From the NCBI RefSeq assembly GCF_023055435.1, contig NW_025963780.1:10168001-10232000 (forward strand): 64,000 nt of DNA, in the 5' to 3' direction. Origin of the DNA: Haliotis rufescens (Eukaryota). Below, one piece after another: positions 1 through 64,000 of this stretch. The position numbers were made by a program, and so were the translations under genes. Numbering within the stretch: the first letter of the stretch is position 1; each line of letters opens with the position of its first letter. Under the pieces are notes generated by a model that had not been told where the DNA came from, did no database searches, and was given only the letters and a program-made list of their open reading frames with translations.

Positions 1-737
1 GATACAAGCCACAACATGTGTTGACAATATAATTGCTGACCCTCACAGACGCACATATATAATGTTACTGAAAATTTAACGATTAATTCTACCATGAATT
101 TGGAAATTACACGATTCTGATTGGTCAATCAGAGGCTATTAAAACACAAGAAACGCTCTCTGATTGAAACTGCGGGTTTGACAGCCGCATCACCGCGGAA
201 GCATATATTCATAGAAGAGAAACTATTTGTTTCAGACATTGTTGGTAGGCATATTTAAATAATTATATCTACACGTACAGGTTACAAAATGCAAAGTCGC
301 GGTTACTACACTATTCAAAGGATGTGTGACAATACATTTCGTCCAGAAAACACGATAGAAATATTCAAAGAGAATGTATTTTAAGTTTTGGGAACAGCAG
401 AAAGCTTGGAATTTGGCGCTTCTCTATATCATTGCGTCACAATGAGCGATATGACGCCATGATGTTTACGAAGCTTGCATAATATTCTTTAGGGATGCCC
501 ACCTCATGTTAGCTGATAAAGTTGCCGTGCTTATATGCTTTCAATGCCTGCCATATGATCCTGTGACGTATTACGCTGTAAAAAAGGGCTTGAGCATATA
601 CAGCGCCATCTTTTGTTTACAGGCTGTTGTCGGTGATTCCGTAATTCAGATCGACAACCCACTTAACCCATGCCACCTCACTCAATTTATTTGAGTTCGC
701 GTTTTATTTAGTCATGGTAGAATGGAGATAAACAAAT

Positions 738-881
738 TGTGTTTTTTAATGTAGAGCTAGGTTACCTGTAGATTTAACCACGCTAAATTTAACATTTGAA
801 ACATCACCCTGCGCGTTCGGTTCCAAATTCAATTTAGCGTCGTTAAATCTACAGGTAACCTAGTTTTACATTGAAAACACA
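738..881. repeat. Imperfect palindrome (~55-bp arms)
   Basis: CTAGGTTACCTGTAGATTTAAC ... GTTAAATCTACAGGTAACCTAG. Confidence 0.85.
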
Positions 882-974
882 GTATCTTTATCTTCTAAAT
901 ATTTAAGATTTTCATGATTTAAAATCATTGCTAAAAGTAGGTGTGCAGTTATAGTGTGTTGACCTCATGATTAC

Positions 975-1231
975 CTCATAGACTTTCTTGCCTCCATCTG
1001 GCGTTTCTATGGTGACCTTGCTATCGGTCATGTTGTCAGCTCCGAAGCTAACTCCGAACACTTTCGGCTCTGTCCCAGCTTTAGCAATGATAGTAAGTTC
1101 AAGTTCGATGTCCCCATCGACACTTGTGTTGAAATTTCCTCCGTTGGCAGCCAACTGAGCCATGACGTTATTATCCTTCGTCTGAACGGTGAGGTACCCG
1201 GTTGACACCTTCTCCACGTCACACTGGGGAG
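975..1231 (-). CDS. SSPO-like exon 32, unassigned beta-rich domain (PQCDVEKV...GGKKVYE)
   Basis: Open frame in ORF 912-1280; tctcag/gtaatc; phase 1-0. Confidence 0.75.
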
Positions 1232-2065
1232 CTGAGACAGACAACAAATCAAAACTTTGGATCGTAGGCAGTTTTAACAATGTTGAAGATACTTAACAAC
1301 ATTAACGCCGCAATATCACAGCTATATAACAGCGGATATTGAAAACCACGACCAACGCCATTCGGGTAGGGTGACACACAATCTGCCAATTCACAGAGCC
1401 AAACAACCGATTCCATTTTAGTCGACTGTTACGACAAGTCATGAATCTATTCTGACCCGGAATCCCCACATGGCTAATACCATTAATGGATCAATGTATC
1501 CAAGCTAACCCAGACATTTAATTAAGACTCGATAACCTATTGTGAATGCGTTTGACATTTAAGTTTAAGGCAGGCGAAACACTTGGAAAGGGTCCCTTGA
1601 ACATTTGTACTTAAACTGTAGATGTACATTGATTGCTCCAGGATGAAGGTTGGGACGAGTTACTAACTACGTTCAGACATGAACGATCCGTGACCTCGCC
1701 ACTAACATATTTTGTTTTGGTTTTAATCAGTGTCATAAGACAGAAGAACATAACAAGCTATTACTTACTTGTTGACATCGGTGTAGCTGTAAAACAAGAA
1801 AGGATAGTGTTTAGTTTTTAAGAATTTGCTCATAAATCACATTGTCAAAATTGTTTTGAAAATTCATTAAAATTCACTTATCTGAGACATATGTCTGCAC
1901 TTTGTACTTACTGCATCCCTTCTCGTCAGACCCATCACCACAGTCATCGTGGCCGTCACAGCTTCGGTCCTTGGGGATGCAACTGTCGTTCTCAACACAT
2001 TGTGTCTCGTTCTTTGGACACACTGTAACGATAATAATAATAATTTATATATATATATACAATTA

Positions 2066-2112
<47 letters not shown>

Positions 2113-5100
2113 AGAAGAGGGAACATATATGTGAAATGATGCATCACATTAAAATCGTTTGCTTCATAACATTCCCCATTAATGTTTTACTTTTTGCTTG
2201 TTTAAAGATACTCATATATTTTATTTACGATACAGGATTTAAATTCTAGATAAACACAGACTTTTTGAATATGAACTAGCTCTCACCGTGGCAACCCGCT
2301 TCGTCTGAGCCATCAGTGCAGTCTTTCTCTCCATCGCAGACAAAGGACATTGGAAGGCACATGGTTGGTTTGTCAGCACATACGAAAGTTTCATTGCTGC
2401 ACGTTATTTCTGCAAATATATTCATGTGACCATATAATTAGGACATATGATTTGTGGAAAAGTGTATCAAAACTTTGTCATTTAGCCATTTAAATTATTC
2501 CTATTGTATGATAAACAGTTACCCTATGATAAGAGTGCAGTTTAGCATCGGAACGTAGCACAGTTAAGATGTGATCAATAGGTTACGTACGATCAGTGTG
2601 TTGCGTACTATGGTCAACATATGATCAATAGTTACGTACGGCCCGTGAGTAGATAGTCAAAACAAATGTGTTAGTTTCAATCAGAACGTAACGTTGTAAA
2701 GTTCTAAATAAATAATGGTACGAGAAGAATGTCTGGGACACACACATAATACAATTTTGATCCAACTTACTGCAATCGCGTTCGTCGGATCCGTCATCAC
2801 ACTCCTTGAGACTGTTGCAATAGAAGTCCTTTGGTATGCATTGTCCAGAGTCGCAGGTGAACTGGAGATCAGTGCAGGTTACATCTGAAATAGTCAATTC
2901 CAGACATTACTTTTACACATCAACATTTTTTATTCATATCATACATGCACGTTGTATGGTTATGTATTGCATAAGCCCACAATGATGTAAAAAGAAGAAA
3001 AGCGCAAGATTTGCTAAGTGATTTTATCTCATCAAAAGATTGTTATTGACTTATTGTATGGTGGAACACTTCCCTATCATGATTATATTACTAAATAAAC
3101 GTCTTATTCTTCCAAATTAATAAGTTTATTTATGAGTTTTATCATAGAACAGTGACCTACATGAACCCATCAACGGTATGGTTGTGATTAAAGGGGCGTC
3201 ATGACCAGTGACCCCTGGCCAAGTTCCAGTCTAAGGTAATATTTGTCAAGCCCTGTCCATTGTCACTGTAGTTTTAGACCGTACATAACCAATGTGCTGA
3301 GGTAAGTCCACGTTGTAACAAAATAACAGTGATATGAAAGTTGTTGTGCTTAAGCGTAAGAGAACTAAGGATGGATGTCCACACTAATAACAGACGCATC
3401 CGACTATCAAACAATCACATTTAGCCCCAGTTCCTATTCAGAATGGAAGAAATATGAACAGGTTACATACTGCAGTTGACTTCATCTGAACCGTCGCTGC
3501 AGTCCCTCATGCCGTCACAGACCTTGTCCTTGTTGATGCACATAAGAACGCCCTGCACCTCTCCACAGCTGTGTTGTGTCTCGTCACACTCGCCGCAAGT
3601 CTTGCCTGTGCATTCCAGCTCGCCCTTTTTGCATGTGCTGTAGCATAACGAAGAGGTATCACTTATTGTGCGAAACGGATACCTATACCTGTGACACTCT
3701 TTTTCATCCTGCACAGTTATTGTTCAATATTGTTACTGATATACAGAAGGCACTTCCTATTGTCATTCCGCAATCTGCATGGCGATGAGAGTTTCAATCA
3801 CAAGCCCTTTTATCTCGTACCGGGTACCTTATACTGAATGCTGTCATTGAGTAGACAGTGGTCGGAGAAGGAGAACAGACATACCAGAGTTGGCAATCCC
3901 GTGTGAAGTTCTGTCCTGGTTGGTAGATGAAGCTGTTTTTGTCTTTGCAGGGGCATTCTTCCAGTGGCACGCATCGTTTCGACTCCTCTGCAAACACGAC
4001 ATTGACAGTTTTACATGAAGTATACCATGCTTTGTCTTTTCGTCGTTATGTATTGCCAATTAACGACGCGCGTGTCTGTGTGTGTATTTGTGAGTGCATG
4101 CGTGCGTATGTGTGTGTATTTGTGCGTGTGTGCGTGCGTGTGCGTTTTGTGAGTTGTTGAATGTGAATAGTTTTTCAGTGTTTTCGTTTTTCAATACCGA
4201 TAACAGGCTACTGTTGAGATGAAAAGACGGTTTGTAGTATTCATTAACCACAATATCGCCTTTCGATTGAGCGAGTGAGTACGTTGAATAGTTATTTCAG
4301 TTCTCTCCAGCGTGTCAGCCTAATGTTGGAGGATTGTGTTGAGGAACAAATACGATAACCAAGATGTTTCTTGAATTCGGACCCAGGATCATCGAATCCT
4401 TAAGGAATTGTTTGTGCCTTAGACGACCTCGTACCATTGAAGTAAAATAGGAAAATGACATTATTAAGACAAGAGAACAGGGGTTGAACATGAGCTATTG
4501 AAGAAGAATGTAATCTCGATCACTTTGTAACATATTTATACTCTTGTCACAAAAAAAGAATACCAGTGAAGCGGTTAGAGATATATGTAGAGGGACAGCA
4601 GTGTCTACATACCGTCCATGACAGTTCCTTCTGGACAGAAACAACCCTCAACACAATGGGTGCTGTTGCAGATTTCGCCGACAGTGTCGCTGATGGTGGA
4701 TTCGGCGCAGCTTGGTTGACAAGGGTTGCCACAGGCTCTATACTGACTTCCACCTTCACACTGGATGGCTGGTAGCATACAATCAGTGTGTTAAGGTGAG
4801 ACTAACTATATTATTAATGATTGCTAATGGTCTCTTTTGACAATCATATATTGGTAATACATTTGTCAAAACTTCACGTGAAGTAACACAGTCTATGCCA
4901 AATGGTTTGGTTAAAGTTTGGGATACATAAAAAATGAATATGATACTGATCATAAGCCAAGAGAAAAATCTCTTTTGAAGAAAGAATTATAATAACTTAG
5001 GTCATGCCGATGAACAAGTACTTAATTTAAAGTGAACTGATATACTTACGGCACAATCTCTGCGTTCTCCACTTAACAGCAATGCCATGAAGGTTCATAC

Positions 5101-5265
5101 ACTCAGCAGCGTAGGTGGCAATGGCGTTACACAAGCATTCACAGTCGCCTCCCTTGTCACAACTGCAAACATCAGGGCAAATGGCTATTTATTGATTTGG
5201 ATACTTCTTTACTTTATTTAAACTGACGTATTTGCGTTTTAACTATAGAAGATAAGTCATAACTA

Positions 5266-5310
<45 letters not shown>

Positions 5311-5905
5311 TTAGAGATTAAAATACAAAATGCAGCAAAGAGGGTTTGGCTGATTGGCTGATCCTGTCACACAGGCTGGTTAGACTCATCATCAGCTCGG
5401 GGCCCCTGCCCCTTCTTCACGCATCCCAGACATCGAATGGGTCGAGCCCACCCAGAACATTTCGGAGAATGTGAAAACTCCCCAACACTGCAGCCTTCTG
5501 CATTACCCAGATTGTCAGGGAACAAACCCGGGTACTCTCCCAATGTCAGTCAACAGATTGGGAGGTACCAAACCTAAGGCACCGAGAATAATGGGGAGTC
5601 GGACAACTTGGTACTTGGGATGCAAGCGTGACATTTCGAAAGCGAGGTCTGCATATTTGCCATCTTTTTCCTGAATCTTGTCAATCACATTAGTGTCAAA
5701 AGAGACAGAACATTCAATGATATAAATGATTTCTTTGGATCTATCAAAAAGGACAAGATCAGGTTTGTTGGCCTTGAAACGTCTTTTCCATGACGCCCCT
5801 ACATATTCCGGGTCGTACAGGGAATCTGCAGGGTTGCTGATCCTCTCAACACACTGCACATAAACTCGACGCAGTAAAGAAATCTGTGGAATGTCTTGTT
5901 GTCAC

Positions 5906-5951
<46 letters not shown>

Positions 5952-8511
5952 ATATTATTATCATTATTATTATTATTATTTGTACCAGTAGCTTAACCTT
6001 CAGTTGTTTTTCAGTCATATACTTAACCGCAAAAGAAACGTCACCGTGGGAAGATATATGAGAAACCGTATTTGTCCAAACACTGTAAACATACTTTGAG
6101 ACATATTAAAAAGATAAGACTCGGTAAAACTAATCATCAAGGTTGAAATTAAAGTGTCAAATGTTCTTCAAGTGAAACACAACACTAGTCTCTGTGAAAA
6201 TGACATCACAAGTCAATACCTCATGTGTCGGCTATGTGCATTGATGACTGCCGTGCAACGTCGATACATGGAATGGATGAGGCGGTTGATGAAGGCCATG
6301 GGCACTTGAGCCCACACTCTGAGGAACGCCTAACGCAGTTCAGCTGCAGTTGTCGGCCTTGGTCGGACGTCATTCAGTCGTCTTTGATTCTCGTCCCACA
6401 GGTGCTCAATGGGATTTAAATCGGGACTGAGGGCAGGCCACTGCATGGTTCTGATGCCATTCTGCTGGAGGAGGTCTCTTGTTGCTCTCGCAGTGTGGGC
6501 ACGGGCGTTATCATGCTAAAACTCGTGGTTGCGGCGATGTGCCAAATGAGGTATGGCCTGTGGTCTCAAGACTTGATCAATGTACCGAGCTACTGTGACA
6601 GCATTGCCTCTCCCTAGACCGATGTTCTGGAAGACCACAGGGACGACCCTCTGTGCAAGACCAATTCCACGTCACACCATGATGCTCGGACCACCCCAGA
6701 AGTCTCTCTCAACAACACAAGCATCCGAATAATGTTCCCCACGGTGTCGCCAGACTCTCTCTCTGCTTTCTGCTGTTGACATACAGTATGAGAAGAGGAT
6801 TCAGCCAATGCTGGTACTGTGTTGCCCACTGAAGATGGTCCCGGCGATGACGTTGTGTCAGAATGGGTCCTCGGGATGGCCTGTGACAGCGGAGGTGTCT
6901 GAACGTCAATCGTCGACGCGTGGTGTCTGCACTAATGTGTTGCTTGTGTGTGCACATGGTCCGTCGAGCATTTTCCGCAGCAGTAACAAAGCGATCTTGA
7001 AGATGCTGTCGCACAATCTAACGAACCTGTCGTCGGGTGGTGACCCTTGGTCTTCCACTTCGTGGGCGGTCATCTGTAGTGTTGGTGGTCTGGTATCGTT
7101 GCTGGAGCCTGTATATGGTCCTTACGTGGACTTGAAATGCATTGGCTACTTGCCGGGCGGTTTGTCCAGCTTGCAATCGTCCAAGGGCTTGATGTGGCTG
7201 ATTTCTTGTTAATCTTGGCATGTGGTAGCAATTCAATAACGAATGAATATTATCCGATCTTTGGATTTTTTATAGGGCAAGAAATGGGGGAACGCATGTG
7301 CATTTCAATTTGCACGGAACTCACGTGCTTCGGGTTACAATGGCCGTTGCCGTGATGCGTTTGGGCGATCGGTTTTTATTGTCATATGCTTTGTTTTTTA
7401 ATCATCCAATTTTATTTTTCCGAACAAGGTGATGTTAAATTTTAGAAACTTTGACAAAAATTACCCAGATATTTAAAAGACAACTTTTCATGCAATATTA
7501 CTTGGGGTGGCGTTTCTTTTATGGTTCAGTATATTATAGACACGCCATTTAGGGTAATAACAGTGAATCAACTATGATTCAGGCATAAATTAATTAACGT
7601 GTTTCACAGAAAACTGTAAAAATGCAAATAAAACACCTACCCGCATGCCTCAGACTCGCAGAATTTAAAGAGGGTATGTGTTCTTGTCGCCATTTTGTTT
7701 CGACATTGTTGAAACTCTGGGCTGTAAAGTACTTGGCAAGCACTTGTTGCCCAATCTTTCCTATCGGCGTTTGTCTGTTGGGTTATAAACAAAAACAAAT
7801 CATTAGACGCTTTCAAGGTTTTCTCATGTTATTGTTTGACAGGTGAGGTGAGGTGAGGTGAGGTGAAATGGGGATTAAATTGCGTTCAAGATTATTCCAC
7901 TGATATAGCGAAGTGCATATGCTCGAATGCGTGCTATGTGCGTGTACACGTGACTGCTTACATTAGTCAAGACTAATGCCATTTTTGATTGTGCTAGCCC
8001 ATTGAGATACCATGCTGCAGTTTAGACACAGTATACTGACTGAGCCGGCCAGTCCTTGTTTTATTCCCCTAAAGCCGAGCGCCAGGCTGGGTAACTTGTA
8101 ATGGAATAGGTCAGTTGTTGCACAAAATAAAAACCGGTTTAATAAATGTGAAATATGAAGGTATAATTACAACATCTTAATAGAAGCGAAAAAATATCAT
8201 AAAATTTACATACATTATGTACTGATTTTATTTAACATTTTTTCGGTATATTTGCATCTAAGGTTCTCACCTCACATGGCTCTTTGCCCGTGGGCACATA
8301 CTCGACACACTTATCGGGAGACACTCTCCAGGAATTTCCAAACGCAGCAGCATCAGTAGCAAGGGCGCCTGTTTGCAACGTTTTGTCGTCCTGATTGTTT
8401 CCATTGTTGTTGCCACACAAACCTTTGGTTTGATTTGCCCATGCCTCGGGTACTTCAAGTTTCACGTACAGACCTATTGATGTATCAAGGGCGGTGGTAT
8501 ATTTATTGCGT

Positions 8512-8588
<77 letters not shown>

Positions 8589-10605
8589 TGCACTTCCGAC
8601 ATTTATATGACACGAAAACTTTCCGTTGTCGATACAATTCGGAATATACATGTATGTGAGTCCACAACTATTGATTGTTGACATATAGAGAGATATGATT
8701 ATATTATGCACAAAATCAAATGTCATTCGTCTTCCACACATTTAAGTTTGCCAAAATACTTCAAATACATTTTAGTTGCTCACCTTGGTCCCATGTGATG
8801 ACAAAGTTGCGGGCGAGGATGTGATATGTAAGAGCGGTAAGTCGCACCTGGATGCCATCCAATATGTTGTTTATAGTTCCTTCTGGGTAGTTCTGACCGT
8901 TGATGTCAATACCTTTAGATCTTGCCATTGTCATAGTGAGGCCTTCACCCAACTGTATTTCAAGGGATTTGGTACACATGGTCTCGGTACCTCGACACTT
9001 GTAGCCTTGAATAAGAACCTTGATGTCATTGTACTCCAACATGACATACTGGCACGATCCGTCACTGGAACCGGGGAAGTAGTATGCGTCGCCATCAAAG
9101 GTTTGGAAGAATTGCTGGGTTCCGGACAGCGTACAGATTTCTGCACACAAACGAAAGAAAGGAAACAAAATATCAGGTTGAGGCCATTTCCTCATCATCA
9201 TGAATGTAATTTAACTTTACATTTCTGTCAATTATTGAAGATTGTCTTGTCGGTGTGCCACCGGTGAGGAAGGATACGCTTATATTTTCGCGAATACCTA
9301 GTGTCATCAATATTCAATAATGATTAATAAGCAAATGCTTGTGATATACTTCTTTTAGTAGAGTTTTCTTATAATTATGGAAATTGTTTGTGTCGCTTTA
9401 TATTAATAGTTGAACACATTTAACATACTCATTAACACTACATAGTGTATTAATTTGAGCTTTATGAATAATACAAAGTAGTATCAACTCACGTCTGCAA
9501 GTGCTTGAATCGAGAACTTCCCACTTAGCGTTGTTACATTTCCTGTAAATACAAGATGGAGTTGTAGAATTGTTTACATTCACATCATTTGGCATAGACG
9601 ATCGAATCCTCAATTACATCATCGTACTTCATGATATATACAACTATATCCTTCTATTGATAGCAATATCGTTTCTCCACACACTCACATAATATACACC
9701 ATCAGATCTTCTTATAGTGTCACGATCATATCCTAATATAGATCATAGCCACAAACGACTTCATATTGCAACACAATATTACCCACAAGTGATGAAAGAC
9801 CGAGTGCAATAACATCCCCATGTTTGCACTGTGGCATGTTTATTTGAGCGTTTTCTCAAACCTGCTAAACCACTTACAATAAAATGACGCCATACTGTTA
9901 CATTGTGGAGAACATTAAGATAAGACTTCATCCTTGGTTTCATACATTGAAAACGTCACTTTAATAATTTTTCTCAGTACTAGATAGTGTTTCAGTGTCT
10001 CGTGCGTACCTGTGTCTATGCGTACACTAGTCCGGACTTAAGTTGATTTCATAGAGCTAGCCTACTGAGGTACCCTGCCAGAATTAAACATGAATAACCC
10101 ACTCAGACACAGTATACTGACTCCGAGCCGGCCATGTTTGTCACTTCAAAGCCGAACGGATTTTGTTGCACAAAATAACAACTGATATAATAAATGATGC
10201 CCTCTACATAGTCTGGATAGAACCATGATGGACCTGAAAATCACAAGCATGCAGAAGAGGGAAATAAGGGATCGCTTAAAACACTGTGTGTATGCCAGAG
10301 CTTGCAGAAGAGGGAAATAAGGGATCGCTTAAAACACTGTGTGTATGCCAGAGCTTGCAGAAGAGGGAAATAAGGGATCGCTTAAAACACTGTGTGTATG
10401 CCAGAGCTTGCAGAAGAGGGAAATAAGGGATCGCTTAAAACACTGTGTGTATGCCAGAGCTTGACATCAACTGACAGGGTGGACAGCCTCATTAAACGTC
10501 ATCACATACTCTTCATTTAACGTTTATATGTTGATGCAACACATTGACGGTATCGTGTGCAAACAGAAAGCCTTCTAATTCACTTTTTTATTAGTATTAG
10601 CCGTT

Positions 10606-10658
<53 letters not shown>

Positions 10659-11049
10659 TTTGTTTATTTGTTTGTTTGTTTGTTGTTTAACGCCACACTC
10701 AGCAATATTCCATCTATATGACGGCGGTCTGTAAATAATCAAGTTTTGACCAGACATACCAGTGATTGACATCATGAGCATCGATCCACGCAATTGGGAT
10801 ACGATGACATGCATCAAACAAGTCAGCCAGCATTGACAACCCGATCCCGTCAATCGCCTCTTACGTAGTAGTAATAGTGGTAGTGAGTGAGTGAGTATGT
10901 GAGTGGGTGAGTATGGTCTTACGCCGCTTTTAAGCAATATTCCAGCAATATTACGACGGAGCTTCACACATTATAGCCATGTCAGGAATCGAACCCGGGT
11001 CTTCGGTGTGACGAGCGAACGCTTTAACCACTAGGGTACCCGACGCCCC

Positions 11050-11112
<63 letters not shown>

Positions 11113-13487
11113 TGCTTACTTTTGGTGGCAGCCAGCAGAGATGATGGATCCCTGCGCGAAGTAATCCCCTGTATCGTAGCATGGACATTCACCCTCCTTA
11201 ATACATTTACCAGACTGAAAAGAAATATACATTTTAACAATAGTTGCCATCTGCCTTCGAGGAGGTGAATGATTAAGGAAGGGGCTAGTATATAGATAGT
11301 AACATATTTTAGTATTTATAGACTGTCGGAGACGTGGAAATGCGCTGTAATGGTACAGTGCAAACCCGTAGCACTCATAGTGTCATAGAGAAATAACATC
11401 TGGCATACACTGATTCATGCCGAGGGAGTCAACAGTAAGGACTTCTTATCAGATTCTTTTTTCTGCACTATTGTGTCACCACTGTCATCACTACTGTGAT
11501 CTCCAGTATCTTTAAATGAACCTCTTAATAAGTAATTATTTACCACATGACTGGCTTCATATCTGTAATAACTATCCTGTGGAAAAACGTCATATCTTTT
11601 TACGTTCTCAGTCCCCAACGCACTGGTGAGTCAATTTAATCTATTAAGAAATGAAAGTGGATTCTCTCAATGTCTTGAAGACCCGGATAAAATTATAACA
11701 TTACTCACAAGTCAGTCTGTAAACAAATTCGTGCGCCATGTGAAACAAAAATACTCACCGGGTCCTCAATAGTTCCATTGGGGCAGTAGCAGGCTTCCTG
11801 CAAGATGAACTCGCCATTTCTCTGTGGAAGTTGCTTGCAGGCGCTCTTCCTGCCGGGCATCTGGCACGTTGGCATGCAGGTACCCTCGGGGACTTCAGCC
11901 AGCACTTGGGTACCAAGACAGGTCATCTTCTCACATGTTGTATTGGTGCAGGACAGTTTGCCACTTGCACAAACGCTACAAAATTACGAAGGGTCAATAA
12001 TTAAAACGTTACGGGTTGTGAAAAGAAGTTGGTGTACGGTGATATTGCGTTAAGGGTGTGACTATAAAGGGCTGAATACTCGGATTATAAGATACAGGTT
12101 CGGGGATAATCGGTTATTGTAAAGGTATAATATCATAGTATATCGGAAGAATAAGTTATGGGTAGGGGACCATGCCATAACGGTATGCGATCACCGTAAG
12201 GGAATCATAGATGTAAAGATAGTGGAGTTGTTGTCTGATCAAGGTTACAATGTATCAGTGACAAAACTGATGTCCCATACAATTCCTTATTTGGACTTGT
12301 ACCATATGTTTTAGGTACACATGTGACGTGCCGTTGCATGTGTTTGTGATGGGGCCGGATACGCTCCCCTTTTCGCGAAGACCTGGTATCATCACTATTT
12401 GATTGTAAGGAGATAAACCTACCATGTTTTGAAATTTGATGTAGTCCAAATGCAGATTAGATACCTCTTATTTCACTTTGGAAACTGGGGGCACGGGTGG
12501 GCCAGTCGTCTACGGCGCCCCGAGTCGAGTCGAGTTGCGTCCCTTGGGCACGCCAGAAACCTATGGTTGTGGGTTCGAATCCCGGTTCGCCCCGATTATG
12601 TTTCTAGGTTTGTCAGCACCATGCCCGTGATCGTGTGTTTCACCGAAGTGGTAAACGTCGAAGACCTGCATCACTTCGGGCTTTCCTCCCACATTAAGCT
12701 GACACGCCGTGATATAACTGGAATACTGTTAAAAGCGGCGTTTAACCTCACTCCCTCACTCACTCACTTTGGAACCGAGCGCTTTAGGTTTATCTCCATT
12801 TTGCCATGACGACAAGAGCAGTTTCGAAACGGTAGGCTTTTGGGACGCATTATTGCACATGGGTGAATAGGTCAGCGATCTTTGAACGTTTCAAAAAGGG
12901 TCCTAAGTAGTGATAAATGTAACAAATATAAGTTCAGGTTGTAGAAATGTAGAAAAAAATGTGAATTAATTTATTTCTCAAAAAAGCTTATTATTAAATA
13001 ACAGGATTTTAGGTATTTTGAAGTTCTACTCATGTAGCAGGTGGTTTGGAATATCTCCCCGACAGGAATACATAATAAAAAATACTATCTCTCCACCCTG
13101 AAGTATTAGCTACAGACGAGTACTTGTGGCCCTGACACTGTGGTCAGTGTGTGTTTAACTTCATTGTGTGTATTCTGAAGTAGATTTCATCATGTTTGAT
13201 GCCATTGTTCTGATATCGAACGTTTACGGTATTCAAATGGGTTAATGGCAGCCATTTTTACATGCATCGATGCATCTGATCCTTTACAATTGCTTCTAAT
13301 ACAGTCGGAATCGTACAGTAGAGTCTACTTCTAGTACAGAACATTCTTATGATTATAGAAATGTTTTTGTCGCTTTAATTTTACAATGCGATATGTGTGT
13401 GGATGATTTGTGAGATATGTTCAATATCAACGAAAGGTCTGGTAAACGTAAAGTTTATTACACAGACAGACAGACAGACAGATAGAC

Positions 13488-13543
<56 letters not shown>

Positions 13544-16500
13544 TTGACCTCAAAGTCACCGAACCAAGGATCATGGTTGTCAACTTACCATTCCTGGCAA
13601 CCGATGGTGACCTTGGCGCCGGGTTTAATGGCCGTGTAAGGATCCTCCAGTGAGTAGCAGTTGCACTGATCCTGTGGAACACAGTTATTTTCTTGGTCAA
13701 GATAGTTTCCTGGCTTGCAAGTGCAGCCCTGCAGACAGTCGCCATTGCATTTTCCACCACTTAGACTGATGTCACGACAGGAAGTCGCACAGCTCTTCAC
13801 GCAACAGCTATATTGCTTATCGTCGTCTTGGTCGCCGGCCCCAGCTGCACACGTGGTCATTGACGCTAGTAAAGAAGGAAGCCATATCATCATATTAATA
13901 ACATCCCACCAGACTACGTTTTATCTCTAGTATCAGTTGGTTGCTTCACTAAATTGCCAATGAGCATATACAGTCAGGTATTCGTTTGTCCCTCTACAAT
14001 GTCTAGCACTATCTCAAGCATTTTTATGTTGGAAACATAATGGGTACTGTATCGCATTTGTTTTAAAATTCAAATAGAAATAAGTTTCAGTTGGAAGTGC
14101 TGCACCCGTGAGCGTTCGAGATAATCCAATAAAAATACCAGTGGAATAACCAAACAAACTGAACGAAAATCGAAAGAACTTACAGCAATCTACTGTAGCT
14201 GAGTCGTTGAACTGGGTAAGGCAGATGCCACAATCACGAAGCATTCCTTTGAGAAGGCTACATACTCCCACTCCACGCATGGCCTCACAGGCCACTTCGT
14301 ACTCATCCAGTTTGCTCATGTCCAATGTTGGGCACTTGTTGGTGATAGCTTTTCTCATGTTCACACACTGCAATAGTTAAACGTTTGGAATGTATTTGCA
14401 GTGATATTATTTGCCAGGTAACATGTTTCGTTTCTAGTGAGCTGCAATAGACTGTTTTCAAACCCACGAAAATTATCTTTGATGTTGTTTATGATTTAAA
14501 GCAGCAAAGGCATTCTTACAATATGCGTTGGTGAAAAGCAGGTGGGTGGCGTGCATGAAGGGCTATACCTGTGGTGTTTTGGATGTGGTGTCATACGCAT
14601 CAAATGCAAGACACCTGTCCTGGGAGTTCCCGGCAATGAAGTCTTCTTCACTGAACTGACCCTGCGATACTGGGTCGATGAGGTCGTTAGCAGGGTTATA
14701 GTCGAAGTTACCACAGAGACCTGTCACCTAGAACACAAACAGATTGAGAAGGTCCTTATATTCTTTACACTGGAACAAAGTTACAAATTTTCATGTCGCC
14801 TTCACACATAATGTCGCCTGTCCATATGGAAGGAGATTCGCACATCCCTGAATGACTGGTATTTTATAATTATATCCCTATTGTTACAATTGAATCCTAT
14901 TTCAATAAAGAAATATAGTTTCAGGTGATCACAGTTATATATATTTATGTGATCATCTATATATTTATATATATATTTATATATATACACACACACCATA
15001 TTACCTTAATCCTCAAACGGAGACTTACATATGTGAATAGGCGTGTTCTGGTTTCGCCACTTGGGGCAATATTTCAGCTTTATCACGGCGTTGGATTGAG
15101 GGGCCTCATTTTAAGCAAATGGACATAGACTACATAACTTCACTGTTTATCACAACGACGGTGTTGTGGCCTCTCGTTGTTTGGCGTTACATACCCTGGT
15201 TGAGTAGACACTGGGTCTTGCTGAAATGTGGATACCGCTGGTCTTGTCGATTGAAACTGTGAGGTCCATGAATTCAACAACGTAGATATCCGCGGCTGTG
15301 CTGATGAACAATCCAGTCTTGAAGAATGGAAGAGGTTTGGTTTGACCATTCACTTTGAAGGTGGTGTCTTTCACACCGATCTGATAGCTGTCGCTTCCTC
15401 TGGTAACTGTGACTGTCATGAGACTCATGTCTGCTGCTGCTGCAGCTTCGACTTTCATTTTGCCTGGGAGCTACAACAGATTCATTGCAGTTAGTGATTG
15501 CTTATTTTGAGCGACATGCTAGTGGTCATGCTAAATACTAGTATCATATACCATAGTGCCCGCTTCAACATAACCAAAAAGATCAATTTTATCTCTCCTC
15601 ACAGTAACTGTGTATCACAGTAATATCCCCTTACCTCCAACAATGTGAAGGAACACTCAGTTGCTCCTCTGTTGGACACCTTGAAAGAGGACTGATCAAA
15701 CTGTCTGACGGTTTTGAGACCTTTAACTTCGCAGGTGCCTGGACAGTCCTCCTTAACACATTTCCATATGCCATAGGTTTGACAGGTACTGTAATGAAAG
15801 GCAGATTCGTTACTTCAACAATTATACATTTGTACATTATCTCACTATTTCATTGGCCCCTCTATCCATACAAGCCTTGAACTCATTTCGATTGTTTGGA
15901 GATTCGCCCCGCTAAGCCCTTGATGGACCATGATCTCAGGCGCAGGGCAGAGGTAATCTTTATTCGTTACTCTGGTTAATTCGCAACTTTAATAGACAGT
16001 CATAAAGTGAGTATTTCAAATATCTAGCCCAACATGGTAGGTTGTTTTTTCCGCGACATAATTACGTGATACGCCTAGTTCAGACGCTATAATTTACCGT
16101 TATCTCAACTCAGGTTGACAAGTGTTCTTTGTGTCGTTAGGGCGCAAGGAAGAACCAAACTAACACAATATTAATGAATTCGTCTTACATGCAGAAGACA
16201 ATGCTGTGCTTATTTTGTGCAGGAAATTGTCAAATAACCAGCTGAAAGTGTTTTCTATGTTTCTCTTCGAAGACTAGCTTCCGAATACAAAGTTTACTTA
16301 TCCTAAAGACTTGCAATAAGTGCTCTTACCATGACATACACTTGTCCTTCGTGTACATCTTTTCGTCGATGGCAAAAAGCTTCTTGTCGTAGACGCACTT
16401 GCATTCATTAGGGACCACGCAATTTCCTGCATTGTCTATGACCTTTCCGGCTTCGCAGACACATCCAGCCATGTGTTGAGAACATTCTGGACTACTGAGC

Positions 16501-19500
16501 CTCAGAAGGTTTTCTGTGTCCATCATACCGCACATTGCAGGGCATGGGGATGCATACACAGAGAAGACCTTTCCAGCGGGGCACTGCTTGGCTGAAGAAT
16601 TAAAACATGACCCAATTTATTTGGATGAAAATAATAATGGTTGTATTAATAATATTGTTTTAATGAAGAGACGTAATGACATAACTAATAGTTTCCGGTT
16701 ATTATAGGACGATCAGCAATAGGAAACAGCAACAATGATAATTGCATTTTCCAAATCATCAAACTCATCTTGCCTAAATAGGATAGTATACTTACGACAG
16801 AAGCTCTTCGTTCGCCATTTAAAGTAGACTTGCTTAGCAATACACATGGAAGCATAGAGAGACAGCGTGTTGCACACAGCTTCCTGTTTGAGCTCAGGGG
16901 TCGCGGCATTGCAGTAGGCTCTCTTGCACTCATACTGGCTCAATGTGGGGTTCACCTATAACAATAACACACGTGTTACAAGACATAGGTATAAATACAG
17001 AGTCGACAAGCATTTTACAATTTGATAAACGTTACAAGACAACGGGTTTACACTCGACGAGCTCACAAGTGGAACAAATTTATCACAATTGGACAAACTT
17101 TTCTAGACGTTTACATGCACTCCATCTCTTTTTGCAGTAAAAGTATTTTCTTTCTAAAGTTATCCCCCCCTGCAGCCAGAGGCTACTCACGATATCGTTG
17201 CAGGTTCTGAATCCACTGCTTCTGAGCCAAGCACAGGCCTTGCTAGCATTGTCTTCCTCCTCCCCAGCAGCGCAGCGTCTCAGACCCTCGCCACACTGGA
17301 GAAAGAGTCATCATATTGGATGCAGAAGTGTTAACAAAAAATCATTTATATATTCAGCAGCAGTATGTTCAGGGAGTGTTGATATAAATTATAACACATC
17401 ATACACAGAGTGATATCACATTATGTACAGCGAAGGTGATAACACGTGATATACAGAGAGGTTGATGTCCCATCATATACAAAGAGGTCGATAGCACGTG
17501 AAATACAGAGAGGTTGATATCCCATCATATACACAGAAGGTTATAACACGTGATATACAGAGAGGTTGATATCCCATCATATACACAGAAGAGAGAGAGA
17601 GAGAGGGGGGGGGGGGGGGGGGGGGGCGGTTGATATCACATTGTACACAGAGAGGGTTGATATTACATGTGCCGTGAGAGTTGATAGTACAGTATGTACA
17701 AAGAGAGTTGATACTACATGTACAAAGAGAGTTGATAGTACATTTCATACAGAGAGAGTTGATATGACATCATACACAGAGAGGGTTGATGTCACATTAT
17801 ACACAGAGAGGGTTGATATCACATCATACACAGAGAGAGTTGACATCACATTATATACAGAGGGGGTTGATATCATATTATATACAGAGGAGGTTGATAT
17901 CACATTATACAGAGAGGGTTGAAATCACATTATACACAGAGAGGGTTGATATCACATTATACACAGAGAGGGTTGATTTCACATTATATACAGAGAGGGT
18001 TGATGTCACATGATATACAGAGAGGGTTGATGTCATATTATATACAGAGAGGGTTGATATCACATCATACACAGAGAGGGTTGTTATCACATTATACAGA
18101 GAGAGTTGAAATCACATAATACACAGAGAGGGTTGATATCACATCATACACAGAGAGGGTTGATGTCACATTATATACAGAGAGGGTTCATGTCACATTA
18201 TATACAGAGAGGGTTCATGTCACATTATATACAGAGAGGGTTGATGTCACATTATATACAGAGAGGGTTGATGTCACATTATATACAGAGAGGGTTGATG
18301 TCACATTATATACAGAGAGGGTTGATGTCATATTATATACAGAGGGGGTTGATGTCATATTATATACAGAGGGGGTTGATGTCATATTATATACAGAGGA
18401 GGTTGATATCACATTATACAGAGAGGGTTGAAATCACATTATACACAGAGAGGGTTGATATCACATTATACACAGAGAGGGTTGATTTCACATTATATAC
18501 AGAGAGGGTTGATGTCACATGATATACAGAGAGGGTTGATGTCATATTATATACAGAGAGGGTTGATATCACATCATACACAGAGAGGGTTGTTATCACA
18601 TTATACAGAGAGAGTTGAAATCACATAATACACAGAGAGGGTTGATATCACATCATACACAGAGAGGGTTGATGTCACATTATATACAGAGAGGGTTCAT
18701 GTCACATTATATACAGAGAGGGTTCATGTCACATTATATACAGAGAGGGTTGATGTCACATTATATACAGAGAGGGTTGATGTCACATTATATACAGAGA
18801 GGGTTGATGTCACATTATATACAGAGAGGGTTGATGTCATATTATATACAGAGGGGGTTGATGTCATATTATATACAGAGGGGGTTGATGTCATATTATA
18901 TACAGAGGGGGTTGGTAGCACGTTATACATGTTCAACGATTGTTGACAATACATACATCAAAGGTTCATGATATGCATATATACATGTATTTCAGTTTCA
19001 AAGAACATTACTGTTAAAATGATCTGACATACAACTTACCTTGTCTGAGCTTCTGAAACTGCCTGCGATACCCTTGACTTCGACGGGATTGCTTAGGAGA
19101 GCGTATTCAGCTATAGAGAAAATAATTTGCATATAATACATGTCAGGAGAATTGAGGCGATTGATAAAAGAGTCCTATTCTCTGGGCATTTATATTGCCA
19201 TATTGTTTTTTTTTTGTTCAGGTGAAGCGAAGAGCGTAGTTTGTGATAAGTATTACGAACCTGCTGGATCGCCCTTGCCGTTACCGCACATTCCGGTGAA
19301 ACCTCCATCTTCAAGCGTTGCCCTGTCGGCTGTGACCACTGCCATACCGTCATCATCAACACCGACGGTGATCTCGAATTTCGAGAGTTTGAAGTTCTTA
19401 CGTTCCATCTTTTCGTAAACGGTAATGTCTGAAAAGAATGATAACATGTATTCTCGCAAAGACATTGTCTCTTGCTTTCTCCCAATACCCACAGTAGTTT

Positions 19501-22500
19501 TTATCTCGCCTAACAGCACGTTATTTTTATCTTCATTGTATTCTCACAGTCACCATTATTTCGACATCACCGCGTTTTTAATCATATTAAAATCCAGGCA
19601 CGATTACTTTTATCTTATGTAATGCCTCGTTAACGATTATTTCTCTTATTTGTGATACCATTATAATTGTATTACTTCATTTATATTACACCGGTTATCA
19701 ATGTTATACAAATATATCTTATTCATATCATCTGCATTATGTTGCAACGGTGATCGTTAATACAACGTTTCATCTAACAAGGCCAAGATCTGAAACGATT
19801 TTTGTATGTTGGAATGGGTTACTTGAAAGACATAAACGAATTACTTTGCTTCATCAGTACTGTGGCACCTCGTCAACTCAAAGGTCTGGGTACCATCGTA
19901 TTTGTTGAGAATTCCGGAATTCAGACTTAAGTGACATACGGCGGGACCATACAGGTACCATATACTGAGATGTGACGACTTCGTGATGACGAGGTTTCAC
20001 TGTAGTTTGCTGTTATATGTGAATGTACGAGATGACTACGGCACTTAGCCCGGTTCTTTGTATCTGAGTGTGTGTGTGTTATGTAGTTCATTCCTTTTCC
20101 TCCTACCTCCAAGGCTTTTTGGTTCGCCTGAAATTTCAGTTTCAGTTCCATCAGGGCTGGTCACTTTTCCAGTTTCGCTACTGTAGGTGTATGATTTTCC
20201 GTCCATTGTGATTGTGAGAGACTGAAAAGAAAGAAATGTTATACTTCATAAGGGTAATGAGGGTGAAAAGTATTAGGATAGCCTAAACGGTTAAAAATGA
20301 ATATATTTCCACTGGTAATAATAAGACCACAGGTTGACGTAACACAGACATCGTTGTTGGTGTAGTACAGACATCATTGTTGAAGTAGTACAGACATCAT
20401 TGTTGACGTGGTACAGACACCATTGCTGTCGTAGTACAGACATCATTGTTGACGTATGACAAACATCCTTTTTGGCGTAGTACAGACATCATTGTTGACG
20501 TATGGCAAACATCCTTTTTGGCGTAGTACAGACATCATTGTTGACGTAGTACAGACATCATTGTTGACGTAGTACAGACACCATTGTTGGCGTACTACAG
20601 ACATCATTGTTGACGTAGTACAGACATCATTGTTGACGTAGTACGTATGTCAATTTTTGTCGCGTAATGCCTAAACGTATTGTAGGCACAGTTACAAACA
20701 AATATATTTTTTATCATGGCATATATCCATTTGCTATTTGTATAACATACCTAATACACTGCTATTGTCATTCAGCAAAACTGTGCAATATGCACCCTTT
20801 CATATTCTTTTATCCCCCTCTTTGAATACATTGGATTAGTTTCACCATGCCATCTTTGTCATCAAGTATCGATATGCAAATTAGATTTGTCGGATGTGAC
20901 ATTTGCTCTCTTTTAAACGGTCAACGAGTTAATTTTGGTTAAAAAAATTAATGCGACAAAAATCTCAATTCTCAAACCTGATACTCGTCGAACACCTAAA
21001 ACCTTCTATCACATGTAAGCCAAAATCAGTTCAGACAAGAAAGGCTCAAATTACCTTCTTGCACTTGCATGTAGAACCGGGATCACAAGTTGTGTAAGCG
21101 GTGATCTTGATGTTGGCGTTCTGGATGAGAGTCATTGTGCAAGTTGAACAGTAGTGGTAATCGACGCCGTCGAAGGTACGGTAGCTGCACTCTCCGAAAG
21201 ATCGGCAGGTCTTCGTACGGAAATCACCCTCACCGCCAATGACTGTTGCGTTCACTGCAGAGACAGGGTTTGCACATATATAATCTTATCACATCGTATC
21301 ATGTTGTAATTCATATTATCTTATATCGAAAAAGAAACATATCACTTTATATACATGTCAACATATCGTAGTATATATATATATATATTCTGTTATTGCC
21401 ATAATGGATTTACCATTCCAAAAACAGTCAAATTAACTGCACCTTAAATGAAGTCCTTATATTCGATTTGACAAGCAGCATATATGGTTTACATTTAATC
21501 AATATTTAACCTAGTATAAAATGCTTCTGTTTCATATATTCAAGGATACATGCAACGCGAGTCGAGATATTATTCTAATGAAGTTGTTAACGATATAGAT
21601 CTGTTGTGAACAGTTAACGTATACCTGTCGCATGGTATATGTACTTCATGTTCAAAACAGAAGTACAAATTAGACTAACCAAGCTATCGCTAGGATAATA
21701 TGAATTCTATGATTCGATGATTTTACGAATTCGTGTATACCATAAAACCTACACTCCTTTGATAAAATCAGTATGATTAATAAACGAATGTAATAATCTC
21801 TGGAACCGATTGTATTCCCCATACGTACCCTTGTTGCAGATGCTGCAAGTGTCTCGGTTACCCCAAGATCCACCTTCTGTACAACAAGGGCCTTCTGCCG
21901 TGTACTGACTCTTCTTGGAGCCGCTACAGAATTTGCCAACGTAGCAGTAGGACTCTGTAAGAACGAAAATATAAATATGTTCAGACAATGACAATTATTG
22001 TGGTTGTTCAGTGAAATATATTTAGCTCAATAAAACGTACCTAGAGTTGATATTATATGTATAATTTGTATTGGTCTTATCCGACATGTCACATACAACG
22101 ATTCAGCTTTAAGAGGGGTTGATGAATTGTTTGTAACAAGTACTGACATCGTTTTAAGTGGGATAACAAGACAATTACTATGCCGTCATTATATTGAAGA
22201 CATATACGAACATATAAATAAAGGATTTTTATGAATCTACGTAATACGTATTCAAATCTTAATCCATCACCATCTTTCAAAAAACATATATATCAAGTAT
22301 GTGGTTTGATAATGTCTGTTACGGGCTCTATCTGGTTTATATTGTTCAATTAAAAAGAATGCAAAAATCATGTCGGTAGCAGTGAGACATTCCATAAGGG
22401 AGTTATGCTATTATTACATTTGAGTACAAATGCCACTTACCTCCTGGAGCCTCCTCACAGTTTCTCCCAGTATAATTGTTTTTACACTCGCAGAGGTCGG

Positions 22501-25500
22501 GTTTCACACAGAGCCCATCTGGCCCGCATCCACCCTGACAAACAGCTACAAGGAAAGATCATACATCAGCTCATGTTTTAAACTCCCATGTGATTCCATT
22601 GAATATCATTGGTATATAACGCAAAGTCACACGTGCTAACTCAAGTGATTAACAGTAATCGTTACTCATAGTCAAGCATAGGTGCGCAATTATGGTCGAT
22701 TATTTAAAGGCCGCAGTGATATAAATGCAATACTGTACACTGCGACAGGACGAATATACATGTATGTTGTGTTGCATTTTCAATTTGAAATTAGATAAAA
22801 CAGTTACCACCAGTATAACATGATAAGAAGATTAACTTACGATCGTTGCAGTCGTTACCACCGTAACCGTCGCAACAGCCCCACTTGTCCACCTCTTTTT
22901 TGCTATAAAGATATTTATTGGTCAGTCAAAGCAATGATCTCGTCTGCCATAACGAAATGTGAATAGGGACGGAATAGAAACCACATTTCTATTTCTAAAT
23001 TACCCAACGAAGAAAGATGTTGCTTCCTCCTGATTTACAGACAAACTCAAAGTTTCATCACATTGTATTTCTTCCAGATTATCACTAGGGGATGGTTAAA
23101 CATTCCAGTAGGTAATACATGCTACGGGGAAGTCGCAACATACTTACAGACCGGTTCCATCTTGTACATAGATTAAAATTGTTGGATACCAAATAAATAT
23201 CTAGTTTAATTAAACAGATTAAATTGAATATGCTAAAAAAAAGTATTGTCCTTAAACTAATCACTAAATAAACAGATTAAGACGAGATAGACGTTTATAT
23301 ATACTGTCATTTAACGTCCCATGAGGTCCCAGATCTGAATCATGTATTGCGTATGTAAACAGACTTGTGAGTCGCTTGAAGGGCAAGCGGTGCATGCAAG
23401 TTTTCAGTTAAATGTTTTTGCATGTACATTTGACAAGAAACAATAAATGGCTAATATTATTTACACACATTTTAGCTAAGGGAAGCACTTTTGTAAGATA
23501 TGTCGAGATCACTAGATCTATTTGGGTATTTATGCAAACAACCTTACTACACTTCAAATATCCCTAGAAATGGGCTACACTTTTATTTTTAATAAGGCTG
23601 CCATTTTAAAAATTTGGTCTGACTTTCGGAACCTGATCCTAGAGACACACTTTCATCATCATTGACCTTTTGGATGAGAGGAATCGCCGAAAAATATAAA
23701 ACTCGGACAATGGCAACGGACACCACGGCATGTTGGACCAATGTTTTATCTACAGATGACAATTGTCAAAAAAACATGTACTATGCAATTCTTAACTCGT
23801 AGTAATGTTATTGTAAAGCAAGTGGAAACAATTCAGAGGCGAGTGACATACAGGAAAATTATTAAAAAATTAACATCACTAGTTATTTATAAAGATGAAA
23901 TCAACAAAACAGGACTTTGAATTAATAAGATAAAAGTTATTTATATATGATACATTTGACGCCAGGTACAAGCATACAATGTACAGATCGGTGAAGTTTA
24001 TCATGTGATAAATTACGTGATTTGCTAAAAACATGCTAATTATATGACTTTGAGTGAATGATGTTTATGACACCCACACGTTAGATTATTTGTGTATGCC
24101 CTTGCACCCAGTGTACATGTGAATTAACAAAACATTTGTCTTTAGAATTGTTGATAAATACATAAAGTAGCAGACACTTTGTAAGTTGTTCAAGCAAACT
24201 AGTAATGATGCATTAAGTATAATACCCTAAGCGTGCTGACTGGACATATGCTGGGAAACATTTTCGAAGCTCAATGTTTGTTGAACTATTTGCGAACATG
24301 CACTCCACAATTTGATAGCGGCCTACAAGATAAATATTTTTGCATGTATATTAATTACTTACCTAGTATAAAAACATGGGATGTCCATTGTGGAGAGTTC
24401 CACTGCATTTTTCTGCTTGAGATCCTTTCCTGGGTTCAGTTTGTAAATCTCGTCCATGACCGGGAAAAATCCATTTCCGACCATGGTCAACAATTGCGTA
24501 CATGATGCAGTTTCGTTCTTTTCTTCAAGTTTGGTCGTATTACAGTACGCCGCTCTGTAAAAGTAACATAATGTCAAAGTGACAGCCATTGCAACTTGGT
24601 GCAGAAATTATAAACGCGATGATATTATTAAGATACTACAATTATATCATGGGGAAAGTTAATATGACACTGGTAAGACAATTACGATAATGCAATGATA
24701 TCATAGTGAAATCTATTATGAAACTGGAAAGACTTTTAATATAATACAATGATAGCATAGTGAAATTAATTATGAAACTGGTAAACTAGTTAGATAATAC
24801 AATATCATAGTGAAATTTATTAAGATACTGGTAAGACTATTAAGAACATACAATGATATCATAGTGAAATTTATTATGAAATTGTAAGACTATTGTGATA
24901 ATAAAATTATATCACAGTGAATATAAAGCGTCAACGTCAAAACATAATCTCGATTATATGATGAAATTGACCCTATTGGGCGTAAGAGGCAAAAACAGTA
25001 ATGGAAATTGTATGACTGGATCACTTAATATCCGTGTTGGTGTAAATGGTAAGCAGGTTATTATGAAACTGGTCAGGCTAGTATGATAACACAAATTATA
25101 TCATTGTGAAAGTAATTATGTAAATGATGACACCCTTTCAGTTACAGAATCCCCTCATTCGGCATTTGCTGTTTGAAACGTTCAACTAATCAATTATTAA
25201 TACTGAGTTGTGGGTTGGAGGTGTGGGGTTATATGGTTAAAATAAATAGCATACACCATTCAAACTCGATTATTGATATTTTTATATATTGTATCAACGA
25301 TTACAATGTATAAGCTATAACTTCTATATAAAAAAGGAACGTTCTTCAAGCGATGAGCGAAGTAATTAACGAAGGCCTATAAACACCTTATCATTTAATG
25401 TATCTTATGTAAAGTTGTAAAGATGTATTGATAACTTATGAAGTATGTGAAGGGGCGGTAAACGTCAACTCGAGGTAAGCACCACGTCACACGTCCCGAC

Positions 25501-26260
25501 CCGAGCAGCTGTCACCATTTTGAAAGCATTGTTTGCAGTTCTGACTGGCTGCCTTCAGTCGACCATGAGTCAACTGTCACATCGACAAACTGTCAAGCAG
25601 ATTCTTCTTAAATGTCAAACTATTACAATTTTTATGTAAATTAAATGTCCATCAATTAGGGTTTTGTTCTGATTTGATTGAAGCAGAAAATGCAAGTTAC
25701 CTTAGCTATTTTCTAGTTATTCTTTGTAAAGAAACCAATCCGAGTCGAACAGGTATTAGTTTGAACGCAATACATTGACAGTGTCTTGCAAATAAAGACC
25801 TATTGGGTGATCTACCGTTCCTGCCAAGGCTCCTGAACATGAACAGGGCTCCTACTGTAAGTAACATAGGCAAAAGTGGTTTGGTCACGACCATCAAAAC
25901 ACCTTATGCATTCACAGAACATATTTGAAAGTCTACAATGCCACATTACGAGGGGAAAAGCCATGGAAGCATGTTGGTAGGTATACGAACGTTGGGCACT
26001 TAAAAGTGTTTGAATTACAACTGTGTTTTTGTTCATAGTTTAGAAAAACCATGCTGTAAGCGTTAGAATTCTAAATCGTACGAATATTTTAACTTGCACA
26101 TATCTTTATTATTCTTGTTTTGGAGATACTTCTTACAACAAAATAAAATGACGTCAGGCCACATGTATTGAAAGTAAAAAGATACTTACGAGGAAATCGC
26201 CGGTCCGGTTACCAATATCCATAGTATAATAGAGAGAAACGGGTTGAGGGAACGAGCCAT
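975..26260 (-). CDS. SCO-spondin-like / vWF-D-domain secreted glycoprotein gene, 32 coding exons, 3'-incomplete
   Basis: Manual splicing of 32 GT-AG exons with matching phases gives a stop-free 1635-codon frame: SP, EMI, EGF, TB-like, 3x VWD-C8-TIL, 4x LDLa. The EMI-VWDx3-LDLa order is that of SCO-spondin. Confidence 0.85.
1769..1786 (-). CDS. SSPO-like 18-nt microexon (TTPMST)
   Basis: Pyrimidine tract + ttttacag acceptor, gtaagt donor, phase 1-1. Confidence 0.6.
1912..2022 (-). CDS. SSPO-like exon 30, LDLa4
   Basis: [20 protein letters not shown]; phase 1-1. Confidence 0.92.
2287..2409 (-). CDS. SSPO-like exon 29, LDLa3
   Basis: FVC...CLP...[13 protein letters not shown]; phase 1-1. Confidence 0.92.
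2771..2884 (-). CDS. SSPO-like exon 28, LDLa2
   Basis: [10 protein letters not shown]...DGSDE; phase 1-1. Confidence 0.92.
3471..3637 (-). CDS. SSPO-like exon 27, E3 + LDLa1 ([13 protein letters not shown])
   Basis: LDLa DCxDGSDE motif; phase 2-1. Confidence 0.9.
3885..3987 (-). CDS. SSPO-like exon 26 (CVPLEECPC...PG...DC)
   Basis: Phase 1-2. Confidence 0.9.
4613..4768 (-). CDS. SSPO-like exon 25, TIL3 ([10 protein letters not shown]...[10 protein letters not shown])
   Basis: TIL motif; phase 1-1. Confidence 0.9.
5050..5162 (-). CDS. SSPO-like exon 24, C8-3 ([18 protein letters not shown]...WRTQRLC)
   Basis: GGDCEC signature of D3 assemblies; phase 2-1. Confidence 0.95.
5312..5904 (-). 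mobile_element. 5'-truncated R4/Dong-clade non-LTR retrotransposon (restriction-like endonuclease end) within (TAA)n
   Basis: [17 protein letters not shown]...EK..KY..L...[11 protein letters not shown] motif; (TTA)n on both flanks. Confidence 0.8.
6020..7531 (-). mobile_element. Tc1/mariner transposon, decayed (intronic)
   Basis: ~28-bp imperfect TIRs (TACTTAACCGCAAAAGAAACG / CGTTTCTTTTATGGTTCAGTA), TA TSD, transposase remnants MPRLT...[26 protein letters not shown]. Confidence 0.92.
7641..7774 (-). CDS. SSPO-like exon 23, C8-3 start ([15 protein letters not shown])
   Basis: Phase 0-2; C8 motif. Confidence 0.85.
8271..8473 (-). CDS. SSPO-like exon 22, VWD3 end (GLCGNNNG...FGNSW)
   Basis: GLCGN and FGNSW motifs; phase 1-0. 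Confidence 0.9.
8513..8581. repeat. (TA)n microsatellite (others at ~2046-2112, 31658-31716)
   Basis: Direct reading. Confidence 0.95.
8784..9140 (-). CDS. SSPO-like exon 21, VWD3 (FQTFDG...CQY...ITWDQG)
   Basis: VWD motifs; phase 1-1. Confidence 0.9.
9493..9542 (-). CDS. SSPO-like exon 20 ([16 protein letters not shown])
   Basis: cag/gtgagt; phase 2-1. Confidence 0.8.
10251..10462. repeat. 53-bp tandem repeat x4 (essentially identical)
   Basis: GCAGAAGAGGGAAATAAG...GCCAGAGCTT at 10251, 10304, 10357, 10410. Confidence 0.95.
10660..10865 (-). mobile_element. SINE-like family C copy
   Basis: Matches 35255-35523 and 40215-40462; (AAAC)n tail. Confidence 0.75.
10884..11049 (-). mobile_element. 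SINE family A copy within (AGT)n
   Basis: Near-identical to 46179-46344. Confidence 0.85.
11120..11214 (-). CDS. SSPO-like exon 19 ([13 protein letters not shown])
   Basis: Phase 0-2; CPCY motif. Confidence 0.9.
11759..11975 (-). CDS. SSPO-like exon 18, E2 / TIL' (D')
   Basis: [10 protein letters not shown]...CMPTC...CYCPNG; phase 2-0. Confidence 0.9.
12486..12768 (+). mobile_element. tRNA-derived SINE (family B, long)
   Basis: GGGGGCACGGGTGG head, GGTTCGAATCC B box, tail shared with family A; second copy at 29644. Confidence 0.8.
13461..13542. repeat. (AGAC)/(AGAT)n microsatellite
   Basis: Direct reading. Confidence 0.95.
13589..13865 (-). CDS. SSPO-like exon 17, TIL2/E2
   Basis: CATSC...CLQGCTC...CVPQDQCNC; phase 1-2. 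Confidence 0.9.
14184..14367 (-). CDS. SSPO-like exon 16, divergent C8-2
   Basis: Cys pattern; phase 0-1; cag/gtaagt. Confidence 0.8.
14569..14727 (-). CDS. SSPO-like exon 15, VWD2 end ([15 protein letters not shown])
   Basis: GLCGNFD motif; phase 0-0. Confidence 0.9.
15195..15470 (-). CDS. SSPO-like exon 14, VWD2 ([10 protein letters not shown])
   Basis: VNG..LPF VWD motif; phase 0-0. Confidence 0.9.
15635..15788 (-). CDS. SSPO-like exon 13, E1 end / VWD2 start ([11 protein letters not shown]...CPGTCEV...QFD)
   Basis: Phase 2-0; CTC..G.W.C motif. Confidence 0.9.
16330..16591 (-). CDS. SSPO-like exon 12, TIL1/E1
   Basis: CPAMC...GCVC...CVVPNECKC; phase 1-2. Confidence 0.9.
16796..16955 (-). 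CDS. SSPO-like exon 11, C8-1 ([11 protein letters not shown]...WRTKSFC)
   Basis: C8 YA.C...WR...C motif; phase 0-1. Confidence 0.9.
17191..17295 (-). CDS. SSPO-like exon 10, C8-1 start ([16 protein letters not shown])
   Basis: cag/gtgagt; phase 0-0. Confidence 0.85.
17370..18920. repeat. 27-bp minisatellite with 509-bp higher-order duplication
   Basis: Unit TACACAGAGAGGGTTGATATCACATTA; identical ORF pairs offset by 509 bp. Confidence 0.95.
19040..19110 (-). CDS. SSPO-like exon 9 ([24 protein letters not shown])
   Basis: tag/gtaagt; phase 1-0. Confidence 0.8.
19261..19428 (-). CDS. SSPO-like exon 8, VWD1 end ([12 protein letters not shown])
   Basis: GxCGN motif; phase 1-1. Confidence 0.85.
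20107..20221 (-). CDS. SSPO-like exon 7, VWD1 ([13 protein letters not shown]...)
   Basis: ttttcag/gtagga; phase 0-1 bridges its neighbours. Confidence 0.75.
20330..20645. repeat. 23-bp minisatellite
   Basis: GTAGTACAGACATCATTGTTGAC repeated ~13x. Confidence 0.9.
21055..21254 (-). CDS. SSPO-like exon 6, VWD1 start ([14 protein letters not shown])
   Basis: TFDG motif; phase 1-0. Confidence 0.9.
21829..21954 (-). CDS. SSPO-like exon 5, TB/hybrid-like Cys module (YCYVGKFC...[17 protein letters not shown])
   Basis: Phase 1-1 exon; CC..GxSWG..CxxC resembles fibrillin/LTBP TB domains. Confidence 0.8.
22441..22545 (-). CDS. SSPO-like exon 4, EGF-like ([30 protein letters not shown])
   Basis: 6-Cys EGF spacing; phase 1-1. 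Confidence 0.9.
22841..22902 (-). CDS. SSPO-like exon 3 (EMI end: [13 protein letters not shown])
   Basis: CCxGY EMI motif; tag/gtaagt; phase 2-1. Confidence 0.85.
24363..24554 (-). CDS. SSPO-like exon 2 (EMI domain N-part: [12 protein letters not shown]...IPCFYT)
   Basis: ttttacag/gtaagt boundaries, phase 2-2. Confidence 0.85.
24620..25120. repeat. Degenerate ~50-bp tandem repeat
   Basis: Recurrent GATATCATAGTGAAAT...ATGAAACTGGTAAGACTA. Confidence 0.7.
26190..26260 (-). CDS. SSPO-like exon 1, signal peptide [23 protein letters not shown]
   Basis: GCCATGG Kozak-like ATG, hydrophobic core, gtaagt donor, phase 2 matches exon 2. Confidence 0.85.
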
Positions 26261-26411
26261 GGCTCCCTTTGTTTTAGTCGATCTACGACTCGTTTGTCTT
26301 GTCAGCACTCCAATAGTCCAAGTTTTCGCAAGTACGGATAAATACACAGAAATGTATTTGGCACTGCACTCTTGGAGAAGAAGTCTCAGTTGATTAGTCC
26401 GCCTCTCTTTA

Positions 26412-26439
26412 TTTTATACCTTCGTAAAATAACCACGTG
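26412..26439 (-). promoter_or_regulatory. Putative TATA box (TATAAAA, 26412-26418) and E-box CACGTG (26434-26439) for the SSPO-like gene
   Basis: Located ~150-180 bp upstream of the ATG on the gene's strand. Confidence 0.5.
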
Positions 26440-26911
26440 ACTTAACTTGGGACTATCAGCTACCTATTGAGTTGCGCCTATGCCATATTGATATTTTGTC
26501 ATGTGCTCACCCTACCATTGGTTGATCGCAGTGGCAGCTACCACAGACATTGATTTGCTTTAACTAAAATTCCTAACAGCGCGTGAGCTGTTGTTCCTTG
26601 GGTAACATATGGCCGCTATGTTCACGAATTTATTTAGAAATATACAGACCTCAGCAGAAATTTGTCCACTCCTTACTTTTGACATTAATGCACTTTTCAC
26701 GCTCTTTCTGCGTGCTAGGACCGTGATATCACGGCCATCTTGGAATCATTATAATGATATTGTACCGTGCGCATTTCTGCAAAACACATATTTATGTTTA
26801 CTCAAGTATGTTATTGTGCTTATGTTGGGTGATTTTCATGCCTACCTTCCCTATGCACAATATCTACGCGTCGTTGACATAGAAGGGGTTGGGTGTGTGT
26901 GTGTGTGTGGT

Positions 26912-26959
<48 letters not shown>

Positions 26960-29316
26960 AACACTATGTGTACCGATCATCGTTATAAAGTGTATAAAAA
27001 TAAGATGTAACATTAAAGCCTTGCACTCTGTGTGTAATTTTTCACATGGGGACTGTCAAGAGAAATTAGGTTCTACCATTACTGTAAATACTCATAAATA
27101 GTCCAATGTACATTGCAGAAAGAATATACTGATTATTACATTTCAAGTAAGAGCCAATACATTTGAAAACAAAAACATGAATATCGGGTACATGAGCAGC
27201 ATTTTGAACACGTAAGCAGCATTATATTTAATGTGCTGGGCCCAGTCGTCTGATACACAGACTCTGTGCAGGGTCATAGGTGTGACAGCAACCTAAGGTG
27301 GTAGGTTTGAATCCAATAGCCCCCCTGGTTATGTTCCTTGGTTTGTCAGCATAATTGAAGTGCTCGTGGGATTCACTTCAGGCTTTTTAATTGTCAAACA
27401 GGGTGAAATATTGATTACATAACAAGTTGTACATCAACTACATCACTTTATCCTCGCTATTATGTGCACAAGACCGTGTTCCTTAACTGGCCAGAGCTTC
27501 ACTGGTAAAGGGCTCAAGTCCTAGAAGTGACTCCGTTACCATCCTTCTTTAAGCAACATGACGGTGCTCATGATTTACAACATGGTGGTAAAGGTGACCC
27601 TGCGTCATTTTGTTAATGGGGGATTAGGTTCGACAAATAAGTAGTCATAGCACAATGGATTCAAGTCAACACCGCTTTGGTTAGCTGCTAACGTTAATTG
27701 AATAGTTTATATTAGTCTTACTGTTGGTGATTACAACTACTGCGACAAACTTTCACTTTTATACATTATCACTACACAGCCTAGACCTTGATAAAACATG
27801 AACTTCAGACTGCGGAGCAAGTCCGACTTTACACTCACACTACATAAATCATCCATGTCGTCCTGTACTGATATCTACTTACACAACCTTTTTATCATAA
27901 CCTGACATCCATACGGTGTGGCCACAATATATTTATTATTGCTCTCCCAATAATGTTCCACAAGTTATTTCAATTTCGACCGAACCATGATGTGATTACT
28001 CCTATTCTCCTAACATGTTTCTTTACTTGTTTCCTTTTGACTCCCGTAGGATGCTATATCTCTTTTGTCGTTCCTACTTATAAGGCAAAATGCATGGCCC
28101 TGAAGCTGGGAACGATACATTTTAAGGCATGAACATGTATTCACAATTTACCAATGTATGTTGTTCATATAAACAAAGTGCATCTGTAGCACATGTGACT
28201 AAAAACAAAAGGTAAGCCAAGGCAAACCCTGTGACCTGCAAAAGATTGGGTACTGGTGTAAATTTTGTTGGTGAAATCCTACCTTCAAAAACGGTTTCTA
28301 AATTAAATAATAAATGACTTCAGTAAATAAAAGCACAAATCATTTCCAAAATGATAAGAAATCTCTGCAAAACACGTCCGTTGCAAGATTACAGCTGGAT
28401 CATACGTACGTGTTTACGAATCACTATCAAAAAGTGATGAGTCTAAGTGTTCGCGAAAAGGTGGGACCCGTCACAACACATGCAACACCAAATGAAGTCT
28501 TCACCCGAAAAAACACGGGAACCCATAGTACAAGTGAAAAAAGTGAGTTGCATTGGACATCAATTAGGTCACTGATGGGTCAAAATGCCCTGAAAATATC
28601 TACCATAACAATATTTAAAGCCTGACTAAGACCTTGAATTGTTGTATACCTAAACATATTTTGAGCAAAAGTCTTATAACGTGCTTTGAAATATTCGTAG
28701 AAAGAGTGTGCTTGATTTACCTCAATAGTTGTAATATGTGGACACCAAAGGCTTGAGCTGATGTTATATTGCTCGACATAAAGGAAAAATGTACCATATC
28801 CCCCTTGGCATACAGAAAGCTTTTGTCACTCTGACTATGTGTGAATAGATCACGTTATTCTTTCATCTCTAGTTCAGGTGGATAAATCGGTAGAAGGGAA
28901 CTGACTGTTTAGCGATTATTTTACGATCGCAGATCATCGCTATACATGAAGCTGAAATTAGACCCTTTGCCAATTTCCCGAATCTATCCGTTACAATTTT
29001 ATTCAGAGTCGTACAACAATTTGCAATTGACATGATCAGGTCTGACTATGAACATTTCAAACTTTAAAGGGAACATCCATAACTTGTTGAAGTTGACCAT
29101 CTATAGGACCTGCATAATGTAAAACAGAACGTTGTGTAAAAGATGTTCCTCAGAAAGCTTATTATTAAAGAGTAGTTTCATGGTGTAAACACTGATTTTC
29201 AGTGATCCATTCATATATTTTTCACAACTAGTTTGCCAATGGAATCTGTTTCGGCAGATAATCAAAACTGATATTCTCAGACGTTGACGTGTTTCATTCA
29301 ATGTCATTTTTGCTTT

Positions 29317-29479
29317 TGAGTGAGTTAGGTGAGTGAGTATGGTTTTACGCCGCTTTAAGCAATATTCAAGTGATATCACGGTGGGGGACCACACTTGGGC
29401 TTCACACTTTGTACCCATGCGGGGAATCAAACCCGGGCCTTCGGCGTGACGAGCGAATGCTTTAATCACTAGGCTACCT
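29317..29479 (-). mobile_element. SINE family A copy
   Basis: Similarity to 46179-46344. Confidence 0.8.
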
Positions 29480-29643
29480 TCAGGTAAAGACCATACCTTA
29501 AAACCTCTCTATTACGAACATGCGGAAACCAGGTCCCGATATCTAACCATTGTGCTGATGTTTTGCGGAACCATAAAGTCTTCAACGCTATAGCGACATA
29601 ATGAATTTCCATTTATCGAGGTGTCATTGTATTTACAAACTAA

Positions 29644-29916
29644 GGGGGCACGGGTGGCCCAGTCGTCTCAGGCACCCCATTTCGCTGTGCAGAGTAGCGT
29701 CCCTTGGGCACGCCAGAAAGCTATGATTGTGGGTTCTAATCACGGTTCACCACGATTATGTTTCTAGGATTGTCAGCACCATACCCGTGCTCGTAGGTTT
29801 CCCCGAAGTGGTAAACTTCTCAGACCTGCATCACTTCGGGTTTTCCTCCCACATTAAGCTGACAAGCCGTGATATAACTGGAATACACGGCCTTAAACAC
29901 AACTCACTCACTCACT
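29644..29916 (+). mobile_element. SINE family B copy
   Basis: High similarity to 12486-12768. Confidence 0.8.
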
Positions 29917-30614
29917 CTACAAACTAAACCTAATTACAATGTCACTGAATATAACAATTTGAATAACTGTTGTTATCGATTTAAAAAAATATTATTTCGA
30001 AAAGTATATATTTAGAGGTTAACGACAAAATCCAATGCCATAACATGGGTCGCAACTATGACCATGATGGCACCCTTGTTCTCGGATTCGGTATGAACGA
30101 GTCGCATCACCGGCGTAACGGTTAACAGAGATCGATAATCACCTTTGTTAGTCACTCTCAGTAAATTTCAATTTCGGCACCATATTGCAAAGTCAATAAA
30201 TATCGTTTAACTCTTGTACCAGGCGTTGTATAACTGTCGGACAGACTTGGTAGTGGAAAAATCAAATTGTTATCGGTACTAAGGCACAGTAAGCAAGTAT
30301 GATTTTGAATCAAACCACTGTATAGTTAGCTCTGGGTGTGAAGACTAAAGAATCGTTTAAATAGTTACCTCTTTTCAGAAATACTATCGTTAAATCCCTA
30401 GTTAACTTGGCGAACCTCAAATCCCTTGCATATACATGTATATCCGTCATGAGTAGCTTAATAATGAACAATCATACATGTCAGTTTGTTCTCCAAACCC
30501 CTGGTTGACGGATATGCTCTTGGTTACCCCTTGAATTTCTTTATATAACTACCACAGCTGAAACCATGTGAATCTGTCATGTACTCTTCAATATGAAAAA
30601 GTCCACATTAACAG

Positions 30615-31655
30615 GTTTCTTGTTGAACCCATGATGGGTAAAGAGCCATGCATCTAACCGTACAGCGGGTTGAACTATAAATCACACAGGGGTTGCTTTG
30701 TGACAATACAGTGATACACAAAAGGCGTATTAGTCAAGATTCAATTCAAATGATCCAGGGGTATTTGCGTATGACGCCTTTGCATGTTTTATAGAAGACA
30801 AGGCTCTCTTCTTAAGGAACAAGTAAGTATCAACATTTAAATTTGTACATTCTTTTCAAATGTATTCTTTTCAATACCAATGTGTTGTTTGGAATAAAAG
30901 TATCGCTGTGTCAGCTTATTTCTTCTTGTTGAATTCCATTCAAAAAGGTCTTTCTAATTATCATGAGAATAGAGTTTCGAATTCGTTTGATACTTCGTGT
31001 CGGAAAGCAGGGATTTGCAGCTTTAGCAGGCCATTGATCGTTATGTATAGGAATGGGCGAGTCTTTTCATTGTCGCCATCTGTGACGACCGAGCCACGGT
31101 AAGCCAATACATCGACTGACAAGTGCGCTCTTTATTGCACTACTTCTGAAACTTTGCCATGTCAGTGCGTCGCTTATGAAACGATGCTTATGAAACATGT
31201 TTAGGTTGTACGACATCCAAATTGCAAACCTTCAAGTTGATGTTGTTGGTGTCATTATTGTATATTGATGGAGAAATTGGCATTTTCTACTAAAGTTTAC
31301 TTTGTCATTATATATGTTGGTTTATGAATATTATCATAATGTTTCTAATGGTACATAAGAGTCGAAATAAATTTTGTTGTTCGTTTTATTTTTACAATTT
31401 GCACGCCACATTTACGGTTACCATGAAATAAAGAAAGTTTTTTTAATAAATAAGGGCAAACTATATAAATATCTATTATTGTTATTATTATGAAGATTGG
31501 GACAATTCATTGTTTCATTTTCATACGAAAACGATGAATTTACATAAATAGAAAACGTATTAGCAGTTTTCTGAAAGATGCTGATTTTCAGCAGTTGAGA
31601 CTTACAAAAAAATCAATACATCAAAACTTTCTCAAGCAGATTTTGTATTAATCAA

Positions 31656-31721
<66 letters not shown>

Positions 31722-32527
31722 AGGTGGCTGTCACATACTGCAATGAAACGATTGCAAAAGTGCTTCCTCTCTTTACATCAACAATGACACTCATATGAAA
31801 ACTAGGCGACGGATACGAGGTAATGTTGATATCAGTTCATATACACAGAAAACTGCTACACTGAATCGATTTCTAGTTAAAATTATAGTTTATCTTCCAT
31901 GTGTGGCGGACATGTGTGTATTCACATGATGCATTTATTTTTTCAGTATAAAACTGTTTTCTTGCTATTAATAATTGTATTAATCTGTATTCAGCTGATG
32001 GATTAATTCTGTCACAATTCGTTCAAACTATTAATGCTGACCTAGCTGTGTTCCCTCTTGAAACATTTAGCTCATACTTCTCAGCCTGTGAGTGAACACA
32101 GTGCACCATGCATTTCCATTGTAACACCTACTGTACTACTTTACTTAATCGATCATTCATCGGTGATAGAAGGAAGATAGCTTCACCAATGTTCGCCGCT
32201 CAAAGTTTCATGGGTTATAAATTCTTATATCGTCCATCATAAAATTCTTGCAGTCTTATGAGCGTGTATGATGGATTTTTCTTCTATCAATGCATGGGCA
32301 TCTGTTACCTGCGAGAGAAATATCACCAGGAATATAGTTGCTCTAGCATGTCCCTGACTCTTATGAACGATGTTTACCTGTACTACATCGATGCCCACAC
32401 CACCACAGCTGTCGACGTGAACAACGTCCCGTTTCTGAGTACCATTGATTATTCTGTCAACAAGCAAAGTGTCACCCTCCATTCTACAGGTATTGTGCTG
32501 AATCCACCTGGAGATTTTACCCAGTGA
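30615..32527 (+). pseudogene. Probable pseudogene with C-type-lectin-like + PAN/apple-like remnants (exons ~30615-30822, 31724-31819, 32254-32527)
   Basis: GT-AG junctions in phase 2 join the three pieces; YSGL...L*QYSD...Y*SRFNSNDP...ACF...NKW and CF...QCMGIC...YSCSSMSL; several in-frame stops and a frameshift. Confidence 0.45.
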
Positions 32528-32943
32528 ACGATTAGTACTCGTTGGGCATTAAATTTGATTATTTTCATTTGAATCTTCCATCTTATGTGATTCTTTAAAG
32601 TGTTTGGTGTTAACTGATGCGTCTGTTCACCATTTTGTGTCACAGTTTAATTGTTCAATATTAGTGAATACATTCGTATGATTTGTTAGTTATCGTGTGA
32701 CGACGTTTACTAAAATATATATTCTGATGGTTTATAGCTTATGCCACAATCATGTTTTCAACAATGGTTGATGTTAATTAAACTGAATATATCGGAGAAC
32801 TATAAACGAATAAAGTGTTGACGTTTCTATGGCATATCATATGATCAAATTTGTTAGGACGTACAAGGAAGATTAGCATCTTTAGCCCTGACTAAACTTC
32901 TTATTCTAGAGACTTGAGGCTAAATGATATCATAGCAGCAATC

Positions 32944-33021
32944 GTAGTGGTAGCAGTAGTAGTAGTAGGAGGAGGAGGAGAAGAAAAAGAAGGAGAAGAA
33001 AAGTAGTAGTAGTAGAAGTAC

Positions 33022-33066
<45 letters not shown>

Positions 33067-33115
33067 CTGTAGCAGTAGTAGTGGTAGTAGCAATAGTAGT
33101 AGTAGTCATAGTAGT
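32944..33115. repeat. (AGT)n compound microsatellite
   Basis: Direct reading. Confidence 0.9.
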
Positions 33116-35254
33116 ATTCAGATTCGATTTCGTTCCAGTTATTAGACAACAAGCCTATATTATATGATTATATAAGTTAGCTACGCGATACATCGCAGAA
33201 GAACAATCAAGAACGAAGTGTGGTTTATTTCACGATAAAACATTGTTCTATCGTGACGTCATTTCTGAAGATTCGAACATGAGCTCGCAACTTGATGACT
33301 TCGTTTATTGGACGAGGGTCTTTTTGAGAGGGGAGTGTCTAGTGAGTTGTTCGCCATAGGTGTAGCTGGGCAACGTAGATAAACACGATGGCCGAACGAT
33401 CGCATCCAAATGCGGGAGAGATATGACACTCGGTATTGGGGGAAAAGGTACAGGTAATCGACGTGAGGATTGTGAGAAAATGCGGGAAAAACCACCTGTG
33501 TATTAAATGGACTTGTCCGACACTGCTGAGATCGGATTCTATTGAGGAAGTCATCAATATTAATATACGGGTACATATTTATGAAGCTTTAAAATTGTAT
33601 CATCCTTATAGTGCTGTACATAATGTTGATATGTCATGTAAGAAATAAACGTTGTCGTTGTTTATCGTACAATAAAACACTGCAGGCAGAATAAACCATG
33701 AGGGGCGTAACAATATATGCATTTAAGTAATACACAAACATCTTCACGCTTTTTCCACCTACGACAATATATTTAACCAGACAGGTTACTGTGTAAGTGT
33801 ATTAAGCAGCATGTACATATGATGGTAGAATGTGCTTTCGAAGGTAAGAATAAAATAGGCATGCAATAGGAAATGGAATTGAGATACCTGAATAGGTATT
33901 ACACACAATGGACACAGCGTCTCTGCAGGTGGAATCTGAAGTTGGCTCCATTCTTCTATCATCTAAATGTAATTTCAGCATTGACATTTACAAAGTGCTA
34001 TACGGCAGGCATCAACATGCACAGATTAAAGGTATTTTTTTAGAATAATGACATAATTTAATACTTCTATAAAACGCTGCTTAATGTCCCAATTTATCTT
34101 TCAATGAGTGTTTATCAACGTTAACATATGCTTGAAAAACATGCTTCATAATCCTTCGTTTTCCTCTATCGAAGTTAAACCAAAACTAATAACAAAAAAT
34201 TCTTGTTTGAAAGCCCAACAATCTATTCCCTCTTCTGCTAATTTAAACTGATATAAAGAAACATGTTTTAAGATGATATTGTCCTGTTGACGTATATATT
34301 CGCAAACCATAATTCGTAATTTGGAAATTTTGGTTAGCGGCCTAACTCGCCACTAGCGACAATATTTGTAAAATGTAAAAATAATTTGTAAAGAAGACAG
34401 TTGTCGCGATAACTGACATCCCTGCCGAACACTGAATAAACATTGAAAACAGACTGTGTTGCCATCTTGTAATGAAACACATGACTTCACTTTCTTATAC
34501 ATTTCGTAAAAAATAAAAATATTTTACCTTTTTCCAATCAAAAAAATGAATTTCCAAATCATAACTTAAATATAAAACAGACGCATCCAAACAGCTAAAT
34601 CAAAATCAATTCTTCAAGTAGTAACTTCAACATAATTCTATTCTGGTTTGACAACTGACAGACAATATACATTTACACATTGTATGTATTTCACATTATT
34701 GTATAACTGACTCATGTACTATCACCAATGTGCGTTGAAACATCGAGTGTAATGACTTAAAGGAACACGTTTCTCAAACGTTTGTCTTTACAAATAAGCA
34801 GCAGAAGCTGACGTAATTCATAATTAACATATTGTTTTTAGTTTCAGCGAAATCAGTTAATAAGCTATCGTGTCACTGGATTGTCTTGTCCATAAATCAC
34901 AGTCTCCTTTGCTTCAAGGCCGCCGTCGCATGGCAGGATTATTGCTGTGCGGTGTCAGGCAACAAAAGGTGCCTTTTTTATGCAGATTCTGTGGGGGGCA
35001 GGTGCTACCAAGTAGGGCAGGACTTGCTTACCCTTTTCGCGAACACCTGGTGTTATCACTTATTTTCAGTGATCCATTCATATAATTTCATCGCTTATTT
35101 TGATTTTTATGCACAATGGAATCTGTTTCGGTGACTCGTTATTCTCTGGCGTTAACTTTTTATATTTACTTATTCATTAATATTGGTACATGTAACTTTT
35201 TAGCGCTTTACAAAGATGAATGGTCAAGTGAAGAAAAATCACTAATACTGTTGT

Positions 35255-35523
35255 TGGTTGGTTGGTTGGCTGGTTGTTTAACGCCGCACTCAGCAATATT
35301 CCATCTATATGGCGGTGGTCTGTAATAATCGAGTCTGGACCAGACAATCCAGTAATTAATATAATGAGCATCGATCCACGCAATTGAGATCGATGACATG
35401 CATCAACCAAGTCAGCGAGCCTGACCACCCGATCCCGTTAGTCGCCTCTTAGACAAGCACAATCACCTTTTACGTCAAGCATAGGTTGCTGAAGACCTAT
35501 TCCACCCCAAATCTTCACAGGTC
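35255..35523 (-). mobile_element. SINE-like family C copy
   Basis: GATCGGGTGGTCAGGCTCGCTGACTTGG...TGGAATATTGCTGAGTGCGGCGTTAAAC; other copies at ~1290-1470, 36065-36325, 60165-60345, 61215-61420. Confidence 0.8.
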
Positions 35524-36363
35524 ACTAATACTGCATTTTTAACATCATAACATGTTCATGAAATTGTATTGTGGCTTCTAAAAGTGATACCTGCAACAGT
35601 TGTTTGGATCAGTTCAGCCATGTTGTTACGTAAGAATACTGACATATATAGTTCATGTTTGTTAACAGTTCTTAGTTAAAGGCCTTATAACAATGTCCTG
35701 TCTTTCGTTTTCATATATCAAACTTTTCGGAATGATAACACTTTTGTCGAATAAATTCCTTGAACTAAAACCATAGGGCGACGAGTTCTCAGAACAGCTT
35801 TAAAAACTACCTCTTAATCTTCATTATCGCTTTGGGGTTTTAGGTGTAAAATTAGGTAAATTATTATAATACACAAACCATACGTCCTAACACGTAAAAA
35901 TTGAATATTGAAATCAAATTAGTGCATACATAAATAATTATTCGATATTGATCTTGTGTCAGGCATGTTTCTTGTTGAATCGATATTCTGGAGGCAGTTT
36001 TTTTATATTATACTTTTGGCTCTCTAAAATCCATAAATCCAATGATTTCAGTGAAAATTATCCCGTGAGCGATTCCGGTTAGAATTGTTATCCAGTAACA
36101 TATGTTTTTAGTATAAAACGACTCACTGAATCGAGTGGTCAAGGTAGGTTTGACAGGCCTTTTAGGCTGGTCATAATGTCAATCCTTAGTTTGTCTGGTC
36201 AATACTCGTTTAACCGCGATACCACTTAGCGTTGTTCATGATTTCAGTTACTCAATTACTTACAAGCACGCCGTGATCTAGCTGGAATATTGCTGTATGT
36301 ATCGTTACAAAAACATTCACCCATTCAATCAAGATGATTGCGAAAGATGACTTTAGAGAGATA

Positions 36364-37914
36364 AACTGGGCGGCAAAAGAAAGTATAGGTCGAGTTCCAT
36401 GATCGATTAAAAAAATAACAAGAAGAGGTTTTGTTGTGAATTATAATATAATCTAGGGAGGGGTAACAAATGATTGATCAACCACAGTTTGAATGAAATT
36501 GTGCAATCACAGGTAATGTAAGCTCAAGGTAAACAATGGTGGGATAAGAAATTTCATTTTCAAAAGTTGTCTGAAATGTCACCAAAACATTGTCAGACAC
36601 GCTACAAGTTCATTGTCGACACAGTTGCCTTCAACAGCGTGTATGACCTCCAGCTGTCTCAATGCATGCTGTGTTACGCCGCCTCATTAATGACGTCAGT
36701 CTTCTGATGACGTGGAGTGGAATCCGTTGCCACTCGTCTCTCAGGGCCTGCTGCAATTCTTGTCTGTTGACGGGAGGCTGATGGCGTGCTCTAATATCTG
36801 TCTGTCAAGATGGTCCCACAGATGTTCAATAGGATTCATATCGGGTGAGTGGGCAGGCCAGGGCAAAACGTCAACGTTCTACTGGTTTAGAAAGTTCCGA
36901 GTCAGTCTTGCAGTATGGGGCCTGGCATTGTCGTGCTGAAACAATGTCCCCTGCTGTTGGTTTTGTAAGAACAGAAGCACAACTGGCTGCAACACTTGGT
37001 CTCTGTACTGCACAGCGTTCAGGTTTCCCTGTATAATCACCAAATCAGTCTTCTGATCTCCACAAATACCGCCCCACACCATGACACCTCCCGCGCCGAA
37101 TGGATGGACTTCTCGAATACACGCCGGAGCCAAACGTTCCCCTCTGTGTCGATAAACTCGTTCTCTGTCGTCATTTCGAAACAAGTTAAACCGACTTTCA
37201 TCAGTAAACAGCACTCGACGCCAATTTCTCACTTGCCAGCGTCGAACCTGCCTCGCCCATCGCAGTCTCAGGCGTCGATGTTGAGCAGTCAGTACCATTC
37301 CTCGGAAAGGACGATACGCTCGGATTCCAGCAGCACGAAGTCGTCGTAGTACTGTACGTTGGCTAATGGGATGTCCAAACGCTGTTGCTGGCGTCCCCGT
37401 CGCCGTTACGAATCTGTTTCGCTGGTTAATGAGCCGTACCTAACCGTCTTCCAGTGGTGTTGTCACTCGGGGTCGACCGGTTCTAGGCCTGTCCTGTGTC
37501 CTCCCTGTCTGCCTGTACCGTTGAATCAGCCTTGCTACTGGCAATGGTGTACAACCAAACTATCCGGCAATTTGGACCTGTGTTGCCCCCATTTCGGCCA
37601 TACTGATGTCTCTCTCTCTCTGCTCCTGTGACAGTCGTGGCATTTCTTTTGTGTGCTTTCATCACGTATGGTTATACACTGCAGACGAACGCATTTATAC
37701 AGCTAACACGCACGTGCAGTTTATGCCATAGGCGGGAAACCTGTTTCACAATTTTTTTGTCGACACACGAGCGCCGTCAAAGGTGGCGCGTTCGGGTGAG
37801 GTTTTGGTTCCTGATCCTGGGCAGTCATATTCCCAATACCCACTTTCCACTAGTTATCGCTGTTTTTAGGAAAATATCAAATTGCCAACCTATACTTTCT
37901 TTTGCCGCTTAGTT
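36364..37914 (-). mobile_element. Tc1/mariner transposon, decayed
   Basis: TIR AACTGGGCGGCAAAAGAAAGTATAGGT mirrored at ~37888-37914, TA flanks; VLFTDESRF, VMVWGGI, FQHDNARPH. Confidence 0.92.
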
Positions 37915-38569
37915 TATCATTACTTGGGTCATATACTTCAATATTCTATATGAAAACCGCTGTTTATGAACGACAAATGAAACATAAGTGGAGGTTGGCT
38001 GTCCTACGTCATTGTTGGAGAAAAGTAAATTTGTGGAAAGCCCAAGGGTTTCTCCCAAGATGGAGGTTTTACACTTTCAACCAAACCCTCGTGGGAGTGT
38101 TTTAACTAACTTATGAACCGTCTAAATGCAAGAAATACCAGAAAGAATAAGAAATAATTGGGATACCTTATAACGAATCATATACAGTTGTCAAGGTATA
38201 AAGCGCAAGAGAAAAGACCACGTGCAGCATGGAGACAACTGAAGTCATGTCATGTAAAAATGAACACCCTTTCATCACTTGCCCTGGTTGCTCAGTGCTC
38301 ATGAAATGTGAGGTTGCAGGTTCTCTTGAATAATGTCATGGAATTTTCATGTGATAATAATCAACATTAGATGCATATTAAAATGTTGTATATACAATTT
38401 AACAGTAAAGCAGGTTTTATAATTCAAATGTAAAACATCCAACTTGAAAGTAATACCTCTCACAAGGTACAAGGTACTATGATATAGCGTGATACCTACA
38501 ACAATAGAGGCAAAAGTGGCAGTAGGTTCATAAAGCGTAAACTAATTTGTGGACAGACGATTATTGGTG

Positions 38570-38976
38570 CCCAGTGTTTGACAAGGGGCTTGGATGTGGG
38601 ATGACCTATACCATTATGAGGGAACTGTCTGCATTGCCTAAATGTGTTGGACAAGATACGGGATGACTTAAGCCATTATTAAGGAACGGCATTGCCTACC
38701 TGATGTGTTGAACAGGATGTGGGACATACACAGGCATTTATTAGGAAATTCTAGTGCCTTACTGATGTGTTGAACAGGATGTGGGACATACACAGGCACT
38801 TATTAGGAAATTCTGGTGCCTTACTGATGTGTTGAACAGGATGTGGGACATACACAGGCACTTATTAGGAAATTCTAGTGCCTTACTGATGTGTTGAACA
38901 GGATGTGGGACATACACAGGCATTTATTAGAAAATATTTGTGCCTAACTGATGTGTTGAACAAGGTATGGGATGAC
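38570..38976. repeat. 60-62-bp minisatellite
   Basis: CTGATGTGTTGAACAGGATGTGGGACATACACAGGC at 38700, 38762, 38824, 38886. Confidence 0.9.
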
Positions 38977-40214
38977 TAAAAGCGGCATTTGCGGTAGGAA
39001 CTACCGCGCTCTACGTAGGCAGAACTTATACGAGTGATCTGACAAGTCAATATGACGCCATGATAACATACACATTTCATTGGTTTATGCGTAAACGGGT
39101 GACGACATGCAAACACCCACGTCGGCCGTTTGATAACAAGAACGTAATCATAATGATAATAAATATCCATCCAACAATTCCAAGACTTTTCAGCAAACGC
39201 GTAGGCCTTTGATTTCAAAACATGTCATGTCGTCAACGCATTTTCATAATATGTTCCTGTGGATTCTGGCCTTGTATTCGAAATCCTTTGTGTCGTGATA
39301 AATATGAGCAGTTTTATGGAAACATTCAGCATGATAATTCACGGCACTAAACGTCATCCTGTGCACACTTTATTTGCAGTTTATGAATTACATTACTCAA
39401 ATATCCACGACAATCGGCGATTTCAACAGTGTGGTTTCAAGTCGTGTTCGTCTGGCCGACATCTGGAATCTGGATGACAATGATCGTGAAAAACCTGGTA
39501 ATGGTCAAAAATATTTTTATGTGATGAAAGTAGTTTTTTGTCGTTTTCGTCACATGTTTTCATTGCCCTGTAGCAATACCTTTTGGCAGAGACACCCTTG
39601 TGCGAAAGCTTCTCGTCCCAAGTCACTCCGTGAAACTTTTCGGGTCCCCGTGACCCAAAGTTTAGTTTCTTTTGATTCCTTTAGGGGCATTCCATCATTT
39701 GCATAAAGGTCATCCATACTGCTCATGTGTTTCTCATCTCCAACCTCAACCATAAAGAGAACGGGGGACGAAACAAAATACATATTGTTTTAAATTAAAA
39801 CATGCCTTACAATAATAGAGTAAGCTATTTTATGACATTTTTTAAAAAAGGTTAAAAACGCTTGGTATTAGTCTATAATTTAATTAAGTCCCTTTGCTTC
39901 GGAAACGAAATTATAATAAGCAACTGAAAAAAGAAAAAGTAGACCTGGCTCTTTTATGACGACGGCTATTGTAGCAGTAATAGTTTATATCAGATCGGGG
40001 CACAATTTTCCACAGCTGCAGGCAAAATTGAGATACGGAAACGTTATAATTCACGTCGAAAATGAGACAACCTTACATACTTTGAGCAATGTTGAGATAA
40101 ATATTTGTTCACACAATTAATTCTGTCATGTGCGTGAACATGGATTTCAACATTATTTTCATCAAGAATATGAATGTCGCCGGCTTCACGGATCGTCCTC
40201 ATCTTCTCAACATG

Positions 40215-40462
40215 GCACCCATGAAGGTTCGTGTTAGAATAGGTTTTCAGCAACCCATACTTGTCAAAAAAGGCCACTATGCTTGTCGTAAGAGGCGACT
40301 ATTAGGATCGGGTGGTCAAGCTCGCTGACTTGGTTGATGCATGTCATCGTATCCCAATTGTGTAGATCGATGCTCATTATATTAATCACTGGATTGTCTG
40401 GTCCAGACTCGATTATTTCCAGACCGCCGTCATGGAATTTAGGCGTTGAACAAACAAACAAA
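40215..40462 (+). mobile_element. SINE-like family C copy
   Basis: Reverse complement of 35255-35523. Confidence 0.8.
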
Positions 40463-41065
40463 CTAAGGCATGAACACATTTTTTTTATCTCCCAGCTCAA
40501 AGCAATGACAAACGTCAATTTTGCAACCCTGAATAGTTAGTGATGGATGCAGACGCTCAAACACGATCGATTCTATTTTAATGATAAAACTACAGAACAT
40601 TTATTGCCTTATATCTAGATGCGGAGCCATTTGTGGAGCCATACAAGTTGATACGAAATTTTGATAGTCTTTGGTGATCTTGTTCATGTGCGGTTATGAA
40701 AAAGCTTCTCTCGACACTCGGTTGTGGTTACGTTGCCAGCCACTGTTCGAAACTGAAACACCACCACCTTGCGGGCTATTTATAGTCAGGCGGGGCTTTA
40801 AGCCATTATTAAAGAACTATTTTGACTGATTGATATGTTGGAGAAGTTATGCGATAACTTAAGCCGTTATAATGGAACCGTATTGCCTTTTTTATGTGTT
40901 AAAACATTATTAAGATACTGTATTGCCTAATTGATATGTTGGACAAGGTATGGGATTACTAAAACCCAACCTTGACTATAAATAGCCCGGAAGGAGGCAG
41001 TGTTTCAGTTTCGAAGAGTGACTGACAATGTAAACACAACCGAGTGTCGAGAAAAGTTTTTTGAA

Positions 41066-42863
41066 AACCCTGTAAATTATAGAGGTATTACGCTAACATC
41101 TTGCTAGTATGGAAGTTAGCACTATTATTTAATGCTATTCTTACACTTCAATACACACCTGCAGCCTATAGACACGGGGTAATTATATCTATTTAGAAGG
41201 GTAAAAAAGATGAATCAAACCCTGTAAATTATAGAGGTATTACGCTAACAAATGCCTGTTATTTTCCCGATATGTTGCAGTTTGGCTTTAGGAAGGAGCA
41301 CGGTGCTGTTATGTCGCTATTTACCCTCATCGAATGTGTACAAAGTTATGTTAACAGGGGATCATGTATCTACACAGCATTTCTAGATAACGAGAAAGCT
41401 TTTGATCGAATATGGCACTCGGGTCTCTTTGTAAAACTCTATCATCTTGGTATTAGAGGTAAAATGTGGTCTCTGTTACATCACTGTTATACTTCCATGT
41501 ATGCGTGTGTTCAGTATAAGCGCGAACAATCTGATGCATTTGCTGTTAGACAAGGTATAGGTCAGGGTAGAGTTATCTCAACTTGGCTTTTTCTTGTGTA
41601 CATAAATGACCTCATAACTGAGCTTCGGCAGTTAGATGCAGGAATATTTATATATAATGTTAGTTTACCATGCGTGTTACTTGCTGATGATACTACTCTT
41701 ATCAGTTACATCCCTAAAGGTCTGCAAACAGCCTTAGATACAGTTGTTAATTACGCATTAACTTATAATGCATCGAAAAGTACAATTGTTGTGTTTCATA
41801 TAAAGAAGCAATTATTGTGTACGCATGCTTATCACTTTGGGGACTATGATATATGCAAAATATGCGGGGGTTGTTCTACAAAGTAATCTTTCTTTCACAA
41901 AAGCAGGGCGTACTATTAATTCTCTCCTCTCTGTTGGTCTAAATAGTAGTGACTTACATCAGTATGCCAGTATTGAGATATGGAAAAGAATTATCTTAAC
42001 AACAAGTTTTTTATGGATGTGAATTACTACCTCCTCTGCATGGTAAAGATCTTGAATTAGCTGAAAGCACCCAGCGTTACTTTGCAAGGATTGTACAAGG
42101 TTTTGACAAACGTTCCCCCACTGATGCCACTATTGCTAATCTAGGACTTTGGAGCACGGTTGGCTATATAGATAAATGTAGACTACAGCTGCTGGGGCGT
42201 CTCCGCAACAACTCATGTGTCTCAATTTGTAAAACTGTTTTCTGCGCATCAACTCCAAACTATTTCTTTCATAACAATAATTTACACAGTTTATGTGGAG
42301 TGTTGCTTTCAACAGCCAAGAAATATAAGCAACTTCATCATGTATTTCACTACGTTCGCACAGGGGAATTCCCCGCGAAGACTAAGTGGAGAAAGATAGT
42401 GTTAAATGAAATAACTTCCCACGAGGAAGAAGTATGGAAATATAAACTATCATGTAGAGCTGACCTATCTCGATATTCTAAAATTCACACAACACTTACT
42501 CCTCGTGTGTTATACAGCATTGTAATGTTATATCCAGAATTGAGAGAAGAAATACAGTATGTAATAAGGATTGGATCCAGAAGCACAATATCAAAAAAAT
42601 GTGATCACCATGCTCGTGATCACCATGTCATCTTAAACTGGGAATGTCTACTTTCAGAGAGAGATGTATTCTTTTCCACTCTAATTGATAATCTTGATGT
42701 TGAAATGTGTGTTAAAATAGAGATGATGGAAGACCATGATATGGTAGCATTCTTTCTTGGTGCAGATAACAATGACATTGATGAAATAACGTGGCATTTC
42801 ACTATTATTGAATTCTCAAAGCATTTATATCAAATTAAACATATCCTAAACAACGTGTGGTAA
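41066..42863 (+). mobile_element. Decayed CR1/L2-group LINE reverse transcriptase region
   Basis: NYRGITL, QFGFR, FLDNEKAFD, QGIGQG, LLADD motifs; frameshifts; abuts the gap. Confidence 0.85.
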
Positions 42864-42897
42864 CCTTACCAATATATCTCACTGCGTATAGCCTGTA

Positions 42898-43031
42898 NNN
42901 NNNNNNNNNNNNNNNNNNNNNNNNNNNNNNNNNNNNNNNNNNNNNNNNNNNNNNNNNNNNNNNNNNNNNNNNNNNNNNNNNNNNNNNNNNNNNNNNNNNN
43001 NNNNNNNNNNNNNNNNNNNNNNNNNNNNNNN
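42898..43031. other. Assembly gap (N run)
   Basis: Run of n. Confidence 1.
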
Positions 43032-43794
43032 AATTATTTAATTACCTTATCTTGATGCTTTGATATGCGCAGAACTAATTTGTGTGTTGGACTAGAATAA
43101 AAACATAAATCGTGGACATTCCACAGTTTCATTTTTTGAAGATGTGAAGACGACATGACAGGTAGATTTTGAAATCAAAGACCTACGCGTTTGTTGAAAA
43201 GTCTTAGAATCGTTCGATGGATATTTCTTACCATTAAAACGGCCCGTTTACGCATTAACCAATGAAATTTGTGTGTTATCATTGCGTCATTTGGACCTGT
43301 CACATCACTCGTATAATGCAACTGTATTAGGGAACTGTACTGCCCTACTGATGCGTTGGACAAGATATGGGACGACTTAAGTCCATCATTAAGGAACTGT
43401 ATTGCATAACTGATGTGTTAAAAATGATGTTGGACAATGCCATTACATGGGAAATTTATGTTTTATGCAAATTGTGTGATTGGCGAATGCTATGGGTAGG
43501 GCAGGACATGCTTACCCAGTTCGCGAACACCTCGTGTCGTCACTGATTTTCGGTGGTCAATTCATATAATTTTCACACTTACTTTGTCCTTTACGACAAA
43601 TGGAATCTGTTTCGGCGGAGAATCAGGACGGGGTTTTCTCTTACATGGACGTTTTATTTCTATTTTGCCTTACTGATAGGTTGGGCAAGATTTAAGATGG
43701 CTCAGTCCATTATAATGGAATTGTATTGCCTTACTGATGTGTTGAACAAGAGTTGGGTTGATGTATTCCACAATTATGGATGTGAGGTGAGCTG

Positions 43795-44095
43795 AAATGG
43801 GGTTTAACGTTAATTATAGCCTGTATCTAGCGCCGCACATGCACGTGTGTGTGTATGGCTGTTTGTACTAGTCTGGACAGTGCCGATTTTATAGTGCTAG
43901 CCCACTGAGATACCATGCCATAGTTTAACATGAAGACTCCACTCAGACACAGTATACTGACTCCGAGCCGACCAATCCCCTTAATGCCGAGCGCCAGACA
44001 GAGTAACAAGTACCATCCTTTAACGTGTTTTGGTATGACATAGCCAGGGATCGAACCTCCAGACAGACGCTCTATCCACTAGACAACGGAGGCGG
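43795..44095 (-). mobile_element. tRNA-derived SINE (family D); fragments at ~7870-8100 and ~10010-10140
   Basis: Head with GGTTCGATCCC; body CTGGCGCTCGGCATTAAGG...CAGTATACTGTGTCTGAGTGG...GCTAGCACTATAAAA recurs in three places. Confidence 0.7.
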
Positions 44096-44229
44096 TCTCC
44101 AATATTATGGGACAGTCCTGTATTGCTTGACCGATGTGTTGCACAAGGTATGGGATGACTTACGCCATTTTCAAGGAACTGTATTTCTTAAATGTGTGTT
44201 GCACAAGCAATAACTTAATATTAAGGAAC

Positions 44230-45140
44230 TCAAGGTTCTGTGTCGCCAAAATGATGTGCTGCATCAGCTATGTGTTTACTTAAGCCATTATCAATGACTG
44301 TATCGCCCAACTGATGTGATGCATCAGCTATGTGTTTACTTAAGCCATTATCAATGACTGTATCGCCCAACTGATGTGATGCATCAGCTATGTGTTTACT
44401 TAAGCCATTATCAATGACTGTATCGCCGAACTGATGTGATGCATCAGCTATGTGTTTACTTAAGCCATTATCAATGACTGTGTCGCCCAACTGATGTGAT
44501 GCATCAGCTATGTGTTTACTTAAGCCATTATCAATGACTGTATCGCCCAACTGATGTGATGCATCAGCTATGTGTTTACTTAAGCCATTATCAATGACTG
44601 TATCGCCCAACTGATGTGATGCATCAGCTATGTGTTTACTTAAGCCATTATCAATGACTGTATCGCCCAACTGATGTGATGCATCAGCTATGTGTTTACT
44701 TAAGCCATTATCAATGACTGTGTCGCCCAACTGATGTGCTGCATCAGCTATGTGTTTACTTAAGCCATTATCAAGGGGCTGTGCCGCCGAATTGATGTGT
44801 TGCATCAGCTATGTTTTCATTTAAGCCATTATTAATTAACTGTATCGCCCAACTGATGTGTTGCATCAGCTATGTGTTTACTTAAGCCATTATCAATGAC
44901 TGTGTCGCCCAACTGATGTGATGCATCAGCTATGTGTTTACTTGAGCCATTATCAATGACTGTGTCGCCCAACTGATGTGTTGCATCCGCTATGTGTTTA
45001 CTTAAGCCATTATCAAGGGGCTGTGCCGCCGAATTGATGTGTTGCATCAGCTATGTTTTCATTTAAGCCATTATTAATTAACTGTATCGCCCAACTGATG
45101 TGTTGCATCAGCTATGAGATGACTTAAGACATTATTAATG
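44230..45140. repeat. 60-bp minisatellite, ~15 units
   Basis: CTGATGTGATGCATCAGCTATGTGTTTACTTAAGCCATTATCAATGACTGTATCGCCCAA. Confidence 0.95.
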
Positions 45141-46178
45141 AACTATATTGCCGATATTGATATTACACAAGGGAGTTGTCCACACTGCATTTGGGAGAAG
45201 GAACCCATATATACTGCCTGGTCTCACTCCTGGATGAAGCGATGCCTGCACAAAACATCTGGTCTTGAGACTAAAATGACGTTTGGTTTATTAAAGATAA
45301 ATATATGTACCATATGTAATATTTATTCGATATATTTGAGAATAGAAGGTAAAGCTGAACAGTGTGGTGTTTGTTCCATTCTGACATCAACAACCAATAT
45401 CATGCAAGCTGCCACACAAGTTAAGAAGCCATGCAATTGGAACAGTAGTTACCTCCCTTCCAAGATATGCAATGTATGCATTATAATTCAGACTGATGAC
45501 TGTTCTGTTCTTCGGGTTTATTTTTTAGATTTCTCAGTAAATTCAGTTTGCTCTTATCGACAACAACACAATCTAATTATGGACTATACGCTTAAGCATA
45601 GTCGAATTTAAAGTCAACACATTAAAACCTTGACCACTTCAGCTGCTCGAGCTACACGATCCTTTGATCCCAATTTTACCAGGTTAACCCGAAACGACTT
45701 CATTGATGGTAATGGAATACCGTAAAAGCATTTCTCTGAGAAACATACATTTATCGAGTTTTCCAAATATAAGTTCCCTTCGATGGTCAGACTTATTTCT
45801 GTTTGGATATAGATGTATCGCTTAAATATATTACGTTAACTTCTAAATCACTGACATACTTTGGATTGATTTTTCTTCATCACTCAATATTTTCACTCAC
45901 ATGTACGCACGTACGCACAAACGTACGCACAAACGAGCACACATTCACAGACACCTTGAAGTCTCAAGTGTTTATTCAATATCTTAATGACGTAAAAACA
46001 ATGGTGAACACAAATTGTTTGAGTTATTGTTTAGCGCTGCAATCACCAGATTTCAGCTTTAATACTGGCTAAGTGATCTACCTCTGTCACTAGTTACAGA
46101 TAGTGTCTGATGCATACTTTATTGGCGCAAAGACATGCAACTGATACAACTATTGAAGAAATTTTGAATGTATTCAAG

Positions 46179-46344
46179 TGAGTGGAGTGAGTATGGTTTT
46201 ACGCCGCTTTGAGCAATATTCCAGCAATATCACGGCGGGGAACACCAGAAATGGGCTTCACACATTGTACCCATGTCGGGAATCGAACCCGGGTCTTCGG
46301 CGTGACGAGCGAACGCTTTAACCACTAGGCTACCCGACCGCCCC
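46179..46344 (-). mobile_element. tRNA-derived SINE (family A, short), full length with TSD
   Basis: A box TAGCCTAGTGG, B box GGTTCGATTCC, GTC anticodon-like loop, (CACT)n tail, 13-bp TSD GAATGTATTCAAG. Confidence 0.9.
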
Positions 46345-47934
46345 GAATGTATTCAAGATTGCATTTCAGTTTGCTATCGCTTACGATCCGTACCAGCTAA
46401 TGTTTGAGTACCCATTGGTAAACTTTAAAATAAGACACAAAAGGCAGTATAGAACTGTGTAGGACTGAATTTTGGATGTTTCCTAAGAGAAGCTCCAAGC
46501 ATATTCATTTTCATTTTTATACTAACCGATTTTTTTGCTTCTTCATATCGCCTGTATTTTTCAATGCAAACAGGCACTCTCATTCTCACGTTTTCAGTAA
46601 TCATACATTATATATTTTATTCTTCAACTCCCAATTTTAAGTTATTTTTGTGAATTTCTATTGTCATCGTTTTAATCTTTATATCTCTATATACTGTCAA
46701 ATGTTTTATTGTTGACAGAGGTGTAACTCCGGATATTGCGACTCTAAGGACCGACCAATCATTGAGTACATCGTGTTACTTAACACCGTTGTACCAAATG
46801 ATCAATAAGAGTGACATATACCCAAGCCAATCAAATATTGAATAGTATCATAAAAGTCCTCACGTGACAATCAATCCTACTGCAATAGGATCGTAAGCAC
46901 CGCCCCGTGCTCGCCTACTAAGTCCGATCACTGATGTGTCGGCATGTTTATTGACTAGAGCGTCACATCTGGTGTTGATTACTTATTTAGTGGTCAACTT
47001 GAACATACGATGACGCATTTCTTAGACATTTCCCTATAAGAAGTACTAGGGTCGATAAGGTATGTATGAAAGCATTGTCCTTCTCCTGAAGCTGAAGTGC
47101 AACGTCAATACTAATTATATTTATATGCATCGCGTTGTTGTTTGTGCTCTGAACCCCGCCTCGCGAATCATTTCTGCACAATGGTTTTATAATACGATAT
47201 AATTTGACATCATCATAAAGTGAACTAGAACTTGGCACACTTGGGATTAAACGAACAGACGTTGTGCGGGTACATCTAAAGTTAATTTAAAACAAACCGA
47301 ATATCCATAAAAATAATCCACTGAAATAAATGACGATAATATGTAATCAGAAATAGACTTTCATGTATGTTCAAACCTCTTCAGTGTCATTATCACTAGA
47401 ATGTTTGAGTTTCTTATGTTGCGTGTATTGATGAAAACAATTACACACTTTGACTATATAGCTGAAAACAATGTAAAATTCTCTCATCAAATGAAAGTAA
47501 AACAGTTTGCAAATTTTAATTTAACTACAGACAAACGATGACATACTTATGACGTCAGGTTACACTGCCAACATCATCATGCATCATTGAAATAGTCTAA
47601 AATAATAACACCAATAGATCGCCATATGAAAATGTAAATTCACGACTTTCCAAGTATTGAACACATGAATTTAATAGAGGGTTTCAAATTTCGCATAATG
47701 CCTGGTCGTCCGGTGTTTATATTGCCCCTAACTCGATATTACGAGTACATCAGTAATCGAAGCAGTGTCGAATCCCAATCGTAGAAGGTTGATCTGTTTA
47801 TACGGCAACTGTCGAGTGCTAATGTTTGAGTAAGGTGTATTTCCACTCGGCAGTTATTTCAGCTCCATCACGACGGCGACTGTAAATAATTGATTCAGGA
47901 CCAGACAAACCATTGATTGGTATACTTACAACGG

Positions 47935-48455
47935 TTACTATACTTAACCATCACAATGAATGTATATAACCTCATCGTGACTGCAGGTAACCATAACGAC
48001 AAATTCACATAACCATCATGATGAATGTACAGAACCATCACAGTGAATGTACAGAACCATCACAGTGAGTATACTTAACCATCACAGTGAATGTCCAGAA
48101 CCATCACAGTGAATGTACATAAACATCACAGTGAATGTATATAACCATCACATTGAATGTACAGAACTATCACAGTGAATGTACAGAACCATCTCATTGC
48201 ATGTACAGAACCATCATATTGCATGTACATAACCATCACATTGCATGTACATAACCATTCCATTGCATGTACATAACCATCACATCGCATGTACATACAT
48301 GTACCATCACATTGAATGTATATAACCATCACATTGCATGTACAGAACCATCACAGTGAATGTATATAGCCATCACATTGCATGTACAGAACCATCACAT
48401 TGCATGTACATAACCATTCCATTGCATGTACATAACCATTCCATTTCATGTACAA
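47935..48455. repeat. 22-bp minisatellite
   Basis: GAATGTACAGAACCATCACAGT and variants. Confidence 0.9.
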
Positions 48456-50091
48456 TCCCCGCCCTTTTAAATATGTGAAGAAATTGAAAAATGTATATCC
48501 CATATACCTCATTATACCAAAAGAAAGGTTTGTGAATACAACTGACCCTCATTTGAACTTTAGTTCATCTTGTGAAAGCAACATCTAAAAAACCTCAATA
48601 GGAAAACCCATCAGTTCAGCACTTGCATTATGCAAAGAAATGAGACACATTTAATGAGTCATGCTTTGGAAATACCGTTGTTTGAAGTCAAACTTGTTGG
48701 CAAAGAAACGCAAACGAAACAAATAGTTCCTGAATAGCACAAGGCTTCAGTTCAGCGTATGCCTTATGTGTATACAAAGTTGAATGAATAAATATTGAAA
48801 GGTGGACGAGTTATGCTCCGGAAGCGAAACGTGACGGTCGGCCCGCGTTTCTACATCCCCTGCAAAAGTTCATTTGGGCGGAGCATAATAAAGCAAACCA
48901 TTAAAGTATATGTGTACGTACAATTATGTACTTACGTATTCAGCAAATACTTTATTTTTGCAACAATGAAGTTCAGTTATACTCAAAACAGCTGCGACCT
49001 TTATTTTTCAGGCAACTATTTGTTTATAATACAACATTTATTAGTCCCTTGTCATTCATGTTTCATGGTATTGCCAATCAATCATAAATCATCATTTATT
49101 TCTCAAAAAGAAGCACCTACTGTGGTGAGGAGAAAAAGGTTCTTATCATGACAATAATTAATATTTAACAAGATGACGGTTATACTGTACAAATATTTGG
49201 TGACATTTAAACATTTTGCTGGAAAATTTGTAGGAACATTTAAACAGAAACACATCCACAAACACACATATATACAGTCACACGCAAAGGTACTTATCTA
49301 TTAATATTTTTTACGATATGCGGCCATTGGACGAGAGGTCGGTCACATGACCGCGAAATTGATGTTCATAAGTGTATGAACGACACAATTTGATGTTCAT
49401 ACGTTTTTCACGAGACCGTGTTCTTGAAATGACGTACACACTGACGGACTACTTCCACATTCCTGGGGATCCCCCTGGGAATTCCCTAGCACGAAAACAA
49501 ACATAAGCGTTCTTTCTGATCAATTAGAACCTTTAACCTTGGTCACAGCGTTTCAGTACACATTGAGAAATGTCAGAGAGCGTGACTGCATGATTGTTCA
49601 CGAATATCCTCGCTGCAGCCTATCCTAATGAACAAACGAAGAAATGCACATCTAAACTATCGTAGTATCGACTCGATTCGTGTCAAGGCTGACACTGGCC
49701 GTCTCAAGCAATCTATGAATTTACTTTAGTGTCTGTTTGACGCATCTTTATTCACCTTTAAATGATCGGCCAGTTAATCAATGATGACTAATACATGAAA
49801 TGTATTACGACGCGCTGTCATTATGACTGACTTACTGAGGTAGTTCTTTACAGAACTTTTTCATCCAATGAGGATATGATTTGAACACATGTGCTGCGTA
49901 AGATGTTTCTGAAGAGCAAGTTGTGCATCCATACGCTCATGTCACCTCTCTTTTGATGAACTATTTTACTCCGCGATATAGCTGGTTGTTGTATGGCTGT
50001 CAGTGTAAACATGAAGTCACACGTACTAAATAACGTTGTGTTTAGATCTTGGCCTACATTTTTTAGGTAAGAAATTGTGATAAAAAAATTA

Positions 50092-50261
50092 TAAGAATTG
50101 ACTTTCACTTTGTGTGAGTTCATTGGAGTATGAACCTTCATAGAGTGAGGGCTAAATATTGTATGAACGTTGTTGCAAGCTCCGACGTTCATTCAGTTTG
50201 GCCCTCACTCTATGAAGGCTCATAGTCCAATGAACTCACACAAAGTGAAAGTCAGTTCTTA
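50092..50261. repeat. Imperfect palindrome (~80-bp arms)
   Basis: GACTTTCACTTTGTGTGAGTTCATTGGA ... TCCAATGAACTCACACAAAGTGAAAGTC. Confidence 0.9.
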
Positions 50262-50289
50262 ATACATATGAATTTTGCAAGGTTATTGA

Positions 50290-53200
50290 TTTCTTTTACA
50301 TTTCTGGTACTCAACAAGTTTTTGTATTATATAATCGTATATTTATTCGAGATAAGTTTAGATCTAGATTCACGGAAACCTTCAAATTTAAACAGGTAGT
50401 GGAATTTATCGGCTATACCTGGCGATATACACAGTTTACATGTCCTAAATTCTCTATCAATACCAAGCCAACGGCCAGCTTCGACATGCAGATTTTGGTT
50501 ACAGGTTCTATGTTTAAGAATAGGCTAATATATTTTTTGAGATAGGAGAAGAACATTTCAAAAGAAGGGATATCTTATCTTTTAAATATTTATAATAATA
50601 CCCTTTTGAACTTCTCTTGACGTGAGATCTCCAATTTTGATAACACTGATCCTTTAAAGTTGTTTCTGTCTTGACAGTTAGCCACTGGCTTGAAACGCTT
50701 TGTGGGTCATAAAAAACATAGACAACAGTAATTAATTATTTGCCTCACCTTTCTTATCCAGGCATTTTGTTCATTATTACATAAAAATTGCAAATGAGCA
50801 AACTTGTAGATAAGTTGCGATAGTTCTGTTGCAGGTCCGGGTTAAAAAAACAAAGTTTATGCCAAAAACCTACAACAGGTTTACCTGCATAAATCGATAA
50901 AGGTATTCTACCTAGTTCTCCAGGAGCCATAAAATTTGGGGTCGCATTTCTAAAACCACAGGCTAGTTTTAGTCTTTTCAATTATGCCCAAATTTCACAG
51001 CCATATAATAATATTGGTAATATCGTTACATCAAAAACCTTAAGTAAACAATCCAAAGAAATATTGTAATTTCTAGATTTTTTGAGACGACAGAACATGG
51101 CTTTAGAAGCACTGTCGGCTAAAAAAATTATTGCTGGCTTGAAATTTCTGTTTCTTCTAAATAGAAGACCTTAGTGCGTATAATTGTCTACGATATCAAT
51201 TCTCCAAATAAAAAGAAAACCTACTTTTTTGGGACGGCCCGCTTCCAAAGATCAAAACGTTAGGTGTTTTTCGGGTTTATGTCTAGTTTCCACATATTAC
51301 AATAACTTTTAAAAGGGTCTAATGTATTCTGGAGTTCAGTTGCGGAATCAGCAAAAACGACACTGTCATGAACATACAGAAGGGTTAAGAGACAGATACA
51401 TTATTGTACATGTGAATCGTTCACATCGCCAATTTTCACACTCGTGCATCCGTGTTTCATGAGGATTTTTTCAAGATAGAGAGACAAAATAAAAGAGGTG
51501 ATAAATGTTCTCCTTGCCGCACGCCAGAGTAACATGGGAAATAATCTGATACAACACCATTTACAGACACATATGGTCTTATATTTGCATACAAATTTTG
51601 AACTAACTGGAAGATTTTACCCTTAATACCATATTTTAGTATTTTATGCCATAACCCAATACTCCACACATTATCGAAGGCTTTTAAAAAATTCAATAAA
51701 AGCGCAGAATAATTTTCTCTTACTTTGTTTAAGAATTTGAATGAGAATATCCAATACAAAGGTGTTATCATTTGTAGAGTAACCCTTCTGAATCCAGCTG
51801 GCACTGAGGTTAAGACATTATATATCTCAAGGAAATTAAGTTATCTATTATTGAGAACAGTGATGAAAAGTTTACCAAAGCAGCTAAGTATTGTAATGGG
51901 TCTCTAAGCGTTAGGGCCTGATTTGGTACCTTTTCTCTTGTAAATAGGACGCATAGAGCCAGAGAGGTAATATTCCCAAAGACTTCAAACGAATCAATAA
52001 AGTAGTCGTTCTCAATTTTGTCAGTCCCTGAGGCTTTGTTACGTTTCAGACTCTTAATGGACTGTGATATTTCATCAAAGGTTATATCATTATTCAAAAC
52101 TTTGTAATCATAATCTAAAACTTCATTTTCTTCATTTATTTCTGCATCACCCATGTGGTGTTCATCATTTATGTTCTTAAATGTTGAAACAATTCAGTGA
52201 TATCGGGTGTTTCAGAAGTTTGGGTTCTATTACTCTTATTGGGGATTTTCCAGAGTTCTTTAGGTGAATATTTAACTTTTTCCCTTATCACTGTACTAAA
52301 TTCAGTTTTGTACTTACAGGTATGTTTATTAAGTTTATTCATTTCTGATTTATGTTTCGGCGTTTTGATTGATAAAATGTTTAACGTTTATTTCTGTCCC
52401 AAACCAGGGTTTGTTATTTTGACGTTTTTTTCGGGCCGTGGCGAACTGGACGCCTTACCCCAAACGCTGTACGTGCTGCATCAGTGAGCAGACGTGCGAT
52501 CTCCTCAGCAAATGCATTAATAGCACGTGCTTGGTCGTCATGACCTCTTGTTGAATTTCAATAAATGTGTCAGTTTGGGGACAGTTTCTGTGTTGATATT
52601 ATTTACAAATGCATTTGCTTTATCCTTTTAATAATGTTTTGATTTTGCATCGTGATCTTTTAGGGGGGATGTTTGAAATTACTTGTATATTTTGCTTACT
52701 TGCAGTACTGACTATGGTTGTATTACTTTATTTTTAAGTAAGTGAAAACATAATAGGACAGTGGATATCTGAGTAGAGATGGGAAAATTCAGCAATATCA
52801 AATTCATTAAAACATGAAAGGCACATACATGACGATAGGGCATAATCCACTGCACTGGAATATTTACAAGTAACTTTACCAACTCCTTTGTCGTTATCTA
52901 TCCTGTCATTACATACAAACATATTAGTATTCTTACGTAAGTTTACTAACTTAAATCCAGAGCTATTGACTCTTCCTTGATCTTGATTACTTCTTGTAGT
53001 TGTTAAGATAAGGAGTGAAGTACATTTTCAGGTTCATACATATCTTTAATTTCTTCAATGTCTGTATCATGACAAGTTCTTCAATGATGTGTTTACCTAT
53101 AGTGCAGTACTCGTTCAATAATCTAGTCCTTGCATTTAAATCACCTATAAGTAAGATATATTCACTCTCCGCTTGCATGTGAAAAATGGATTGATCTACA

Positions 53201-54511
53201 AGGAAATGCACGTCATCTTTAGCATATTTAGAACCTTCTAGGGGTAGATGCAGTATTCCTAGATACAAGTCATTGTCAAAGTTCAATTATGACTTGGATA
53301 TAGAGAACCATTTAACATATTCACAATTGTAATCAACAAGGGAGATATAGCCAGAGTATTTATTTCTGACTGTTAAACGAAACCAATGTCACCAGACTTC
53401 CTTTGGAAACTGGTTCTATGATGTAAGTATAACTGATACCCATCAATGTCAAGCTCATCAAGTGAATCTGTTTCGGTTTCTTGCAAACCAGTTATATCAG
53501 CTTTATAGATTAGGTAGGTAAATTCAGGGTATTCTAATTTTCTTCTGAGTCTGCACACATTGAGGCATATAAACTTTATTTTATTTACGGTGGTGGGAGA
53601 ATAATGATCATTAGACTTTTCCATATTGTTTATTACCTCGTGTGTTTTGCTAGAGCCATACTGTAGTGGAGTGAAATGGTTAATAATAGTAGATGCATTA
53701 TCAGGATTATAGTTCTGATAATGTGTCTCAGAACAGCAGGTACAATCATCAACAACATGTTTAGGTAAACATTGCGAATCGTTGGTATGAGTAGGATTTC
53801 TTTGTGAGGATTGTAAAGTCTATGTGTTTGCATTTCCATCAGAAATATTATTTTTATATACAACATGCAAGGTTGAATGATAGACAGTGTTAATAATAAC
53901 AATGCTGTTTACAGTATTTACATTTGCTACCTTATCAGCAGTTGGGCTGCTCTGGGCATTGTTATGAAGAGCAGTACAATCTACATTGTACGGGTCCCCA
54001 AGACCACAGTCGTGTCCCTATGGTCTAGAGTTAAATGTAGTGTTAGACCTGGTGCTGGAGACTCTGTATGGGGGTGGCACAGGCACATTCTGGAGTTTGT
54101 TCTCAATGGACAGTCTATCAACTGTTATGTGGGATATCTTGTTCTCTCTCCTAGCCTCACTCAGGAGAGGCATAAGAACATCCTTCCTATAGCTGCTCAC
54201 TTCCACTGGGAACTGCTCCAATATACTACAGCCTTGTCCCTTGAGTTCCCTCCCAGTCCTCTTAACAGCATCTCTTCCACAGTATAAAGAAAACATGGCT
54301 ATCATAGGGCGTGGTCTAGCATGGTATTGAGGTTTCCTGTATCGCCAAAGTCGGTGGACACGTTTAAACTTGGTGTCATCACTGTTTGTTTTTTTGTTTG
54401 TTTGTTTTTTACATCAGGTTCAGAGGTTACACAGTAGGTTTAGTCAATTGTAGTGAAAATTCGTTACATGGATGTACATTTCTTGTGATATAAATATAGC
54501 ATGCATAACTG

Positions 54512-54590
<79 letters not shown>

Positions 54591-56150
54591 ATATGCCTCA
54601 AGAAGAGCATGAAAAGTTGTACCGATAGTCAGATATAACTAAAACAATTATGATAGTATTGCTATTTGAGGCGTAACTGATCTATAGCCTTATTGTACAG
54701 GGCATGATTATTATTTTAATTTGTGTAGGATTTTTCCCCATTTTCGTTCAAATTGTAATAGACCATTGTTTTTTGTGGCAATGAATTTTTCAATCATCGC
54801 TGACTCTTTTAGTATTTTCCTAAAATTATCAAAAATTGGTTTCTCACCCTTAATACTTGATATATATATATATATATCTTTTACTGGATATTATAATATG
54901 ATTAAGTAAGAGTTTATTTTTGTCGAATCCAAAAATAACTGAGTATTTGGTAAGTGAGATCCTAGTATTTGTGTCAAGGTTTAAAATGGTTTCCAGTTTG
55001 CTCCAAAAGTGTTTAACATATTCACATTCCCAATATACATGTATAAGGTTTTCGCCATTTAAGTCACAAAAGGAGCAAATATTATAATCAACTAGTTTCA
55101 TTTTTAATAATTCCTTTTTGGTGTAAATTATTCTATGGATAAACTTAAACTGAAAGTCAATCAATTCAGTATCTTTAGTACATTTTCTGAAATTTGAATA
55201 AACTTCTTTCCATTGAATATCATTATCAAAAAGAGATTGCCATTTTCCATTTACTAAGGGTGGTTTTGTTATTGTAATTAGTCTATCATAAAAGTACCTA
55301 GATCCTTGAACGGGTATAAATATATCCCTCAATTGTGGACTAAGATTTAAGTCATATATTGGTATTTTGATATAATGATTGACAGTGTCTCTCCATTCTT
55401 TAGGTATACTAAGTTTAACCTTATTATAATCTAATATTGTACCCTGTATATCATAACGTACTTTTAATATTTCAAATGGCAAAAATCCATTCTCATTACA
55501 TAAGTCCTTAATTGTCATTATACCCTTTTTAAACCAATTTTAATTCTGTAGTTTTCATGTTTAAATTGGTGATTTAGCCATAGGGGCTGTGATAGAATTT
55601 CGGAAATCCTTTCTGAATTTGTTGTAAATTTTCTGCCGTAATTTCCCCAAACATTTAAAACATCTCTCCAAAAAGGGTTTTTCACACATAAATATTTATC
55701 AGCATTGACTGATGTCATCACTGTTAGCAAAATATAACTTGTCTTTGATGAACTGTCTCAGTACCTTCCCACACTGCTCATGGGTAGAGTCAGACTCTGG
55801 TATGTTAGCAAAGATGAGATTATCTCTCATACTTCTAAACGTGGAATCAATGAGGGATTCAACCTCAAGTTCTCCATCTGTGCACATGCCTGGGTTTCAG
55901 TCTGGGATAATATTTGATCTTAAAGGTGTTTAATATTTTCATTAATAGGAAGTCTATCATTTTCCCAGGAATCAAAGCTTGCACTAACAAAGGTAATGCA
56001 ATCTTCTAGTTTATTAACTCTCCCCTTACCTCTTCTAACTCTTTCACTTTTAGCTCAAGTAAAGCAACATTTGATTTAATAGAGGCGATTTCAGTCTCAA
56101 TCTTGTCCAGTTTAGCCAACACCTGTGTATTTGGCGTCATTCACTTGATC
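50290..56150 (-). mobile_element. Decayed CR1/L2-group LINE (ORF1 + APE endonuclease + RT), interrupted by a second LINE
   Basis: ORF1 SMRDNLIF..IPE/RVHRL..RPRPMIA; APE LNVCRL, LQET, GDLNART, VDY; RT KAFD, GVRQGEHLSPLLF. Confidence 0.85.
54387..55712 (-). mobile_element. 5'-truncated L1/Tx1-type LINE inserted in host LINE ORF1, with 13-bp TSD
   Basis: zf-RVT FQFKFIHR...CSFC...E.LIHVYWEC...FW; A-rich tail; TGTCATCACTGTT at 54374-54386 and 55713-55725. Confidence 0.85.
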
Positions 56151-56494
56151 CTCAGTTAATGAATTTATTACAGGTATAATCAGTGGAAGCATCACTCAGT
56201 TTACCTGACAAAGGTTCCCATTTGGCATTTCTTGTGTCTTGAGTAATTATTCAATCGATGATTGGCTTATAAATCCAGGTCTGAATTGAATCCAGGTGAA
56301 TGCATTACGTGTTATGTAATATGCACGTGGCAGCGCAGCAAGAAAGGAATGGCCAGTTTACAAAAAAACATCCATCAAAGGATTAACCGAAAATACTTTG
56401 ATAGATTAATTTCCCGTTATCTTGCAGTGGATTTGTCAAAAGTAAGTGTCTATATATGTAGGTTTACTAAAGCAGACGGAATACACCCATATCT

Positions 56495-59358
56495 GGGCGT
56501 GAAGTGCATACGTAAAAACAACATACTTTGTTCAAAGAATTAGCCGATAATATGTTGATTGATGCTCATTGTTATCTAATTCAATTATGGATTGTTTTAA
56601 AGAGCAGTGGACATCATGAAAATACATGTAGTTGTCATGAGTGCTATCTCAGCTGACCAATAAGACTTGACACCTACGTCAAACACCTGAAACAAAATTA
56701 CGTTATCAGTTAAGAAACGAACACAAGTTAAAATATCCAGAAACGGTATATACCTTTTATAATATTTGATTGTTACAAAGACACGTGACATCGAACAAGT
56801 TCCTGTGTACAGTTTCAGATGTATGAGATATTGTTCCTTTATGTGGATATTGACGGGTACATTCCTCAAACAATGTAACTGCCTAATATTGTACATTTAA
56901 CTTTGGTCGGTTGTAATTACGATATTTGCATTTTGTTGTTAATGTAGCATTGAACAGAATCATTCTTGTTCCTCTACGTTGTCGTTGGGAAGTTCTTCGA
57001 TGCGAGACGGAAGTCAGTGAGTCGCTGTTTTCGTAAACCCTTTTGTTTGTAGGCGTGTATATGTTACAGTCCATGTGTAAAATGTGATTCACGTAGGCAA
57101 TTTGTAAAATGTCTAAATATTTCAGTCATTTCACAAACTGACTGAAAAATCTTTCTATATATTTAACAGATTGACTGAAAATTATTAAGACGTTTAAAAG
57201 GGCATAAAACATCAGAATAGACTAATTATGCTAGAATTTGAAGCCAAAAATATAAAAATGTACTTTGACTTTCGTTTCCTTTTGATCTTATCAGTTTTAC
57301 GAGTAGGAAGGCATCAATAAAATTAAACATCAATATGTTTGGATTTCGTTATAATAAAATAAATTGACAGATTTTTCGTTCCATTTGTACAGTAACTGAA
57401 TATATTTAGGCGTTTAAAAAATTGCCTAAGTGAAGATTTTAGTCATGTAACACATGACTGTAACATACACACACGATATGATAAGCAATGCTCAGGTAAA
57501 ATCTTTGGTTTGTGTTAAAATAGTATTAACAAAAAGTGTACAATACCTAGCAAGTGACTTATCAAAAACAATACGAAAGCCTAATGGTGCCACTTTGGTA
57601 GCTTATATTCTTTTGAATCGAAATTTCTTTTTATTGCATTTATTTGTTCATTTTTATGAAATTCCGATTTTTTTTTCTTGTTACTTCGATTATATGTTCG
57701 TAAATTCAATTATTTTCTCGTTATTTCAAGTTAATTTAAATAACTCAAAACCTTTTTCTCTTTCCTTCCATTATGTGCTCGTTATTTCTCGTTATTTCTC
57801 GTTATTTCGATTATTATTATTTATTTATTTATTTAATCATTTTTGGTGGGGTACCTCCCAATCTGTTGACTGACATTGGGAGAGTACCCGGTATTGCTAC
57901 CAGGAATATAGCCGTTCTGACAATATGGGTTATGCAGAAGGTTGCAGTGTTGGGGTGTCTTCACATTCACCGAAAAGTTCTCGGTGGGTTCGACTAGGTA
58001 GCGCTTCCTGCGATAATAAAGCGACATCTCATCCTACATGGTACCCATTCAATGATGGGTGAACAGAGGCACATTGCATATTGCACTTGCCCAAGGAGAC
58101 ACGAAATGTTTTACATGTGCTTCAGTGTGAGGGCAGGACCCAAGTCCAAGGAACTCCCACGAGCCAAGCTGCCGAAACGCGAGCACCCATCCAAGGACTC
58201 TTCGCTTAACTTAAAGGGGCACTGATCTAAAGCAATTCCCCGGGACTGGTTGTTGCCTTTGTTATTATTTTTTCCCCGTGAGTACCCGGGTGTATAGCAG
58301 ATATCTAGACTAGTTCGCGACCTGTGCTGCGTCATTCGTAAGCGCATTAGTCACTTTTATGGATAGTAATAAGGGCGTATGGTCACATTGATTAACAAAA
58401 TGAAAAACAGTTTTCGAGATAATAAGGAAATGTAGGTATCTTTGTGGGTAGCATCGGTAATGGTGACGAAGTTTTGATAACTCACTTGCTTGGTAATTTT
58501 GCGATTTTCGTTTACACTATTTTGACTTTCAACACAAAGTAAATATTTCACCTGAGCATTGCTTATTCTATAGTTCGTATATATTTTTTACCGTCAAAAT
58601 GTGTAAAATTTTCACTTAGGAAATTTATTAAACGCCTAAATATTCAGTTATTGTACAAATTGACGGAAAAAAATTCATCTGTATCATTATGATAGCGAAT
58701 TCCAAACATTTTTATTTTTTATGTCACCAAGTGACTGAAAATATTAGGATTGAAAGTACATTTCTATATTGTTTGGCTTCTAATACTAGCATAATTAATC
58801 CATTCTGATGTGTTAAGCCCTTTTGAACGTCTTCATCATTTCATAGTCAATCTGTTAATTAAATGGACAGATTTTTCAGTCAATTTGTAAAATGACTGAA
58901 ATATTTAGACATTATTAAATTGCCTGAGTGATTCACATTTTAAACATCATATCATATCATATCATATCATATCATATCATATCATATCATATCATATAAA
59001 AAGGCAGCTACCTTGTTCGAGGAATGTATCCGTGAATATCCACATAAAGGAACAACATCCCTTACATCTGCAGCTGTACAAAGAAACTTATTCGATGCCA
59101 CGTGTCTCAATATTTTAAAATATATATATATATATCGTTTCGGGATATTATAACCCGTGTTCGTTTCTCAACTGATCACTTGGTTGGTTTCAGTTGTTTC
59201 ACATAGGTGTGAAGTCTCAAAGGTTAGTTGAGAAAGCCCACGTGACAACGTTCTTAACAAAATCCATTGAGTTAGATAACAATGAGCAATCAATCAACGT
59301 ATTTTCGGTTAATCCTTTAAATAAAGTATGTTGTTTTTAACATCGCCACTTCACGCCA
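56495..59358. mobile_element. Foldback-type element with long (~0.8-0.95 kb) diverged inverted arms
   Basis: 56495-57445 is the reverse complement (with indels) of ~58605-59358, e.g. GTCTAAATATTTCAGTCATT vs AATGACTGAAATATTTAGAC. Confidence 0.75.
57843..58090 (+). mobile_element. Short 3' fragment of the same R4/Dong-like family
   Basis: [14 protein letters not shown]...MQKVAVLG..HI.RKVLGG nearly identical to 5440-5570. Confidence 0.75.
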
Positions 59359-60164
59359 TTTCCAAATAACGACATCCGATAAGCTGCCACCGTTCTTTTT
59401 GTTTGTTTGTTTAAGCTGAAGAAATTAATCAACATGCGCCCTTTGTCGAAATCGTCATAGATCATGGGTTACCAAACAAAGTAAAAAAATGCGTAAAACA
59501 AATATTGCCTCAAAGTTTATTTAGCTGTCCTTGCAGACGGTAGCCCAGTCACGCTCAGTTGCGTAAGCGAGCAAATCGACTCACGGCAGCTGGTGAGCCC
59601 TAGCGACCAATGTCAAACAGCCGAGAAGAAGCCAGAGACCAGTGCCCCTTTTACCTGATCTGTGACCTGTGCGCTGTTTATAGGACCACGTGTCATCATC
59701 CGTTTTATTATTTTCTCGTAATTTCAATTAATTTTAATGATTCCAAATTTCGCTTTTTTTTTTATAAACTTGAAATAACGCGAAAATAATCGAAGTGACG
59801 AGAAAGAACTCGAAATTTCGAGAAAATAATTGGAATAAATATTAAATAATATTTTTCTTTTTAAAATGAAATTATGATGTAACCAAAGTGGCACCAAGTG
59901 GCTTGCATGCATGCGTAAAAACCGAAGTAAACACACCGTCAGAGAAAAAACACTGAACCGGTGTTCCCTCAACGACTGCAAACAGCAGCTACCGGAGGGT
60001 GTACAGTATGCATACGATATATTGCAGACAGGTGATACAAAAATGTCTTTGGTATCATTTTTGTAAAAATCCTTCATATACTTCTCTGGGTATTAATTCA
60101 AGAAATCAATATATATTGAATCCGGAGTTTACAACTACAAGTTTTTAACTTCCCAGCTGCAAAG

Positions 60165-60345
60165 ACGACTAGCGAGATCGGCTGATCAGGCTCACCGACT
60201 TGGTGGATGCATGTCCTCGTATCCCAGTTGCGTGGATCGATGCTCATGATGTCAATCACTGTATTGTCTCGTCCAGACTTGATTATTTAAAGACCGCCGT
60301 CAGTAGTTGGAATATTGCTGAGTGCGGCGTTGACCAACAAACAAG
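60165..60345 (+). mobile_element. SINE-like family C copy
   Basis: Similarity to 40290-40462. Confidence 0.7.
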
Positions 60346-60506
60346 GTTCCTATTATCGCTTGATCCGTCATATCATGAGTTACAGCAAGTGTTACCATAG
60401 TACATAGTCATTTGTATTTACTTACTTATTAACCTCAATCTTATTCTCCAATACAGCTGTACATAAAATGTCGTGTTCACAATCACCACGGAGAAGCTTA
60501 TCATCC

Positions 60507-60659
60507 CTATGCTAACTGTCTGTGTATTTTGTTTAGTGACGTCATTGGAAGGTGTGCACCATACACCCCGGCTCGATACAGAAAGTATTCCAGTGCCAGG
60601 ATGACGCTGTCCGAGACGGGGCTGATGGTGATGCTGATGTCGCTTACTGACTTAATTCC
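60507..60659 (-). CDS. C1GALT1/T-synthase-like terminal coding exon
   Basis: ttttcttttcag acceptor, phase 0; GIKSVSDISITISPVSDSVILALEYFLYRAGVYG...* aligns by eye to G..CCSD.AISFHYV....MY.LEYL.YHL..YG. Confidence 0.8.
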   Translation of the reverse strand, partial: GIKSVSDISITISPVSDSVILALEYFLYRAGVYGAHLPMTSLNKIHRQLA

Positions 60660-61214
60660 CTGAAAAGAAAAAAAGGATGACATTGTAGGATATTTTTACA
60701 TTAAACCAACCATGTAAAAATTCGGGAAGAAATTGCTGTTAAGACCAAAGGGATTCGACTTCAAGTGGAAGAAAAGCGTCATGGAGGCTTGACAGTGCTG
60801 CCTGAAAAGGATCGAGTCTGGGACCAGTAAACCAGTGATCGGAAGCATGTGCGGTGATTCATACCGTTGGGTAATGATGACACATAATTAGCAAGGAAAC
60901 ACATTCTAACCACCCAATACTCAAAATAGTTGTCTCTTATTGGGTATTGGGGACCACCAACACGATAATACAATCAACAACACAGTAAGAATTAATACTT
61001 AATTCTATATCCAAATCTGTGTTAATGTCTTAATGTTCCCCAATCCATTACTAATTACCGTTTTCAGTATCTAGGCCAATCCTCCAGCAGATGTTATTTC
61101 GATATAGTCTTAAACATTCACTGACATATGACATTGAAACGTTCTTGTGTGGGGAGAAATAAACATATATTTTTCGACGTTAAATCCATTTGTTTAAACG
61201 AAGTTTCCTTCCCT

Positions 61215-61420
61215 TTTGTGTGTTTTTTTTGTTTAACGCCGCACTCGGCAATATTCACTGTATGATGGCGGCCTGTAAAATAATCGAGTCTGGACCAGAC
61301 AATCCAGTGATTGATATTATGAGCAAAGATCCACGCCGTCGGGTACGAAGACACGCTATCCACGAAGCCACCAAGCCAGACCGCCTGATCAATCAAGACG
61401 CCATTTACGAGCGCACCCAA
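61215..61420 (-). mobile_element. SINE-like family C copy
   Basis: Similarity to 35255-35450. Confidence 0.7.
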
Positions 61421-61816
61421 CTTAACAGATGAATTGGTATTAATCCAAGACCTACATTAAAAGATGACCATGCGTCTCTGTACTGATGTTATAATTTTTA
61501 TATAATATGGGCAACATTAGAGCAGAAAGGTCATTAAAGAACGTAAAGAAGAAAACAACATCAGCTCTGGCTTGTCTTAACAGCAGGCATCCAAACACTA
61601 TCACATAAATAAATATAGAAAGTCTAACCGTTATTTTCAAAAGTGCAGGCACAAATATACACGAGGGTCCATGATACACTCTTTGTCGTACCAAACACGC
61701 ACACAAACGGCAGACAAGGCTTTGAGTTTTCAGAAAATCGGAATTTTAGAGACGCAGAGACCGGTCATGATGTCAGAATGGCTAAGAAAAGGGGGAAATA
61801 TATATTTTTCAAAATA

Positions 61817-63230
61817 TACTCAACAACAAAAGTTCCTGTGACACCAATATTTTAGTATATTTTTCAAACAAGTAAAGTTTGGTTTTCATTGTTGTAGTAC
61901 ATGTATGGAATCAAGTCACAAAAAAGCAACTGCTACAGAAAAGCATGCATTCCATGCAAAAGTTGACTTTTATGCAAGCGCCATGCATTTTACTACCCAA
62001 GAATGGGTATAAAAACATGTGTGTTAACGGGATTCCATTCCGAGCCATTGGTATGCTTGAAGTAGGATCGAGTCAACGTGATGTTGCAAGACAAATTAAC
62101 GTCCACAGAAACACCATTTGGTGTTTATGGCAACGTTGGCAACATACGAATGCAGAAAGAGATCATCCTCGGAGTGGCAGACCACGCGTAGCCAATAATC
62201 GACAAGACAACTGGATTCGAACAACACACGTACGAAATCGATTCTAGCCAGCAACAGTGACTGCAAGAAGCATCCCTGGCCATGGCCTTTGATAAATATC
62301 TTCACAAACCGTACGTCGTCGCCTCAGATGTGCAGGGATTGTCGCCAGAAGACCCACCAGACGTTCAATTTTGACAGGACACCACCGTCAAGTACGTCTA
62401 CAGTGGTGCAGACAGCGTCTACGCTGGACGGCCATGCAGTGGGGATAACGTCACTGACGAGTCTCGTTTTCACCTCAGCCACAGCGATGGGCGGAATCGA
62501 GTGTACCGACCTCAAGGTGAACGTTACGTCAATCATTGTGTCATGGAAGAAGATCGGTTCGGGGGCGGCAGCGTTATGGTTTGGGGTGGGATTACAGCAA
62601 GACAGTGCACCCGTTTGATAGTGGTAGAGAAAAATATCAATGGACAGCGCTACCGCAACGAGATCATCGGCCCTGTTGTTCTACCGTTTTTGCGTCGTCA
62701 TGGCCCAGGCATTCCCTTTCAACATGACAACGCCCGGCCTCATATTGCTCGACTTGTTCAGGAATCTCTTCAACAAAACAACGTGCATGTCATCCCCGGC
62801 CGGCTCGCTCCCCTAATCTCTCACCAATCGAGCACATGTGGGATGAGATGGATCGGCACCTTCGACGTCAACCACGTGTTCCACAGACACTCCAGGAACA
62901 TCGAAACATGCTCCAGCAGATATGGACAGATATCCCACAGGACTTTATGCGACGCCTGGTCCATTCCATGAGACGAAGATGTGTTGCTTGCATCGCAACC
63001 AGAGGTGGACACACACGCTATTGATTTGTAAATTGACATTTTGGCATGTTCATGGGTTGTTGTTTTTTATAAAATCACGCATTTTCTGAAGTCAGTATGG
63101 CAAATTAAACCATTAGAACACTTAAAGGAGTCTTTTATCTGTTTCAAACCGAAATTGTTTCAGATTTGGTAAAAAACATAACTGTGCATTCAATCTTATT
63201 CAATGTCACAGGAACTTTTGTTGTTCAGTA
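61817..63230 (+). mobile_element. Tc1/mariner transposon, decayed, inside the last intron of the C1GALT1-like gene
   Basis: TIR TACTCAACAACAAAAGTTCCTGTGACA / TGTCACAGGAACTTTTGTTGTTCAGTA, TA TSD; RSGRPRV, VMVWGGI, FQHDNARPH, SPIEHMWD. Confidence 0.93.
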
Positions 63231-63734
63231 TATCATCAGCGAGACCAGATGTAATATTGTTGTCTTAATCATGTAAGGAACTTTAGATACACGAATCCGC
63301 GAATCGGTCTTCACCAGAGATACATTGACATAAGGGGAGCTGACGTTATTTGAAATCTGCTGCTATAAAATAACTGGTGTTGCACGGAAACATGTGTTTC
63401 TAAAACGAGCTGAGTACTATTTTTTTTTTTTAACTCTCTCGCAAACAATCTTGATCCGGGGCAAAACACTTTTGTATAATGCATATGTAACAATTCATTT
63501 TTCGCTCTGTGATCTGATAAGAACTTATTGCGCTTAGTGGCAAATCATTTCTTACAATGAGGGTAGTTTGGGAAACCAAAGGTTTCCTGCTTCCAATGCT
63601 TCAGCCTTGGGTTTTCATGTGTAAGGCCAGAGTAGGATTCCACACACGACTACAATTGCACTGTGTGCCTTGGCGTGACTGTGATGTTGTTAAATGCATT
63701 GCTAAATACACAGTCCATGTATGACAGACATTAC

Positions 63735-64000
63735 CTGCTTTGTCATGTTATGATGCACGTCTAATTCAGCGAACCATGCAGGATATTCATGTACAGAAAC
63801 CGACTCCACGGATATGCCGTGAAACCGACTTCTGTCCAGTGCATCCCGAGAGTCGCCCAGGATGATGCCCAGATGCCGGAAGCACTCCGCGACAACAAGA
63901 CATTCGGAGGAAGTGCTTCCTTTACAGCTTGTCTTCGGTGGACTGGATGCCCCGAATTTTGAAATTGCTTCTCTGCTGATAACATAACCGGCGCTCCCTA
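63735..64000 (-). CDS. C1GALT1/T-synthase-like (GT31) penultimate coding exon, 5'-truncated by window edge
   Basis: Translates to GSAGYVISREAISKF...C...ECLVVAECFRHLGIILGDSRDALDRSRFH...YPAWF..., matching T-synthase GGAGYVLSKEAL...EDV..G.C...GDSRD..GR.RF; gtaatg donor, phase 0. Confidence 0.85.

Follow-up and report, generated by a model that had tools for sequence, protein, structure and literature searches.

A T-synthase (C1GalT1) paralogue that keeps an open frame and has lost its catalytic residues raises the question of what such a protein is retained for and how it relates to Cosmc, the textbook private chaperone. The gene considered here lies across the edge of the 64-kb window analysed (G000:C2:10168001-10232000), on the minus strand, and an earlier note made from the sequence of the window had read its two visible exons as an independently evolved, inactive T-synthase homologue. 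The explanation put forward below, to which we assign slightly less than an even chance, is a spliced and inactive T-synthase paralogue, P0002, that would work in the secretory pathway as a non-catalytic subunit, paired with T-synthase copies that are active.

Gene structure, splicing and topology

Within the window, two minus-strand exons at 63735-64000 and 60659-60507 join in phase 0 into 138 stop-free codons, as the earlier note had it. The window part of exon 2 (63735..64000, minus strand; P0002 residues 205-292) comprises 88 codons read from 63998 and ends at a GT donor at 63734, followed by intron 2 (60660..63734, minus strand; 3075 bp, GT..AG, phase 0). Exon 3 (60507..60659, minus strand; residues 293-342) follows an AG acceptor and contains 50 codons and a TAG stop at 60509-60507; it carries the C-terminal helix LEYFLY, which supplies most of the predicted dimer interface. 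The motif readings GSAGYVISRE, SSEC, GDSRD, SRFH, SVSDISITISP and LEYFLY are all present. Inside intron 2, a Tc1/mariner-like fragment occupies 62375-62971 on the plus strand (DDE_3, E 0.0016, under the family cut-off).

Beyond the window edge, exon 2 extends for a further 402 bases to a full 668 bp (G000:C2:10232402-10231735, minus strand), and this outer part carries the DxD position, His166-Pro167-Met168. Exon 1 (208 bp; G000:C2:10247910-10247703, minus strand) provides the ATG, the membrane anchor and the stem. The whole gene comprises three exons of 208, 668 and 153 bp, separated by two introns with GT..AG ends (phase 1, then phase 0), and their translation is exactly the stored 342-aa protein P0002. 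The neighbours of the gene include GT32-like and VWD genes. The upstream exons, on which the earlier note had wanted its reading checked, are intact and spliced in a 342-aa frame, with DxD lost (HPM).

Exon 2 is contained in 18/24 listed public runs, from 5 studies, none on record as RNA. Spliced contigs come from 5 runs compared, from 4 studies: contigs skip the 3075-base intron 2 in 4/4 runs compared, with a short side of only 27 letters in X5, and likewise run from exon 1 into the start of exon 2 in 4/4 runs compared. In X1, X2 and X9, the exon-1 contig matches the intron-2-skipping contig in length and depth. The contigs of these runs join all three exons; with neither intron present, mRNA is their most likely source, whose level and tissue they do not give. 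The length of the open frame is weak as evidence because such runs are common, with 84 stop-free runs of at least 88 codons across the six frames of the window; homology carries the case. P0002 has a predicted Type II layout of N-terminal hydrophobic helix, stem and lumenal domain, with a hydrophobic window starting at residue 7 (mean 1.7), a predicted model helix at 2-33 and an N-glycan sequon at Asn288.

Homology and predicted fold

The 88-aa part has a sole PDB match, Drosophila C1GalT1 (7q4i, E 7.6e-08), and the whole of P0002 matches the same structure with a phmmer E of 2.3e-35 at 29% identity. Pfam assigns no family to the two in-window exons alone; for P0002 it returns Fringe under the cut-off (12.8 versus 21 bits), and Galactosyl_T is absent. 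An AlphaFold model from a 137-row alignment reaches pLDDT 85 and replaces a discarded prediction from a 6-row alignment (pLDDT 40). Foldseek ranks 7q4i as its top match (E 1.7e-23, TM 0.85 by target), so that comparison with a T-synthase structure, as suggested in the earlier note, returns a GT-A fold with 7q4i first; the model is biased to the active-enzyme fold because its alignment is mostly active enzymes. By sequence and fold, P0002 is a homologue of the GT31 C1GALT group, and its GT-A fold is predicted to be intact.

Loss of the active site

P0002 was aligned to 7q4i, with active-site residues as named in PMC9065035 (cited throughout from part of its text). The DxD residues D181-D182-D183 of 7q4i become H166-P167-M168. 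The xED position reads Ser235-Glu236-Cys237 (63900..63908, minus strand), placing Cys237 at Asp255, the catalytic base of Drosophila C1GalT1 (PMC9065035), with the conserved Cys243 six residues on. Ser305-Pro306 (60618..60623, minus strand) replace His324-Tyr325, the Mn2+ and pyrophosphate ligands of the Drosophila enzyme (PMC9065035). Additionally, the G-loop reads GSAGY where 7q4i has GGAGY (63984..63998, minus strand), the Ser220 position just ahead of it is Leu204, and E150-G151-R152, L155 and K158 have no counterpart. At the acceptor site, P0002 has lost Y213, S220 and Y304, carries Phe for Y218 and retains W300. P0002 keeps 0/10 UDP/Mn contacts (E150, G151, R152, L155, K158, D181, D182, D183, H324 and Y325) and 1/6 acceptor contacts (W300); the features expected of an active T-synthase (EC 2.4.1.122), namely DxD, the xED Asp and the C-terminal His with the next Tyr, are all absent.

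Of the positions whose conservation across 43 active-type subfamily rows is 60% or more, P0002 retains 1/12 in the active site versus 54/102 elsewhere (Fisher p 0.004), and its Gigantopelta orthologue retains 1/12 versus 49/102 (p 0.012). Judged from these residues, P0002 is very probably inactive. The alignment upholds the earlier claim that the xED Asp and the C-terminal His are gone and adds the DxD to the losses. The xED part of that claim stands for Haliotis (Ser-Glu-Cys) but not for Gigantopelta, where E-E-D is still present, shifted by one residue in the alignment. The change from CCSD to SVSD, which had been counted as a further catalytic lesion, is instead a subfamily trait. In the active-type lophotrochozoan sequences covering the CCSD column, Cys is commonest in none and S and M are commonest, while the canonical group reads C at 1.0. 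A snail enzyme with TMSD is active (PMC11005171), and CCSD is dispensable in mollusc T-synthases (PMC11005171, PMC9865085, both cited from partial text). Because the lophotrochozoan T-synthase expansion to which P0002 belongs is without CCSD, the change is inherited rather than a lesion of P0002.

Orthologues and timing of the losses

The substitutions recur in relatives, as the earlier note had proposed to look for, and are present in four Haliotis records. The Haliotis orthologue P0159 is 98% identical, which marks the source genome as that of an abalone, and reads HTM at DxD; the H. rubra and H. asinina orthologues are 84% and 80% identical, and a Logan protein 97%. The full-length orthologue P0013 of Gigantopelta aegis, a neomphaline snail of deep-sea vents, shares 30% identity, with VPQ at DxD and His replaced by Gly, and the ENA fragment P0022 shares 33%, with LPE at DxD. 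Databases label the orthologues 'C1GALT1-like'. In an LG+C20 tree of 49 rows picked from 189, the dead clade (5 rows used) has support of 99/93. No orthologue was found among the caenogastropod, heterobranch, limpet, bivalve and cephalopod rows returned by word-limited searches or among the best 150 matches, a range that also reflects the 30 proteins for which taxon names were looked up.

The loss of DxD and His is likely older than the split between Vetigastropoda and Neomphalina, which are sister groups at subclass level (PMC9048639, partial text); no date for that split was found in the literature searched, seen in part. Loss of the catalytic base may be later and abalone-specific, since E-E-D persists in the neomphaline rows, shifted by one residue. 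Between P0002 and H. rubra, the GT domain is identical at 226/258 positions and the stem at 22/40; the former active-site positions are identical at 16/16 and the rest at 173/203, a comparison that carries no significance value. Such identity at the former active site would also suit a new pocket-binding role. Between Haliotis and Gigantopelta, 5/14 replacement residues are identical, while Trp300 is retained and Tyr218 is Phe in 6/6 rows of the clade.

Origin relative to Cosmc

FastTree analysis of 189 domain rows, from which nine ids were omitted as duplicates, fragments or outliers, places P0002 and a second paralogue, L042, in a 66-row clade (support 98). All its named members come from molluscs, annelids and a bryozoan; rows from fish, amphioxus, hemichordates and arthropods fall outside it, as does this genome's canonical copy, L033. 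A 99/97 branch splits the lophotrochozoan subfamily from the canonical and nemertean rows. P0002 is placed inside this lophotrochozoan non-CCSD C1GALT subfamily, defined from the tree, and has its diagnostic states S261, Y276 and D284 with no CC. Profile log-odds to the subfamily are +72 (P0002), +57, +42, +61 and +38 for the dead rows, against leave-one-out ranges of +22 to +110 within the subfamily and -39 to -144 within the canonical group, and -19 for a hemichordate DxD-less domain; the test uses groups defined by the tree and to that extent depends on it. Because P0002 sits inside the lophotrochozoan T-synthase expansion without CCSD, an origin separate from vertebrate Cosmc is probable.

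The earlier description of P0002 as independently evolved is thus favoured by trees and profile, and is tempered by two AU tests that do not reject the dead clade forced beside the hemichordate DxD-less domain (p 0.096) or to the canonical side, outside the lophotrochozoan subfamily (p 0.216), on trees without vertebrate Cosmc. Vertebrate Cosmc was not returned by the homologue searches or by the representative search (best 150 of 2285), and its rows were compared by eye. The accompanying statement that Cosmc is vertebrate-specific is the usual one (PMC2500138, where, in the part seen, Cosmc is found in vertebrates only; PMC11005171), but a DxD-less amphioxus protein is labelled C1GALT1C1 by Petit et al. 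(PMC8022947, cited here and below from part of the paper), who infer that the split came before Cnidaria. In supplement 1 of that paper, DDD is kept in the rows seen for Hydra, Saccoglossus and oyster, and the accessible parts of PMC9865085 and PMC11005171 state that no Cosmc homologue was found in molluscs, nor could one be detected among invertebrates. A report of the P0002 gene or clade was not found in the literature searched, mostly without subscription journals.

Related inactive copies in the family

P0002 has 43 matches in its own genome, 30 of them with loci. Among 27 exon-2 frames examined, 25 keep DDD, the exceptions being the P0002 gene and L042/P0164 at C2:27.44 Mb, which reads EQI at DxD and has no xED. 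L042/P0164 has an H. rubra orthologue at 85% and is sister to the P0002 clade at 96/92, on long branches. Its assignment to an amphioxus-type C1GALT1C1, suggested by a shared DR.AG stretch, was dropped: L042 scores +38 to the lophotrochozoan subfamily and groups with P0002. More widely, 37/201 domain rows deviate from D-x-D, six of which are the P0002 gene and its Haliotis relatives and many others single substitutions. A DxD-less domain is fused ahead of an intact one in P0161 (Drosophila grimshawi), similarly in P0020, P0024 and P0065, and in the same dead-then-intact order in P0023 (Patella) and P0050 (Glandiceps). Such fusions are consistent with pairing of dead with live domains; some may be merged gene models.

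A predicted dimer partner

The dimer-partner role taken by itself stands at about even or marginally better. Mechanistically, the P0002 gene would have arisen by duplication inside the lophotrochozoan T-synthase expansion, and catalysis would have been lost before the Vetigastropoda-Neomphalina split. C1GalT1 is a tight, obligate dimer with Y336 and L95 in its interface (PMC9065035), and for this reason a dead subunit may have been retained, as it could stabilise, sort or throttle the active copies. By analogy, the logic would be that of Cosmc and CHPF, arrived at separately; the authors of the C1GalT1 structure proposed that Cosmc helps to form the dimer interface (PMC9065035). Both named interface residues are retained in P0002, as L78 (L95) and Y317 (Y336).

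An ESMFold2 complex of P0002 with the active-type paralogue P0015 scores 0.86, against 0.01 for the best of 3 controls; at least 76% of the contacts recur between runs, and partner pLDDT is at least 83. The score mark is reached by 51/78 solved and 2/108 mismatched pairs (39/65 and 2/126 among eukaryotes). P0015 is a stand-in partner, 87-88% identical to this genome's L026-L030. The pass is expected because a like complex (7q4i) is already solved; it is best taken as likeness to that homodimer, not as binding, and does not specify which family member would be bound. The predicted interface is no better conserved than the rest of the protein (6/12 versus 54/102, p 1.0), and Haliotis-Gigantopelta identity shows no enrichment there (11/36 versus 65/201). 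When produced in insect cells, mollusc T-synthases fold and are active with no chaperone present (PMC9865085, PMC11005171), so that none is obligatory for the enzymes tested. That abalones and vent snails evolved their own Cosmc analogue, an ancient dead lineage, now of two genes, heterodimerising with the expanded T-synthases and controlling their folding or output, is a possibility that we hold tentatively.

Alternative explanations

P0002 could also have a binding role of its own, as a lectin-like or scaffold homodimer in the membrane that uses its remodelled pocket to bind a Tn-glycopeptide, a mucin or another glycosyltransferase, with no T-synthase pairing; we regard this as somewhat doubtful. 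The identity of all 16 mapped active-site positions with H. rubra, the retained acceptor Trp and the Phe at Tyr218 throughout the clade all suit it, as does a predicted dimer interface that is not specially conserved, whereas the GalNAc contacts S220, D255, Y304 and Y213 have gone, what replaces the lost residues is not the same in Haliotis as in Gigantopelta, and the 16/16 figure lacks a significance value. Simple decay of a transcribed duplicate without function is very improbable. The long branch and the redundancy to be expected in so large a family expansion (43 matches here) fit it, but DxD-less or His-less orthologues are present in other Haliotis records, in Gigantopelta aegis at full length and in a further assembly (99/93), the open frame and substitutions are shared by four Haliotis records, the loss is concentrated on the active site (p 0.004), and the GT domain is much more conserved than the stem. 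The earlier argument that open frame and motifs speak against decay therefore holds through splicing, orthologues and focused loss, frame length alone being weak.

We consider it unlikely that P0002 is truly orthologous to vertebrate Cosmc (C1GALT1C1) and has persisted in basal gastropods as an ER chaperone. The main support for orthology is the likeness of HPMTF to RPTTF, HPTTF and YPTTF at the DxD of Cosmc rows, most of which read [RHY]P[TS]TF (PMC8022947 supplement 1, by eye); otherwise this is convergence. The C-terminal His is absent in both, the split dated by Petit et al. before Cnidaria (PMC8022947) would allow such an orthologue, Atlas places the Cosmc cluster second by features (0.98), and placement outside the lophotrochozoan subfamily is not rejected by the AU tests. 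The best trees, however, nest P0002 among mollusc, annelid and bryozoan rows, and the profile test gives +42 to +72 to their subfamily. By eye, the Cosmc rows of the same supplement retain CCSD and the canonical-group W..K helix, against S261, Y276, D284 and no CC in P0002; they also show S-E-D six residues ahead of the conserved Cys, in contrast to the report that xED is lost in Cosmc (PMC7185993). P0002 has three coding exons, the second with the same span as in its active paralogues, whereas vertebrate C1GALT1C1 is encoded by a single exon (PMC8022947), and the Gigantopelta model is closer to C1GALT1 (TM 0.82) than to Cosmc (0.68). Less probable again is an active glycosyltransferase whose active site has been rebuilt to work without metal, as in GT14 or bacterial GT6. 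GT-A families without DxD or C-terminal His can stay active through basic side chains (PMC7185993), Arg164 and His166 stand at the old DxD, and Gigantopelta has E-E-D near the base position; yet Haliotis has Cys at the base position, nothing remains of the residues that bind uracil and pyrophosphate, His324/Tyr325 are replaced without a basic residue (Ser-Pro; Gly-Pro in Gigantopelta), and the replacements are not conserved across the clade.

Comparison with known systems

A separately evolved, long-conserved dead T-synthase would be a second natural experiment in making a pseudoenzyme from a dimeric glycosyltransferase, and would make it possible to test directly whether Cosmc works through the dimer interface, as has been proposed (PMC9065035). 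It would also be relevant to how mucus O-glycans are made in a farmed mollusc whose genome gives about 40 family matches, and would show that 'C1GALT1-like' database names conceal inactive proteins. If abalones and vent snails did evolve a Cosmc analogue of their own, then together with the fusions in flies, limpets and acorn worms it would make an inactive partner a repeated outcome of the obligate C1GalT1 dimer rather than a vertebrate one-off. Its weight is limited in that the role rests on prediction, degenerate copies are fairly common in the family and DxD-deviant invertebrate C1GALT-like domains are not rare.

Compared with C1GalT1 itself (7q4i and the Biomphalaria, Pomacea and Crassostrea enzymes), P0002 has a common Type II topology and GT-A fold at 29% identity and shares the Cys pairs 86/110 and 229/243, the interface Leu and Tyr and the acceptor Trp; it is without DxD, catalytic Asp, C-terminal His and EGR, and, like its own subfamily, without CCSD. 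CHPF and CHPF2, partners of CHSY1/3, are likewise GT31 paralogues with altered catalytic motifs, and CHPF heterodimerises with an active relative (PMC8022947); the CHSY3-CHPF structures 9q8z and 9o4g appear in the Foldseek results for the P0002 model. They belong to another GT31 branch, have two domains and retain the DxD region differently, while the partner of P0002 is predicted. Like Cosmc, P0002 is a DxD-less, His-less T-synthase paralogue of Type II topology with Pro at the middle DxD position; it differs in a likely separate origin within the lophotrochozoan subfamily, in SVSD rather than CCSD, in its three coding exons and Asn288 sequon, and in a setting where the mollusc T-synthases tested require no chaperone. 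Collectively, its sequence features make P0002 a candidate long-conserved, spliced GT31 pseudoenzyme that appears Cosmc-like in design and, lacking CCSD and the single coding exon, is not classed as Cosmc.

A second DxD-less paralogue within an enlarged family

The C1GALT-like family is greatly enlarged in the source genome (G000), with 43 matches distributed over contigs C2, C594, C582, C401, C598, C86, C40, C43, C58, C46, C13 and others, and including a tandem cluster at C2:41.8-42.0 Mb. Within this family, a second gene lacking the DxD motif (loci L042/L055; G000:C2:27439893-27439231, minus strand) encodes P0164, a protein of 337 aa that carries EQI at the DxD position and lacks both xED and FHY. 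This gene and the present gene are placed as sisters in both of two trees, on long branches, and a record from H. rubra is 85% identical to P0164. Additionally, loci L035, L036 and L038 retain DDD and display GD as the base motif where ED is expected.

Gene structure and genomic surroundings

Relative to the G000 protein, the Haliotis orthologue P0159 and sequencing runs X9 and X13 contain three extra codons at the exon 1-2 joint (exon 1 donor, G000:C2:10247703). Approximately 8-13 kb upstream of exon 1, on the same strand (minus), lie exons of a GT32-like (alpha-1,4-glycosyltransferase-like) gene (L020:8915-9454 and L021:2977-3666; Gly_transf_sug, which narrowly misses the cut-off at E 0.0004), a position that possibly reflects an O-glycan neighbourhood. 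Downstream, also on the minus strand, a von Willebrand factor type D domain (E 1.7e-08) is encoded by an exon at window 8235-8591, which is likely a piece of a large mucin-like gene.

Fragments of Tc1/mariner transposase and non-LTR reverse transcriptase occupy window 36879-37439 (-), 62375-62971 (+), 41197-42863 (+) and 54850-55539 (-). Tandem minisatellite arrays, which give rise to spurious long open frames, occur in intron 1 (L018:7850-10000), upstream of the gene (L020:2370-3560) and at window 18058-18522 and 44230-44808.

Tandem proteins in other animals

Degenerate and intact C1GALT-like domains are joined in tandem proteins, among them records from Drosophila (P0161), Patella (P0023) and Glandiceps (P0050), together with P0020, P0024 and P0065, which resemble P0161, and P0011; each of these seven proteins combines one degenerate domain with one or two intact domains.
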